DNA of 64,000 nucleotides from Deferribacterales bacterium (lineage in GTDB: Bacteria > Chrysiogenota > Deferribacteres > Deferribacterales > Geovibrionaceae). Made by a program: the position numbers and the translations under genes. Under the pieces are notes generated by a model that was not told the origin of the DNA, made no database searches, and worked only from the letters and a program-made list of their open reading frames with translations. The stretch is from contig JBFWJS010000007.1 of NCBI GenBank assembly GCA_050253075.1, forward strand, positions 64,001 through 128,000, given 5' to 3'. This document shows positions 1-64,000 of the stretch, in pieces; the stretch's first letter is position 1, and each line of letters opens with the position of its first letter.

Positions 1-61
1 CTCGTGGAAGAGGTCGCCTCTAATATGCAGCTATAGGCTGTACGTCTCGGGCGGTGCCTAT

Positions 62-793
62 CTATTTGAATTCGGTCATATATTTACGGTATCGCCCGGG
101 GACATGCTGCTGCTGCAGTTTCAGATTTTCCCTCTCTTTGATGGATATGCTTTTAAAGAAAACCTTCCACAGCTTCCGGTATTCCTCCTCCGTTCCGCTC
201 TGCACCTTTTCCCCCGTGAGTTCCGCACCTTCGGATATCTGTAATTTCCCAGCCGAGTGGCTCAGCAGTTTTTTTCTTCTGGTGTCATAGATCATCCAGT
301 CATCTTCCTTCGGCATCCTTGCGCTGAAGTGCTTCCCCAGCATATGCAGTATGTCCGCATCGGGGGATATCTCTGAGAAGTACACGCCTTCGTTCAGCTC
401 CTCAAACCTCACGAATTCGAGCATCCTGTGCCGCTCGTTCACAGTCTTTCGGGCATATTTCAAGACAGCCGATACATGTGGTTTATCCACCTGTTCCAGT
501 ATTTTTTTATTCCTGTAATAGTCTGCCATGCAGTTCGCAAGGTGGACAAGGTGTTCGTTTGTGTCGTCATACAGCCATGCCAGAGCGAATGTGCTGAGGG
601 TTTTGCCTATGTATCTCTTTGCTTTTTCCGCCAGTTCGCCTTCGGTGGCTATGTGTATGACATCTTCGAAAAGCACAGGCTGATAATCCGTATCTTCTAT
701 GAAAACCCTGTCTGCGTCCTCTCTGCTTTTGAATATGTTCACCGACATGCAGACTAGTCCCTCGAATGATCCGTCGAATATGTATGTTCTCAT
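62..793 (-). CDS. Putative DNA repair protein, TIGR03915/DUF4130 family
   Basis: N-terminal YIFDGSFEGL, HRMLEFVRF, HFSARM..W.IYD.RR and C-terminal LWKVFFKSISIKERENLKLQQQHVP.RY are typical of the family; overlaps the upstream radical SAM gene by 4 bp. Confidence 0.9.
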   Translation of the reverse strand: MRTYIFDGSFEGLVCMSVNIFKSREDADRVFIEDTDYQPVLFEDVIHIATEGELAEKAKRYIGKTLSTFALAWLYDDTNEHLVHLANCMADYYRNKKILEQVDKPHVSAVLKYARKTVNERHRMLEFVRFEELNEGVYFSEISPDADILHMLGKHFSARMPKEDDWMIYDTRRKKLLSHSAGKLQISEGAELTGEKVQSGTEEEYRKLWKVFFKSISIKERENLKLQQQHVPGRYRKYMTEFK

Positions 794-2028
794 ACCTCAC
801 CTATGACGGTGGACAACAGCTCAGGGATAGTGACGGCGGGGCGCATATGCTTATCTGTTATTTCGGCTTTCAGAGCTGTTTCGATATCTTCCCGCTGATA
901 GGGGATGTTGTCCATGGCGCTGCCGTATCTGAATTTAAGGAAATATCTGGCACGCTTGAGTGATATGTTCATCTTTTTCAGATGTTCGAGGCGCAGATAA
1001 GTATGTTTCCTCGCCATAAGTATCTTTAGTACGCCCTTTTGCCCGATGCCGGGGATGCGCATAAGGAGCTCTTTATCAGCGTAGTTCACATCCACGGGGA
1101 ATGTATCGAGGCTGTCCAGAGCCCAGACCGTCTTCGGGTCGAGGTGCAGGTCAAGGTGTTCTCTGTTTTTAAATATCTCAGACTGGGTGAATCCGTAAAA
1201 GCGAATCAGCCAGTCCGCCTGATAGAGTCTGTGTTCCCTCACCAGAGGCGGTTTTGTCACAGCGGGCAGATTTTTTTCATTATTCACGGGGATGTATGCA
1301 CTGTAGTAGAATCTGTTCAGGTATTTATTTCCGTAGAGCGACTCTGCCAGCTTTATTATCTGCGAGTCGGTCTCGGGGGATGCGCCGACTATTATCTGAC
1401 TGCTCATCATAGGTCTGGCGTTTTCATTCTTTTCCAATGTGAATGTCTTCACCTCTTTGAATGAGGTAATGATGTCTTCCTTCTTTTTCTCAGGAGCTAG
1501 TTTACGCAGGCTTTCAGAGGAGGGGAGCTCGATATTGCTGCTGACCCTGTCGGCGAGGGCTGTAATCTCCCTGATCAGCTTTTCCGATGAACCTGCGATG
1601 AGCTTTACGTGGATGTATCCGTGATACCCGTGCTCGTACCGCAGTATCTTCAGAGTGCGGATGAGCAGCTCCATGGTGTAGTCGGCATTTCTTATTATCC
1701 CCGAACTGAGGAAGAGACCTTCTATATAGTTCCTTTTATAAAAATTAACGACAAGCCCCGCCAGCTCTTCGGGGGTGAAGGATGCTCTGGGGATGTCGTT
1801 CGTTACACGGTTTCTGCAATAGGCGCAGTCGTATATGCATGCGTTGGTGAACAGCACTTTCAAAAGCGAGATACACCGTCCGTCGGCAGACCATGTGTGG
1901 CACACTCCGCTCAGCACGGATTTGCCGAAACCGTTCCCTTTCGCAGTGCGGGATGATCCGCTGCTGCTGCAGGACACGTCATACTTTGCGGCATCTGCCA
2001 GTATCTCCAGCTTTTTAAAAATATCCAT
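790..2028 (-). CDS. Putative DNA modification/repair radical SAM protein (TIGR03916 family) with helix-hairpin-helix motif
   Basis: KLEILADAAKYDVSCSSSG, CH.W.ADGRCISLLK, CxxxCxxC (CIYDCAYC), REHRLYQADWL, HhH LMRIPGIG. Confidence 0.95.
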   Translation of the reverse strand: MDIFKKLEILADAAKYDVSCSSSGSSRTAKGNGFGKSVLSGVCHTWSADGRCISLLKVLFTNACIYDCAYCRNRVTNDIPRASFTPEELAGLVVNFYKRNYIEGLFLSSGIIRNADYTMELLIRTLKILRYEHGYHGYIHVKLIAGSSEKLIREITALADRVSSNIELPSSESLRKLAPEKKKEDIITSFKEVKTFTLEKNENARPMMSSQIIVGASPETDSQIIKLAESLYGNKYLNRFYYSAYIPVNNEKNLPAVTKPPLVREHRLYQADWLIRFYGFTQSEIFKNREHLDLHLDPKTVWALDSLDTFPVDVNYADKELLMRIPGIGQKGVLKILMARKHTYLRLEHLKKMNISLKRARYFLKFRYGSAMDNIPYQREDIETALKAEITDKHMRPAVTIPELLSTVIGEV

Positions 2029-2042
2029 ACTACACCAAACAG

Positions 2043-2058
2043 GCGAACAAGAGTTTGC
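2043..2058. promoter_or_regulatory. Putative LexA operator (GAAC-N4-GTTY, Cheo-type SOS box)
   Basis: GCGAAC-AAGA-GTTTGC near-palindrome between the -10 box and the ATG of the radical SAM repair gene. Confidence 0.6.
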
Positions 2059-2066
2059 TTTTTCTA

Positions 2067-2095
2067 AATATAATTGATTCCAATGTGATAGTCAA
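2067..2095 (-). promoter_or_regulatory. Sigma70-type promoter of the radical SAM/DUF4130 operon
   Basis: TTGACT-17 bp-TATATT on the minus strand. Confidence 0.7.
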
Positions 2096-2195
2096 ATCTT
2101 ATTAGGAGATTGATAATTCGGAATGTATTGATTTGTTATTTTATTAACGAAACTTTTATAGTAGGATAAATGATAAACATACAAAGGTATTAAGC

Positions 2196-3413
2196 GTGAA
2201 TACACTCATAGTCGGCTCAAACTATCTGGCTCTTAATTTTTACAGCAGTTTCTTCGAAATGATGGGGCTCGAAAACGAACACTACACATCCATTCAGGTG
2301 GGGCTGAAACGCCTTACGCTGAATCCTGATATAGTCAACGTTGTCATACTGATAGACAACAAAGACGACTTCGCAAACTATACAAGACAGCAGCATGCGC
2401 TCGACACAAAGCAGTATCACATAATCTTCATATGCAAAAGCGAAGAGCTGATGAGCATGGTGGCGGGCAGGGGTGTGCTGGTCTTCAACCATAAAGAAGT
2501 GATAGAATACCTCGCAAAGCCTCTGGTAAAGCATGAGATATGCGCTGCGAGCATTCTGGGCGGAGCGAAAAAGATAAGACCCGAAGAGACGCTGAAACAC
2601 ATCCAGAACATGCTTATCAAAAACAAGATAACACTGCCGATAAAGAACGAGTGCGCCATGCGTATGATGTCTATTCTGGAGGACGACAATGTCTCCTTCA
2701 AGACTATAGACCAGATATCAAAATCCGACCCTGTGCTTCACTCGGGTATTATAAAGATGGCAAACTCTGTCTATTTCAGCGGAGCTTTCAGCAATGTCAC
2801 TGACCTTGAAAAGGCTCTGGTGCGTGTGGGCACCGCAAATGTTAAGACATACCTTATCAACTATGTGAACAAGTCGCTCGCTTCAAACAAAGACCTCATC
2901 TTTACCGAAGAGATCAATGAGTGTGTGGACAGCTCTCTTATGACGGCGTCCCTTTGCTTTGCCATGGCGGAGACGTTCAAGGTATCATCACCGGTGACAA
3001 TGTTTTCCATCGGGCTGATGAGCAGCATGGGAGAGATCTTCATGTATGCTGCTCTGTCGGATTATTTCGCCGCATCTGAATTTGACCGTTCCACAATGGG
3101 CGACTACATACTGCTGACAAAGAATGCGGGGCTTATGATAGGGTCAAAACTGCTTCAGAAATGGAAGATGGCTGACGACTATGTTATGCCTATCGCAAGC
3201 ACAAAGAGCCTGTCAGCCAATAAATTTATGAAAGAGACGAGGATACTGCACCTCGCTCTGAATATGCACGAATACGTCAAAACAAAGCAGATAGACGCAA
3301 ACCTTGAGAGCGCCATGAGCAACACTCAGGTACAGATAAGTCTGCCCGCTCTGGAAAAGATAGATCAGGATGCCGCAAAGCACCTCAGCATTATCAAGTC
3401 TGTGCTGAGCTAG
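2196..3413 (+). CDS. HDOD domain-containing signal transduction protein
   Basis: TLP...DPVLHSGIIKMANSVYF...LEKALVRVG and LLQKWKM match HDOD; N-terminal region unassigned. Confidence 0.8.
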   Translation: MNTLIVGSNYLALNFYSSFFEMMGLENEHYTSIQVGLKRLTLNPDIVNVVILIDNKDDFANYTRQQHALDTKQYHIIFICKSEELMSMVAGRGVLVFNHKEVIEYLAKPLVKHEICAASILGGAKKIRPEETLKHIQNMLIKNKITLPIKNECAMRMMSILEDDNVSFKTIDQISKSDPVLHSGIIKMANSVYFSGAFSNVTDLEKALVRVGTANVKTYLINYVNKSLASNKDLIFTEEINECVDSSLMTASLCFAMAETFKVSSPVTMFSIGLMSSMGEIFMYAALSDYFAASEFDRSTMGDYILLTKNAGLMIGSKLLQKWKMADDYVMPIASTKSLSANKFMKETRILHLALNMHEYVKTKQIDANLESAMSNTQVQISLPALEKIDQDAAKHLSIIKSVLS

Positions 3414-3613
3414 CCCTTTCTTATCTCTGTGACAGTCTTTCCGCCTATGCCGTAGCTGTCGGTATCGACTTCGTTTATGGTTATCACCATAGTTTTTTCC
3501 CCTCTGCCGAATGTATCGACAAATACCTTTGTGAAGCCTTCGATGAGAGCCTTTTTCTGTTCGGGTGTTGCGCCCCCGTCCTCTTTTGTCATTATCAGGT
3601 TAAGTAACGGCAT
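3410..3613 (-). CDS. 4-oxalocrotonate tautomerase family protein
   Basis: Catalytic Pro1 (MP), TPEQKKALI, EVDTDSYGIGG, 67 aa. Confidence 0.9.
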   Translation of the reverse strand: MPLLNLIMTKEDGGATPEQKKALIEGFTKVFVDTFGRGEKTMVITINEVDTDSYGIGGKTVTEIRKG

Positions 3614-4742
3614 GGTGTTCTCCTTTTTTTATTATGAATGTTATCAGCCCGCCGAGAGCCGCCGCAGATGCCGCCATCAAAACAGGCAGGTCGAACCCCC
3701 CTGTGCTGTAGGCTATATATCCGGCGATCAGCGGACCTATCATCTGTCCTATGCTGAAGAAAACTGTCAATACTGATGTAGTTGTTCCGCCGGGGCTTAT
3801 CTGTCTGCCGTATGCCAGCGTTAACGATACTATCCCGAGGAATGTACCTCCGAAACCGACAGCGCCGAGCATTGTCGGCGTCAGCCCGCTGAATACCACA
3901 GGCAGTGCTATGGATACCGCCTGCATGGCAAAGGCGTATATCATGGCGTTTGCCACCCCTGTACGTTTCGCCAGCATAGCCCATAGCGGTGTTATAAGGA
4001 CTGCTCCCAGCCCTGCTATTACCCAGACATACCCTGAAAGCATAACGGAGCCTGTGCCCCTCAGCACTATCACAGACATAAATGTACCGGTGATAATGTA
4101 GCCCGCACCTTCCAGAAGATATGCTGCTGAGAGCAGATATATTAATCTATTTACGTTTTTAGACGTTTTCGGCACGTCTCTGCCTGCCGTATGGGGCTTC
4201 GGCGTGAGAAAGACTGCAAAGAAGGCGGGAAGCAGGCTAAGACCTGCGAGCCACAGCCAGATCTCTGATGAATTAAAGTATTTTGAAAGGATGGGAACAG
4301 TGAGACCCGAAAGGACCATCCCCCCGCCGATTCCGCTGTATATCATACCGCCGAGCTGAGGCCTCTGCAGCCTAGCCAGATAGTCCATGATGAACTCTGC
4401 ACTCATTACAAATACAACTGCGGATAAAAATCCCGATATAAACCGCACAGTATACCAGAGAGGATATGAGTGAATATACATAACCCCCACCAGCAAGAGG
4501 CTGAGCGGTATTGATGCTATGAAAAACGGATAGGCACGCTTTGTCACCGACAGATATCTGGCATAAAATGCACCGAGCAGATATCCCAGATAGTTCACTG
4601 ATGCCAGAGCACCCGAGACAGTGTCCGAAAAGTGAAAGTCCCCCTGCATAAGCGGGAGTATAGGGGTGAATGCGAACCTCGCAACGCCCATAGCCAGAAA
4701 GAGTGCCGATGCACCGCCGAGCAGTGCCAGTAATATTTTCAT
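3600..4742 (-). CDS. YbfB/YjiJ-family MFS transporter
   Basis: AMGVARFAFTPILPLM, ASVNYLGYLLGA, EGAGYII; about 12 hydrophobic segments. Confidence 0.9.
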   Translation of the reverse strand: MKILLALLGGASALFLAMGVARFAFTPILPLMQGDFHFSDTVSGALASVNYLGYLLGAFYARYLSVTKRAYPFFIASIPLSLLLVGVMYIHSYPLWYTVRFISGFLSAVVFVMSAEFIMDYLARLQRPQLGGMIYSGIGGGMVLSGLTVPILSKYFNSSEIWLWLAGLSLLPAFFAVFLTPKPHTAGRDVPKTSKNVNRLIYLLSAAYLLEGAGYIITGTFMSVIVLRGTGSVMLSGYVWVIAGLGAVLITPLWAMLAKRTGVANAMIYAFAMQAVSIALPVVFSGLTPTMLGAVGFGGTFLGIVSLTLAYGRQISPGGTTTSVLTVFFSIGQMIGPLIAGYIAYSTGGFDLPVLMAASAAALGGLITFIIKKGEHHAVT

Positions 4743-4801
4743 ATTGATATTATATGCGGTTAATATATTATTACAAATGAAAATAAATGAACTAAAACAT
4801 C

Positions 4802-5662
4802 ATGGATAGTGATATGGACTCATCATTGTTAAAGGTATTTGTTGCTGTGGAGGCCGAAGGGAGCTTTTCAGGAGCCGCCAAGAGGCTTCATTATGTCCAG
4901 TCGAACATCACGGCACGCATCAAACAGCTCGAAGACAGCATAGGCAGACAGCTCTTTCACCGAAAGCCCAGAGGGGTTGCGCTCACCGTTGCGGGGGAAG
5001 TTTTGCTCCCCCATGCGAAGGAGATAGTAAAGAGGATGGAGGATGCGGAGCTCGCCATGAAGAACCTCGGTGATGTGGCAGGCAGGATACGCATAGGGTC
5101 GATAGAATCCAATGTCGCCGTGCGCCTGACGCCTCTGCTGGTGGATCTGCATCAGAAATATCCTAAGGTGGATTTTCAGCTGTATACAGGGACGACACAG
5201 CAGGTGCTGGAAGAGCTTCTGGACTATCAGCTCGACATCGCCTTTGTCAGCGGTGTGCCTTCGCATCCTGATATAGAGGTGCTGAAGGTCATCCCTGAGA
5301 AGATGGTTCTGGTAGAGCCCGCCGACGGCATTGTCCCCGATGTGGTGATAACTTTTAAAAGAGGATGCACTTACAAAGCCTTCCTCGATGACATCATGCT
5401 CGAAAGGGGCGTGGCGGAATACCGTGTGATGGAGTTCGGCAGTCTGGACACTATCCTCGGCTGTGTGGCAGCGGGGATGGGGCGGACACTGCTCCCTATG
5501 AAGGTGGTGGAGCAGGTGGCAGACATGAGCGCCGTGCGTGTGGTGAGCCTGACCAAAGAGCAGGAGAATATCCCGACATGCCTCATATGCCGAAAGGATG
5601 CCAGACCTGCATTTGAGATAAATATGTTCGACATGGCGGAAGAAACCGCATTGACTAAATAA
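4802..5662 (+). CDS. LysR family transcriptional regulator
   Basis: HTH GSFSGAAKRLHYVQSNITARIKQLE; divergent from the MFS gene; true start may be the second Met (4814). Confidence 0.95.
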   Translation: MDSDMDSSLLKVFVAVEAEGSFSGAAKRLHYVQSNITARIKQLEDSIGRQLFHRKPRGVALTVAGEVLLPHAKEIVKRMEDAELAMKNLGDVAGRIRIGSIESNVAVRLTPLLVDLHQKYPKVDFQLYTGTTQQVLEELLDYQLDIAFVSGVPSHPDIEVLKVIPEKMVLVEPADGIVPDVVITFKRGCTYKAFLDDIMLERGVAEYRVMEFGSLDTILGCVAAGMGRTLLPMKVVEQVADMSAVRVVSLTKEQENIPTCLICRKDARPAFEINMFDMAEETALTK

Positions 5663-5679
5663 ATATACGCCTGTATTTT
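5651..5679 (+). promoter_or_regulatory. Putative promoter for the rsgA leader
   Basis: TTGACT-17 bp-TATTTT. Confidence 0.5.
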
Positions 5680-5702
5680 TATAAAAAACACATGGAGTTT
5701 TT

Positions 5703-5747
5703 TTGAAACTTACATCTCTTAAAAAAGCCTTTGTCTCCGTCCCGTAG
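5703..5747 (+). CDS. Putative 14-aa leader peptide (MKLTSLKKAFVSVP) upstream of rsgA
   Basis: GGAG 5 nt before a TTG start; the stop codon lies within the 5' arm of a hairpin (5741-5769). Confidence 0.4.
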   Translation: MKLTSLKKAFVSVP

Positions 5748-5811
5748 GCACTCATAAGTGTCTTGCGGGCTTAATATCACTTGAATAAGTAATATTAGGA
5801 GGCGTTCAATA

Positions 5812-6813
5812 ATGGATCTATCAATCGGACGCATTATATTTGCGTCCAGAAACAGCTACACAGTTTTAACAAAAGAAAATAAAGAATACTTCTCTGTCAT
5901 AACAGGCTCTTTTATGCGTGAGAGCGACACTATGCCCGCTGTTGGGGACTATGTCGTTTTCTCTCCCAATAATGACGGCGACAGTAAGATAGTCGAGATT
6001 CTCCCCAGAGACAGTGTCCTCAGCCGTAAAAAGACGGGGAAGGAATTCAAAGAACACGTATTGGCGGCAAATGCCGACTATCTCTTTATAATCAATGCGA
6101 TGGACAGCACATTCAGCAAAAGACGCATAGAGCGTTTTCTCGTTTTGGCTGGAGCAGGCGGTGTTCAGCCTGTGATCATACTGTCAAAGGCCGATGCATG
6201 CAGTCCTGTGGATATGGCTGTCTACCTCATCGAGGCAGAAGAGGTCGCAGGCGGTGCAGAGGTCATAGAGGTCAGCTCTGTGACGGGTATGGGGATACCA
6301 CGACTGGAGGAGCTTCTTCAGGAGAATAAGACGGCAGTGGTCGCAGGGCTCTCAGGAGCGGGGAAATCTACCCTTGTGAACCGTCTGGCGGGTTATGACG
6401 TCCGTAAGACTGCGCAGGTGCGTGCGTTTGACGATAAGGGCAGACACTGCACCACAGACAGGCATATGTTCCGCACATTGTCGGGGGCGATGATCATCGA
6501 CACCCCCGGGATACGTGAGGTAGGCATGTCCGGCGATGTGGAGGCTGTGGAAGATGTTTTTACAGAGATAGCAGACTATGCCGAAGGGTGCTTCTTTGCT
6601 GATTGTACCCACACCCACGAGCCATCCTGTGCCGTGCGAAAGGCTGTGGAAGAGGGCGGAATAAAGCCAGAGAGATATGAAAGCTATCTGAAACTGCGTG
6701 CAGAGAGCGAAAATTACCGCATGAGGACAGAAGCCCCCGAAGAGGTAAAACGGGCGGGAAAACGCCTGAGCAAACTCGTCCGCTCTGTAAATAAGCAGAA
6801 AAAGCGGTTTTAA
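5812..6813 (+). CDS. rsgA: Ribosome small subunit-dependent GTPase A
   Basis: Circularly permuted GTPase: SKAD (G4), GLSGAGKS (G1), GRHCTT, DTPG (G3), Zn motif C.F.DC.H..EP.C; AGGAGG RBS. Confidence 0.95.
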   Translation: MDLSIGRIIFASRNSYTVLTKENKEYFSVITGSFMRESDTMPAVGDYVVFSPNNDGDSKIVEILPRDSVLSRKKTGKEFKEHVLAANADYLFIINAMDSTFSKRRIERFLVLAGAGGVQPVIILSKADACSPVDMAVYLIEAEEVAGGAEVIEVSSVTGMGIPRLEELLQENKTAVVAGLSGAGKSTLVNRLAGYDVRKTAQVRAFDDKGRHCTTDRHMFRTLSGAMIIDTPGIREVGMSGDVEAVEDVFTEIADYAEGCFFADCTHTHEPSCAVRKAVEEGGIKPERYESYLKLRAESENYRMRTEAPEEVKRAGKRLSKLVRSVNKQKKRF

Positions 6814-6935
6814 TAAATTTATGAATTGAATTTAATCGGACTGTAACTATCCTATATAAGTAGGCCGCACATTTAGTATGATAATTTGTTTGCAAATTAA
6901 GCTAAGGTGTGGCTTATTTATATCAGGAGTTCATA

Positions 6936-7583
6936 ATGGTTATAAAAGACCCCGTAAGCGGATTTTCACATTTAGCAGGTGCGCTGCTCTCTGTAGCGGC
7001 TCTTGTCACTCTGCTCATAATGTCTACATATCATGCCACAGTGTGGCATATCGTTTCTTTCAGTATCTATGGCGGCAGTATGATACTGCTCTATCTCGCC
7101 AGTGCAGCTTATCATATTTTTCCTCTGAAGGAGAAGGGCACACGCCTTTTGAAAAAGCTGGATCATATGATGATATTTCTCATGATAGCTGGTACTTATA
7201 CGCCTTTCTGTCTGGTGCCTCTAAGGGGGGGATGGGGATGGAGCATATTCGGCGTTGTCTGGAGCATTGCTGTTCTCGGTGTTTTCTTTAAGCTGTTTTT
7301 CATATATGCGCCGAGATGGCTCTCAACAGTGCTTTACATCATCATGGGCTGGATAAGCGTCATTGCTATTTATCCGATAGTGGTGAATATACCTGCTGGC
7401 GGTGTTATATGGCTGGCTGCGGGCGGTGTATCATACACAGTGGGTGCCGTGGTATACGCTACTAAGAAGCCTGACCCCTGGCCGGGAGTTTTTGGTTTTC
7501 ATGAGATATGGCACTTCTTTGTCCTGGCGGGCAGTTTCTGTCACTTTATGGTGATGCTGAGGTACCTCGTCTGGATAGACTAG
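6936..7583 (+). CDS. Hemolysin III / PAQR family membrane protein (TrhA-like)
   Basis: SH..GA, S..YH, KKLDHMMIFLMIAGTYTPF, FHEIWHFFV; start moved to the ATG after AGGAG. Confidence 0.92.
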   Translation: MVIKDPVSGFSHLAGALLSVAALVTLLIMSTYHATVWHIVSFSIYGGSMILLYLASAAYHIFPLKEKGTRLLKKLDHMMIFLMIAGTYTPFCLVPLRGGWGWSIFGVVWSIAVLGVFFKLFFIYAPRWLSTVLYIIMGWISVIAIYPIVVNIPAGGVIWLAAGGVSYTVGAVVYATKKPDPWPGVFGFHEIWHFFVLAGSFCHFMVMLRYLVWID

Positions 7584-7870
7584 AGTGACGGCACCAGCAC
7601 GGCCTTGCTTTTCATAGAGTCAAGCCTGAGCTGGACTATCGCTTTATATTCTGCACTTTGAAAGCACTTATCAACCGCATCACTGTCGGGGAATTCTATG
7701 ATGACCATCCTGTTTGGTCTCCATGCGTCGCTGAATGCCGTAATGCTGTCTGATGAAGCGAGGTATTTTGCGCCGTAAGATTCCAGTATAGGTTTTGCTT
7801 TGGTGACATATTCCTTAGCTTTCACCTCGTCTGTTACCTCTATGCTTTCTATTACCATATAAACAGGCAT
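7580..7870 (-). CDS. DUF1330 domain protein
   Basis: YGAKYL...RMVIIEFPD...F.S.EY...R pattern, 96 aa. Confidence 0.85.
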   Translation of the reverse strand: MPVYMVIESIEVTDEVKAKEYVTKAKPILESYGAKYLASSDSITAFSDAWRPNRMVIIEFPDSDAVDKCFQSAEYKAIVQLRLDSMKSKAVLVPSL

Positions 7871-8005
7871 CGCTGACTCCTTTTTCTTTATACCTCTTTG
7901 TTTTAAGCCGTTATGCGGGATTGTGATTTAATGTTAATTTTACCATTATAAATGAGCAAAAGATTTTAAAATAGTATATTATTACTATTATTATTTTGGT
8001 GATTT

Positions 8006-9112
8006 ATGAAGAAATATATTTTAATGCTTATCTTAAGTCTGATAGTTCTTTTGGGGTGTGAGAGCAGGAGGGAGATTCCTACCGTAAGGCTTGGGCATGC
8101 TCCGCATGATCATCATGCGCCGCTTTATATCGCCGCTGTTAAGGAAGAATATTTCCGTGAGACAGGCAAGCCGTACCTGAAAAAGGTCAGTTATAAAAAC
8201 AGCTATAAGCTGATGATCGATGAAAAGGTGCTGGCAAATGTCGAGATAGACTCAGGCACGGGGGGCATTCAGCTCATCCGTAAACTGGACGAGAAGATAC
8301 TCGATGTTTCCTTTGGCGGTGTGCCTGCCATGATCAGCATGATAGATAAAGGGAGCAAGATAAAGATCATCGCTCCTGTTATGAGTGAGGGTGCTTCACT
8401 CGTGGTTGCAAAGGATATGCCCGTATCCGACTGGGCAGGCTTTGTAAAATATGTGAAAGAACAGAAAGAGCCTGTGAAAATAGGCTATAAAGTAGATGTC
8501 TCAGTTCAGAACCTCATCTTTGAAACAGCATTATCAGCCGAGAAGCTGTCATTCAGTAAAAATATAGCCAGTGAGGATGTGGATGTTATCGTTATAAACC
8601 TCCACGGTCCGAACAATCTGCTCCCTTCGCTCACTGCGGGTGTCATAGACGGCTATGTGGTCATGCAGCCTTACCCTGCCATCGCAGAGGAGACAGGCGA
8701 GGCAAAGGTGATATCCCAGCTTAGCAATCTGCCCCCTGACGGGCAGTGGAAGGGACACCCATGCTGTGCCCTTGCCGCAGGTACAGAGTTTATCGAAGAC
8801 CATGGTGATATCGTGCAGGCCTTTGTTGACCTTTTCGAAAGAGCAGGCAAATTTATCATCAGTAATCCGGACGAAAGCGCAAAGATCACAGCCGAATGGC
8901 TGCTCACATCCGAATCGGTTGAGAGAAGGTCTCTGCCTACTATAAAATTCCTCAGCCATTACACAGACGAGTGGAACAGGGGCGTAGACCTCTGGGTGAA
9001 GTCGCTCAATGCGAGAGGCGGCCTCACGGGTGAAGTTAAAAAAGGTGTCGAAACCAGTACTGTCGGAGACGTGCTCTACGACAACAGGTTTTATAATAAA
9101 CTGGAAGAGTGA
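8006..9112 (+). CDS. NrtA/SsuA/NMT1-like solute-binding lipoprotein (no permease or ATPase adjacent)
   Basis: Lipobox LLGC; HDHH, DG.V..QPY and GHPCC motifs. Confidence 0.8.
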   Translation: MKKYILMLILSLIVLLGCESRREIPTVRLGHAPHDHHAPLYIAAVKEEYFRETGKPYLKKVSYKNSYKLMIDEKVLANVEIDSGTGGIQLIRKLDEKILDVSFGGVPAMISMIDKGSKIKIIAPVMSEGASLVVAKDMPVSDWAGFVKYVKEQKEPVKIGYKVDVSVQNLIFETALSAEKLSFSKNIASEDVDVIVINLHGPNNLLPSLTAGVIDGYVVMQPYPAIAEETGEAKVISQLSNLPPDGQWKGHPCCALAAGTEFIEDHGDIVQAFVDLFERAGKFIISNPDESAKITAEWLLTSESVERRSLPTIKFLSHYTDEWNRGVDLWVKSLNARGGLTGEVKKGVETSTVGDVLYDNRFYNKLEE

Positions 9113-9119
9113 GACGTAA

Positions 9120-11297
9120 ATGTCGATAAGCAAGAAAGTATTATGGATATTCACTTCTGTTTTGGTGCTCATCCTTGCGCTTTGCGTGATGGTATTTACC
9201 TACCAGCATAAAAACCGCAGGATGCATGACGTCCTCCATAGCCTTATTGCTTTTAACGACAGCGTACACACCCTCAGGCACAACCAGATAATCGTTTCAA
9301 ACGAAGATTCCCCTGCCAGCATTTATCAGCTGCAGCTGAGTGTGACCTCCATGAAAGAGGACAGCACAAACCTTATAAATTCCCTTGATAACACTACTAA
9401 AGAAGAGCTGGATGTTCATACGCTGAGCTCTGATATCAGTAATTATTACACCGCAATAGAAGAGTATGTGAAGCAGAGCCGAGAACAGTCCATGCTGACA
9501 GAGGAGCTGGAGCTTTACAGTGAACGGCTTCATGTCTTAATGCTTAAAGTGGCTGATGATAAAGGACAGATGTATCACGCTTATGAAAAGATGATAGTCT
9601 CCTTCCTGAAGTCATTCAGCCCGGACAAGCTGAGCATGATACGAAGCGAGATAAACAACATTCTCGTATCCGTGAACGACCCCGTGGTGAGGAATTTATC
9701 GGGTCAGATAATCCTCACATCCGAAAAGCTGTATGTGAACAACCTTAATCTGAAAGAGAGGGACGAGTTCCTCTCGAAAACATCAGAGAACTTCCTCTCT
9801 ATGACATCCAGCCTCAGCAGGAGGCTTCAGGAGAGGGACGACAAGATAACACGCATGCTGAGCTATACCGCATCTGTCATCATACTGCTCAGCTTCACCA
9901 TCGCCTTGCTCTACTGGGCGGTGATAAACAAGTATGTCCAGCGATTCCTTAAAAATCAGTCCGAAGTGATGAACGCCATCAAAAACAGGACAGAGATCGA
10001 AGAGATCGACGAGAGCAATTTCAGCCCTGACGAGCTGGGAGAACTGACGAAAAACATGTGGGACGTAGCCACAGAGCTGAGGGAAAAAGATAAAGAGCTT
10101 ATCCGCAGCGAGCTGAAATACCGCACATACATCGACACCACGCCTGTGGCAGTGTTTGCCGCCGACGAGGATAATAACATCATCGAAGTGAACAACGGTA
10201 TCATGAATATGCTCGGCTACACCAAAGACGAATTCATCAAGATGACCTTATACGATATCTGGGCTGATGAGAAAGAAGTCAGTGACGCCAGCCTCGAAAC
10301 CCTTAAGAGAGACGGCAAGCTGAACTTTGTGAAAAAGCTGAGAAAGAAGAATGGCGATTTCGTCTATATCAGCATGAATGCCATAAGGCTCACAGACGGG
10401 AACTTTGTCGGATTCGGCATTGATATCAGTGAACGCATCAGGCTGGAAAAAGAGCTGAAAAAGATAAATGAAAACCTGCTGGAAAAGGTGAAAGAGGAAG
10501 TTGATAAAAACCTTAAGCAGGATCAGATAATACAGCAGCAGAAGAAGCTGGTCGACATGGGTATGATGGTGAGCGCAATAGCCCACCAGTGGCGTCAGCC
10601 TCTGAATGCCCTTGCTCTGTGTGTGCAGGATGTCAAAGACGAATTCGAATTCGGCGACCTGAACGACGAATACCTCACCAAGTATGAAGAGAATACAATG
10701 AACCTGATAGCTCATATGTCGAAGACCATTGACGATTTCAGAGATTTCTTCATGCCTGATAAGACACAGACGGACTTCAATGTTATCCATGAGGTGACAG
10801 ACCTTGTGCGCCTGCTGAGCGTACAGATATCTTCAAACGGCATAGACATGACATTTCAGTGCCTGTGCGACAACGGCAGGAGACAGTGCAACGGCTACAG
10901 CGAAAACTGTAACTGTGTAAATGAATATAACCTTGTAAAAGGATACCCCGGTGAGTTCAAGCAGGTGGTGATAAACCTTATATACAACAGTGTCGACTCT
11001 ATCGTTGAGATGATGGAGGAAGGGAAGCTGGACAGAGGGCATATAAACGTCATCGTATCCTGTGAGAAAAACTCTGTGAATGTAACTGTCAGCGACAACG
11101 GCACGGGTATCAGCGACGAGGTGCGCAGTCATATATTCGAGCCTTACTTCACCACAAAGAGAGAAGGGAAGGGGACAGGCATAGGTCTGTATATGTCGAA
11201 AGCTATAATAGAAAGCCACATGGGCGGTAAGATATATGCGGCAGAGCCTGAAGAGGGGGCTTGCTTCGTTATAGAGCTTCCCCCGCAGGTTTCTTAG
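9120..11297 (+). CDS. Membrane-bound PAS sensor histidine kinase
   Basis: Two TM segments, HAMP-like DELGEL, PAS, H-box IAHQWRQPL, N-box, DNGTGI, FEPYFTTK, GTGIGL. Confidence 0.95.
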   Translation: MSISKKVLWIFTSVLVLILALCVMVFTYQHKNRRMHDVLHSLIAFNDSVHTLRHNQIIVSNEDSPASIYQLQLSVTSMKEDSTNLINSLDNTTKEELDVHTLSSDISNYYTAIEEYVKQSREQSMLTEELELYSERLHVLMLKVADDKGQMYHAYEKMIVSFLKSFSPDKLSMIRSEINNILVSVNDPVVRNLSGQIILTSEKLYVNNLNLKERDEFLSKTSENFLSMTSSLSRRLQERDDKITRMLSYTASVIILLSFTIALLYWAVINKYVQRFLKNQSEVMNAIKNRTEIEEIDESNFSPDELGELTKNMWDVATELREKDKELIRSELKYRTYIDTTPVAVFAADEDNNIIEVNNGIMNMLGYTKDEFIKMTLYDIWADEKEVSDASLETLKRDGKLNFVKKLRKKNGDFVYISMNAIRLTDGNFVGFGIDISERIRLEKELKKINENLLEKVKEEVDKNLKQDQIIQQQKKLVDMGMMVSAIAHQWRQPLNALALCVQDVKDEFEFGDLNDEYLTKYEENTMNLIAHMSKTIDDFRDFFMPDKTQTDFNVIHEVTDLVRLLSVQISSNGIDMTFQCLCDNGRRQCNGYSENCNCVNEYNLVKGYPGEFKQVVINLIYNSVDSIVEMMEEGKLDRGHINVIVSCEKNSVNVTVSDNGTGISDEVRSHIFEPYFTTKREGKGTGIGLYMSKAIIESHMGGKIYAAEPEEGACFVIELPPQVS

Positions 11298-12409
11298 AAT
11301 ATTACTTTATCAAGAGGCGTGTATTCCAGTCCGAATGCTTCGGCTACGCCCTTGTATGTCACTTTTCCTGAAACGATATTAACGCCTTTTGCTATCTCGG
11401 CATTTTCTTTAACGGCGTTCAGCCATCCTTTGTTTGCTATTTCCAGAGCGTATGGGAGTGTTGCGTTTGTCAGTGCCATTGTGGATGTTTTCGCCACTGC
11501 TCCGGGCATATTGGCTACACAGTAGTGCACCACACCGTCCACTTCAAATGTGGGCTCTGAGTGTGTCGTCGGGTGCGATGTTTCAAAGCATCCCCCCTGA
11601 TCGATAGCAACGTCTACGAGCACTGCGCCTTTCTGCATGAGCGACAGCATATCTCTGGTGATCAGCTTCGGAGCTTTTGCCCCCGGTACGAGTACTGCGC
11701 CTATCACAACGTTTGCTTCAGCGATGAGCTTCCGCAGTGTTGCGGGGCTGGACATCATAGGGATGCAGTTCTTAGGCATAACGTCCGAGAGGTATCTAAG
11801 CCTGTCCAGATTCATATCCAGCAGATAGACCTTTGCTCCCAGTCCGCACGCCATCTTTGCAGCGTTTGTGCCGACGACGCCTCCGCCGATCACAACGACT
11901 GTCCCCGGTTCTACTCCCGGCACGCCGCCTAGGAGAACTCCGTGCCCTCCAAATGCCATCTCAAGGTACTTTGCGCCCTCCTGAACAGACATTCTGCCTG
12001 CTACCTCGCTCATAGGTGTTAGCAGGGGGAGGGAGCCGTCGCATTTTTGTATCGTCTCATATGCGATATTCACTGAGCCGCTTTTGATAAGAGCGTTTGT
12101 GAGCTCCTCTGCTGCTGCGAGGTGCAGATATGTGAAAACTATCTGACCCTCACGGATAAGCGGATACTCAGAGGGCTGTGGTTCCTTCACATGCATGACC
12201 ATGTCGCACTTGGCGAAGATATCCGCCGCTGTGGGCAGTATCTTTGCGCCCGAGCTGATATACATGTCGTTTGTGAATCCGCTGTTAGAGCCGGCTGTTG
12301 ATTCTATGAAGACCTCGTGTCCTGCGCATGTCATAACTTCCACACCCGCAGGGGTCATACTGACCCTATTTTCGTCCTTCTTGATCTCTTTCAGTATGCC
12401 GACTTTCAT
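11294..12409 (-). CDS. ald: Alanine dehydrogenase
   Basis: KEIK.DENRV, HVKEP, LPLLTPMSEVAGR, DVAIDQGGCFETS, HYCVANMPGAV. Confidence 0.97.
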   Translation of the reverse strand: MKVGILKEIKKDENRVSMTPAGVEVMTCAGHEVFIESTAGSNSGFTNDMYISSGAKILPTAADIFAKCDMVMHVKEPQPSEYPLIREGQIVFTYLHLAAAEELTNALIKSGSVNIAYETIQKCDGSLPLLTPMSEVAGRMSVQEGAKYLEMAFGGHGVLLGGVPGVEPGTVVVIGGGVVGTNAAKMACGLGAKVYLLDMNLDRLRYLSDVMPKNCIPMMSSPATLRKLIAEANVVIGAVLVPGAKAPKLITRDMLSLMQKGAVLVDVAIDQGGCFETSHPTTHSEPTFEVDGVVHYCVANMPGAVAKTSTMALTNATLPYALEIANKGWLNAVKENAEIAKGVNIVSGKVTYKGVAEAFGLEYTPLDKVIF

Positions 12410-12418
12410 GACGGGCTC

Positions 12419-12835
12419 CTATTTGTATTTTTCGAAAGGTATGCCGTTTTTAGCCGCTTGAACCACACCGCCTTTTATATCTATAGCCTGAGAGTATCCA
12501 AGCTGGCGGAGGAGTCCTATCACGTTCGATGTTCTGTTTCCTGTACGGCATATGATGGCGAAAGGCTCATTCTTATTTACTTTTTTGTCCAGCTGAGAGA
12601 CGAAATTTTTAACGTTATAGTTCCCCTTAGAGTCAAAGAACTCAATGGTGCTGGAACCTTTCACGATGCCTGTCTGTTTCCATTCGTCTTCTGTGCGGAT
12701 GTCTATTATCTTTATCCCTGTTTTATAAAGAGCCATTGTCAGGGGCTGGTCTTTGCTGTTTGCGGACTGCATGAAAGCGTTTGCTGAAACAAATGTCATA
12801 AGAAGCATAATTAAAGTGAACAGTTTAAATCTCAT
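12419..12835 (-). CDS. Exported rhodanese-like protein
   Basis: Signal peptide MRFKLF...ANA, IIDIRT..EW..TG, active loop CRTGNRT; start re-set from the over-extended 264-aa ORF. Confidence 0.85.
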   Translation of the reverse strand: MRFKLFTLIMLLMTFVSANAFMQSANSKDQPLTMALYKTGIKIIDIRTEDEWKQTGIVKGSSTIEFFDSKGNYNVKNFVSQLDKKVNKNEPFAIICRTGNRTSNVIGLLRQLGYSQAIDIKGGVVQAAKNGIPFEKYK

Positions 12836-12920
12836 TAAATTTCTCCATTTCTGTTGATTGGTTTTAGTTCTATGATATGTTTTATAATATAAATAAATAC
12901 GGATTTTTGCGAGGGTATTC

Positions 12921-14183
12921 TTGTCAGGGAAACTCAATTTTATAAGAAAGGACAACATCAAGATCCTGCTGATAGACAACACGCAGGAAAATATCGACGC
13001 TGTCACTCTGATACTTGCTGAAAAAGGATACGAGGTGACCACCGCAGAAAGCGGAGAGCGTGGGCTTGCGGTCGCTAAAAGGATCGTGCCCGATGTTATA
13101 CTCCTTGATGCCGTTATGCCCGACATCAGCGGATATGACATCTGCCGAAGGATAAAATCCGACCCAAAAGTGAAAGACATCCCCGTGATCTTCCTAACCG
13201 AGATAGACGGCAACGGCGACCTTCTGGAAGGTTTTGCCGCAGGTGCCGTGGACTATATCACCATCCCGTTTGTCAAAGACGAACTGCTCGCAAGGGTCAG
13301 GGTGCACACTGAGCTCGCCATCAAAAGCAGACAGGAAGCTATGCTTGCCGAAATGCTTGATAAATATGCACTTGAGATAATAATCGACACAGCCGGCAGT
13401 ATCAAATATGTCAGCACTGCCTTTCTGAGGCTGACAGGTTATGAGGCGGAAGAGCTCATCGACCGGAGCTTTGACTCCCTCAAACATCCGGATTCATTCA
13501 GGTCTATGCTGCCTGATATTCTGGATTCTGTAATGAATAAATTTACTTACTATAAAGAGATAGACCTGCGTACCAAAAGCGGTGAGAAATTCATCGTGAA
13601 CACATTCGCCGAGCCTCTGAAAACCAGAAGCGGCGAGGTTAAAGGGGCGCAGTGCTTCATGAGCGACGTCACCAGTAAGAAAGAGCTCGAGAGGCTCTCC
13701 ATCACAGACAAACTCACCGGTCTGAATAACAGGCTAAAGCTGGATCAGGTGCTCAGCTATGAGCTAAGCCAGTTTCAGAGGTACGGGACAAACTTTTCCG
13801 TGATACTGATGGATCTGGATGATTTTAAGCATGTGAACGACACGTACGGTCATATATCGGGCGACAAGGTTCTCGTGAAGCTGGCGGATATACTGCGTGC
13901 TAATGTGCGCGACAGCGATACATGCGGCAGATGGGGCGGTGAAGAGTTCCTCATCATAGTGCCAAAGGCGAACGAAGAAGAGGCTGCACACGTTGCCGAG
14001 AAACTCCGCAGGAATATCGAAGAAGAGAAGTTTTCGATAGAAAAGCCCGTTACTGCGAGTGTGGGCGTTGCTTGTATCGAGACAGATTCCAACATCACAA
14101 AGCTGCTCAGCAATGCGGATAAAGCACTGTATAAAGCGAAGAAATCGGGCAAGAATATTGTCGTAAAGGCATCCGAAAGCTAA
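12921..14183 (+). CDS. REC-PAS-GGDEF diguanylate cyclase
   Basis: Receiver PDVILLDAVMP, PAS, TDKLTGLNNR, DLDDFK.VND.YGH, I-site RDSD, GGEEF. Confidence 0.95.
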   Translation: MSGKLNFIRKDNIKILLIDNTQENIDAVTLILAEKGYEVTTAESGERGLAVAKRIVPDVILLDAVMPDISGYDICRRIKSDPKVKDIPVIFLTEIDGNGDLLEGFAAGAVDYITIPFVKDELLARVRVHTELAIKSRQEAMLAEMLDKYALEIIIDTAGSIKYVSTAFLRLTGYEAEELIDRSFDSLKHPDSFRSMLPDILDSVMNKFTYYKEIDLRTKSGEKFIVNTFAEPLKTRSGEVKGAQCFMSDVTSKKELERLSITDKLTGLNNRLKLDQVLSYELSQFQRYGTNFSVILMDLDDFKHVNDTYGHISGDKVLVKLADILRANVRDSDTCGRWGGEEFLIIVPKANEEEAAHVAEKLRRNIEEEKFSIEKPVTASVGVACIETDSNITKLLSNADKALYKAKKSGKNIVVKASES

Positions 14184-14278
14184 TAGTTAAGGATGTATCA
14201 GTTTGTGATTTTCCTTTAAAAAACATAAAAAATGATTTATATTATGACTTGTTTAATCTTATTAAGAGGAGTTCAATT

Positions 14279-14779
14279 ATGGAAAGAAACGGCGTAGTAA
14301 CAATGAAAGGCAACCCAATGACACTTATCGGCCCAGAGCTTAAAGTAGGGGAGAAAGCTCCTGACTTTACAGTTGTAGACCAAACACTTAAGCCTGTGAA
14401 GCTCTCTGACTATGCGGGCAAGACAGTTGTCATCAGCGTTACACCATCTATAGACACACCTGTTTGTGACTTTCAGCTGAGAAAGATCAATGCTGACCTC
14501 GCAGGAAAGGCTGACACTGTTGTTATGAACATCAGCATGGACCTTCCTTTCGCTATCAAAAGATTCTGTGCTGTTGCAGAGATTGAGAACGCTCTCGCTC
14601 TCAGCGACCATAAATCAGCATCTTTCGGTGAGGCTTTCGGCGTGCTTATAAAAGAGCTCAGACTGCTCGCCAGAGCTATGTTTGTTGTTGATAAAGACGG
14701 CAAGCTCGCTTACGCTGAGATAGTTCCTGAGGCTACAGACGCCCCAGACTATGCTGCTGTTACAGCTTTCGTTGGTTAA
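14279..14779 (+). CDS. tpx: Thiol peroxidase (atypical 2-Cys peroxiredoxin)
   Basis: PSIDTPVC, ISMDLPFA..RFC, LLARA; AGGAG RBS before ATG 14279. Confidence 0.95.
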   Translation: MERNGVVTMKGNPMTLIGPELKVGEKAPDFTVVDQTLKPVKLSDYAGKTVVISVTPSIDTPVCDFQLRKINADLAGKADTVVMNISMDLPFAIKRFCAVAEIENALALSDHKSASFGEAFGVLIKELRLLARAMFVVDKDGKLAYAEIVPEATDAPDYAAVTAFVG

Positions 14780-14803
14780 TTATCATACCTGACATATAAA
14801 TTA

Positions 14804-14828
14804 AAAAGGGGGCCAAAAGCCCCCTTTT
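14804..14828. terminator. Bidirectional intrinsic terminator
   Basis: AAAAGGGGGC-CAAAA-GCCCCCTTTT between convergent genes. Confidence 0.85.
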
Positions 14829-14844
14829 CAATTAGAAGTATCCT

Positions 14845-15861
14845 CTATGCCTTCGCTCCGGCATGTACCTGTGCAGTACTCTTGTTTTTATCTTTAAATA
14901 TCTTCGGAACCAGCTTGATATACCATGCGGCAGACTGTATCTGTATTACATACGCCATGGATATCAGCAGTGCTATCGTCGAGCCTTCCTTGCCGAAAGC
15001 TGTCATAGCGATGGCTAGCGCAATGGAAAGGTCTCTCATAACCACGCCGAATACCATAGCTATTGCGTCTTCTCTGTTGAAGAATGTCTTTCCTATTATC
15101 GAAAGCACGATGTAGGAGAGTATGTAAAAGACGGCGAGGGGGATCATGATGCTGATGAGGTCGCCCGGGTTTGCCAGTATGTTCTTCGCTTTCAGAGACA
15201 TAGCGACAAAGGCTATCATGGTGACACCGAGTGCGGAAAATGGCGCAAATCTCGGCTTATAGACATTCATCCATGCTTCCTGACCGTATTTCCTGCGTAT
15301 TGCTGTCTGTGTGGCTATGCCCGCAGCCAGAGGTACGAATACGAATATGCATATCTGCTTAAACATGTGGAGCATATCAACCTCTACGGTAGCCCCCATG
15401 AAGATTTTTGTATAAACAGGCGCAGCCATTGCACCGATGATAAGCCCGAAGACCAGCATCTTTGTGGCTGCTTCTTTATTCCCTTTGGCAAAGCCTGTCC
15501 AGGATATCGTCATCCCCGATGCCGGTAAAACACCGATGAGGAAGAGCCCCACAGCCCAGAGACCGTATTTAGCCTCTGCTCCTGTAAAGAAGACCTTACC
15601 CAGTGTGTAAACCACTGTAGGGATGAGGATAAAGTTTATAAGCTGGGTGGTGAGCTGAAGCCTGAGATCATGCCCTTTAAAGACAGAGCGCACATTCAGC
15701 GTTGCCATCATGGGGTAAACCATGAGGAATGTGATAGGTATTATAAGTTGTTTAAGCGGTTTAGCATCAAAGAGATATCCGCCGCCGACAAGACCCAATA
15801 CCATTGATATAGGTATAGCCCATACTAAGTTTTTCTGAAGTATTGTAAGTGCTTTAAACAT
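14845..15861 (-). CDS. ACR3/bile acid:sodium symporter-family transporter
   Basis: FLMVYPMM, W..FAKGN, RDLSIALAIA motifs; about 10 TM segments; substrate uncertain. Confidence 0.8.
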   Translation of the reverse strand: MFKALTILQKNLVWAIPISMVLGLVGGGYLFDAKPLKQLIIPITFLMVYPMMATLNVRSVFKGHDLRLQLTTQLINFILIPTVVYTLGKVFFTGAEAKYGLWAVGLFLIGVLPASGMTISWTGFAKGNKEAATKMLVFGLIIGAMAAPVYTKIFMGATVEVDMLHMFKQICIFVFVPLAAGIATQTAIRRKYGQEAWMNVYKPRFAPFSALGVTMIAFVAMSLKAKNILANPGDLISIMIPLAVFYILSYIVLSIIGKTFFNREDAIAMVFGVVMRDLSIALAIAMTAFGKEGSTIALLISMAYVIQIQSAAWYIKLVPKIFKDKNKSTAQVHAGAKA

Positions 15862-15909
15862 ACTGTCACCTGTTGTTGTTTTAAACCAATGTTCAATAAC
15901 CGTGAGAGT

Positions 15910-15961
15910 ATATTAATATTCGCATATTCATATGTCAAGTATATAATGCGCATATGCTTAT
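15910..15961 (-). promoter_or_regulatory. Promoter (TTGACA-17-TAATAT) overlapped by two imperfect 18-bp repeats
   Basis: ATATTCGCATATTCATAT (15916-15933) and TAATGCGCATATGCTTAT (15944-15961), 13/18 identical. Confidence 0.5.
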
Positions 15962-15986
15962 AAGATTTTTGTTCGGTATATGAAAA

Positions 15987-16361
15987 TTACTTTTTAGAAA
16001 TAGTCTCTAAAGCCTGCTTCAGCTGGCGCATCTGCTCGAAGAAGGTGCACTCGCAGTCTGCTGTTTCAGAAAGGCAGTTCCACTTTTCTTTAAGCTCTTC
16101 AAATTTGTCCAGAGTTTCCTTTGTGGCGTCTTCACTGTGACGGATGATATGCAGGAAGAATTTAGTAGGAGTCATCCATGTCTGAGACCAGTTCCAGTCT
16201 CCGCTTTCTATGACATTGAGGAACTCTTTCATACGGCATTGATTAGCTCTGAAATCGCTGCATTCGTATGATTTACACGTTGCATGAAGAAGCATCTCGA
16301 GTGAGTTGTCGTGGATCTCAATATTGGAGTTGTCAGAAATATTGTAAAGTTCGTTACGCAT
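15987..16361 (-). CDS. Hypothetical cysteine-containing protein (about 124 aa)
   Basis: Fills the gap between two genes, with protein-like composition; start chosen at MRNELY. Confidence 0.55.
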   Translation of the reverse strand: MRNELYNISDNSNIEIHDNSLEMLLHATCKSYECSDFRANQCRMKEFLNVIESGDWNWSQTWMTPTKFFLHIIRHSEDATKETLDKFEELKEKWNCLSETADCECTFFEQMRQLKQALETISKK

Positions 16362-16565
16362 TGCACACCAAAAAAATAATAGTTTTCCCCACCCCAATAT
16401 ATCGATTATATAAATTTTTCAGAATAAGTCAAAAAATCATTTGCATAAAATTTTACTTAATAAATTTAATTAACCCACTTGCAATACATATTAATGGGTA
16501 TTATATTGTCACATCATAAACACGTAATAAACACAATGTAGACACAATATTATTAGGAGTATCAA

Positions 16566-17414
16566 ATGGTCGGTAAACTTCTTTCAAAATCAAGAACCGT
16601 AAAACTGACAATTTTGTTTTCAATGGTTTTGTCCATTGCTGCCGTTGTTGTATTAATAAACGTATACGGTGATAAGCAGCTTAAGCCTGAATCTGATAAG
16701 ATAAAGAGCTTCTATCTCAGCGAAGTTGACGAGATGAGAAGTTTCTGTATGAAGAAGGTTATGGAGCTGGCGGGCAACAAAGACATTATCGAAGCTCTGA
16801 AAACAAGCGACAAGGATAAGTGCATTCATGTGGTGGAAAGCGCCCTTGACGACGTTAACAACAACACTAAATACAGCAACTTCAGAATAAATCTGCACAG
16901 CAATGACATGTCATCCCTGTTCATGAACTGGGACGTACACGAAAGCGGAGACAGGCTGAATCAGTTCAAACATTCCCTCAGGTATGCCAGAAAGACTAAG
17001 AGCGCCGTAGTAGGCTTTGAGGTAGGGCGTTCCGGTCTTTTCATCAGAGCAGTGATGCCTATTTTTGAAAATGATGAATTCATAGGGTCTGTTGAGACAA
17101 TGGCCGGTATTGATTCTATCGTGCAGGACATGTCTGAAAAGGGTGAGCTGATGCTCTTTCTCATGAATGAAAACAAGCTGGACGTGGCGAAACGCCTCAA
17201 AGGTAATGATACTATACACGACCTTGTAATAGCTCAGAAAGCGTTCGATAAGGCACTTTTTCAGCACCTTAGCGATGTCGATACCCATGATCTTTTCACT
17301 AAAGACCACATGAAGCACGAAGGTTTTCTCCTTGCGGGGATACCTATCGTCGATGTAAACGGTCTTGAGACGGGCATCACAGTCGTAGCCAAACCGCTTA
17401 AAACTATCAAGTAA
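16566..17414 (+). CDS. Stand-alone Cache-domain protein with a single N-terminal TM segment
   Basis: INLH...SLFMNW...GD.L..F...GFEVGRSGL.IRAVMPI..NDEFIGSVE resembles Cache_3-type sensor domains; AGGAG RBS. Confidence 0.75.
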   Translation: MVGKLLSKSRTVKLTILFSMVLSIAAVVVLINVYGDKQLKPESDKIKSFYLSEVDEMRSFCMKKVMELAGNKDIIEALKTSDKDKCIHVVESALDDVNNNTKYSNFRINLHSNDMSSLFMNWDVHESGDRLNQFKHSLRYARKTKSAVVGFEVGRSGLFIRAVMPIFENDEFIGSVETMAGIDSIVQDMSEKGELMLFLMNENKLDVAKRLKGNDTIHDLVIAQKAFDKALFQHLSDVDTHDLFTKDHMKHEGFLLAGIPIVDVNGLETGITVVAKPLKTIK

Positions 17415-17420
17415 TTCACT

Positions 17421-17460
17421 GTCTGCCGCCGCTTTTCGGGTGACGGCAGACTTTTCTTTT
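17421..17460 (+). terminator. Intrinsic terminator
   Basis: GTCTGCCG...CGGCAGAC stem followed by TTTTCTTTT. Confidence 0.75.
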
Positions 17461-17542
17461 CACTCTCACTTTTCCTTGAAAATATACGGATTTGCGTCAA
17501 TAATTTAGACACAAAGTATTTTATATTTATAGGGAGTTATAA

Positions 17543-18838
17543 ATGAGTGACCAAGGGAAACCTGATATTCATCTGAACCTAAACGTTAGGGGGCTGCCCC
17601 TTTCCGCAACACTTGCCATAAACGAGCTGAGTAATTCTCTCCGACAGCAGGGGAGAAAGATTTACAAGCTCGGGCTTGGTCAGTCGCCGTTTCCTGTGCC
17701 TCAGTCCGTGGTGAACGAGCTTAAAAACAATGCTCACCAGAAAGACTATCTGCCCGTTCGCGGTCTGCCTGCTCTGCAGGAGGCCATAGCCGAATATTAT
17801 CATAAAACGCAGGGGCTGAACTTTCAGGCCAAGAACATACTCGTAGGACCGGGCTCAAAGGAGCTCATGTTCATCATACAGCTTGTATATTACGGAGATC
17901 TCGTCATCCCGACACCCAGCTGGGTTTCATACGCTCCTCAGGCGCATATTGTCGGACATCATGTCAAATGGCTGAACACCCTTGAGGAGAACGACTGGCT
18001 CCTTATGCCCGAAGAGCTCGAGGCGCTGTGTAAGGAAGACCCGAACAAACCGAGACTGCTGATACTGAACTATCCTAATAACCCCACAGGGGGCACATAT
18101 AACATCGATCAGTTAAAGGCTCTGGCTGAGGTGTGTCGTAAATATAAGGTCGTGATGCTCTCCGACGAGATCTACGGCGAGACAAACCATCAGGGAGACC
18201 ATGTCTCCATAGCAAAGTTTTACCCAGAGGGGACTATCGTCAGCAGCGGACTTTCCAAATGGTGCGGTGCGGGCGGGTGGAGGCTCGGTACATTTGCATT
18301 CCCAGATTCACTCGAGTGGCTGCTTAGCTCTATGGCGTCTGTTGCCAGCGAGACATTCACATCCACCAGTGCGCCGATACAATACGCCGCCGTGCGTGCT
18401 TTCAAGCTGGGGATAGATATCGAGAGATACCTGTGGAACAGCCGTAAGATACTCCGCCAGCTGGGCGGGCTGGTGCATAAGATACTCGTAGAGGGTGATG
18501 TGCGCTGTGCCGCTCCGAAGGGGGGCTTTTACCTCTTTCCAAATTTCGAACACTATAGAGAAGCGCTGAAAAGCAGACAGATAATGAATGCAGATCAGCT
18601 TTGTCAGAGACTGTTGAATGACGTCGGCGTTGCTATACTGCCGGGGACAGCTTTCGGCAGACCGCAGAATGAGCTGACAGCCAGACTCTCATACGTGGAT
18701 TTTGACGGTGCGAGGGCTCTCTCTGCGCTGGAGACTCAGGCACCTGACTATGAGCCTGACGAGGCATTCATAAGACAGTATTGCGGTGAGAACATCATTG
18801 CGATGGAAAAGACAGTGGAATGGCTGAAAAACGGCTAG
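17543..18838 (+). CDS. PLP-dependent class I/II aminotransferase (aspartate aminotransferase-like)
   Basis: NYPNNPTG, SDEIY, SGLSKW...GWRLG. Confidence 0.92.
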   Translation: MSDQGKPDIHLNLNVRGLPLSATLAINELSNSLRQQGRKIYKLGLGQSPFPVPQSVVNELKNNAHQKDYLPVRGLPALQEAIAEYYHKTQGLNFQAKNILVGPGSKELMFIIQLVYYGDLVIPTPSWVSYAPQAHIVGHHVKWLNTLEENDWLLMPEELEALCKEDPNKPRLLILNYPNNPTGGTYNIDQLKALAEVCRKYKVVMLSDEIYGETNHQGDHVSIAKFYPEGTIVSSGLSKWCGAGGWRLGTFAFPDSLEWLLSSMASVASETFTSTSAPIQYAAVRAFKLGIDIERYLWNSRKILRQLGGLVHKILVEGDVRCAAPKGGFYLFPNFEHYREALKSRQIMNADQLCQRLLNDVGVAILPGTAFGRPQNELTARLSYVDFDGARALSALETQAPDYEPDEAFIRQYCGENIIAMEKTVEWLKNG

Positions 18839-18903
18839 AAAAAGCTAAGCCCTCTTAAAGAGCAAGGTGTTCGAAGGATATGTTGATATATACGTAAGTA
18901 AGA

Positions 18904-19035
18904 GTCACTCTGAGGAGCCTAGCGACGTGAGAGTCTCATGGCTTTTGATAAGCAAAACCTCATAGTCACTGTGACGTTAGCGCTTGATTAGCAATAGCTT
19001 TAGATTCTTACGCCTGTGTGCAGGCTCAGAATGAC
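18904..19035. repeat. CGTC-family/RPE-like palindromic element
   Basis: Termini GTCACTCTGAG...CTCAGAATGAC (10/11 inverted), internal GAG-GAGCCTAGCGACGTG and AGATTC segments. Confidence 0.75.
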
Positions 19036-19059
19036 AATTTAAAATCTCTTTGAAACAAA

Positions 19060-19094
19060 AAAATCCCCAATCTTTTATTAAGACTGGGGATTTT
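19060..19094. terminator. Bidirectional intrinsic terminator
   Basis: AAAATCCCCA...TGGGGATTTT stem between convergent genes. Confidence 0.75.
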
Positions 19095-19162
19095 GTATTC
19101 TATTGAAATATTATCTCGTCATAATCCTATCCTGCAGCAAGCTAATCTTAAAGAGGGCTTTT

Positions 19163-19600
19163 TTATATCTTTGTGATGAGGATGCTGATAGGGCAGTGGC
19201 GCAGTATCTTCCCTGCTGTGCTGCCGTGTACGATGCGTTTGAACCCGCCTTCGCCGTGGGAGCCGATGACCACAAGGTCGTAGTCGCCGTCTTCCATCTC
19301 GTAAAGAGCCTCTATGTACGGCGTGCCTCTGCGGACATAGCTTTCCCACTCCATATCTTTCAGAACAGGTATATCGTCTTCAAGTTTGTTAAAGTTTTCT
19401 TCAACTTCCTGATCAATCTTTTTCTTAATTTCTTTATACTGGCTTTCATTTATGTATAGAGAAAACTGGCTCTGGTCGTGGGCTACGTGCAGAACGGTGA
19501 GCTTGCTCCCCTGGCACTTTGCTATCTTTGCTGCTTCTTCCACAGCCTTTTTGGAATAATCGCTGAAATCGGTCAAAGTAAGAATGTGTTTGTAACTCAT
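19163..19600 (-). CDS. Universal stress protein
   Basis: YKHIL..TDFS..S, DLVVIGSHG..G....HGSTA.KILRHCPISIL. Confidence 0.95.
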   Translation of the reverse strand: MSYKHILTLTDFSDYSKKAVEEAAKIAKCQGSKLTVLHVAHDQSQFSLYINESQYKEIKKKIDQEVEENFNKLEDDIPVLKDMEWESYVRRGTPYIEALYEMEDGDYDLVVIGSHGEGGFKRIVHGSTAGKILRHCPISILITKI

Positions 19601-19704
19601 TTAATAAACTCCTTAAAGGTTATATTAATTATAAGCTCCCATCTCTCCTATTTCAAGTTAACTGTCCCTTTGAAATTTTTACGGCTTATGCTATTGTGTT
19701 GTTC

Positions 19705-20145
19705 ATGAAAAATAATAAATTTATGCTGATCATGCTGTCGATATTTCTGTTTAGCTCACAGGTTTTTGCGGCGGAGAAGTTTGTGAGGAAATATTCTGAG
19801 GATATAGACCTGACAAAAAGCTCTGTAGAGGCGGATGTCGGCAGATACCATATAAAGGCGGATATGTCCCGCCCTGCGAAACCTTTCAGGGAGATCGTAT
19901 TCAGATTTCACATCACCCGTGACGGCGAACCCGTTGCTTTGGACGAGGGCGAGGTGAAGTTTAATATGGTGATGGATATGGGGCTTTACAAAGCCCGCCT
20001 GCAGAAAGCCGCCACTGGATATTCCGCTAAGATAACACTGCCTAAGTGCATCTTCGGCGGGGAGAGATGGTTTGCAAAGCTGGAATTCGAAGAGGGTAAA
20101 TTCTCTGCGGAGAAGGTCTTCCTCTTTGACATGGACGAAAAATAA
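19705..20145 (+). CDS. Exported hypothetical protein (YtkA/FixH-like, MxMDMG...LPKC)
   Basis: Signal peptide ending VFA; Met-rich motif and LPKC; family call tentative. Confidence 0.6.
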   Translation: MKNNKFMLIMLSIFLFSSQVFAAEKFVRKYSEDIDLTKSSVEADVGRYHIKADMSRPAKPFREIVFRFHITRDGEPVALDEGEVKFNMVMDMGLYKARLQKAATGYSAKITLPKCIFGGERWFAKLEFEEGKFSAEKVFLFDMDEK

Positions 20146-20166
20146 ATGGAAGAGCTGACATATATC

Positions 20167-20264
20167 CGTCACTGCGAGGAAGCTGTGCTTACGAAGCAGT
20201 CTTATACTTTTGAACTATACAATGTCGGAAGATTGCCGCAGCCATTGCATGGCTTCGCAATGAC
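20167..20264. repeat. CGTC-family/RPE-like palindromic element lying between two copies of an 18-bp gene start
   Basis: CGTCACTGCGAG...TCGCAATGAC termini; ATGGAAGAGCTGACATAT occurs at 20146 and 20284. Confidence 0.8.
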
Positions 20265-20283
20265 TGATCATAAGGGCTGACAT

Positions 20284-20943
20284 ATGGAAGAGCTGACATA
20301 TCTGGGTTTTTTGACGATGGGCTTTTCTGTGGGGTTCGGGCACTGCATAGGCATGTGTCACCCGTTTGTACTATATGTTTCGGGAAGATTTGTCGGTGAG
20401 AGGAAAGGGTATTCCGCTCTTTTCATACCACATATAAAATATAACCTCGGACGCATCATCACATACGGATTCCTCGGGCTTATCGCAGGATTTGCGGGGG
20501 ATATGATGTCTGTGGTAGGGCGTCTTATGGGTATACAGAAAGGTGCTGCGATCGTCGCAGGTGCTTTTCTGGTTTTATACGGCGTTTTGTCCTTCATCGG
20601 ATATAACTTTATGAACAAGCTGGAGCATAAGCTCGCCGGCGGAGCATTCGTGGCGAAGCTGAAAAAGTTTCAGCCGAAGTCTGCACTGGCAACGGGGCTC
20701 GTCCTCGGATTTCTGCCATGCGGACCGCTCTATGGGATGATAATAGCATCAGCCTCCACAGCAAGCGCGCCCAGAGGCTTTTTGTCTATGATACTTTATG
20801 GATTGGGGACGTCTGTCGCTATGATGACGACGTCAGTTTTCGGAAATTATTTAATGTCCCGCAGGGGACTATTTAACCTGTTATCATTGATACTCATGGT
20901 CTGCATGGGTGTATTCTTCATATGGTCAGGGATAAGGATGTGA
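20284..20943 (+). CDS. DsbD_2 / TauE-SafE-like membrane protein (often associated with cbb3 assembly)
   Basis: GHCIGMC, YNLGRIITY, GFLPCG.LY, YGLGT. Confidence 0.88.
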   Translation: MEELTYLGFLTMGFSVGFGHCIGMCHPFVLYVSGRFVGERKGYSALFIPHIKYNLGRIITYGFLGLIAGFAGDMMSVVGRLMGIQKGAAIVAGAFLVLYGVLSFIGYNFMNKLEHKLAGGAFVAKLKKFQPKSALATGLVLGFLPCGPLYGMIIASASTASAPRGFLSMILYGLGTSVAMMTTSVFGNYLMSRRGLFNLLSLILMVCMGVFFIWSGIRM

Positions 20944-20944
20944 C

Positions 20945-21820
20945 ATGAACAAGGGAGTTTTCTTTATACTAGCTGCTGCCGTACTCTGGGGAACTACAGG
21001 TACGACACAGGCTTTCGCACCGATGGATGCTTCGCCCCTCACAGTGGGCACAATGAGACTGCTGGTGGGCGGTGTAGGTCTGATGATAGTTGCCGTAATA
21101 GGGCGGTCATTCACAGGAAGCAGGTTTAACCCGTTTTTAGTAATATTAGGCGCGGCTCTCGTCGCTTTATATCAGATAGCCTTCTTCTCCGCCGTGAAGA
21201 TGACAGGCGTTGCCGTCGGCACTATCGTAGCGATAGGCAGCGGTCCTGCATTTGCGGGTGTTCTCAGCCGACTCATACTCAAAGAGCATCTTAATAAAAA
21301 GTGGTACTTTTCGACACTGCTCGCCGTAATAGGCTGTACGTTCCTCGTGCTTTCGGGCGGTGCCGATGTTTCCATTAATCCTTTCGGTATACTCTGCGCC
21401 CTTACATCCGGTTTCGGCTATGCGGGCTATACTATGGTGGTGAAGGTTATGCTGGAAAGAGCGAGGGGGAATGCCATCATGTCTCTGCTCTTTGTGGGCG
21501 GAGCTCTGATAATGCTCCCTGTGCTGTTCATATACGACATGTCCTGGCTGTTTACCCCGAGGGGAGCCGCTTCTATGGCTTATCTGGGTATATTCACGAC
21601 AACCGTATCATACATATTCTTTGCTAAGGGGCTTAAGCTGATCTCTGTGGCGAAGACGACGACACTCTCTCTGGGAGAGCCTCTTACGGCTTCTCTGCTC
21701 GGTATAATAGTACTAGGGGAAACACTCAACTCTATGGTTGTGGCGGGTATCCTGTGCCTGTTTACGGGGATTGCTGTGCTCAGCGTAGAGAGGAAGAAAT
21801 CACCTGTTAATGCGGAGTGA
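20945..21820 (+). CDS. EamA/DMT family transporter
   Basis: AAVLWGTTGT, TGVAVGT.VAIGS.P, LSLGEPLTA; 10 TM segments. Confidence 0.9.
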   Translation: MNKGVFFILAAAVLWGTTGTTQAFAPMDASPLTVGTMRLLVGGVGLMIVAVIGRSFTGSRFNPFLVILGAALVALYQIAFFSAVKMTGVAVGTIVAIGSGPAFAGVLSRLILKEHLNKKWYFSTLLAVIGCTFLVLSGGADVSINPFGILCALTSGFGYAGYTMVVKVMLERARGNAIMSLLFVGGALIMLPVLFIYDMSWLFTPRGAASMAYLGIFTTTVSYIFFAKGLKLISVAKTTTLSLGEPLTASLLGIIVLGETLNSMVVAGILCLFTGIAVLSVERKKSPVNAE

Positions 21821-24229
21821 GTTGAAGACAACTGCGAGGCTGCTGACGCTCATTAAAGCTGCGGAGAATACAGGGTGGATGGTGCCTGTCACTGCGAGGG
21901 GAACCATCACTATGTTGTATGAAAAAGCCCAGAAGAGGTTCTGCTTTATAACTCTCAGTGTGATCACTGATGTGTCATAAACTGTTGCGACCAGCTTCAG
22001 CTCGTCTCTCATAAGTACGATGTCGGAGCTTTCTATGGCTATATCTGTCCCTTTACCTATCGCTATGCCCACATCAGCCGTGGTGAGTGCCGGTGCGTCG
22101 TTTATGCCGTCGCCCACCATTGCGCAGACCTTTCCGTCTTTCTGAAATGATTTAACCACGTCTGCTTTTTCAAAAGGGGTAACTTCGGCAATGTATGTAA
22201 GGTTTGGTATGGCTAGCCTTTCCACCAGCTTTGCTGCTGCCTGTTCGTTATCGCCTGTTAGTATAACTGTCTGTACGTTTCTCTTGGACAGCTGTTTCAG
22301 CATTTCTACGGCATCTTTCCTTATGGTGTCGGACAGGGTCATAAAACCGCCGAACTCGCCGTTGATGGATACGCATGCGGCTGTGTAGCCGTTCTTTATA
22401 TGCTCCATGACCTCATCATCCGGTGTCTGTACGCCGTTTTCCTTCAGGTATGATAATGTACCCGCCAGAACATTAAGACCGCTTACAGAGCCGCTGAGCC
22501 CTTTACCCGGGTGTTCTTTGAAATTCTCTACTGGGAGGAACTCGTCCAGATATTCACCAGTGATTGCCTTTGCTATCAGGTGTGATGAGTGCCTTTCGAG
22601 GGAGGCTGTTATTTTAAGGAAGTCTTCACGGGTGCTGACGATGTTTTCAACCTTCAGCTCGCCCTTAGTTATTGTTCCTGTTTTATCGAATATTATAGTA
22701 TTTGCTCTGCTGAGTATCTCGATGATGTCGCCTGCTTTAGCCACTGCGCCCAGCTTCGTTATCTTAGAAGTGGCGATGAGTATCGCAAGGGGCGTAGCGA
22801 GACCGAGAGCGCACGGACATGCTATTACCAGCACGGATACGGCGTTCATGGTGGATGTGAGCACCTCGCTCGAATAGTAATACCACCCTGCGAATGTCAG
22901 GAAGCCTATGGTGATGATTGTCGGGACAAACCAGCCGACGACCTTATCTGCGACGTTCTGTATTGGTGCTTTGGCTGACTGTGCATCCTCCACCGCCTGT
23001 ACTATGCGTGAGAGGGTGGTTGTTGCCCCTGTATGTTCCACCTGAATGATCAGCTTTCCATTTATGTTGCCCGTACCTGCGAATACCTTTGCGTCTGCAC
23101 CTTTTGTCTGCGGGAGCGGTTCGCCTGTGAGCATGGATTCGTTCACCTCGGATGTGCCGTATAGCACAATGCCGTCAGCAGGGATGGAATCCCCGGGTAA
23201 AACCTCAAGGATATCGCCGTGGCGTATCTGCTTAACGGGGACAGTTTCAGAGGATATCCTGCCCGATGTATAGGCATCTATATCAAAATCGGCGATATAC
23301 CGAACCTGTGTTGGCTGATATGTCAGCAGTTTTGATACTGCGTTGGAAGTCTTTGCCTTTGCTCCTGCCTCTATGTATCTGCCGAGGAGGATGAGGGTTA
23401 TTATCATCGATGCCGTGTCGAAGTAGACCTCTCTGTCGAGGAACAGTGCGAATATACTGTATATGTATGCTGCGGACGAACCCATGAATATAAGGGTGTC
23501 CATAGTGGTGTGGCCGCGCTTTATAGCAGCGAGTGAGCTCCGCATGAAGGGAAGCCCGGAATAGAATATGACAGGTGTGCTGAGAAGCCAAGCTGCGTAT
23601 TGAAACATGGTGCGCAGACCTGTGTCTATCCCCTGAAAGTAGCCCGCATAGAGTGCTACTGTGTATATCATAAGCTGCATGCTGAAGAATGCGCCGATGG
23701 AAAACCGGAAGAAGTAATCCTTCTTCTCTTTTTCATATATTGTGGCTGTGCCTGATTCGCTTATGGGGAGAGGGCAGTATCCTATGGATGAGATCCTGTC
23801 GATGATCTCCCGCAGAGTTATCACACCTTTTGTCCAGCGGATTTTCGCCTTGTGCGTGGCATAGTTTACACGCACGGATTCTATGCCTTCCGCTTTTGAA
23901 AGGTATGTCTCTATAAGCCAAATACATGCGGCACACCTGATGCCTGAGAGGGCCAGATTAACCTCGTATCCCGTGTCGGTCTCGAGAACAGCGTCTATGA
24001 AGAGCTCTTCGGAGACATTCGACTTAACAACGGCTCCCGGCTCCCAGCTTTCGTCCCTTTTGGAGTAAAACTTTGAAAAGCCTTCCTCCTGAAGGAGCTT
24101 GTAAACACTGGAGCAGCCGGGGCAGCAAAAATAACATTCTTTTCCGTTTACTTCCTCGACTATCGCCTGATTACGGTTTGTCTCCAGCAGACAGTGCGAG
24201 CAGGTAACTGTTTTTTCGGCAGACGACAA
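21800..24229 (-). CDS. ccoI: Heavy-metal (Cu) P1B-type ATPase of cbb3 assembly
   Basis: CSHC and FCCPGC N-terminal domain, CAAC, TGEP, CPC, DKTGT, GDGINDAP; located in the cco cluster. Confidence 0.93.
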   Translation of the reverse strand: MSSAEKTVTCSHCLLETNRNQAIVEEVNGKECYFCCPGCSSVYKLLQEEGFSKFYSKRDESWEPGAVVKSNVSEELFIDAVLETDTGYEVNLALSGIRCAACIWLIETYLSKAEGIESVRVNYATHKAKIRWTKGVITLREIIDRISSIGYCPLPISESGTATIYEKEKKDYFFRFSIGAFFSMQLMIYTVALYAGYFQGIDTGLRTMFQYAAWLLSTPVIFYSGLPFMRSSLAAIKRGHTTMDTLIFMGSSAAYIYSIFALFLDREVYFDTASMIITLILLGRYIEAGAKAKTSNAVSKLLTYQPTQVRYIADFDIDAYTSGRISSETVPVKQIRHGDILEVLPGDSIPADGIVLYGTSEVNESMLTGEPLPQTKGADAKVFAGTGNINGKLIIQVEHTGATTTLSRIVQAVEDAQSAKAPIQNVADKVVGWFVPTIITIGFLTFAGWYYYSSEVLTSTMNAVSVLVIACPCALGLATPLAILIATSKITKLGAVAKAGDIIEILSRANTIIFDKTGTITKGELKVENIVSTREDFLKITASLERHSSHLIAKAITGEYLDEFLPVENFKEHPGKGLSGSVSGLNVLAGTLSYLKENGVQTPDDEVMEHIKNGYTAACVSINGEFGGFMTLSDTIRKDAVEMLKQLSKRNVQTVILTGDNEQAAAKLVERLAIPNLTYIAEVTPFEKADVVKSFQKDGKVCAMVGDGINDAPALTTADVGIAIGKGTDIAIESSDIVLMRDELKLVATVYDTSVITLRVIKQNLFWAFSYNIVMVPLAVTGTIHPVFSAALMSVSSLAVVFNSLRINR

Positions 24230-24397
24230 CTAGTCCCCCTTCTTGGCGGGGATGTCTTCCTCGTCATCGTCCAGCATACGGTATTTCGGCCCCTCAATGT
24301 CATCAAATTCACCTGATTTTGATGCCCAGAGGAAGATGATAAGCACTATCACGCCGAGTATCAGCGAGATAGGTATCATCATGTAAAGTGCGCCCAT
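24230..24397 (-). CDS. ccoS: cbb3 oxidase maturation protein (55 aa, not in the ORF track)
   Basis: Hand translation MGALYMMIPISLILGVIVLIIFLWASKSGEFDDIEGPKYRMLDDD...; FLWA..SG.FDD is the CcoS signature. Confidence 0.92.
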   Translation of the reverse strand: MGALYMMIPISLILGVIVLIIFLWASKSGEFDDIEGPKYRMLDDDEEDIPAKKGD

Positions 24398-24483
24398 CAG
24401 TTAGCGTATTTCAGTGCGTAAAACAGAGGGAGCCCTATCATAGATATAAGCGAGAGTATCATTACTATTGTTCCGATTCTCAT
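24397..24483 (-). CDS. 28-aa single-TM microprotein in the cbb3 assembly operon
   Basis: MRIGTIVMILSLISMIGLPLFYALKYAN; AGGAGG RBS; TGATG overlap with ccoS. Confidence 0.7.
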   Translation of the reverse strand: MRIGTIVMILSLISMIGLPLFYALKYAN

Positions 24484-24503
24484 AATAAAATCCTCCTGAT
24501 GTA

Positions 24504-24938
24504 TTAGTTGATATAAAAACTCTTCTGAAGGCTAACTTCTTGACCGTTTAATTTTCCTTTAGCCTTCAGAATGTGATAACCCTTTGTATTAAGGGTGACG
24601 ACGGTTTCGTAAACACCTTCGTCAGCCATTTTTGTGTTCAGCTTTTGTATCTCGTGGTCGGATGCGGGTCTTGTGATGTAAAACTCGGGGTCTGTGAAGT
24701 CCGCACCGCTGTTTTTATCCAGCATGAACTGCAGACTGACCATATTATCCGTGGTGACACAGCTCAGCACATCTAGATCGAGACCGTTTTCTGCTATCAG
24801 CTTTTTATCTTCGTCATATTTCAGCCCTGATTCATAAGGCTGTTCTACGACCTTACCGTCGAAGTATTTTATGCCTATGTATATGGACGGGGCTATTGTC
24901 ATAAATCCTATGAGGAATATTATCAGGCTTACTTTCAT
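24504..24938 (-). CDS. ccoH: FixH/CcoH family protein
   Basis: N-terminal TM, G.V.EQPYE.GL.Y, ITRPA; follows ccoG. Confidence 0.8.
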   Translation of the reverse strand: MKVSLIIFLIGFMTIAPSIYIGIKYFDGKVVEQPYESGLKYDEDKKLIAENGLDLDVLSCVTTDNMVSLQFMLDKNSGADFTDPEFYITRPASDHEIQKLNTKMADEGVYETVVTLNTKGYHILKAKGKLNGQEVSLQKSFYIN

Positions 24939-26161
24939 TAGTTCTTCCTTCTTATCGGTCTGCGGAAGCTCAGCTCGCTTTCGAGCGGCTTGCCGTCTTT
25001 GTCATTGCCTATGGAGAGCATTTTCAGGTTAAGTATAGGCTTCTTTTCCAGCTCTGATGCAGGGATGAAGAGGAACACCTTCTCTTTCAGTGTTTCATCC
25101 GGAGCGACAACCAGCGGCTGCGGATACTGGAGCTCATAGTTTTCATAATCTTTCAGCTTAAGCTGTACTGTCAGATTTTTCTTTGTAAGGTTTTTCAGCA
25201 TTATTTCGTAAGAGTTTATTACCTGATCATCCTTATACCTCGGCAGGAATGACGAGTTAGGGAACACCTGAAACTCGTACGGCTTCATGGTGAGAGCCAT
25301 AAACACGAATCCTGCGAAGAAGAGGAGGGTGATGAAACCCGTGATCAGTACGTTAGTACGGAAAGGCTTCTTAGTATTGCCGAAACCGTAGATGTAGTCT
25401 ATCAGAGTAGGCACGTCTTCGTCCTCTCTGGTCATTGTCTTTGTACAGGCGGAGATGCATCGTCCGCAGTTGATACACTGGCTGTCCATCCCCTGACGTA
25501 TATCGATGTTTACGGGGCAGGTGGTGACGCAGGCGTCGCACTTTACGCACTTATAGCTGGTTTCCGGGTCCATAGCGATGATCAGGGTGTGATCGTCGAA
25601 CATGACAGACTGAAACTTTGAATAAGGGCAGATAGTGGTGCAGAACCTGTATCTGATCAGGGTAAAGTTAAGGTATGTAAGCACAGTGAGCACTATGAAG
25701 AACCACATGGTGATGCTTCCGAGTGTGCCGTTAATTATGCCTGCGAAAAACTCGTAAGGCGATACAAAGTACCAGACCATAGAGCCTCCGAGGAGGGCGC
25801 TTATCGCTATTGTCGCTATATGATATAAAAGCTTTGTGAGAAAGCCGAGATTTTTCTTTTCAAGGAACTTTGTCCAGTTCATCACAACTGTCTGAGGACA
25901 GAGCCATCCGCACCATATACGGCCGTAAAGCTGTGTGATGACTATTATAAGGAACGTAAGCAGAAACGTGAATATGAGAACGATGAAGAAGTTCTCTATA
26001 TAAATAGTCTTACCGAAGAAGAGGAGCCCGAGCGACGGTATGTCGAATCGGAATACGCTCTCTCCGTTTATGCGCACAAAGGGGATGAAGAGATAGAAGG
26101 CAGTCCATATGATGCGGACTATCCATCTCTTTTGCTGAAGGTCGAGTCCGTTACTTTTCAT
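24938..26161 (-). CDS. ccoG: cbb3 accessory 4Fe-4S protein
   Basis: GRIWCGWLCPQT, FC..ICPY.KFQ, CVKCDACVTTCP, CINCGRCISAC. Confidence 0.92.
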   Translation of the reverse strand: MKSNGLDLQQKRWIVRIIWTAFYLFIPFVRINGESVFRFDIPSLGLLFFGKTIYIENFFIVLIFTFLLTFLIIVITQLYGRIWCGWLCPQTVVMNWTKFLEKKNLGFLTKLLYHIATIAISALLGGSMVWYFVSPYEFFAGIINGTLGSITMWFFIVLTVLTYLNFTLIRYRFCTTICPYSKFQSVMFDDHTLIIAMDPETSYKCVKCDACVTTCPVNIDIRQGMDSQCINCGRCISACTKTMTREDEDVPTLIDYIYGFGNTKKPFRTNVLITGFITLLFFAGFVFMALTMKPYEFQVFPNSSFLPRYKDDQVINSYEIMLKNLTKKNLTVQLKLKDYENYELQYPQPLVVAPDETLKEKVFLFIPASELEKKPILNLKMLSIGNDKDGKPLESELSFRRPIRRKN

Positions 26162-26300
26162 CGTCGTCGTCCAGCATGTCGTACTTGGCCTGTTCGATCT
26201 TGTCTTTATTCTTTTTGGAGTAGTTATAAATAATTATCCCTGCGAAAATTAATACCAGACATATGCCGTATGCAAGGAATGTGAGTGGACTTCCAATCAT
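26151..26300 (-). CDS. ccoQ: CcoQ-like cbb3 small subunit (49 aa, not in the ORF track)
   Basis: Hand translation MIGSPLTFLAYGICLVLIFAGIIIYNYSKKNKDKIEQAKYDMLDDDDEK; AGGAG RBS; one TM plus acidic tail. Confidence 0.75.
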   Translation of the reverse strand: MIGSPLTFLAYGICLVLIFAGIIIYNYSKKNKDKIEQAKYDMLDDDDEK

Positions 26301-26326
26301 AGTCTTCTCCTTGTGTTGGAAAGATA

Positions 26327-26348
26327 GGGGCGGCTTTTATACCGCCCC
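26327..26348 (-). other. Intra-operon GC-rich hairpin
   Basis: GGGGCGG-N8-CCGCCCC, no U-tract. Confidence 0.55.
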
Positions 26349-26355
26349 GTTATGG

Positions 26356-26550
26356 TTATTTAACGTCTTTCATGACCTCTTCAAGCTGTTTTTCCTGTGA
26401 CCAGCCGCTAAAGGCAGGTGTGTAGGCGTAAACATAGTATATACCGAATACTATGAGTCCTATGAAAAGGATCAGCCATCCGAGCGGAAGTACATTTTCA
26501 GTATCTTCCCTGTGAAACTCTTCCAGGTTATCAAATTCTTCCTGAATCAT
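26356..26550 (-). CDS. CcoP N-terminal (FixP_N-like) domain-only protein
   Basis: EN.LP.GW..LF.G...FG.YY; 64 aa; no CxxCH. Confidence 0.8.
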   Translation of the reverse strand: MIQEEFDNLEEFHREDTENVLPLGWLILFIGLIVFGIYYVYAYTPAFSGWSQEKQLEEVMKDVK

Positions 26551-26564
26551 AACGTACCTCCTTA

Positions 26565-27452
26565 TTATTTGTTAAGGCTTTTGATGTATTCAACGATAGA
26601 CCATATCTTCTCTTTGCTGAACTTGGATGCGTAGCCAGGCATTGCGCCTTCGTATCCGTTAGCAATAGTGATGTATGTATCGTTGTCGGCATTGCCGTAG
26701 CCGGCATAGTCAACAAGGGATGCACCGATGTTTCCTTCTGCGTTCTGACCGTGGCAGCCTGCACATTCAGCCTTATAGAGAGCCTGACCTGTGGCGATTG
26801 CGTCTGCATTGCCTTCGAGCGGGCTCATTTCTTCTATGTCAGCATAGTCAACAGTGATGACAGCTTCTTTCGCGATGGATGTACCGAGAACCTGCATGTA
26901 GGCTACCATAGCATCGAGCTGTGTAGCGCCTTCGAGCTCAGCGGCTTCTTCCTCTGTGTATGGGAAGCCGAGGGCGTCCATACGTGCGAGAGTCTCTTTC
27001 ACGTTAACTTTCTTCTCTTTGAACCAAGGGTACGGAGGCATGTTAGACTTCGGATAGAAAGCCTGTGGGCTTTCGAAGTGCTGGATATGCCACTCGTCAG
27101 GGTATTTACCGCCGATTCTCGCAAGGTCGGGACCTGTTCTCTTGGAACCCCAAAGGAATGGTCTGTCGTATGCGAATTCGCCGGCTTTAGAGTATGCGCC
27201 GTATCTCATAACGTCAGCTTTAAGCGGACGTACTGTCTGTGTGTGACAGTTGATACAACCCTCAGCCTGATAAACGTCGCGTCCTGCCAGCTCGAGAGCC
27301 GTGAAAGGCTTAAGACCGTCTGTCTTCGGGTGCATACCTTCTGTAAACATAGGTACGAATACTGTGACGATAGTACCTATAAGGACTGTAACAGCCGCTG
27401 CTATAGAGAACAGGAGGGCTTTGTTATAGATAGAATTTTCATTCTTGCTCAT
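26565..27452 (-). CDS. ccoO: cbb3 oxidase subunit II fused to an extra cytochrome c domain
   Basis: EGCINCHTQ.VRP, PFLWGSKRTGPDLARIG, second haem site CAGCH...G.MP. Confidence 0.95.
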   Translation of the reverse strand: MSKNENSIYNKALLFSIAAAVTVLIGTIVTVFVPMFTEGMHPKTDGLKPFTALELAGRDVYQAEGCINCHTQTVRPLKADVMRYGAYSKAGEFAYDRPFLWGSKRTGPDLARIGGKYPDEWHIQHFESPQAFYPKSNMPPYPWFKEKKVNVKETLARMDALGFPYTEEEAAELEGATQLDAMVAYMQVLGTSIAKEAVITVDYADIEEMSPLEGNADAIATGQALYKAECAGCHGQNAEGNIGASLVDYAGYGNADNDTYITIANGYEGAMPGYASKFSKEKIWSIVEYIKSLNK

Positions 27453-27463
27453 TGTCAGCCTCC

Positions 27464-28867
27464 TTACGCTTCTTGCATATTAGCAAGGTTTTTCTTGCCT
27501 TTTACAATGGTCATAGCAACGTTGTAGATGAAGAACAGCATACCGACCACGAATATGAGACCTGCAACAGTTCTCATCTGCCAGTATGGATAGTTACGCA
27601 CCAGACCTTCCATGAAGGTGTACTGGAGTGTACCGTCTGCGGCTGTCATCTTCCACATAGCACCCTGCTGGATACCTGTGATCCACATTGTGATGGAGAA
27701 CATAAGCTGTCCTACAAGCACAAGCCAGAAGTGTGTGTTTGCTACTTTTTCGCTGTATATCTCAGTTTTATACATAGCAGGGAGCATGTAATAAACTGAT
27801 GCGCAGATAACCATTGTTACCCATCCCATAGTACCCATGTGTACGTGGCCCGGAACCCAGTCAGTATAGTGGATAAGAGAAGAGATAACACGGATACCCT
27901 GTGACGGTCCCTGAATAGTCTGAAGACCGTAGAATGTAATACCGAGGATGAAGAACTTTGTAAGGTAATGAGTTCTCATCTTTGACCAGTCTTTATCAAC
28001 AGTGAAGTAACCGTTCACAACAGAACCCCATGACGGTGCGATGAGGAAAAGTGTGAAAGCGATACCGAGTGTCTGTATCCAGTCTGGCAGCGGAGTGTAA
28101 ACAAGGTGGTGAGCACCTGTCCACAGATATGCGAATATCAGTGACCAGAAAGAGATGATAGACAGTCTGTGTGAGTAAAGAGGAAGCCCTGTGGACTTCG
28201 GAAGGAAGTAGTAGAACATAGCGAGGATAGGTGTTGTGAAAAGGAAACCTACCGCGTTGTGTCCGTACCACCACTCAACGTTTGCACTGTTTACACCTGC
28301 GAAAAGGTGATAAGACTTTGTAAGTGTCGCAGGTATGGAAAGGTTGTTTACTATGTAGAGGATAGCAACTGTGATGATTGTTGCTATGATGTACCAGAGA
28401 GAAACATAAAGGTGCTTCTCCTTTCTGGCGAAGATCGTGCCGAGCACGTTGATAGCAAACATTACCCAGAGAATAACGATGGCGATATCTATCGGCCACT
28501 CGAATTCTGCATACTCAAGAGACTGATTCATACCGATAAGGAGAGATACTCCAGCTGCTGCCACACCGATGTTGAAAATCCAAAGGTGGGCTCTAGCAAG
28601 TTTCGGAAGAATCAAAGGTCGCTTGGTAAGCCTGATAACAATATAGTAAAAAAGACCAAACTCGGCGCCGATACCAAGACCGTACGCGAGAACATTGGTG
28701 TGGAAGGTTCTTAATCTACCAAATGAAAGGTATTCGCCGAAGTTGAGATCAGCGCTCCACATTTGAGCAGAGATAAGAAGACCAGCCACAAGACCAATAA
28801 CACCCCAGAAGATAGCAGAGAGAACAAATCCCTGAGCCGTCTTATAGTCGTATTGATACTCGTTCAT
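27464..28867 (-). CDS. ccoN: cbb3-type cytochrome c oxidase subunit I
   Basis: FGRLR.FHTN, EYAEFEWP, WWYGHNAVGF, WTGAHHL, HYTDW.PGHVH. Confidence 0.98.
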   Translation of the reverse strand: MNEYQYDYKTAQGFVLSAIFWGVIGLVAGLLISAQMWSADLNFGEYLSFGRLRTFHTNVLAYGLGIGAEFGLFYYIVIRLTKRPLILPKLARAHLWIFNIGVAAAGVSLLIGMNQSLEYAEFEWPIDIAIVILWVMFAINVLGTIFARKEKHLYVSLWYIIATIITVAILYIVNNLSIPATLTKSYHLFAGVNSANVEWWYGHNAVGFLFTTPILAMFYYFLPKSTGLPLYSHRLSIISFWSLIFAYLWTGAHHLVYTPLPDWIQTLGIAFTLFLIAPSWGSVVNGYFTVDKDWSKMRTHYLTKFFILGITFYGLQTIQGPSQGIRVISSLIHYTDWVPGHVHMGTMGWVTMVICASVYYMLPAMYKTEIYSEKVANTHFWLVLVGQLMFSITMWITGIQQGAMWKMTAADGTLQYTFMEGLVRNYPYWQMRTVAGLIFVVGMLFFIYNVAMTIVKGKKNLANMQEA

Positions 28868-28886
28868 TCAGACCTCCTGATGGTTT

Positions 28887-29315
28887 TTAAAGATTAACCA
28901 GTTTCTTGTCTTTATTTGCAAAGAGGAACTCTTTGACTTTTGCATTTTTCAGCTTTTTCTCGACATCGTTCTGGATGTCGGCGAAGAGCATATTAACCTT
29001 ACATATGGGCATAAGCTGACAGCCGATATTGTGATTAAGGCATTGATTTACACGTGATTTGAAGCCCATACAGGCGAGAATGTCGTAAAGACTGGCGTCG
29101 TATACTTTTTCAGATACGGTGAGACCGCCTTCCTTTCCGGTTTTGGTGGTGAGGAAACCGCAGGATTTGAGTTTGTTCACAATCTTGACAACGATAGGGC
29201 GAGAAAGAAATAGACTGTTGCAGATGTCTTTGGTTTTAACCATCTTACCCTCAGTTGCTAAGTAAACGATAATGCGCAGGGCATAATCTTCTTCTCTAAG
29301 AATGAACGAATCCAT
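28887..29315 (-). CDS. Rrf2 family transcriptional regulator with three C-terminal Cys
   Basis: DYALR...YLA, G..GG winged HTH, C-X6-C-X5-C. Confidence 0.9.
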   Translation of the reverse strand: MDSFILREEDYALRIIVYLATEGKMVKTKDICNSLFLSRPIVVKIVNKLKSCGFLTTKTGKEGGLTVSEKVYDASLYDILACMGFKSRVNQCLNHNIGCQLMPICKVNMLFADIQNDVEKKLKNAKVKEFLFANKDKKLVNL

Positions 29316-29380
29316 TTGTATACCTCACAGGTATACAATACCTCTATGATCATATTTTTGTCAACAAAGATTGTATACAA
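29316..29380 (-). promoter_or_regulatory. Promoter and palindromic operator of the rrf2-cco operon
   Basis: TTGACA-18-TATTGT; perfect inverted repeat TTGTATACCT-CAC-AGGTATACAA (29316-29338); extra TTGTATACAA (29371-29380). Confidence 0.7.
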
Positions 29381-29393
29381 AATACGTCAAAGA

Positions 29394-29669
29394 TCACTTA
29401 TGTTCGTTACTATTGAGGGACATCATCTCTATCTCTTTGCCGAGTTTAGAGAAAGCAGGCTTTAGCTTTCCCATGATAAATTCATAACTTTTTTCATCAT
29501 GGTTTTTCGTGCATTTCGAACAGTCCTTCACAGCACCCATAAAGTTAGGGTCTCCGCCGCAGTCTTTGAAGAAATAAAGAGGACAGTAGCAGAAAAGACA
29601 GTTTTGTCCATCTATGCCGTGACACGGATAGTATTCGCACTCTCTGTTCGAAAAATATTTGTAACTCAA
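29394..29669 (-). CDS. Cysteine-rich small domain (zf-like) protein
   Basis: N.ECEYYPCH...NCLFCYCPLY...C.G...KDCS.C...H. Confidence 0.88.
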   Translation of the reverse strand: MSYKYFSNRECEYYPCHGIDGQNCLFCYCPLYFFKDCGGDPNFMGAVKDCSKCTKNHDEKSYEFIMGKLKPAFSKLGKEIEMMSLNSNEHK

Positions 29670-29749
29670 ATGTGTCTCCCAATAAAACCCTTATGATATT
29701 TTAACACTTATAAGGACAGATGCTATCTTATTTGAAATTAATTTTGAGA

Positions 29750-30634
29750 TTATGATTTTAATCCCCATATGCTTTTTATTATTCTGATTGCTGATGATAT
29801 CTCGTCTGAATTCCTTTTCGCCTTCATATATCCGAAGTTGAGGTTTATATCAGTATCAAGGCTTTCGCTTATTCCTATGATATTGTCTCTGCGGAGTTTT
29901 TCTGCCACGGGCTCGGTCAGTATGGAGCAGCCGATCTCAGAATTTACCAGCTTGCCTATAAGCATTTCATCATCCACATACATTATCCTGTTTGGCGTTG
30001 TGCCTTTTTTCATAAAATACTCGGCGGATGAGCGTGAGAAGGGGCAGGCTTCTGTTGTCCATATCCACGGGAATTTTGCCAGTGCTTCCGCATCGGCGTT
30101 TTGAACGTCTTTTTCCCATTTCGGCGGGTAAACGATTTTCAGCGGATATGATGTAAGGGTGATGTATTCTATCTGTTTTGAACTTATGTCCCCGTAAAAG
30201 AACCCTGCGTCTATCATGTCTGATGTCAGGTCTCTTATTATATCTTCGCTTCTGGTCTGTATCAGGCGCAGGTGAAGCGGGTTTTTGTCTTCTGAGGCAT
30301 GTTTCACCAGCTCTTCTATACGGAGTATATCGTGCTCTGTGTTCAGCCCGATATTTAGATGACTCATGACCTTTTCGCTAAGTGATTTCGCATTTGAGAG
30401 CATATTATCACAGGAGTCCACTATCCTTTGTGCTTCATCCAGCATATCAGTACCGTTTTCTGTCAGCTTCATCCCTTTAGGTGTGCGGATAAAAAGCTGA
30501 AAGCCGAGCTCACCTTCAAGCATCTTAAGCTGTGCGCTGACAGCAGGCTGGCTTATAAATAGCTGTTCCGATGCTCTGGTCAGGTTTCCTGTCTTTGCGA
30601 TGGTCAGAAATATTCTGAGCTGGTTGATATCCAA
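29750..30634 (-). CDS. LysR family transcriptional regulator
   Basis: GNLTRASEQLFISQPAVSAQLK.LE; divergent from a LysE gene. Confidence 0.95.
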   Translation of the reverse strand: MDINQLRIFLTIAKTGNLTRASEQLFISQPAVSAQLKMLEGELGFQLFIRTPKGMKLTENGTDMLDEAQRIVDSCDNMLSNAKSLSEKVMSHLNIGLNTEHDILRIEELVKHASEDKNPLHLRLIQTRSEDIIRDLTSDMIDAGFFYGDISSKQIEYITLTSYPLKIVYPPKWEKDVQNADAEALAKFPWIWTTEACPFSRSSAEYFMKKGTTPNRIMYVDDEMLIGKLVNSEIGCSILTEPVAEKLRRDNIIGISESLDTDINLNFGYMKAKRNSDEISSAIRIIKSIWGLKS

Positions 30635-30754
30635 AATGCTAACCCCATAAAAATAACTGATCGATACGATCTGAAATGGCGATTTGATTGTCCTCGTTCA
30701 AAGTATTATACCTTATTTAAGAATAACTACAATACGTTTGGGAACGGAGGTTCT

Positions 30755-31363
30755 ATGACTGCTCAGATAATAGCGATGGCTTTATTCTCTCTCACGATGT
30801 CAATAACACCGGGACCTGTGAATGTGACAACATTCTCATCGGGTATGAATTACGGCTTCAGGAGTACTATGCCTTTTGTCTTCGGTGCGACCATAGGCTT
30901 CACTCTGCTGTTGGTATTTATCGGGCTAGGTATAGGGAATCTGGTAACTTATTTTCCTATCATGGGCAGGGTGCTATGTTATGCGGGGGCGCTGTTTATA
31001 GGATATGTGGGATTTAAGATAATGAGAGCGAACTTCAGCATTGAAAATACATCTGCCGACAGACCCCTTTTCCGCCACGGAGTGATAATGCAGTGGCTGA
31101 ATATTAAGGCATGGATATCTTGTCTGGCGGGTGTTTCAGCTTTTAGCGCAGGCAGAGAATACGGCAGTCTGCTGATTTTCTGCTCCATATACTTCGTTAT
31201 CTGTTATGCATCAATAGCCGTTTGGGCTTTGGCAGGGGACGTGATAATGAAGATGATGAAAAACAAGAGGTATATCTCCGCCGTAAACACTGCTATGGGG
31301 GCAGTGCTCATATGTCTGGCGGTACTTATACTCTTTAGTGGCGGCGATATAGGAAGGTTTTAA
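30755..31363 (+). CDS. LysE family translocator
   Basis: SITPGPVN, QWLN.KAW. Confidence 0.9.
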   Translation: MTAQIIAMALFSLTMSITPGPVNVTTFSSGMNYGFRSTMPFVFGATIGFTLLLVFIGLGIGNLVTYFPIMGRVLCYAGALFIGYVGFKIMRANFSIENTSADRPLFRHGVIMQWLNIKAWISCLAGVSAFSAGREYGSLLIFCSIYFVICYASIAVWALAGDVIMKMMKNKRYISAVNTAMGAVLICLAVLILFSGGDIGRF

Positions 31364-32058
31364 TTTTCGCCTTCTTCCTGTTTTGCTTTCAGCTTTGCGA
31401 GGAGTTCGCTTTTCTGCAGTTCCTTTATGGCTTCTGCTGCGGTCTCCTTTGCAGGTTTGAGGTCTTCGTCCTTCATCTGTTTGGCTATCTTCACAGCCTT
31501 GCGGTTATAGTGCAGGCTGCGCTTGCCGATGTTTCGGAGAGCCCAGCTCACGGCTTTACGCACATAGTTGCGCTTGTCCCAGCATTCGTTGAGTATCAGA
31601 CCGAAAAAGCCGTCGACGTCCTTTTCACGCAGGTCGGGGTGCTTGAGAGCATAGTTAGCCATGGTGGCAAATCCGGCTCTTTTTATGAATGGTTCGTCTG
31701 AAATGCTCCACATCAGTATCTTTTCCATAGCGAATGGAGTGTGGTAGACGAGGTTGTTACAGAACTGATCGCACAGATCCCATGAGTTTATGTCCTCTGC
31801 CCAGTCATCCAGAAGTTCGGATGTGAAGGCTGCGGGCTCGCATATGATAGTGGCGAGGATGCGTGCCTCGTGGTTTTTTGTCTTCCAAAGTTCGAGAGCC
31901 AGCACGTGGTCTTTCCCTATGGTCTTTGAGAGCTCGCGGATGTCCTGAACGTTAACGCCAAAGGCATTTGTGGTGTTTATGCCGTATTTGGTCATGCCTT
32001 TTCTGTTTTCTTCAGAACCTTTATCTTTCAGGATGCTTAATGTTTCTTCTACTGTCAT
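31360..32058 (-). CDS. DNA alkylation repair protein (AlkD-like)
   Basis: LW...HEAR.LA, SWDLCD, RNYVRKAVSWALR.IGKR. Confidence 0.85.
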   Translation of the reverse strand: MTVEETLSILKDKGSEENRKGMTKYGINTTNAFGVNVQDIRELSKTIGKDHVLALELWKTKNHEARILATIICEPAAFTSELLDDWAEDINSWDLCDQFCNNLVYHTPFAMEKILMWSISDEPFIKRAGFATMANYALKHPDLREKDVDGFFGLILNECWDKRNYVRKAVSWALRNIGKRSLHYNRKAVKIAKQMKDEDLKPAKETAAEAIKELQKSELLAKLKAKQEEGEN

Positions 32059-33731
32059 CTTCCGAGGTATCCTTTTAAAGCGGTGAACAGCGTAGGGTGT
32101 CCGCCTGCGTATTTTATAAGTCTGTCAGCGGCGAAGTCGAGCATTGCCTTATCCTTTGGTATGCCCATATAGTCGGCGTAGTCCTCGTATATCTTCACCA
32201 TCATACACGCAGGGTTCGGTGTGGAATCGTCGAATGTATCCACAACAGTTCTGTGCTCGTCCAGATGGAATATGCCGTCTTCGTAAAAGAGCTTTGCTGC
32301 TGCCTCTGTAAAGGCTGCGGCTTCTGTCAGGAATATCTTTTCGTTTGTGATGTCGAAGAAGTCCAGATACGTCTTGATGGTCTGGGCATAGTCTTCGAGG
32401 CATACGGATTTGAAAACTTCCCCTTCGTAATTGATGCGGAAGAGGGCCGTATTGTCCATATGCAGGTGTTTCATCTTATTCAGCAGGGCTGTCGCCTGCT
32501 CCATATAATACTCTTTGCCTGACATTTCGAATATCTTTATAAGAGCCGAGCAGAATAGCATATTCTGTGACAGTATGACCTTGCTGTCTTTTCTGGGCAT
32601 GCATCTTTCATTTGCTTCACGCAGTTTTTCGAAATGGCTTTCGAGCTTTATGTATGTGTTGTGGTCTGTGTTCTTAAGGTTTATAACCCCTTCGAACAGC
32701 TCCACATAGTCTTTTATCGGTTCGATGTGTTCTTCTGATACCAGGTAATAGAAGCCCTCGGCGTTCTCTCCGCCTTCTGCGGGGCTATCTGCATCGATGG
32801 AGGATATCAGACCGTATTCGGTGCTGAATTCATCGAGCACAAAGTCTATGGTGCGCTCTGCTATGTGCAGATAGAGCAGATTATGCGTTCTGGAATACAT
32901 ATCAAGCAGGAAAGATGCGTTCTGAGCGTTGTCGTACAGCATCTTTTCGAAATGGGGCACATGCCACTGCCTGTCTACGGTATAGCGGTAGAATCCGCCG
33001 TTCACATGGTCGAATATCCCGCTGGTGCACATTTTGTCTGCTGTATGTATGAGGAATTCAGATACTTCCTTATCCTCATAATACGCCATCATGGCATGCA
33101 GCACGGGGGTGTTGGGGAATTTTGCATCCTTCCCCAGACCGCCGTACTCTTTATCAGTCATTTTTTTGAATATTTTCAGTATGTCGTCGGTGTAAAGGTC
33201 TTCCAGAGACTCCTGCTTATGCTCCGCCAGAAGGAACTTTTCGTAAAATCTGTCGAAGTTGTCGGCATATTTCGCCGCTTCCTTCGGGCTGTTCTGATAC
33301 AGCTCACCTATCTGGGTGACGATATCCTTAAAAGCTGGGAGCCCGTGCCTCGGCTCAGGCGGGAAGTATGTCCCTCCGAAGTATGCTCGCCCGTCGGGGA
33401 GGGTGAACACGCTGAGCGGCCATCCGCCTTTTTTCCCTGTGGCATGGAGGTAAAACTGGTATCTTTTATCCACCTCGGGGTGTTCCTCTCGGTCTACCTT
33501 TACGGGGATGAAGTATTTATTTATAACCTCTGCTGCGGCAGTGTCCTCGAATGTTTCATGAGCCATGACATGACACCAGTGGCATGAGCTGTAGCCGATG
33601 CTGATGAACAGCGGCTTGTTTTCTCTCTTTGCCGTTTCCAGTGTTTCTGCCGTATATGGCTGCCATGCAACGGGATTATCTGCGTGCTGTCTGAGGTAAA
33701 GGCTCTGCTGTGATGCAAGGGTATTCTTCAT
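32055..33731 (-). CDS. Thioredoxin-domain protein, YyaL/DUF255 family
   Basis: S.YLRQHADNPV.W, SIGYSSCHWCHVM, GGF.RY.VD..W..PHFEKMLYDNA. Confidence 0.92.
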   Translation of the reverse strand: MKNTLASQQSLYLRQHADNPVAWQPYTAETLETAKRENKPLFISIGYSSCHWCHVMAHETFEDTAAAEVINKYFIPVKVDREEHPEVDKRYQFYLHATGKKGGWPLSVFTLPDGRAYFGGTYFPPEPRHGLPAFKDIVTQIGELYQNSPKEAAKYADNFDRFYEKFLLAEHKQESLEDLYTDDILKIFKKMTDKEYGGLGKDAKFPNTPVLHAMMAYYEDKEVSEFLIHTADKMCTSGIFDHVNGGFYRYTVDRQWHVPHFEKMLYDNAQNASFLLDMYSRTHNLLYLHIAERTIDFVLDEFSTEYGLISSIDADSPAEGGENAEGFYYLVSEEHIEPIKDYVELFEGVINLKNTDHNTYIKLESHFEKLREANERCMPRKDSKVILSQNMLFCSALIKIFEMSGKEYYMEQATALLNKMKHLHMDNTALFRINYEGEVFKSVCLEDYAQTIKTYLDFFDITNEKIFLTEAAAFTEAAAKLFYEDGIFHLDEHRTVVDTFDDSTPNPACMMVKIYEDYADYMGIPKDKAMLDFAADRLIKYAGGHPTLFTALKGYLGR

Positions 33732-33743
33732 TGTGATCCTTTA

Positions 33744-33983
33744 CTAGTGCGATATTATCTTGAATATTATAAAGAATAACACCACAAGGAAGGCGGCTAT
33801 CTTTGCCTTGCCTATCATGCGTGAATTCAGCTTTATTGGCTGCGGTCCGTAGAAGTCTTCCTCTTTCATCCCCTGCTGCTGATAGTCAAAGCTCTTGAAC
33901 ATATACTGACAGCCGGGACATGCATTGAACTCGTCCGGCGTAACGTTGCTTCCGCACTCAGGGCATCTTATGGTCTTTTCCAT
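33744..33983 (-). CDS. Zinc-ribbon membrane protein (hypothetical)
   Basis: CPECG...CPGC, C-terminal TM; AGGAG RBS. Confidence 0.65.
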   Translation of the reverse strand: MEKTIRCPECGSNVTPDEFNACPGCQYMFKSFDYQQQGMKEEDFYGPQPIKLNSRMIGKAKIAAFLVVLFFIIFKIISH

Positions 33984-34047
33984 GTCATTCTCCTGTAGAT
34001 TCTTAAGACAATAACATTCTTTAATAAGATTGCAAGGACTTATCCTT

Positions 34048-35352
34048 TTATCCCTTTGCTTTCAAAAACAAAAAGCCTGTCGTGCCCGCCACGAGAGAAG
34101 CTATCAGGATACCCAGTTTCGCTGTTTGCGCATCTTCGGGGCTGAATGCCATGCCGGATATGAATATCGACATGGTGAGACCTATCCCTGAGAGTATCGC
34201 AGCGCCCAGAAGCCGGCTTCTGTTTATCTCTTCGGGTATGGTTATCATCTTTATCTTTTCAGCGACCAGTACAAAGAGCATGATGCCGACAGGCTTGCCG
34301 AGTATCAGTCCGAATATGATGCCGAGGCTGATGGGTGAGCCTACGCCAGAGAATGCGTCTCCGCTGAGTATCAGCCCTGTGTTTGCAAATGCGAATATGG
34401 GCATGATGAGAAAGGCGGATATGCCGTGAAGGTTGTATTCCAGCCTGCTCATAGGGTTATAAGCAGAGAGTGATGCGTGTATTATCTTGTTGAATATATG
34501 CTTCTGACACTTTGTGGGGATCTCGCTGTCAGGGTTGTTTGTACAGTGTTTCAGCTCTGTCATGAATATACCTATGGATTTGTTGAATGTCATAAGCGGT
34601 ATTCTGGGCTGGCTGGGGATGAAAAATGCGAGGATAACGCCCGCAACGGTGGCATGTACGCCTGATTTCAGGAAGAAGTACCATAAAATCAGCCCGACGA
34701 TAAGGTACACCAGGATAGACTTTACATTTGCAATGTTCATTATGGCGAGGATGACTATCACGACACCCGCATACATAAGGTAAGACATTGCGATGCTGTT
34801 TGTATAGAAGAGGGCGATGACAACGACAGCGATGATGTCGTCCACCACGGCCAGCGATGTAAGGAATATCTTAAGCTGTATAGGCACTCTGTCGCCCAGC
34901 ATAGCCATGATGCCTATGGCAAAGGCGATGTCTGTCGCCATGGGGACTCCCCATCCGGAGAGGTTGCCGTTCTTCATATTGATAACCGTGTAGATAAGGG
35001 CAGGGACGATAGCTCCGCCCAGCGCCGCTATTATCGGGAGCAGAGCCTTGCGCATGGAGGACAGCTCTCCGATGAGAACCTCCCGTTTTATCTCCAGACC
35101 TATCATCAGGAAGAATATTGCCATGAGTCCGTCGTTTATCCAGTATATGAAAGGCTTAAATAGGGACAGAATGCCGAAGGTAAATCCGACCTCCATCTTC
35201 CACAGAGCCTCATACCACCCGGCATATGCGGAGTTAGCTATTATCATAGCGAGAACCATAGCCCCGAGCATGATGATACTACTTGAGGACTGCTTTTTCA
35301 GGAACTGGTTAAAAGGGTCAACGGTGAATGATTTAATAGTATTTATAGTCAT
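34048..35352 (-). CDS. nhaA: Na+/H+ antiporter NhaA
   Basis: WINDGLMAIFF...GLEIKRE, PMATDIAFA, LAVVDD, SGVHATVAG, GKPVGI. Confidence 0.96.
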   Translation of the reverse strand: MTINTIKSFTVDPFNQFLKKQSSSSIIMLGAMVLAMIIANSAYAGWYEALWKMEVGFTFGILSLFKPFIYWINDGLMAIFFLMIGLEIKREVLIGELSSMRKALLPIIAALGGAIVPALIYTVINMKNGNLSGWGVPMATDIAFAIGIMAMLGDRVPIQLKIFLTSLAVVDDIIAVVVIALFYTNSIAMSYLMYAGVVIVILAIMNIANVKSILVYLIVGLILWYFFLKSGVHATVAGVILAFFIPSQPRIPLMTFNKSIGIFMTELKHCTNNPDSEIPTKCQKHIFNKIIHASLSAYNPMSRLEYNLHGISAFLIMPIFAFANTGLILSGDAFSGVGSPISLGIIFGLILGKPVGIMLFVLVAEKIKMITIPEEINRSRLLGAAILSGIGLTMSIFISGMAFSPEDAQTAKLGILIASLVAGTTGFLFLKAKG

Positions 35353-35354
35353 GG

Positions 35355-35492
35355 TTATTTATACCATACCTTTCTGTCTCTGACAGCCGCAGGTACTAAA
35401 TTACCGTTGTTTCTTTCTCTCGGTTTGAGCTTGATAACGGCAGGTCTGCCGCCTTTTATCCTGTCTAGGATAGATTTGATAAAGTCTTTCAC
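35355..35492 (-). CDS. 45-aa basic small protein between the riboswitch and nhaA
   Basis: GGAGGT RBS, GTG start, MKDFIKSILDRIKGGRPAVIKLKPRERNNGNLVPAAVRDRKVWYK; stop 2 nt before the nhaA ATG. Confidence 0.65.
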   Translation of the reverse strand: MKDFIKSILDRIKGGRPAVIKLKPRERNNGNLVPAAVRDRKVWYK

Positions 35493-35526
35493 TATTACCT
35501 CCAGTGTTTTGTGCTGTAGAGGTAAT

Positions 35527-35571
35527 AAAAAAACCTTTACCCACAGCACGGTATTATGCTTGGATAAAGGT
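35527..35571 (-). terminator. Riboswitch expression-platform terminator
   Basis: ACCTTTATCCAAGCA...TGCTGTGGGTAAAGGT followed by a T-run; the 5' arm is the 3' strand of aptamer P1. Confidence 0.85.
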
Positions 35572-35666
35572 CTTGCAAATTTCGTATTAACGAAGCTCCG
35601 GATCCGGGTTTTAACACCGTAATGACGAATCCGAACCGCATAAATGCGGATGCTACTCCCCTTTAC
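35564..35666 (-). ncRNA. yybP-ykoY (Mn2+) riboswitch aptamer
   Basis: GTAAAGGGGAGTAGC...CGTCATTACGG...CCGG...GCAAGACCTTTAT matches the hallmark segments; TTGACT-16-TATTAT promoter upstream. Confidence 0.9.
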
Positions 35667-35721
35667 TTCTTAGATGGATAATAATTATATTACGTTCAAA
35701 GTCAAGGATTATCGGAAAAAA

Positions 35722-36147
35722 TCAGTGTGCTGCAAGCCATTCTTCCACACGGGATTTTATCGTATCTCTTATCTCACGCACCCCTGCGAGGATGACTGCG
35801 TCTGTGCCTTTCAGCTTTGCAGGGTCTTTTACATCCCACTGAACAGTATCGAGTATATCGGGGAAGATGGGGCATCTCTCTGCAGATGTCTGGTCGCACA
35901 CTTTAAACACGTAATAATACATGCGCCCCTCACGGAAATAGTCTATCACAAGGTCTGTGGTGTTGTTTGAGATGTCTATGCCGACCTCGGCCATAGCTTT
36001 CACCACGAAAGGATTAAGGGGCTGCTGCTCCAGACCTGCGCTCTCTGCGGTGTATCGCCCGCCTGACAGGTGGTTCATGAACGCCTGCGCCATCTGGCTT
36101 CGTCCGCTGTTATGCTCACACACGAATAACACTTTCTTTGTTTCCAT
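35722..36147 (-). CDS. arsC: Arsenate reductase, LMW-PTP type
   Basis: VLFVCEHNSGRSQMA, VC......CP.FP, W...DP. Confidence 0.85.
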   Translation of the reverse strand: METKKVLFVCEHNSGRSQMAQAFMNHLSGGRYTAESAGLEQQPLNPFVVKAMAEVGIDISNNTTDLVIDYFREGRMYYYVFKVCDQTSAERCPIFPDILDTVQWDVKDPAKLKGTDAVILAGVREIRDTIKSRVEEWLAAH

Positions 36148-36238
36148 AGGATCACACTCCGCAATTTAATAAAGTGTATCCCGCTATGTTTAGATTGTTG
36201 TCAAAGTGATGTGAATTTCTTTTAGAGATAATGTGCAT

Positions 36239-36265
36239 TACGGGGCGGTGACTAGTCGCCCCGTA
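36239..36265. terminator. GC-rich hairpin downstream of maeB
   Basis: TACGGGGCG...CGCCCCGTA; no clear U-tract. Confidence 0.5.
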
Positions 36266-36357
36266 TGCTAAAGGGAATGAGGAGTTAGATACATTTTAAT
36301 GGTTTTGCAAACGCCATAAATTATATGTATCTCTTCGGTTAAGGCATTAAACCGATT

Positions 36358-38643
36358 TTACTTATGTTTCAGCTTCGCCTTTTCTGTAGCATCAACTACA
36401 GCGATAGCGGCGAGGTTTACTATTTCGTTCACGTCTACTCCACGCTGAAGTACGTGTACGGAGCTCTGGAATCCCTGAAGGATAGGACCGATGGCGATAC
36501 CGCCGCCGAGTCTCCAGAGGAGTTTGTATGCGCTGTTGCCCGCCTCGAGGTTAGGGAATACCATAACAGTGGCATCGCCTTTAATGTCGGAGAATGGGAA
36601 AGCGTCGTCTACGATAGGTCTGTAGAGTGCGCTGTCTGCCTGCATTTCGCCGTCTATTACGAGGTTAGGGTATTTGGCTTTTACCATCTTCACAGCGTCA
36701 CGGATCTTTTGTGTGCGAGGTATACGCACAGAGCCGAAGTTGGAGAAAGATATCATCGCAACCTTAGGCTCGATCTCGAATTTCGCACATGTATCGGCAG
36801 ACTGTACGGCTATCTGAGCCAGAACATCTGCATCAGGGTCGATGTTTACTGTTGTGTCGGCACAGAGCACGACTCTGTCACGGAATACCATGAAGTAAGC
36901 ACCTGAAGGGCTTGTATATCCTTCCTGCAGAGGGAGGAGCTCCATCAGAGGCTTGATAGCGTCGGGATAGTTTCTTGCGTATCCGTTGAGGAGACAGTCG
37001 GCCTCGCCGTTTGCTATCATCATAGCGCCGAAGTAGTCATGTACACGTACAAGGAGTCTTCTGGCTTCTTCGTGTGTCATGCCTTTTCTCTGGCGCAGTT
37101 CCATGATCTGGTTTGTATACTGACCGAGTTTGTTGGAAAGGATAGGGTTTATGATCTCTATGCCTTTCAGGTCTATATTGTTTTTATCTGCCAGTTCTCT
37201 TATGCGGTCAGGATTACCGAGAAGTATTGGCATAGCGATGCCTTCCTCGACGAGCTTTGTTGCTGCTCTGAGGATCTTCTCGTGTTCGCCTTCAGGGAAA
37301 ACGAGCTTCTTCGGTTTCTGCTTAGCGACAGATATGATGTGTCTTGTGAATTCCTTCGCAAAGGAGAGTCTTGACTCAAGGTAGTCTTTATATTTTTCGA
37401 AGTTAGGGATGTCTTTCTGTGCTACGCCTGTGTCGATGGCTGCCTTAGCCACGGCAGGAGCAACCCATGTGAGAACCCTGTGGTCGAATGGTTTCGGGAT
37501 GATGTAGTCAGGTCCGAATTCTATTTTGCTGACGCCGTAAGCCTTACATACTGTTTCAGGCACGTCCTGCTTCGCAAGGGTGGCGAGGGCGTGTACGGCA
37601 GCGAGCTTCATCTCTTCGTTGATGGCTTTCGCACGGACGTCGAGAGCACCGCGGAAGATGAAAGGGAATCCGAGAACGTTGTTTACCTGGTTAGGGTAGT
37701 CGGAGCGTCCTGTCGCCATGATAGCATCGCCTCTGACCTCTGCCACTTCCTCAGGAGTGATCTCAGGGTCAGGGTTTGCCATAGCCATGATGATAGGGTT
37801 GCGTGCCATGTTCTTAACCATTGCTTTGTCCACGGCGCCTTTAACGGAGAGCCCGAGGAAGACGTCTGCGCCGTCCATAGCCTCTTCGAGTGTGCGTTTA
37901 TCTGTTTCAATGGCGAATTCTTCTTTATATTTGTTCATGCCCTCTTTACGGCCGACATAGATAACACCCTTTGTGTCGCACATATAGATGTTTTCCTGCT
38001 TTCCGCCGAGGAGCATTATGAGCTTTCCGATGGCGATACCGGCAGCACCGGCACCGTTGATAACTATCTTGATAACATCTATCTTTTTATTGATAAGGTC
38101 GAGAGCGTTGATAAGAGCGGCAACGGCGATGATGGCCGTACCGTGCTGGTCGTCGTGGAAAACGGGGATGTTCATTCTCTCTTTCAGTGTTTCTTCGATG
38201 TAGAAACAGTCGGGAGCTTTGATATCCTCAAGGTTTATACCGCCGAATGTAGGCTCCATCAGCTCACATGCCTTGATAACGTCGTCAGGGTTCTGAGAGT
38301 TTATCTCTATGTCGAAAACATCGACATCTGCGAACCTTTTGAAGAGAACGCCTTTACCTTCCATAACAGGCTTACCCGCTGCGGCGCCGATGTTACCCAG
38401 CCCGAGCACGGCTGTACCGTTTGACACGACTGCCACAAGGTTTCCTTTAGATGTATATTCATATACCATGTCAGGGTTTGCCTCGATCTCTCTGCACGGC
38501 TCGGCTACGCCGGGTGTGTATGCAAGAGAAAGGTCTCTCTGTGTGTAGCATGGTTTGATAGGTGTTACTTCGATCTTTCCGTTTCTGGGGGAACGGTGAT
38601 ATTCCAGAGCTTCTTCTTTCGTTACTTTTTTATTGTCGGACAT
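36358..38643 (-). CDS. maeB: NADP-dependent malic enzyme with C-terminal PTA-like domain
   Basis: [64 protein letters not shown] before ATG 38643. Confidence 0.96.
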
Positions 38644-39135
38644 AGTACCCTCCTGATATTTCATATCAATAACAATATTAAGGTACCTTAAACTATAAAT
38701 CAACTTAAATGTTCACGGCAGGCTTTATTATGAACATTGGTTCGTTAAATTTTTCTATATTTCACGCTGTATTACTATTGGTTTTATCTATAGTAAGTGT
38801 TTTATTTTTGAGAATACTAATAGTTGTAAAATTGGTATTTTTTATATAATGGTGAAGCATTATTGAAAAAACCAATGAGCTCAAAGCCTGTAAAATGCGG
38901 AATAAGGTAAGTCTGGACTATATTTTCTTAGTTGTATAGATTAGTATACATGTGAAATTTGAGCATAATCAGACACTATGATAAGCCTTCTATTTTATCT
39001 ATCAAAAATAACTAATACGGTGTTTGTTTGTATGTTACCATTTGTTAACAATGGTCTGAAAATTTATTCAAAATTTTTTTCTAGTCATGATTTTCAAGTA
39101 GGATTGTGCATTTGGTCGAAATAGTGTATAAATAA

Positions 39136-40071
39136 GTGACAATACAGGGAAAAGCTGTAAATAAGCATCTTTGGCGGTCTGATTTGGATAATGTTCAGCT
39201 AGTGTCAAATTTTACAAACTGGATGAAATATGAGCTGGGTCTCGCTGAAAACAGCGTAAAGGCCTACCGTCAGGATGTCGAAAATTATATGGAATACACC
39301 GCAAAAAACCTCACCGAATGTACTGCGCAGGAGCTTGTGATGTATATGACCCATCTGAGAAAGAGCGGCTCAAGCATCGAGACTGTTCAGCGGAGGCTCT
39401 CCGGCATATCCCGCTTTTACGACTTTCTCATCATGGAGCGCATACTTAAAACAAACCCTGTAGGCTTTATATCAAAACCCTCCAAGTGGGAGAAGCTCCC
39501 CGTTTTTCTAAACTTTGACGAGGTAGAGGCTCTCATAAACGCTCCCGATATATCCAGTGATCTGGGATATAGAGACAGGGTGATATTCGAGACATTATAC
39601 TCCACAGGTATGCGCATCAGCGAGCTCATCGGGCTTCAGGTGGGCGATGTGGACATGCACCGTGAGATAATGAAGGTGACAGGCAAGGGTAGCAAGCAGA
39701 GACTGGTTCCCATGTACGGCTCTCTGGCGGAAAAGATGCGTACATATATAGACATCCGCCACAACGCCCTTGTAAAGGAGCGTGACGAAGGCTGGCTCTT
39801 CCTCAGCAGAAACGGAAAGAAGCTGAACAGGGAGTATGCGTGGATGATGGTTAAAAAATATTGCGAAAGGGCGGGGATAAAGAAAAATGTCTCTCCGCAC
39901 ACATTAAGGCACTCTTTTGCAACTCATCTTTTGACAAACGGCGCAGATTTACGCACAATACAAATATTTCTGGGACATTCCGATCTTTCAACCACCCAGA
40001 GATACACACAGGTGACAGACGACAAGGCGAGAAATACTCTATTAAACTGTCATCCGAGGTTTCGCAGATGA
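39136..40071 (+). CDS. xerD: Tyrosine recombinase XerD
   Basis: LYSTGMRISEL, GKGSKQR, SPHTLRHSFATHLL..GADLR.IQ..LGH.DLSTTQRYT; exact start uncertain. Confidence 0.88.
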   Translation: MTIQGKAVNKHLWRSDLDNVQLVSNFTNWMKYELGLAENSVKAYRQDVENYMEYTAKNLTECTAQELVMYMTHLRKSGSSIETVQRRLSGISRFYDFLIMERILKTNPVGFISKPSKWEKLPVFLNFDEVEALINAPDISSDLGYRDRVIFETLYSTGMRISELIGLQVGDVDMHREIMKVTGKGSKQRLVPMYGSLAEKMRTYIDIRHNALVKERDEGWLFLSRNGKKLNREYAWMMVKKYCERAGIKKNVSPHTLRHSFATHLLTNGADLRTIQIFLGHSDLSTTQRYTQVTDDKARNTLLNCHPRFRR

Positions 40072-42710
40072 AGCGCATTGCAATTACTCATAAAAACCCT
40101 GACTTCGATGCTGTTGCCAGTGCATACGGAGCATACCTCCTGCACGGTCTGGACGGCATAGTCACGGCGACATCATATGAGACAAGTGTTAAGGAATTTA
40201 TCACCACGGAGGATGTCAATCTTCCGCTGATACACCTGCGTGAAAAGGATCTGGAGTCTATCGACAGGCTCGAACTGCTCGTGATAACCGACTGCAAGCT
40301 GGAAAGCAGGCTCGAGCCCCTGAACACACTTATCAAAAAAGCAGACAAAATAATTATATATGATCATCACCCGTCCCATGGACAGGATATCGAAGGGGAT
40401 GAAAAGCACATAGAGGACATCGGCTCCTGTACGGCTATCATCGCACACCTTTTAAAAGATAATAATATCGATATATCTCCTATGGATGCAGGCATCCTCA
40501 TGGCGGGGATATACGAAGATACGGGGATGCTCACATTCACCAGCACATCAGTGAAGGATATGGAGGCCGCCGCATGGCTGCTTTCCAAAGGTGCAGACCT
40601 GCAGGTCATCAGCGACTATGTTAAGCGTGAGATGAGCCGTGACCACGTCTTTATCCTGAATGAACTGCTGACGAACATCTCTCTGGTGCGCATCGGTGCT
40701 ATCAGCATCGGCGTTTCCAGTGCATCCAGCGACCAATACATAGGCGAGATATCATACCTCGCCCATAAGATAATGGACATAGAGAGCCTCGACGCTCTTT
40801 TCATAATGGTGCGCACAGGAGACCGTGTGATAATGGTGGGGCGCAGCCGTGCCGACGAGGTGAATGCAGCGACAATAGCTTATCATTTCGGCGGAGGCGG
40901 ACACCCTACGGCGGCGAGTGCCGTTGTGAAAAATCAGACACTGCACGAAGCGATAGACAAGCTGAACCTTATACTCCATGAGGTAGTAAAACCTGTTAAG
41001 CTCGCTTCGGACATTATGAACTCTCCTGTGAAAACACTGAATGCCACCACGACATTCGGTCAGGCGATAGACATCTTTATGAAGCATAACCTGAACATGA
41101 TGCCCGTGGTAGACGGCAAAAAGCCCGTGGGGCTGGTCTCCAGAAGGGATATCCTGCAGGGGCTGAAACATAAGCTGAATAACGAGCCGATCAACAGCAT
41201 CATGCAGGTGGAATACGGTGCGGTCTCTCCGAATGCGCCATATTACGCCGTAGAGGAGCTGATGCTCGGGTCTAACCAGACAATGATAATAGTCGAGGAG
41301 GATGGCGAGCTGAAAGGTGTCGTCACCAGAACAGACCTCCTGCGCCTTATGCATGAAGAGATATCCAGAATGCCTAGATATAAAGACGGCAGACTGGTTA
41401 AAAACGAGATAAAGCGATTTAAAAATATATCGGCCGCTATGGCCAGCGTGATGCCCGAGCGTGTCGTCAACCTGCTGAATGACATAGGCGAGATGGCGGA
41501 CGAACAGAGGTTTAAATGCTACCTCGTGGGCGGTGTCGTGCGGGATATCCTCCTGCGCAAGACTAACGAAGACATTGATATCGTAGTGGAGGGGAGCGCC
41601 CCTACATTTGCGAAGATGTTTGCCGAAAAGCATAATGCAAGGGTTGCCGTACATGCAAAGTTTAAGACCGCCGTCGTGATATTCGACGATGGATTCAGAG
41701 TTGACTTTGCCACCAGCAGGACAGAATATTACAACTTCCCCGCTTCGGCTCCGACTGTGGAGGACGCCTCCATCAGAAACGACCTTTTCCGCAGGGATTT
41801 CAGCATAAACGCCATGGCTGTGAAGCTGAATAAAGGCGAATTCGGCACTTTGCTCGACTTCTTTGGAGGGCAGAGGGATATATCGGATAAAAAGATACGT
41901 GTGCTGCACTCGCTCAGCTTTGTGGACGACCCTTCGAGGGCTCTGCGTGCTATACGCTTTGCCGTGCGCTTCGATTTCAATATTGGTCCGCACACGGACA
42001 GGCTCTTCCGCCATGCGGTCAGCCTGAATCTGTTTGATAAGGTTATCGGGCCGAGGATGTTCCTCGAGCTGAAATATATACTGAGTGAGAAGAACTATCA
42101 AAAAGCTCTGGAGATGATGAAGAAGTACGACATGCTCCGCTTCTTTTCCAAAAAGATACAGATGGACGAGCGTAAGGACAACTTTTACGAGAGTCTGGAG
42201 CTCATCATAGACTGGCACTCATTTCAGTTTGACGAGGAATATGATGTCTATATCCCGCGCTTCATACTGCTCTTCTGGGAGCTGGAGAGGGACGACATCG
42301 ACGAACTGCTCGAGCGGTTTAAGCTGGATGACGGAAAGACTCAGGAGCTGATGCAGAGCTTCAAAGAGACAAAAGACGTGGTCAGCGGGATACTCCGCAG
42401 AAGCATCGATTGTCCGTCCTGCTTCACCAGCTATATGGACAGGCTGGGCATACCTTGTGCCGTTGCCGCTTCTGCCCTTGTGGGGGAGAAGTTCGAGGAC
42501 TATGTTAAAGATTATTTCACTGACTACAGGTTTGTAAAGGCAGATATAGACGGAAACGACCTGAAAAAAGCAGGTGTAAAACCTAATAATATATACTCTA
42601 AGATACTGTCCGTGTTGAAAAATGAGAAAATAGACGGGCAGTGCGTAGGAAAAGAGGCACAGATGAAGAGAGCTCTTGAGCTTGCGAAAGAGATGGTGAA
42701 AAATGGCTAA
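40068..42710 (+). CDS. tRNA nucleotidyltransferase with DHH/DHHA1 and CBS domains (probably A-adding type)
   Basis: THKNPDFDA, DHH, GGGGH, CBS pair, VGG.VRD, DIDIVVE, RRDFSINAMA, DDPSR..RAIRF; ATGA overlap with xerD. Confidence 0.9.
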   Translation: MKRIAITHKNPDFDAVASAYGAYLLHGLDGIVTATSYETSVKEFITTEDVNLPLIHLREKDLESIDRLELLVITDCKLESRLEPLNTLIKKADKIIIYDHHPSHGQDIEGDEKHIEDIGSCTAIIAHLLKDNNIDISPMDAGILMAGIYEDTGMLTFTSTSVKDMEAAAWLLSKGADLQVISDYVKREMSRDHVFILNELLTNISLVRIGAISIGVSSASSDQYIGEISYLAHKIMDIESLDALFIMVRTGDRVIMVGRSRADEVNAATIAYHFGGGGHPTAASAVVKNQTLHEAIDKLNLILHEVVKPVKLASDIMNSPVKTLNATTTFGQAIDIFMKHNLNMMPVVDGKKPVGLVSRRDILQGLKHKLNNEPINSIMQVEYGAVSPNAPYYAVEELMLGSNQTMIIVEEDGELKGVVTRTDLLRLMHEEISRMPRYKDGRLVKNEIKRFKNISAAMASVMPERVVNLLNDIGEMADEQRFKCYLVGGVVRDILLRKTNEDIDIVVEGSAPTFAKMFAEKHNARVAVHAKFKTAVVIFDDGFRVDFATSRTEYYNFPASAPTVEDASIRNDLFRRDFSINAMAVKLNKGEFGTLLDFFGGQRDISDKKIRVLHSLSFVDDPSRALRAIRFAVRFDFNIGPHTDRLFRHAVSLNLFDKVIGPRMFLELKYILSEKNYQKALEMMKKYDMLRFFSKKIQMDERKDNFYESLELIIDWHSFQFDEEYDVYIPRFILLFWELERDDIDELLERFKLDDGKTQELMQSFKETKDVVSGILRRSIDCPSCFTSYMDRLGIPCAVAASALVGEKFEDYVKDYFTDYRFVKADIDGNDLKKAGVKPNNIYSKILSVLKNEKIDGQCVGKEAQMKRALELAKEMVKNG

Positions 42711-43647
42711 AGAGACCATTGAGCTTTCACCGACCATCATTCCATCCATACTGGGCAACAAAGACGCCCATATCAGGATGGTGAACAATACTTTCAATGT
42801 TAAGACCAGTGTTTTCGGCGGACAGGTGACCATAGAGGGTGAGCCCGATGCCGTGGCGCAGGCTATAAAAGCCGTGCAGGATATGGCAAACATAGCATCC
42901 GATGCGAACCTCACAACGGAAAAGGTGACAGACATCATCCGCATGGCATCAGACAACACACCCGATGCCTGTGAAGTTATGGCCGACTGCATACAGGTCG
43001 GGGGCAGGGTAAAGAAGGTTTACCCGAAATCCGCCACACAGAAGGCATACGTCAGCGCAATACGTAAGCAGGACATGGTTTTCGGCATCGGTCCTGCGGG
43101 AACGGGTAAGACGTATCTGGCTATGGCTATGGCCGTGCATCACTTCATGCGTAAGAAATGCAGTAAGATAATCCTGACACGCCCCGCAGTGGAGGCAGGA
43201 GAGAACCTCGGCTTCCTCCCCGGTGATATAGCTGATAAGATCAATCCGTACCTCAGACCTCTCTATGATGCTCTTTACGGCATGATGGACTATGCGAGGG
43301 TGACTGCTCTGCTGGAACAGGGGGTTATAGAGGTCGCACCGCTGGCATTCATGCGGGGGCGCACCCTGAACGATGCATTTATCATACTGGACGAAGCACA
43401 GAACACCACAGAGGAGCAGATGAAGATGTTCCTCACCAGGATGGGCTTTCAGTCGAAGGTGGTCGTCACGGGGGACGTGACACAGATAGACCTGCCGACC
43501 AATAAGAACAGCGGACTTTTGCTGGTGCAGAAGATACTGAAAGATATAAACGGCATAGATTTTCTGCACTTTACGGATAAGGACGTCGTGAGGCATCCCC
43601 TTGTGCAGAAGATAGTGAAGGCATACGACAAGTATTACGGAGAGTAA
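42703..43647 (+). CDS. phoH: PhoH family ATPase
   Basis: GPAGTGKT, RPAVEAGE.LGFLPG, FMRGRTL, DEAQN. Confidence 0.95.
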   Translation: MAKETIELSPTIIPSILGNKDAHIRMVNNTFNVKTSVFGGQVTIEGEPDAVAQAIKAVQDMANIASDANLTTEKVTDIIRMASDNTPDACEVMADCIQVGGRVKKVYPKSATQKAYVSAIRKQDMVFGIGPAGTGKTYLAMAMAVHHFMRKKCSKIILTRPAVEAGENLGFLPGDIADKINPYLRPLYDALYGMMDYARVTALLEQGVIEVAPLAFMRGRTLNDAFIILDEAQNTTEEQMKMFLTRMGFQSKVVVTGDVTQIDLPTNKNSGLLLVQKILKDINGIDFLHFTDKDVVRHPLVQKIVKAYDKYYGE

Positions 43648-43648
43648 A

Positions 43649-44128
43649 ATGGATATAAACATTCTTATCACCGACGATACCGGATCATACGACAAAGAAC
43701 AGATGTTTGTGGACTGTGCGGAGATGACTTTTAAAGTGCTTGGAGAGACATTCGGAGAGGATTCAAAGGTAGGCTTTGACGATTGCGAGATATCGCTCCT
43801 TCTGACAGACGATGCACGCATCCATGAGCTGAATAAGGAATACAGGGAAAAGGACAAGCCGACGGACGTGCTCTCTTTCCCTATGGCGGAAGATCCCTTC
43901 GAAGAGGGCGGTATGCTCGGGGATATCGTAATATCTGTCGAAACAGCTAAAGAACAGGCGAAAGACGCCGATATCACACTCGACAGAGAGGTGTCTTTCC
44001 TATTCATCCACGGTCTGCTGCACCTCATGGGATTAGACCACGAGACAAGCACCGAGGACGAGGAAGAGATGTTCGACCTTCAGGAGAATATATTACGAAA
44101 TCTTCTCGAAATAGGTAAAGTGCCTTGA
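43649..44128 (+). CDS. ybeY: rRNA maturation RNase YbeY
   Basis: PTDVLSFP, HGLLHLMGLDH. Confidence 0.96.
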   Translation: MDINILITDDTGSYDKEQMFVDCAEMTFKVLGETFGEDSKVGFDDCEISLLLTDDARIHELNKEYREKDKPTDVLSFPMAEDPFEEGGMLGDIVISVETAKEQAKDADITLDREVSFLFIHGLLHLMGLDHETSTEDEEEMFDLQENILRNLLEIGKVP

Positions 44129-44272
44129 TATTGTCTTTTCAGTATGATAAACAAACTATATGCGATAAATATCGAAATCGTCTGATTTCGAAATCTTCTT
44201 AAATGGCAGGTATATACTAAACAAAATGGACTCGGGCAGTTCGTGTTATTTTAACTATCTGGTGCAGCTCTG

Positions 44273-45577
44273 ATGAATGAAACTCTCACTCTAGAGCTGA
44301 TGGCAATTGGTGCCTGTGTTATCCTTTCAGGATTCTTTTCAGGGAGCGAGACAGCGCTCACATCTCTTGGCGAATTGAAAATCAGGCACATGATCGAAGA
44401 AAACAAAAAGGCAAAGCCTCTTCAGCTTTGGCTTGAACACCCTAATAAGGTTCTTAACACCATCCTTATCGGAAACAACATAGTAAACATTCTCGGCTCT
44501 GTCCTTGCGACAGATTTTGCTGCGAGGCTTTTCGGCGATTCTAAGATAGCCGCCGTTACAGGTATCATGACGCTCTTGGTGCTCTTCTTCGGAGAGATCA
44601 CGCCTAAGACCTTCGCAAAGCATAATGCCGCTACTATAGCTCCGTATGTCATCCGCATACTGAAACTTCCGTATTTCTTCTTTTACCCTTTCTCTTTCGG
44701 TATAAACAAGCTGGTAAAGGCGATGATTGTCATCTCCGGCGGTAAACTGGATAAGAACAAAAGTAGAATCACGGAAGACGAGCTCGAATTTTACATATCT
44801 GAAAGTGAAAAAGAGGGGATCATCGAAAACGGAAAGAGCCGTATGCTTCAGAATATCTTCGACATAAGCGAGATATACGTGAAGGAAGTCATGGTTCCCC
44901 GTACGGATATGGTGGCAATAGACATCACAGACCCTCTGGAAAGCTATATAGACAAGATACTTGCGTCTGAATTTTCTCGTATTCCGGTATACGAAGATAC
45001 GGTGGATAAGATCGTCGGTATCCTTTATGTAAAAGACCTTCTCAGGTTTGTAAATAAGGACAGCGTGACCTTCGACATCAAAAAGGTACTCCGAAAAGCC
45101 TATTTTATCCCTGAGACAAAAAAGATAGATTCCCTCCTCGGTGAATTTCAGAAAAACAGAAACCACATGGCCATCGTAATAGACGAATACGGCGGTGTGG
45201 ACGGACTTGTAACACTCGAAGACATCCTCGAAGAGATCGTGGGCGAGATATGGGACGAGTACGACACAGAGGAAGAGGAAGTGACAGAGATAGCCGACGA
45301 CACATTCATTGTGGATGTGCGTATGGACATAGACGACTTCTGCGAGAAATTCGAGCTGGAGAAAACAGGCGAGATGCAGGAGTATGAGACCGTCGGCGGG
45401 CTTGTCTTCGACATTGCGGAGAAGATACCCGAGGTCGGCGAAAAGTATGAATATGAGAATTATCAGTTCAAAATACTAAACAAACACGAAAGAAGGCTTG
45501 ACAAGGTCGAGCTAAGAAGGCTAGAGAATGAGCCTGACACATTACAGGAGAACTCTGGCGACGATGAAAAAATTTAA
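44273..45577 (+). CDS. CNNM/HlyC-CorC family protein (DUF21-CBS-CorC)
   Basis: FFSGSETAL, GEITPK, VMVPR, FSRIPVY, DEYGG..GLVTLEDILEEIVGEI. Confidence 0.93.
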   Translation: MNETLTLELMAIGACVILSGFFSGSETALTSLGELKIRHMIEENKKAKPLQLWLEHPNKVLNTILIGNNIVNILGSVLATDFAARLFGDSKIAAVTGIMTLLVLFFGEITPKTFAKHNAATIAPYVIRILKLPYFFFYPFSFGINKLVKAMIVISGGKLDKNKSRITEDELEFYISESEKEGIIENGKSRMLQNIFDISEIYVKEVMVPRTDMVAIDITDPLESYIDKILASEFSRIPVYEDTVDKIVGILYVKDLLRFVNKDSVTFDIKKVLRKAYFIPETKKIDSLLGEFQKNRNHMAIVIDEYGGVDGLVTLEDILEEIVGEIWDEYDTEEEEVTEIADDTFIVDVRMDIDDFCEKFELEKTGEMQEYETVGGLVFDIAEKIPEVGEKYEYENYQFKILNKHERRLDKVELRRLENEPDTLQENSGDDEKI

Positions 45578-46451
45578 AACCGGCTTTGTAACAATAATGG
45601 GCAGACCAAATGTTGGTAAGTCCACACTTCTGAATGCTCTGATGGGGGAGAAGATTGCTATCACCTCATCAAAGCCCCAGACAACCCGTGCTAATATTCA
45701 GGGTATTCTGACAGGCGAGGACTTTCAGCTTGTCTTCATAGACACACCCGGATATCACAAGGCGAAAGACAGCATAAACAAGATGATGGTGCAGCAGGCA
45801 AAGGACGCTCTGGAGGCTGTGGATGCCGTTTATCTTCTCGTTCAGCCGGACGAATATATGGGGCCCGAGCTTACGGGCTTAGTTAAAGTGCTGGAAAAAG
45901 TTGACTGTGTTAAATTCCTTATAATAAACAAAGTAGACAACTTTAAAAAAGAGCTGGTGTACGAGATGGCGAACAAGATGTTTCCCATGCTGGAGTTCAA
46001 ACACGTACTCCCCGTATCTGCTCTGAAGGGTACAAATGTCGACACTCTTTTAAAGCTGACACTGGAAGAAATGGAAGAGGGCGAGCCTATTTTCCCCGAG
46101 GATGAGATCACCACTCAGCCTGAGAAAATGCTTGTTTCTGAATTTATCCGTGAGCAGGTTTTCAGACAGCTTTCAGACGAGATTCCATATCAAATAATTG
46201 TAGAAACGGAAAAAATAGAAGACAGAAGCGATGAATTAATGTATATTGCAGCATCCATCATCGTTAACCGCGACTCTCAAAAAGGGGTCGTGATAGGCAA
46301 GGGCGGTCAGAGGCTGAAAGAGATCAGCACGGCTGCAAGGGTCTCGTTGTCTAACTTTTTCGGGGTCAATATTTATCTTGAGCTCTTTGTAAAAGTAAAA
46401 ACGGGATGGCAGACAAAGGATGAATACCTTAAGATGCAGGGGCTCTATTAG
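45564..46451 (+). CDS. era: GTPase Era
   Basis: GRPNVGKS, PQTTR, DTPG, NKVD, KH GKGG; start taken at MKKFK. Confidence 0.96.
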   Translation: MKKFKTGFVTIMGRPNVGKSTLLNALMGEKIAITSSKPQTTRANIQGILTGEDFQLVFIDTPGYHKAKDSINKMMVQQAKDALEAVDAVYLLVQPDEYMGPELTGLVKVLEKVDCVKFLIINKVDNFKKELVYEMANKMFPMLEFKHVLPVSALKGTNVDTLLKLTLEEMEEGEPIFPEDEITTQPEKMLVSEFIREQVFRQLSDEIPYQIIVETEKIEDRSDELMYIAASIIVNRDSQKGVVIGKGGQRLKEISTAARVSLSNFFGVNIYLELFVKVKTGWQTKDEYLKMQGLY

Positions 46452-46481
46452 ATAAAAATTTAGTTTTATAAAAGGTTTATT

Positions 46482-47840
46482 ATGCTTACACAATCACTCA
46501 GAGTAAAGCTGGAAACAGTCCGAAAGCTGATCAGACGTAACGCCAGACACCCTCTGGAGAACCTTTTATCAAAACTTCACCCTGCAGATATTGCCTCTAT
46601 TTATAAGAATCTTACCGAGCTGGAAAGGGAAAAGATATGGAACTATATCTCTGACCAGTCAATAATCGCTTCCGCTATCCTTGAGCTGGAAGACGCAGAT
46701 ATTATAAAATTCTTCGAAAACCGACCGATAAAAGAGATTGCGCCGATCATTGACGAGATGGAGTCTGACGACGCCGCCGAGATCGTGCGTATGCTCCCAG
46801 ACGACGTTACTGGCGAGCTCCTTAAGATGATGGGCAAGGACGAGATGAGCGAGGTGGAAACCCTGCTGACATACGCAGAGGACACCGCCGGTGCCATCAT
46901 GAACACCAGCTTCTTCGCACTGCACGAAGACATGACGGTGAAGGAAGCCACGAAGACTCTGCATCAGGCAGAGGATGTGGAGATGGTTTTCTATCTTTAC
47001 GTTGTCGATGCCGAAGGGAAGCTCTCGGGCGTTATATCCCTGAGACAGCTTATACTGAATACACCTGATAAAAAGCTCTCGGACATCATGTCCAGAGAGG
47101 TTATAAAAGTTCATACAGATGTCGACCAGGAAGACGTCGCAAAGATGGTTGAAAGATACGACCTGCTTGCGCTCCCCGTTGTGGATGAGAATTACAAGCT
47201 CGTGGGTATCATCACCGTTGACGACGTTATCGACATTATCCGAGAGGAAGCCACAGAGGATATCTACCGCATGGCGGGTACCAGTGACGACGAGCTCCTT
47301 TTTGGACATAATTCTATCAAAGTAGCCAAGGTGCGCTTGCCGTGGCTGTTTATCACATTCCTCGGTTCTATATGCTCCAGCTTTGTTGTGGCATTCTTTC
47401 AAGGTAAAGTTACGGAGTTTGCGCTCCTTGTGCCTTTCATGCCTGTAATCATGGCTATGGCGGGTAACGTCGGGTCTCAGTCTGCGACAATACTCATCCG
47501 TGGATTCGCCCTCGGAAAGATAGCCCACAGCGAGATAGTCTCCTTCACTCTGAAAGAGATACGGGTGGGGATGATAATAGGCGTTGCCTGCGGGATACTC
47601 CTTTCCATAGTCAGTTACCTCATAGACGGCAATTTTGTCCTCGGGATAGCTGTCGGAACGTCTATGCTGTGCTCACTTACCATTGCAGCTTTCACGGGTA
47701 CATTTGTGCCTGCCACACTTATAAAGATGAACTTTGACCCTGCTGTTGCTTCCAGCCCTTTCATCTCCATGCTGAACGACATTCTGGGTCTCGCCATATA
47801 CTTCGGCACTGCCATACTCTTTTTCAGTTACTTAGGATGA
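46482..47840 (+). CDS. mgtE: Magnesium transporter MgtE
   Basis: LHPADIA, CBS pair, RLPWL, GNVGSQ, DPAVASSPFI...ND. Confidence 0.95.
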   Translation: MLTQSLRVKLETVRKLIRRNARHPLENLLSKLHPADIASIYKNLTELEREKIWNYISDQSIIASAILELEDADIIKFFENRPIKEIAPIIDEMESDDAAEIVRMLPDDVTGELLKMMGKDEMSEVETLLTYAEDTAGAIMNTSFFALHEDMTVKEATKTLHQAEDVEMVFYLYVVDAEGKLSGVISLRQLILNTPDKKLSDIMSREVIKVHTDVDQEDVAKMVERYDLLALPVVDENYKLVGIITVDDVIDIIREEATEDIYRMAGTSDDELLFGHNSIKVAKVRLPWLFITFLGSICSSFVVAFFQGKVTEFALLVPFMPVIMAMAGNVGSQSATILIRGFALGKIAHSEIVSFTLKEIRVGMIIGVACGILLSIVSYLIDGNFVLGIAVGTSMLCSLTIAAFTGTFVPATLIKMNFDPAVASSPFISMLNDILGLAIYFGTAILFFSYLG

Positions 47841-48538
47841 GCAGAGAAAAGACCGAAGCCATTATCTACAAACTCGTACGTTACTCTGACAGCTCTGCCA
47901 TAGCTTTCGCCTTTACTAAGGATTTCGGACGTCTGAAGATGTTCGTGCCGAAGGCATACACGAAAAAGGGCGGGTTGATGTGCATGATGCCGGGGATGCT
48001 CGACTTTGGCAAAAAGCCCACAGACCTTTCAAAGTTTTATTCTCTGGAACACGATGCTGCCTATTATCACTATCTGAATAATCACGAGATAGTCATGCGT
48101 CTGCACCTTGTTTTCGAGATACTAGACGGTCTTTATGAACCCGAACTCCCCGACGTTAAGCTCTTTGAACTCCTTTTAAAATACGACAACGAAAACTTCC
48201 GAAAGATAACCCCGTATATAATATATTTCATCCTGAAACGTTCGGGGGTAATGTTTGACCTTTCCAGATGCCATAACTGCGGAACAGAGGAGGATGTCTT
48301 CTGTGTTTCGGGTAACGGGCTGACATGTGCCGTATGCTCGGAGCAGGCGGGGATAGACAGCTTCTGTGATAAAGAGTCTGCGTATATCGTCAAATCCATG
48401 GGTAACAGCGCACTCTACCGCAATGTAACGGTGAACCGTAAACAGGAGCTTCAGATACTGAAAGCTCTGGGTGAATACTGCGGAAATGTTATGGAAAAAC
48501 CGCTGAAAAGTATCAAGACTGTTCTCGATATCATTTAA
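47837..48538 (+). CDS. recO: DNA repair protein RecO
   Basis: OB-fold N-terminus (FTKDFG), C4 zinc finger CHNC...CAVC; follows era-mgtE. Confidence 0.8.
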   Translation: MSREKTEAIIYKLVRYSDSSAIAFAFTKDFGRLKMFVPKAYTKKGGLMCMMPGMLDFGKKPTDLSKFYSLEHDAAYYHYLNNHEIVMRLHLVFEILDGLYEPELPDVKLFELLLKYDNENFRKITPYIIYFILKRSGVMFDLSRCHNCGTEEDVFCVSGNGLTCAVCSEQAGIDSFCDKESAYIVKSMGNSALYRNVTVNRKQELQILKALGEYCGNVMEKPLKSIKTVLDII

Positions 48539-48629
48539 AAACTAAATATCCGTTATTTCCTTTACATTCAAGGCACTTTTGCTTAAACTTGAAAAATATT
48601 TCACAAACAAGACTTAATACGAGGGTGTC

Positions 48630-49628
48630 ATGGAAAAAGGCGTAACAAACCTGAATAGATTTTTGTTAGAGGAACAGAGAAATTATCCCGAGGCCACAGG
48701 CGGCTTCACTATTCTCCTTGAATCAATAGCATTCGCATCAAAGATTATCAGCAAACAAGTGAATAAAGCGGGCATCGTAAACATCATCGGCAGAGCGGAC
48801 TCTACGAACGTTCACGGCGAAGACCAGCAGAAGCTCGACATATTCGCAGATACACAGATGATAAAGGCGCTCGACCACCTCGGAAAGCTGTGTGCAATGG
48901 CTTCCGAAGAGAACGACGACCCTATCATGATACCTGAGAGATACCCAAAGGGTAAATACCTCATAGCTTTCGACCCGCTCGACGGCTCCAGCAACATCGA
49001 CGTAAACATAAGCATCGGTACTATCTTCGGCATTTACAAGCGTAAAGACGGAGAGACAGGCGACGCTTGCTGTAAGGAATTCTTTCAGCCCGGTCGTGAT
49101 ATGGTCGCTGCAGGATACGTCATCTACGGCTCGTCCACGATGATGGTTTATTCCTCGGGCAAAGGCGTACACGGCTTTACACTCGACCCTTCCATAGGCG
49201 AATACATCCTCAGTCACCCGAACATAAAGTTCCCCGACTTTGGAAAGATATACAGCATAAACGAAGTGAACTATAACAGATGGGACGACGCTACCAGAAA
49301 CTTTGTAAACCATCTGAAAGAGCACCCTGACAGAGAATACACATCAAGATACATCGGCTCTCTCGTAGCCGACTTCCACAGAAACCTGCTGAAAGGCGGC
49401 GTCTTCGCTTACCCCGGGGATACTAAGAACCCTAGAGGAAAGCTGAGACTGCTCTATGAGTGTGCCCCTCTTGCTTTCATAGCAGAGCAGGCAGGCGGTA
49501 TGGCTGTGAACGACGAGATGAACATACTCGACATCGTGCCGACAGACCTCCACCAGAAAGAGCCTTTCTACATCGGTTCTAAATACGAAGTTGAAGCATA
49601 CCTGAAGGCTAAGCGCGGAGAGCTTTAA
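48630..49628 (+). CDS. fbp: Class I fructose-1,6-bisphosphatase
   Basis: DPLDGSSNID, RYIGSLVADFHR, GKLRLLYE. Confidence 0.97.
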   Translation: MEKGVTNLNRFLLEEQRNYPEATGGFTILLESIAFASKIISKQVNKAGIVNIIGRADSTNVHGEDQQKLDIFADTQMIKALDHLGKLCAMASEENDDPIMIPERYPKGKYLIAFDPLDGSSNIDVNISIGTIFGIYKRKDGETGDACCKEFFQPGRDMVAAGYVIYGSSTMMVYSSGKGVHGFTLDPSIGEYILSHPNIKFPDFGKIYSINEVNYNRWDDATRNFVNHLKEHPDREYTSRYIGSLVADFHRNLLKGGVFAYPGDTKNPRGKLRLLYECAPLAFIAEQAGGMAVNDEMNILDIVPTDLHQKEPFYIGSKYEVEAYLKAKRGEL

Positions 49629-49630
49629 AC

Positions 49631-50452
49631 TTGCTGATTGGTTCACATCAATCGATATCAAAATCTATAGATCTGAGTATACAGAGGGCACTTGCAGACG
49701 GCTGTGAGTGCCTTCAGATTTTTGTAAAGAACAACAACAGATGGATAGGCAAAGAGCTCTCGGAAGCAGAGGCAGAGAAGTTCCGCTCGGAACTGGCTTT
49801 GTCGGGACTGAAAGTTTGCGCCCATTCATGCTATCTGATAAACCTCGCATCATTCAAAGATGACACATACCAGAAATCTCTCACATGTATAAGGGACGAG
49901 CTGTCACGCTGCGACAGGCTCGGCGTGCCTTCGTATGTGATACACCCGGGCTCCCACGTGGGCGAGGGCGAGCAGGCGGGGATAAAGCGCATAGCCGAGA
50001 GTCTGGACAGGATATACGACGAAGGCTATGAGTGCATGACGCTTCTGGAAATGGTCGCCGGCATGGGTACAAACATTGGCTACAGCATAGAAAATATGCT
50101 TGATATAATTAAGTACTCAAACCATAAGGAAAAGCTGGGGATATGCCTTGATTCCTGCCATATATTTGCCGCAGGATATGATGTGAAAGATGATTATGAC
50201 AAAGTATTTAACGATCTGTTCGACGCATTCGGGGATAAGATAAAGGTGTTCCACCTGAACGACAGCTTAAAACCTTTGGGGAGCAGACGTGACAGACATG
50301 CTAAAATAGGTGAGGGTGAGATAGGCGGGGAGTTTTTTAAAAAAGTCGTGAACGACGACAGATTTAATGATATCCTCGGCATATTGGAGACACCCGTTGA
50401 AGAGAATTATTCGGACGAGATAAAACTGCTGAAAAGCTATAGGGAGAAATAA
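49631..50452 (+). CDS. nfo: Endonuclease IV
   Basis: HS.YLINLAS, HPGSH, CLDSCH..AAGYD, HLNDS, DRH, LETP. Confidence 0.96.
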   Translation: MLIGSHQSISKSIDLSIQRALADGCECLQIFVKNNNRWIGKELSEAEAEKFRSELALSGLKVCAHSCYLINLASFKDDTYQKSLTCIRDELSRCDRLGVPSYVIHPGSHVGEGEQAGIKRIAESLDRIYDEGYECMTLLEMVAGMGTNIGYSIENMLDIIKYSNHKEKLGICLDSCHIFAAGYDVKDDYDKVFNDLFDAFGDKIKVFHLNDSLKPLGSRRDRHAKIGEGEIGGEFFKKVVNDDRFNDILGILETPVEENYSDEIKLLKSYREK

Positions 50453-50453
50453 G

Positions 50454-51998
50454 ATGGAAATGACTGAGACACCCGTTGTTACGGTTATGAAAGACATACT
50501 GAGACCTGACAAGATACTCGAGACTCACATTTCATATGTTTTTATAAAAGACGACTACGTTTATAAGGTGAAGAAGGGGGTTGATTTCGGCTTCCTTGAT
50601 TTCTCCTCTAAAAAGAGACGCAAAGCTATGTGCCTTGTTGAAAAAGACCTTAACGAAAGATTCTGCAAGGATATATACCTCGAAGTGCTGAAGATAGCCA
50701 GACTGGAAAAGAAGTTTGAGCTGGTCCCCTTCGACAGCAGCCTGCTCACGCTGGACTACTGTCTTAAGATGAAGCGTATCGAGGATGAAAAGTTCCTTTC
50801 CACAAAGGTAAAGAACGGTGAGGTGGATGCCACCGACGCCGTAGAGATAGGTAAGAAGATTGCAGAGCTCTTCAAAGGGCTGGAGACAGACCCTTATGCG
50901 GCGGAGTTCAACGGCAGCGCAGAGATAGTGCGACAGAACTGCATAGAGAACTTTGACCAGATAAAGCCCTTCTGCGGGCGTTTTGTGGATGATGCCGATG
51001 TGGAGTTCATAAAAAAGCAGACTGTCAGATACTTAGATGAAAACAGCGCACTCCTTAATAAAAGGGTGAAAGAAGGCTTTGTGGTGGACGGACACGGCGA
51101 CCTCAGGCTGGAGCATATATACATGGACGGCGACGAATTCGGTCTCATCGACTGCATCGAGTTCAACAAGCGCTTCCGCTTTAACGACGTAATGTCTGAG
51201 ATATCATTCCTCTGCACCGAGTCCGATATGATGGGCGACACAGCCTTCGCAGACGGACTTATGGACGGATTCCTCTCTGTTTATGACGATGCGGAGAGCT
51301 CAAAACTCATTAACTTTTACAAAGCATACAGGGCTATGGTTCGGGCAAAGGTTGCCTGCTTCCTCCTCGCTGATAAAGATGAAAGCTGGGAGCTCTATGC
51401 GGATAAAAAGGCAGAGATAGAGACATACATGCGTATGGCTGTCACCTATGCTCTGAACATGTTCGAGACATCCACAATGATATTCTACGGGCTGATGGCG
51501 AGCGGAAAGACAAAGAACGCCCGACTCTTCGCAGAGCTTTACCCTGTGGAGCATGTGAACACGGATGTTGTGCGCAAGCTCATGCACGGGATAGACCCTG
51601 ATGCTAATGTACATGTGGATTACGGTGCGGATCTCTACTCAGCGGAAAATTCGCAGAAGCTGTATGAAGAGCTCGGCGAAATGGCGGACAGCAACAGACA
51701 GCTCGGACGCATGACCATTATTGACGGCAGTTTCAGCAAGGTAAAATATCTGGACTACCTCAAAGAGAACTACGAAGGCGAATTTATAAAGATACGCTTC
51801 TTTGCCCCTGAGGATGTCGTGATGGACAGGCTGGAAAAACGCAGGGAAAAGGTTTTAGCATCAGACGGCAGACCGGAGATATACGAGGCGCAGAAAGCAT
51901 CCGCAGAGGAGATCGGCGCAGATTTTGAAATAGAAACAACAGGCCATGCGGAAGACAACGCAAAGGCCGTTATCGGATATTTAATTGATAAAGCATAA
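50454..51998 (+). CDS. Bifunctional APH-like kinase / AAA_33 P-loop protein
   Basis: ETHIS, GHGDLRLEH, DCIEFN, YRA.VRAKV, GLMASGKT. Confidence 0.88.
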   Translation: MEMTETPVVTVMKDILRPDKILETHISYVFIKDDYVYKVKKGVDFGFLDFSSKKRRKAMCLVEKDLNERFCKDIYLEVLKIARLEKKFELVPFDSSLLTLDYCLKMKRIEDEKFLSTKVKNGEVDATDAVEIGKKIAELFKGLETDPYAAEFNGSAEIVRQNCIENFDQIKPFCGRFVDDADVEFIKKQTVRYLDENSALLNKRVKEGFVVDGHGDLRLEHIYMDGDEFGLIDCIEFNKRFRFNDVMSEISFLCTESDMMGDTAFADGLMDGFLSVYDDAESSKLINFYKAYRAMVRAKVACFLLADKDESWELYADKKAEIETYMRMAVTYALNMFETSTMIFYGLMASGKTKNARLFAELYPVEHVNTDVVRKLMHGIDPDANVHVDYGADLYSAENSQKLYEELGEMADSNRQLGRMTIIDGSFSKVKYLDYLKENYEGEFIKIRFFAPEDVVMDRLEKRREKVLASDGRPEIYEAQKASAEEIGADFEIETTGHAEDNAKAVIGYLIDKA

Positions 51999-52977
51999 CT
52001 TTGAAATAAAACAGGTGAACTCGCCCTTTGAGGACACCGCATTTTTTGTAAGAAATATATATAAGCCTGACGGGCTCCTCTTTGACTGCGGGCGCATCGG
52101 ACCACTGTCTAACAGTGAGGTGCTCTCCATCACAGAGATACTCATCAGCCACACCCATATAGACCACTTCTACGGCTTTGACCGCATACTCAGAGGCACG
52201 CTCCTCAGCGGGAAGAAGTTCCGTGTTTTCGGCCCCCCGGGGATAATAAAGAACGTGCAGGGGAAGATAGACTCCTACACATGGAACCTGATAAAGGATT
52301 ACCCCGTCAGCTATGAAGTGATAGAGCTGAACATGGAGAAGAAAGAGTATAAAACGGCATACTTCTCCGCTGCGAACGGCTTTATCAGAGAGGATGGTGT
52401 GTTAAAGCACTCTGAGCTCTCTTTAACGGGCGGTTTTAAGCTGGATTTCGAATTTTTCGACCATAGGGTGCCGTCGGTAGGATATCGTGTCACAGAGCCT
52501 GATATGGTCGCTGTGTCGAAGGTGAGGGTGAAGGAGCTCGGCTTCAAAGAAGGGAAGTGGCTCGCAGAGCTGAAGGATAAAGTGCTCGCAGGGCTCATGG
52601 ATGACGACATCGTCGCAGATACCGCAAGCGGAAAGACATCCATGAAGGTGAGCAAAGCAGCAGAGCAGATAATAGAGCCTGTGCAGTCCCAGTCTGTCAC
52701 ATACATCACAGACATTGCGCCGTCTTTCGACAATGTGCGTAAGGCCATCAGCTTTGCAAAGGATTCGACAATACTGCTGATAGAGTCCATGTTCCTGAAA
52801 AAAGATGTGCTCCATGCGAATAATAAGAAGCACCTTACGCTTGAGCTTTCGAAATATATTTTCCGTGAGAGCGGGGCGGGCTTTGTACGCTTTTTCCATT
52901 TCACATCCAGATACGACAGCAGTAAGAAGGACTTTTATAACGCACTTTATGACGGCATGGACGGCCGCATACTTTAA
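51985..52977 (+). CDS. RNase Z-like metallo-beta-lactamase
   Basis: VNSPFED, LFDCG, SHTHIDHF.GFD, Y.TD, FHF..RY. Confidence 0.82.
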   Translation: MIKHNFEIKQVNSPFEDTAFFVRNIYKPDGLLFDCGRIGPLSNSEVLSITEILISHTHIDHFYGFDRILRGTLLSGKKFRVFGPPGIIKNVQGKIDSYTWNLIKDYPVSYEVIELNMEKKEYKTAYFSAANGFIREDGVLKHSELSLTGGFKLDFEFFDHRVPSVGYRVTEPDMVAVSKVRVKELGFKEGKWLAELKDKVLAGLMDDDIVADTASGKTSMKVSKAAEQIIEPVQSQSVTYITDIAPSFDNVRKAISFAKDSTILLIESMFLKKDVLHANNKKHLTLELSKYIFRESGAGFVRFFHFTSRYDSSKKDFYNALYDGMDGRIL

Positions 52978-52979
52978 TA

Positions 52980-53903
52980 ATGAAAAAGTATCTGGTATTA
53001 TCAGTTTTAATTATTACAGCGGTGATATACATGAATTCCGGACGACCTTTACACGAGCTTAAACCTTTTACAGACCTTACGGAAGTTGACGATGCAGAGC
53101 TCCTTGATCTGGACTTTAAAAAGTCTGAATCAGAGGATGTGAAGCTGGAGGCGAACTATCCGCAGTTTCACAAAGGGGGCGATGTGGGCGTGCTCATCAT
53201 GCACGGCTTCACGGCTTCGCCGCTGGAGATGCAGCCCATAGCCGACTTTCTCATAGAGCAGGGATTCAGCGTGTATCAGGTGCGCACGTCGGGGCACGGC
53301 TCCATCCCTGAGCATCTAAACCTTACGACGTATCAGGACTGGTACGAATCTGCCAGATACGGCTACTTTGTGCTGAAGCGCAACTGTAAGAAGGTTTTCA
53401 CACTGGGCGAGTCGATGGGCGGGGCTATGGCTCTCACTATATCCGCACACAACGACACGGACGGGGCAATACTCCTTGCGCCGTGTATAAAGATAAGAAG
53501 CAACCTCACAAGGTTTAGCCCTATACTGTCAAAGTTTGTGAAGCTGATACCAAAGGTCGCAGCCAAAGCATGGACAGACGACGTTAAAGGCGTTTACTAT
53601 GAGCAGTGGCCTGTGGTGGGGATATATCAGCTCCTTATGTATACCAATTATTTAAAAGAAAATATGGACCTTTTCAGCTTCCCTATGCTCGGCTTTCAGT
53701 TTCCGAACGATGCCGTTGTCAGCGGGAAAGCCACCAGAGAATTCTTTGAAAATGCGCCGTCAGAAGACAAGACATACGTCGAATTTCCCGACAAGCTGAG
53801 CCTGACGCACATACTGGTTTCAAAGAAAAATGTTTACAGGGACGAAATGTTTACTAAAATAGCGGAATGGCTTAATGAAAGAGGTGTGAAAGATGATCAG
53901 TAA
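52980..53903 (+). CDS. Alpha/beta hydrolase (carboxylesterase-like), membrane-anchored or exported
   Basis: HGFTASP, GHG, nucleophile GESMGG. Confidence 0.88.
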   Translation: MKKYLVLSVLIITAVIYMNSGRPLHELKPFTDLTEVDDAELLDLDFKKSESEDVKLEANYPQFHKGGDVGVLIMHGFTASPLEMQPIADFLIEQGFSVYQVRTSGHGSIPEHLNLTTYQDWYESARYGYFVLKRNCKKVFTLGESMGGAMALTISAHNDTDGAILLAPCIKIRSNLTRFSPILSKFVKLIPKVAAKAWTDDVKGVYYEQWPVVGIYQLLMYTNYLKENMDLFSFPMLGFQFPNDAVVSGKATREFFENAPSEDKTYVEFPDKLSLTHILVSKKNVYRDEMFTKIAEWLNERGVKDDQ

Positions 53904-54711
53904 AAACAAGATTGGCTTTATCGGCGGCGGAAACATGGCAGAAGCTCTGCTGAAAGGTATGCTCAGCGCCGCAGGGCCTCTCGACGTGGCTGTCAGCGAT
54001 CTGAATACGAACAGGCTGGAGCTATTCAAAACTCAATACGGCGTGGACGCCATAACAAAAGATAATAAAAAGGTCGTCGAATACGCCGACGTTATAATAC
54101 TGGCTGTAAAGCCGCAGATCATCCCCGTTATACTCGAAGAGGTCAGGGAACTCGTGACAAAAGACAAGCTGATTGTCTCCATAGCTGCGGGCGTGCTGAC
54201 AGGGTCTATCGAGGCTCATCTTCAGGCAGGCAGCAGAGTAGTGCGTGTAATGCCTAATACTCCTGCTCTCGTGGGGCTGGGGGCTACAGGCATATGCAAA
54301 GGTGCAAACGCCACATCGGACGATATCGATCTCGTGGAAAAAATGATGAATACCATAGGCATCAGCGTTGTCGTGGGCGAAGACAGGATGGACGCCATCA
54401 CCGGTCTTTCAGGCAGCGGTCCTGCTTATGTCTATACATTCATAGACGCTCTCGCAGACGCAGGGGTGAACATGGGTCTGACAAGGGTGAACGCTGTGAA
54501 GCTCGCCGCTCAGACCGTCATAGGAGCCGCAAAAATGGTTCAGGAGACAGGCATACACCCTATGCAGCTTAAGGATAATGTTACGACACCTGCGGGCACG
54601 ACAATATGCGCCCTGCACGAGCTGGACAAGGGAGCCTTTAAATCTACCGTAATGAGCGCAGTGGAAGCGGCTACAAAGAAGGCAGCTCTCCTTGGTAAGA
54701 CTAGTAAGTAA
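53893..54711 (+). CDS. proC: Pyrroline-5-carboxylate reductase
   Basis: GFIGGGNM, LAVKPQ, RVMPNTP, TGLSGSGPAY, VTTPAGTT. Confidence 0.97.
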   Translation: MISKNKIGFIGGGNMAEALLKGMLSAAGPLDVAVSDLNTNRLELFKTQYGVDAITKDNKKVVEYADVIILAVKPQIIPVILEEVRELVTKDKLIVSIAAGVLTGSIEAHLQAGSRVVRVMPNTPALVGLGATGICKGANATSDDIDLVEKMMNTIGISVVVGEDRMDAITGLSGSGPAYVYTFIDALADAGVNMGLTRVNAVKLAAQTVIGAAKMVQETGIHPMQLKDNVTTPAGTTICALHELDKGAFKSTVMSAVEAATKKAALLGKTSK

Positions 54712-54735
54712 TTAATTTATATTTTCAGATAAAAG

Positions 54736-54766
54736 AAAAGGGCATGTTTTTCGCATGCCCTTTTTT
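54736..54766. terminator. Bidirectional intrinsic terminator
   Basis: AAAAGGGCATG-N7-CATGCCCTTTT between convergent proC and hypD. Confidence 0.9.
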
Positions 54767-54768
54767 AT

Positions 54769-57126
54769 TTACGCCGATTCGTGCTCGGTTCTTTTTATGA
54801 TCTCTTCCTGAAGCTCGTCTGTGATGTCTACGAAATAGTCTGAGTATCCCGCAACTCTCACGATGAGGTCTCTGTAGTTCTCAGGTTTTGCCTGAGCCTC
54901 ACGCAGGATCTTTTCGTCCATAACGTTGAACTGTATGTGGTGTCCGTCCATACGGAAGTATGAGCGCACCAGCCTGCATACATTGTCTATACCTTCGTCG
55001 GTATACATGAACTCTTTGGAGAATCTCTGGTTCAGCAGTGTACCGCCTGTGCGGAGGTGGTCTATCTTAGACGCTGATTTTATAACTGCCGTAGGGCCGT
55101 GTCTGTCTGCGCCCTGAACGGGGGAGATACCTTCGGAGAGCGGGATCTTATTCTTGCGTCCGTCGGGCATAGCACCGATAACACTGCCGAAATACACGTG
55201 TGATGTCGTCGGCAGGAGGTTTATCCTGTGGTATCCGTTGCGTACGTTCGGTCTGCCGTTTACAGACTCGTAGAACATCTCGAATATTTCACGCATAAGG
55301 TCGTCTGCATAGTCGTCGTCATTTCCGTATTTCGGAGTATCTTCGAGCAGTATGGCTCTCAGGTCGCCGTATCCTTCGAAGTCTGCTTCCATAGCTTTCA
55401 GCATGTCGTTCATGGATATTATCTTTTTGTCAAAGATATTGTACTTCAGCGATGCGAGACAGTCTGTTATAGAGCCGAGACCGACACCCTGAATGTATGT
55501 GGTGTTATATCTTGCTCCGCCTGCGTTATAGTCCTTTCCGTTTTTGATACAGTCCTGTGTCAGTATGCTGAGGAAAGGGACGGGGATGTATTTGGCGAAG
55601 AGTTTCTCTATCACCATGTTTCCGCGTATTTTCACATCTATGAAGTAGTTGAGCTGAGTTTTATATATTTCCATCAGCTCTTCAAAGCTGGCGAAATCTG
55701 TCTTGGTCTTAAGCCCGACCTGCTTCTCGGTGCGTTTGTCGTATCCGCCGTAGAGAGTAAGCTCGAGAACCTTTGCGAGGTTGAAATAACCTGAAAGGAA
55801 GTAAGCTTCTGTGCCGAATGCGCCTGATTCCACACATCCTGATGCACCGCCGTTTCTGGCGTCTACGATGTCTTTACCCTGACGCATAAGTTCCTGTACG
55901 ATAGCGTCGGTGTTGAATATAGAAGGCTGACCGAAGCCTGTCTTAACTATATGCAGGGCACGCTTGAGGAACCTGTCGGGGTTCTTTTTAGATATCTGCA
56001 CCATAGAGCTGGGCTGAAGAAGGCGCATGTTCTCTATCACATCGAGCAGAACGTATGAAAGGTCGTTCACGGCGTCTGAGCCGTCTTCCTTTACGCCGCC
56101 GATATTGATGAGTGAGAAGTCAGTGTATGTGTTTGACTCCTTTGCCGTTACGCCCACTTTCGGAGGAGAAGGGTGGTTGTTAAACTTCACCCAGAAGGAG
56201 CTGAGGAGCTCTTTTGCGCTCTCTTCCGTTATCCTTCCTGATTCTATATCCGCTTTATAGAATGGATAGAGGTGCTGGTCGAGCCTGCCCGGGTTGAAAG
56301 AGTCCCACGGGTTTGTCTCGGTGATAACACCTATATGCAGAAACCAGTAAAGCTGCAGAGCCTCCCAGAAGCTCTCGGGAGCGTTGCCAGGTACACGGGA
56401 GCATATAGAGCTCATTTCCTGAAGCTCGAGCTTGCGCTTTGTATCTGTTTCGGCATCTGCCATCTTTTTGAGTGCTATTGCGTTTCTCTCGGCGAAGTTG
56501 ATCATGGCGTCCGCAGCGACCAGCATAGCCTGAAGCTCTTCGTTCTTGTCGAATGCTTCGGGGTCGTTGTGATAGTCGAGTGCTGCTATTGCCTCTTTAA
56601 CTTCTTCTTTCAGTCCGTTCAGACCTGTGCTGAAGACCTTTTTGCCGAGTACTGTGTGTCCGGGAGCTCTCTGCTCCTGAAACTCTGTGAAGACACCTGC
56701 GGAATAGGCTGCGTGCCATTCGGGTGTCATGTAGTGCATCACTTTTTCACGGTGGGATTTACCCTCCCAGAAGGGGAGCACTATCTCTTTGTGGAGCTTG
56801 CGGTTTTCATCATCGACCTTAAAGGAGACCTTTGGTCTGTTGTGAAGCATGTCGAAGTCATCCTCTGAGTGTATGCACACTTCAGGGTAGGTCGGCGTTG
56901 CTTTCGCTTTTGGTCCGCGTTCGCCCACTATGAGCTCTCCGTCGTGGAAGCAGAGCTCTTTTTTATCCATGATATAGTAGAAGGCCTTTGCCCTCTGCAT
57001 AGGTATAGACAGTCCGTCGGCGCCTCCGCCAGCAAAAAATTCCGTGAGCAGCACGCCTCTTTCCGAAGAGACCGTCTCCACTGCATTCAGACTGTTTTCA
57101 CGAAGTTTTTTAATCCTGTCTGTCAT
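54769..57126 (-). CDS. hypD: Glycyl radical enzyme, trans-4-hydroxy-L-proline dehydratase
   Basis: Glycyl loop RVAGY and Cys loop SGCVE; HypD-like segments PTYPE..H, EQRAPGHT, WD.F.PGRLDQ, PPKVG.T.KES.TYTDF, LPTT.H.YFG (compared with the C. difficile enzyme from memory). Confidence 0.9.
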   Translation of the reverse strand: MTDRIKKLRENSLNAVETVSSERGVLLTEFFAGGGADGLSIPMQRAKAFYYIMDKKELCFHDGELIVGERGPKAKATPTYPEVCIHSEDDFDMLHNRPKVSFKVDDENRKLHKEIVLPFWEGKSHREKVMHYMTPEWHAAYSAGVFTEFQEQRAPGHTVLGKKVFSTGLNGLKEEVKEAIAALDYHNDPEAFDKNEELQAMLVAADAMINFAERNAIALKKMADAETDTKRKLELQEMSSICSRVPGNAPESFWEALQLYWFLHIGVITETNPWDSFNPGRLDQHLYPFYKADIESGRITEESAKELLSSFWVKFNNHPSPPKVGVTAKESNTYTDFSLINIGGVKEDGSDAVNDLSYVLLDVIENMRLLQPSSMVQISKKNPDRFLKRALHIVKTGFGQPSIFNTDAIVQELMRQGKDIVDARNGGASGCVESGAFGTEAYFLSGYFNLAKVLELTLYGGYDKRTEKQVGLKTKTDFASFEELMEIYKTQLNYFIDVKIRGNMVIEKLFAKYIPVPFLSILTQDCIKNGKDYNAGGARYNTTYIQGVGLGSITDCLASLKYNIFDKKIISMNDMLKAMEADFEGYGDLRAILLEDTPKYGNDDDYADDLMREIFEMFYESVNGRPNVRNGYHRINLLPTTSHVYFGSVIGAMPDGRKNKIPLSEGISPVQGADRHGPTAVIKSASKIDHLRTGGTLLNQRFSKEFMYTDEGIDNVCRLVRSYFRMDGHHIQFNVMDEKILREAQAKPENYRDLIVRVAGYSDYFVDITDELQEEIIKRTEHESA

Positions 57127-57131
57127 AAGTT

Positions 57132-57923
57132 TTATCCTCCGATACCTGTGTCGAAACCTTTCGACGAAAAGAATTTTCTGATCTTTTCCATGTGTGTCTT
57201 ATCAGGCTGTTCCACATCTTTCATGTGGTATTCCATGCCTAGTCTTCTGTATTTGTCACTGCCTATCCTGTGATACGGCAGCAGATCAATCTTAATATCG
57301 TCAAATCCGCTGAGGAACTCTGCGAGGCTCTCGATGTTTTTCTCCGTGTCTGTTATGCCCGGTATAACGGGGAACCTGACACGGACGTCCTTGCCCGCTT
57401 CTTTCAAATATCTGAAATTGTCCAGTATAGCCCTGTTGGAAACTCCGCAGTATTCCGTATGTTCTGCGTCGTCCATGAGCTTTATGTCATACAGAAAGAG
57501 GTCTGTGAGCGGCATAGCCGCATCGAGCGACTCTTTCTTTGTATACCCTGTCGTGTCTATACATGTATGTATATCATTCTTTTTGCATTCTGCCAGCAGG
57601 GAAATTAAAAAATTCTCCTGTAGGAAAACTTCTCCCCCGCTGAATGTGACTCCGCCGCCGGATTCTTCATAAAAAATGAAGTCCTTTTTAATGACCTGCA
57701 TCACTTCGGACACGGTCATTTCTTTACCGATGAGTTCTTCGCTGACGTGGACGGAATTGTCCAGTTTCAGTTCTTTCAGTATTTTCTGCGGGGCTTTGTG
57801 TCTGCTTTCAGGGTTATGACACCATATACAGGACAGGGGACACCCTTTGAGAAACACAGTGGTGCGTATCCCCGGTCCGTCGTGTACGGCGTATTGTTTA
57901 ATATCGAATACGATCCCTTTTAT
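57132..57923 (-). CDS. Glycyl-radical activating enzyme (HypD activase); start probably ATA at 57923
   Basis: HDGPGIRTTVFLKGCPLSCIWCHNPE, GGGVTFSGGE, LLPYH; the conserved N-terminus extends 22 codons beyond the called GTG. Confidence 0.88.
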   Translation of the reverse strand: MKGIVFDIKQYAVHDGPGIRTTVFLKGCPLSCIWCHNPESRHKAPQKILKELKLDNSVHVSEELIGKEMTVSEVMQVIKKDFIFYEESGGGVTFSGGEVFLQENFLISLLAECKKNDIHTCIDTTGYTKKESLDAAMPLTDLFLYDIKLMDDAEHTEYCGVSNRAILDNFRYLKEAGKDVRVRFPVIPGITDTEKNIESLAEFLSGFDDIKIDLLPYHRIGSDKYRRLGMEYHMKDVEQPDKTHMEKIRKFFSSKGFDTGIGG

Positions 57924-57931
57924 AAAGCACC

Positions 57932-64000: not shown

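Follow-up and report, generated by a model that had tools for sequence, protein, structure and literature searches.

A 64,000-nucleotide stretch of a Deferribacterales genome (contig JBFWJS010000007.1, positions 64,001 to 128,000), hereafter the window, carries an nhaA gene on its minus strand, preceded by a structured leader and a small open reading frame (ORF). The preliminary description of this DNA, made from its letters alone, had read the arrangement as a yybP-ykoY (Mn2+-class) riboswitch controlling a 45-aa microprotein and the Na+/H+ antiporter NhaA. We found the listed parts where that description had placed them, all on the minus strand: a promoter-like site, the aptamer motifs, a hairpin, a GGAGGT-GTG small ORF and a 2-nt gap before nhaA. 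The features are as follows.

35678..35705, minus strand: sigma70-type promoter candidate, with -35 element TTGACT (35705-35700), -10 element TATTAT (35683-35678), a 16-nt spacer and 10/12 consensus matches
35565..35665, minus strand: yybP-ykoY aptamer with a four-way junction, assigned from its RF00080 match, folds and covariation
35665-35660 paired with 35570-35565, minus strand: helix P1 with L1, from the fold
35649-35636, 35635-35597 and 35594-35581, minus strand: helices P2, P3 and P4, from the fold
35619..35625, minus strand: L3 loop UCAUUAC, exactly the L3 of E. coli alx
35623, minus strand: L3 adenosine A35623, which corresponds to the Mn2+-coordinating adenosine A41 of L. lactis and A37 of alx
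35527..35571, minus strand: switch hairpin (about -21 kcal/mol) with seven U behind it, a candidate intrinsic terminator
35493..35527, minus strand: anti-Shine-Dalgarno (anti-SD) segment (35527-35511) and Shine-Dalgarno (SD) sequence GGAGGT (35502-35497)
35355..35492, minus strand: 45-codon ORF with a GTG start, separated by 2 nt from the nhaA ATG at 35352
34048..35352, minus strand: nhaA, encoding a 434-aa Na+/H+ antiporter (PF06965, TIGR00773, alignment to E. coli NhaA)

Upstream of this unit, an ArsC/LMW-phosphatase-like gene (35722-36147, minus strand) ends 17 nt before the promoter. No terminator was listed there, so read-through from that gene into the leader is possible. Directly after nhaA comes a gene (33744-33983, minus strand) for a zinc-ribbon protein of 79 aa that has a hydrophobic C-terminal segment. 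Neither flanking gene is a constant neighbor: the ArsC-like gene is not beside the nhaA unit in relatives, and the zinc-ribbon gene is not conserved beside nhaA in four of them. The whole region holds seven promoter-like sites against 5.2 expected; because this count is near expectation, support for the promoter candidate rests on the TTGAC element, which is invariant in all five related leaders described below, with TAT likewise conserved in all five. The preliminary description had named an internal promoter for nhaA as a refuting observation; the promoter scan returned no second promoter-like site between the leader and the gene.

NhaA passes its family models (PF06965 at 469 bits; TIGR00773 at 414 bits against a cut-off of 254), and its residues T140, D141, D171, D172 and K353 align with T132, D133, D163, D164 and K300 of E. 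coli NhaA, which we take to be the canonical ion-site residues. The nearest named proteins are Denitrovibrio, Deferribacter and Deferribacterales records at 64-66%. By these measures the protein appears to be a canonical Na+/H+ antiporter, with no sign of changed substrate. An insert of about 50 residues (249-298) and the key motifs are common to orthologues with and without the riboswitch. Within this insert, most Deferribacterota NhaA proteins carry the motif C-x-N-N-P-D-S-E-I-P-T-K-C, with S/E instead in a few, possibly a metal or redox site. The preliminary description had suggested an NhaA paralogue with changed specificity. We abandon that suggestion: nhaA is the only copy in each of the five riboswitch-bearing genomes and is therefore not a paralogue, and the canonical ion-binding residues are in place. 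All five genomes also carry mntP, and no riboswitch lies close to that gene, an oddity if the RNA senses Mn; none of the five has a Mrp antiporter as judged by a match to MrpE.

Across 68 genomes of the phylum, nhaA occurs in 11, and in five of these the RNA lies directly upstream: the window genome (G000), G002 and G003, which form one genus, and G008 and G013, from another genus of the same family. The proposed link between riboswitch and nhaA is thus conserved in four other genomes, and the RNA-nhaA unit sits among unrelated neighbors in four settings. No RNA precedes nhaA in the other six, namely G022 and G038 (NhaA 64-65% identical) and four genomes with a 50%-identical NhaA. The last four (G006, G012, G014 and G015) belong to genus g4 together with G008 and G013, whose 64%-identical nhaA genes carry the RNA and lie at different loci, a pattern that hints at gene replacement or transfer.

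Predicted folding of the leader is unusually stable (z = -5.34; equal stability in 0 of 200 shuffles), and a four-way junction was obtained for the leader RNA when P1 was enforced. The yybP-ykoY family is defined, in the parts of PMC6649816 covered here, by the P1-P4/L1/L3 layout and an L3 C-A whose adenosine N7 binds Mn2+. These elements are all present. L1 has GGAG on the 5' side and AAGA on the 3' side of P1, invariant in the five leaders except for AAGA/GAGA; P3 carries L3 with its C-A, the adenosine being A35623; the metal core is invariant in all five; and all three motifs quoted in the preliminary description are found in the aptamer on the minus strand.

The Rfam check proposed in the preliminary description gave a divided result: of the Rfam models RF00080 fits the leader best (E = 3e-5 for 391 nt), but its 25.5 bits fall below the 45-bit gathering cut-off, and Rfam at gathering threshold returned no match over the window. 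The leader is also the sole RF00080 match in its source genome. This low score says little either way, because only 2 of 14 control genomes have a match above the RF00080 cut-off, and because the alignment leaves the 3' strand of the leader's P1 unmodelled. Run with stricter filters on 41 relatives, RF00080 gave two matches, with none of the five nhaA leaders among them, and an E-value Rfam scan of 14 loci returned an FMN riboswitch only. In G003, the Mn-type leader lies just downstream of a ribB-like gene that has an FMN riboswitch (L006 256-400, 107.9 bits) in front of it.

Covariation also supports the fold. In the five nhaA leaders, an alignment of kin that are not independent and that was fitted to the model, 92.9% of cells pair, with two-sided changes at 8 of 31 pairs and none of 500 shuffles as high. 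P2 in this set is a 4-bp helix with 95% of cells paired and two pairs showing two-sided change. In 27 related leaders, a set we selected (five from nhaA loci and 22 of 52 metagenome loci), the share of paired cells is 79.4% and two-sided changes occur at 22 of 32 pairs, values higher than in all 500 shuffles and every slid control. The leaders of G008 and G013 differ at 3 of 175 positions, at a synonymous divergence of 0.6 in nhaA, and the aptamer is unchanged in the three other holders that cover it. The class assignment made in the preliminary description is borne out by the four-way junction, the L1/L3 core and this covariation: judged from sequence, the leader is a genuine four-way-junction yybP-ykoY (Mn2+) class aptamer, and Mn2+ binding is predicted.

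The expression platform is predicted to compete for P1: the 5' arm of the switch hairpin is the 3' strand of P1, the ON-switch geometry described previously. A simple terminator scan did not list this hairpin (35571-35527), which was found by folding. The hairpin's other arm, on the 3' side (35549-35537), is predicted to act as the anti-anti-SD: an SD-hiding hairpin is predicted for the OFF state and an arm/anti-SD helix for the ON state. The same helix relay is predicted in G002, G003, G008 and G013, and each of the five leaders has a P1 3' strand predicted to pair with the downstream arm, at -14.6 to -21.2 kcal/mol. In each of the five leaders the downstream stretch outperforms 98.8-100% of 2000 shuffles in pairing with both the arm and the SD, figures that overstate the case because we chose the windows and because the arm and the SD have sequence in common. 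At equilibrium, the region after P1 favors the SD-closed fold, by 4-6 kcal/mol in every one of the five; the ON state must therefore arise kinetically, through co-transcriptional folding. The alx and mntP riboswitches also require co-transcriptional folding according to the portion of PMC12153347 covered here. The preliminary description had named a terminator as the output. The window genome does have a candidate, but a U7 tract after the arm hairpin is found only there; the tract is weaker in G008 and G013, and G002 and G003 have none. The conserved output is therefore predicted to be SD sequestration, with a clear terminator U-tract confined to the window genome.

The 45-codon ORF that follows is probably translated. 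Its SD pairing is predicted at -10.7 kcal/mol versus -5.2 for nhaA; its codon score, at the 40th percentile for gene starts, exceeds those of 97.7% of 6992 intergenic frames; and such an ORF arises in 0.14% of 5000 gap shuffles. Of three other holders whose sequence spans it, two show differences, one silent and one missense change, and none has a frameshift. Its simplest role, and a likely one given this arrangement, would be to couple translation to nhaA. G008 and G013 have a 53-codon ORF in the same position, overlapping the nhaA start by one base (a stop-start overlap). Between these two genomes its dN/dS is 0.069 (11 synonymous and 4 non-synonymous changes; Fisher p = 3.5e-6), compared with 0.053 for nhaA, and by this comparison the 53-aa ORF is under purifying selection. 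No ORF occurs at this place in G002 or G003. The small ORF is thus optional, being different or missing in related loci.

Whether these peptides form a family bears on the earlier proposal of a partner protein. Alignment of the 45-aa and 53-aa sequences is no better than shuffles (p = 0.55-0.79); remote kinship is nevertheless conceivable, because both have a charge of +9, lack a membrane segment and carry an amphipathic helix at the N terminus. Beyond its own variants, the 45-aa ORF has no homologue in the 68 genomes, a 5.8-billion set, the ESM Atlas, Pfam or NCBIfam; a 1.84-billion set likewise contained none, one hit there being a 3343-aa repeat protein. We also considered the small ORF as a terC remnant or an N-terminal piece of NhaA and found no support for either. 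Of the earlier proposal, probable translation of the ORF stands; a general partner fits poorly, the ORF being missing in two of the five loci and replaced in two others by one not detectably related to it. That the small protein is a true NhaA partner or regulator, co-induced with it, accordingly strikes us as doubtful: the 53-aa ORF is constrained much as nhaA is, and the shared charge, helix and similar SD context of the two ORFs favor it, while the lack of any such ORF in G002 and G003, the shuffle-level alignment and the failure to find further homologues weigh against it.

A model of the RNA, R1, matched 19 of the 68 genomes (58 candidates scored per genome): the five nhaA loci, 13 CaCA loci and one weak case. 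This survey of downstream genes, suggested in the preliminary description, placed the CaCA loci in 13 genomes of another family (f7; L220-L232), where a yybP-ykoY RNA and terminator precede a CaCA (Na_Ca_ex) exchanger gene; in the example locus L032, the RNA spans 562-665 and the gene 719-1972. The weak match in G043 (L233, about 1500-1581; 24.7 bits) has the 5' core and a P1-like pair with altered L3 and 3' L1, and may be a variant or chance. A pattern match in G006 (L029) was rejected because it lacks P1 and was not scored by R1.

Scanning metagenomes for this aptamer subtype yielded 52 loci, 35 before TerC genes, 16 before P-type ATPase genes, one before a CitMHS-type gene and none before nhaA; these labels come from BLAST to four representatives, of which Pfam confirmed one TerC and the CitMHS, the other two labels being our reading. 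The single CitMHS-type case, L135, has a four-way-junction RNA with an alx-type L3 (2495-2602) before a gene for a 422-aa CitMHS/IT-family transporter (2664-3932). By aptamer and switch hairpin, the closest leaders outside the clade sit before terC genes, which suggests that the nhaA leader was recruited from a terC-type leader. A move from the genomes' own TerC genes found no support, which resemble the TerC type that follows the closest leaders at just 23-27%. Among distant nhaA loci (38-48% identity), a yybP-like pattern occurred in 0 of 80, 14 of which were also searched with R1 and gave no match; a search of the leader against plasmids gave no match, and sequencing runs yielded no RNA holder. 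We found no yybP-ykoY RNA paired with nhaA in the parts of the literature covered, including PMC10197570, PMC7266159, PMC8546581, PMC9337991, PMC9943018, PMC5737381, PMC2211319 and one supplement of PMC13594968; tables in Dambach 2015, Price 2015, Zeinert 2018 and Meyer 2011 may list the pairing.

The leader shares its P1-P4 junction, L1 GGAG...AAGA, L3 adenosine and use of the P1 3' strand as the switch with the RF00080 riboswitches of L. lactis yoaB, of X. oryzae and of E. coli mntP. It differs from them in having a Na+/H+ antiporter as target rather than a Mn exporter, an alx-type L3 and an optional small ORF. S. pneumoniae mgtA also places a terminator just 5' of the ribosome-binding site and is turned ON by Mn2+, but has a three-way junction and a P-type ATPase target. 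Leaders upstream of Na+/H+ antiporter genes are otherwise represented by the nhaA-I, nhaA-II and DUF1646 (Na+-I) RNAs, a group associated with Li+ sensing, whose structures are unrelated to this one; their Rfam models gave no match at gathering in the window, nor at E up to 10 in the leader. For the same group of alkali-ion RNAs, Na+ sensing is described in the sections of PMC9337991 covered here.

The closest likeness in detail is to the E. coli alx riboswitch (pH-responsive element), which has the same UCAUUAC L3 and a platform with terminator and SD control. Unlike our leaders, alx is a three-way junction in which an L2 loop serves as the cap, and its target is a TerC exporter; that architecture is absent here, where P2 is a covarying helix. 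According to the portions covered of Palmer et al. (10.64898/2026.02.18.706685; PMC13594968), the alx L3 is found in 3% of Rfam members and is required for alkaline activation; the three-way junction and L2 loop are required as well, and the alx L3 placed in mntP gave no pH response. We found UCAUUAC in G000 and G002 and UCAGUAC in G003, G008 and G013. Among the 52 metagenome leaders, which were picked by the pattern UCA[GU]UAC so that loop counts are not frequencies, 16 have UCAUUAC, 12 of them with a predicted P2 hairpin and 15 before TerC or ATPase genes. The alx-type L3 is therefore a lead and not proof, given the P2 helix, UCAGUAC in three of five leaders and the occurrence of the loop before TerC and ATPase genes.

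These observations bear on the reading in which the aptamer itself is pH-gated like alx, alkaline pH sensitizing it to low Mn2+ so that it acts as a direct alkaline sensor for the antiporter. Agreement of the loop in G000 and G002, a U at the first L3 base of all five leaders (the position proposed to matter in the part of PMC12153347 covered) and a regulated gene suited to pH homeostasis speak for it, but the covarying P2 helix, the mntP graft of Palmer et al., the UCAGUAC loops and the gene context of 15 of the 16 metagenome UCAUUAC leaders point the other way, and we regard it as unlikely. An indirect route is available. From the same part of PMC12153347, alx senses a Mn rise brought by alkaline pH, and from that covered of PMC9603457, Mn stress alkalinizes the E. 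coli cytoplasm; on either account Mn2+ would be a useful cue for a proton-importing antiporter. We infer that this indirect route, with Mn2+ as the alkaline cue, is better supported than direct pH gating. A bolder version, which we hold only tentatively although a little less skeptically than alx-like gating by itself, is that the four-way-junction aptamer is an alkaline-pH-gated Mn2+ sensor driving proton import by NhaA, a feedback loop without a protein regulator in which the alx three-way junction would be dispensable and the basic amphipathic peptide may also tune NhaA.

Two further readings place the novelty in the transporter or in the ligand. The Bordetella BP3410 leader likewise joins a Mn riboswitch to a gene whose annotation is that of a cation antiporter (CaCA), the pairing also seen in the 13 f7 genomes, and the Bordetella protein exports Mn2+ despite that annotation (in the portion of PMC8546581 covered). 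By this precedent, and with 51 of the 52 close leaders before TerC or P-type ATPase genes, NhaA might export Mn2+ or another divalent cation; yet NhaA has a different fold, its canonical Na+ site residues are all kept, its key motifs and insert do not differ between orthologues that have the riboswitch and those that lack it, mntP is present in all five genomes, and no title among the papers listed for NhaA and Mn2+ efflux shows such a case. This is the least probable of the readings, to be entertained only as a long shot. Slightly less remote, though still improbable, is that a leader taken over from a terC-type gene now detects a different ion, or has been retained only as a promoter carrying a tuning structure. 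The terC genes behind its closest outside relatives agree with capture, and the covered part of PMC7266159 notes that variants with other metal specificity are suspected in the class. Changed sensing, however, sits poorly with the invariant metal core, the near-identity of the G008 and G013 leaders against the divergence of their nhaA genes, and the unaltered aptamer of the three other holders.

We consider it somewhat more probable than its negation that the leader is a Mn2+-triggered ON switch for a canonical nhaA, with Mn2+ likely a proxy for alkaline stress. Under this model, in the absence of Mn2+ the P1 3' strand would pair with the downstream arm; in the window genome the resulting hairpin would end transcription at the U7 tract, and in any read-through RNA the free anti-SD would pair with the Shine-Dalgarno sequence. 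With Mn2+ bound, P1 would hold, the arm would pair with the anti-SD and the SD would stay open. Ribosomes would then translate the 45-codon ORF and likely re-initiate on nhaA, as its weak SD and a start 2 nt after the ORF suggest. The Na+/H+ antiporter would thereby be made when cytoplasmic Mn2+ rises. The missing Mrp match in all five genomes fits this model; the sub-threshold Rfam score, the equilibrium preference for the SD-closed fold, the missing U-tract of G002 and G003, the six nhaA genes without such a leader, the riboswitch-free mntP and the suspected metal variants of the class weigh against it. The anatomy, its conservation and covariation and the canonical NhaA residues are observed; the ligand, the switching, the coupling and the physiological reason are our interpretation of them.

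The leader is thus a genuine member of a known riboswitch class with an unusual, conserved target, nhaA, and an optional small ORF. The reason for the tie between this Mn2+ class and alkaline pH has been under debate ever since the first description of alx. Because the known targets are metal exporters, a Mn sensor and an alkaline sensor are hard to separate by gene context; a riboswitch before a plain Na+/H+ antiporter, with a riboswitch-free mntP in the same genomes, separates the two readings. The five leaders form a natural test set, combining a four-way junction that bears the alx-type L3, two variants of L3, and the presence or absence of the U-tract and of the small ORF. Should they prove alkaline-gated, yybP-ykoY RNAs could act as alkaline-stress sensors without the three-way junction of alx.
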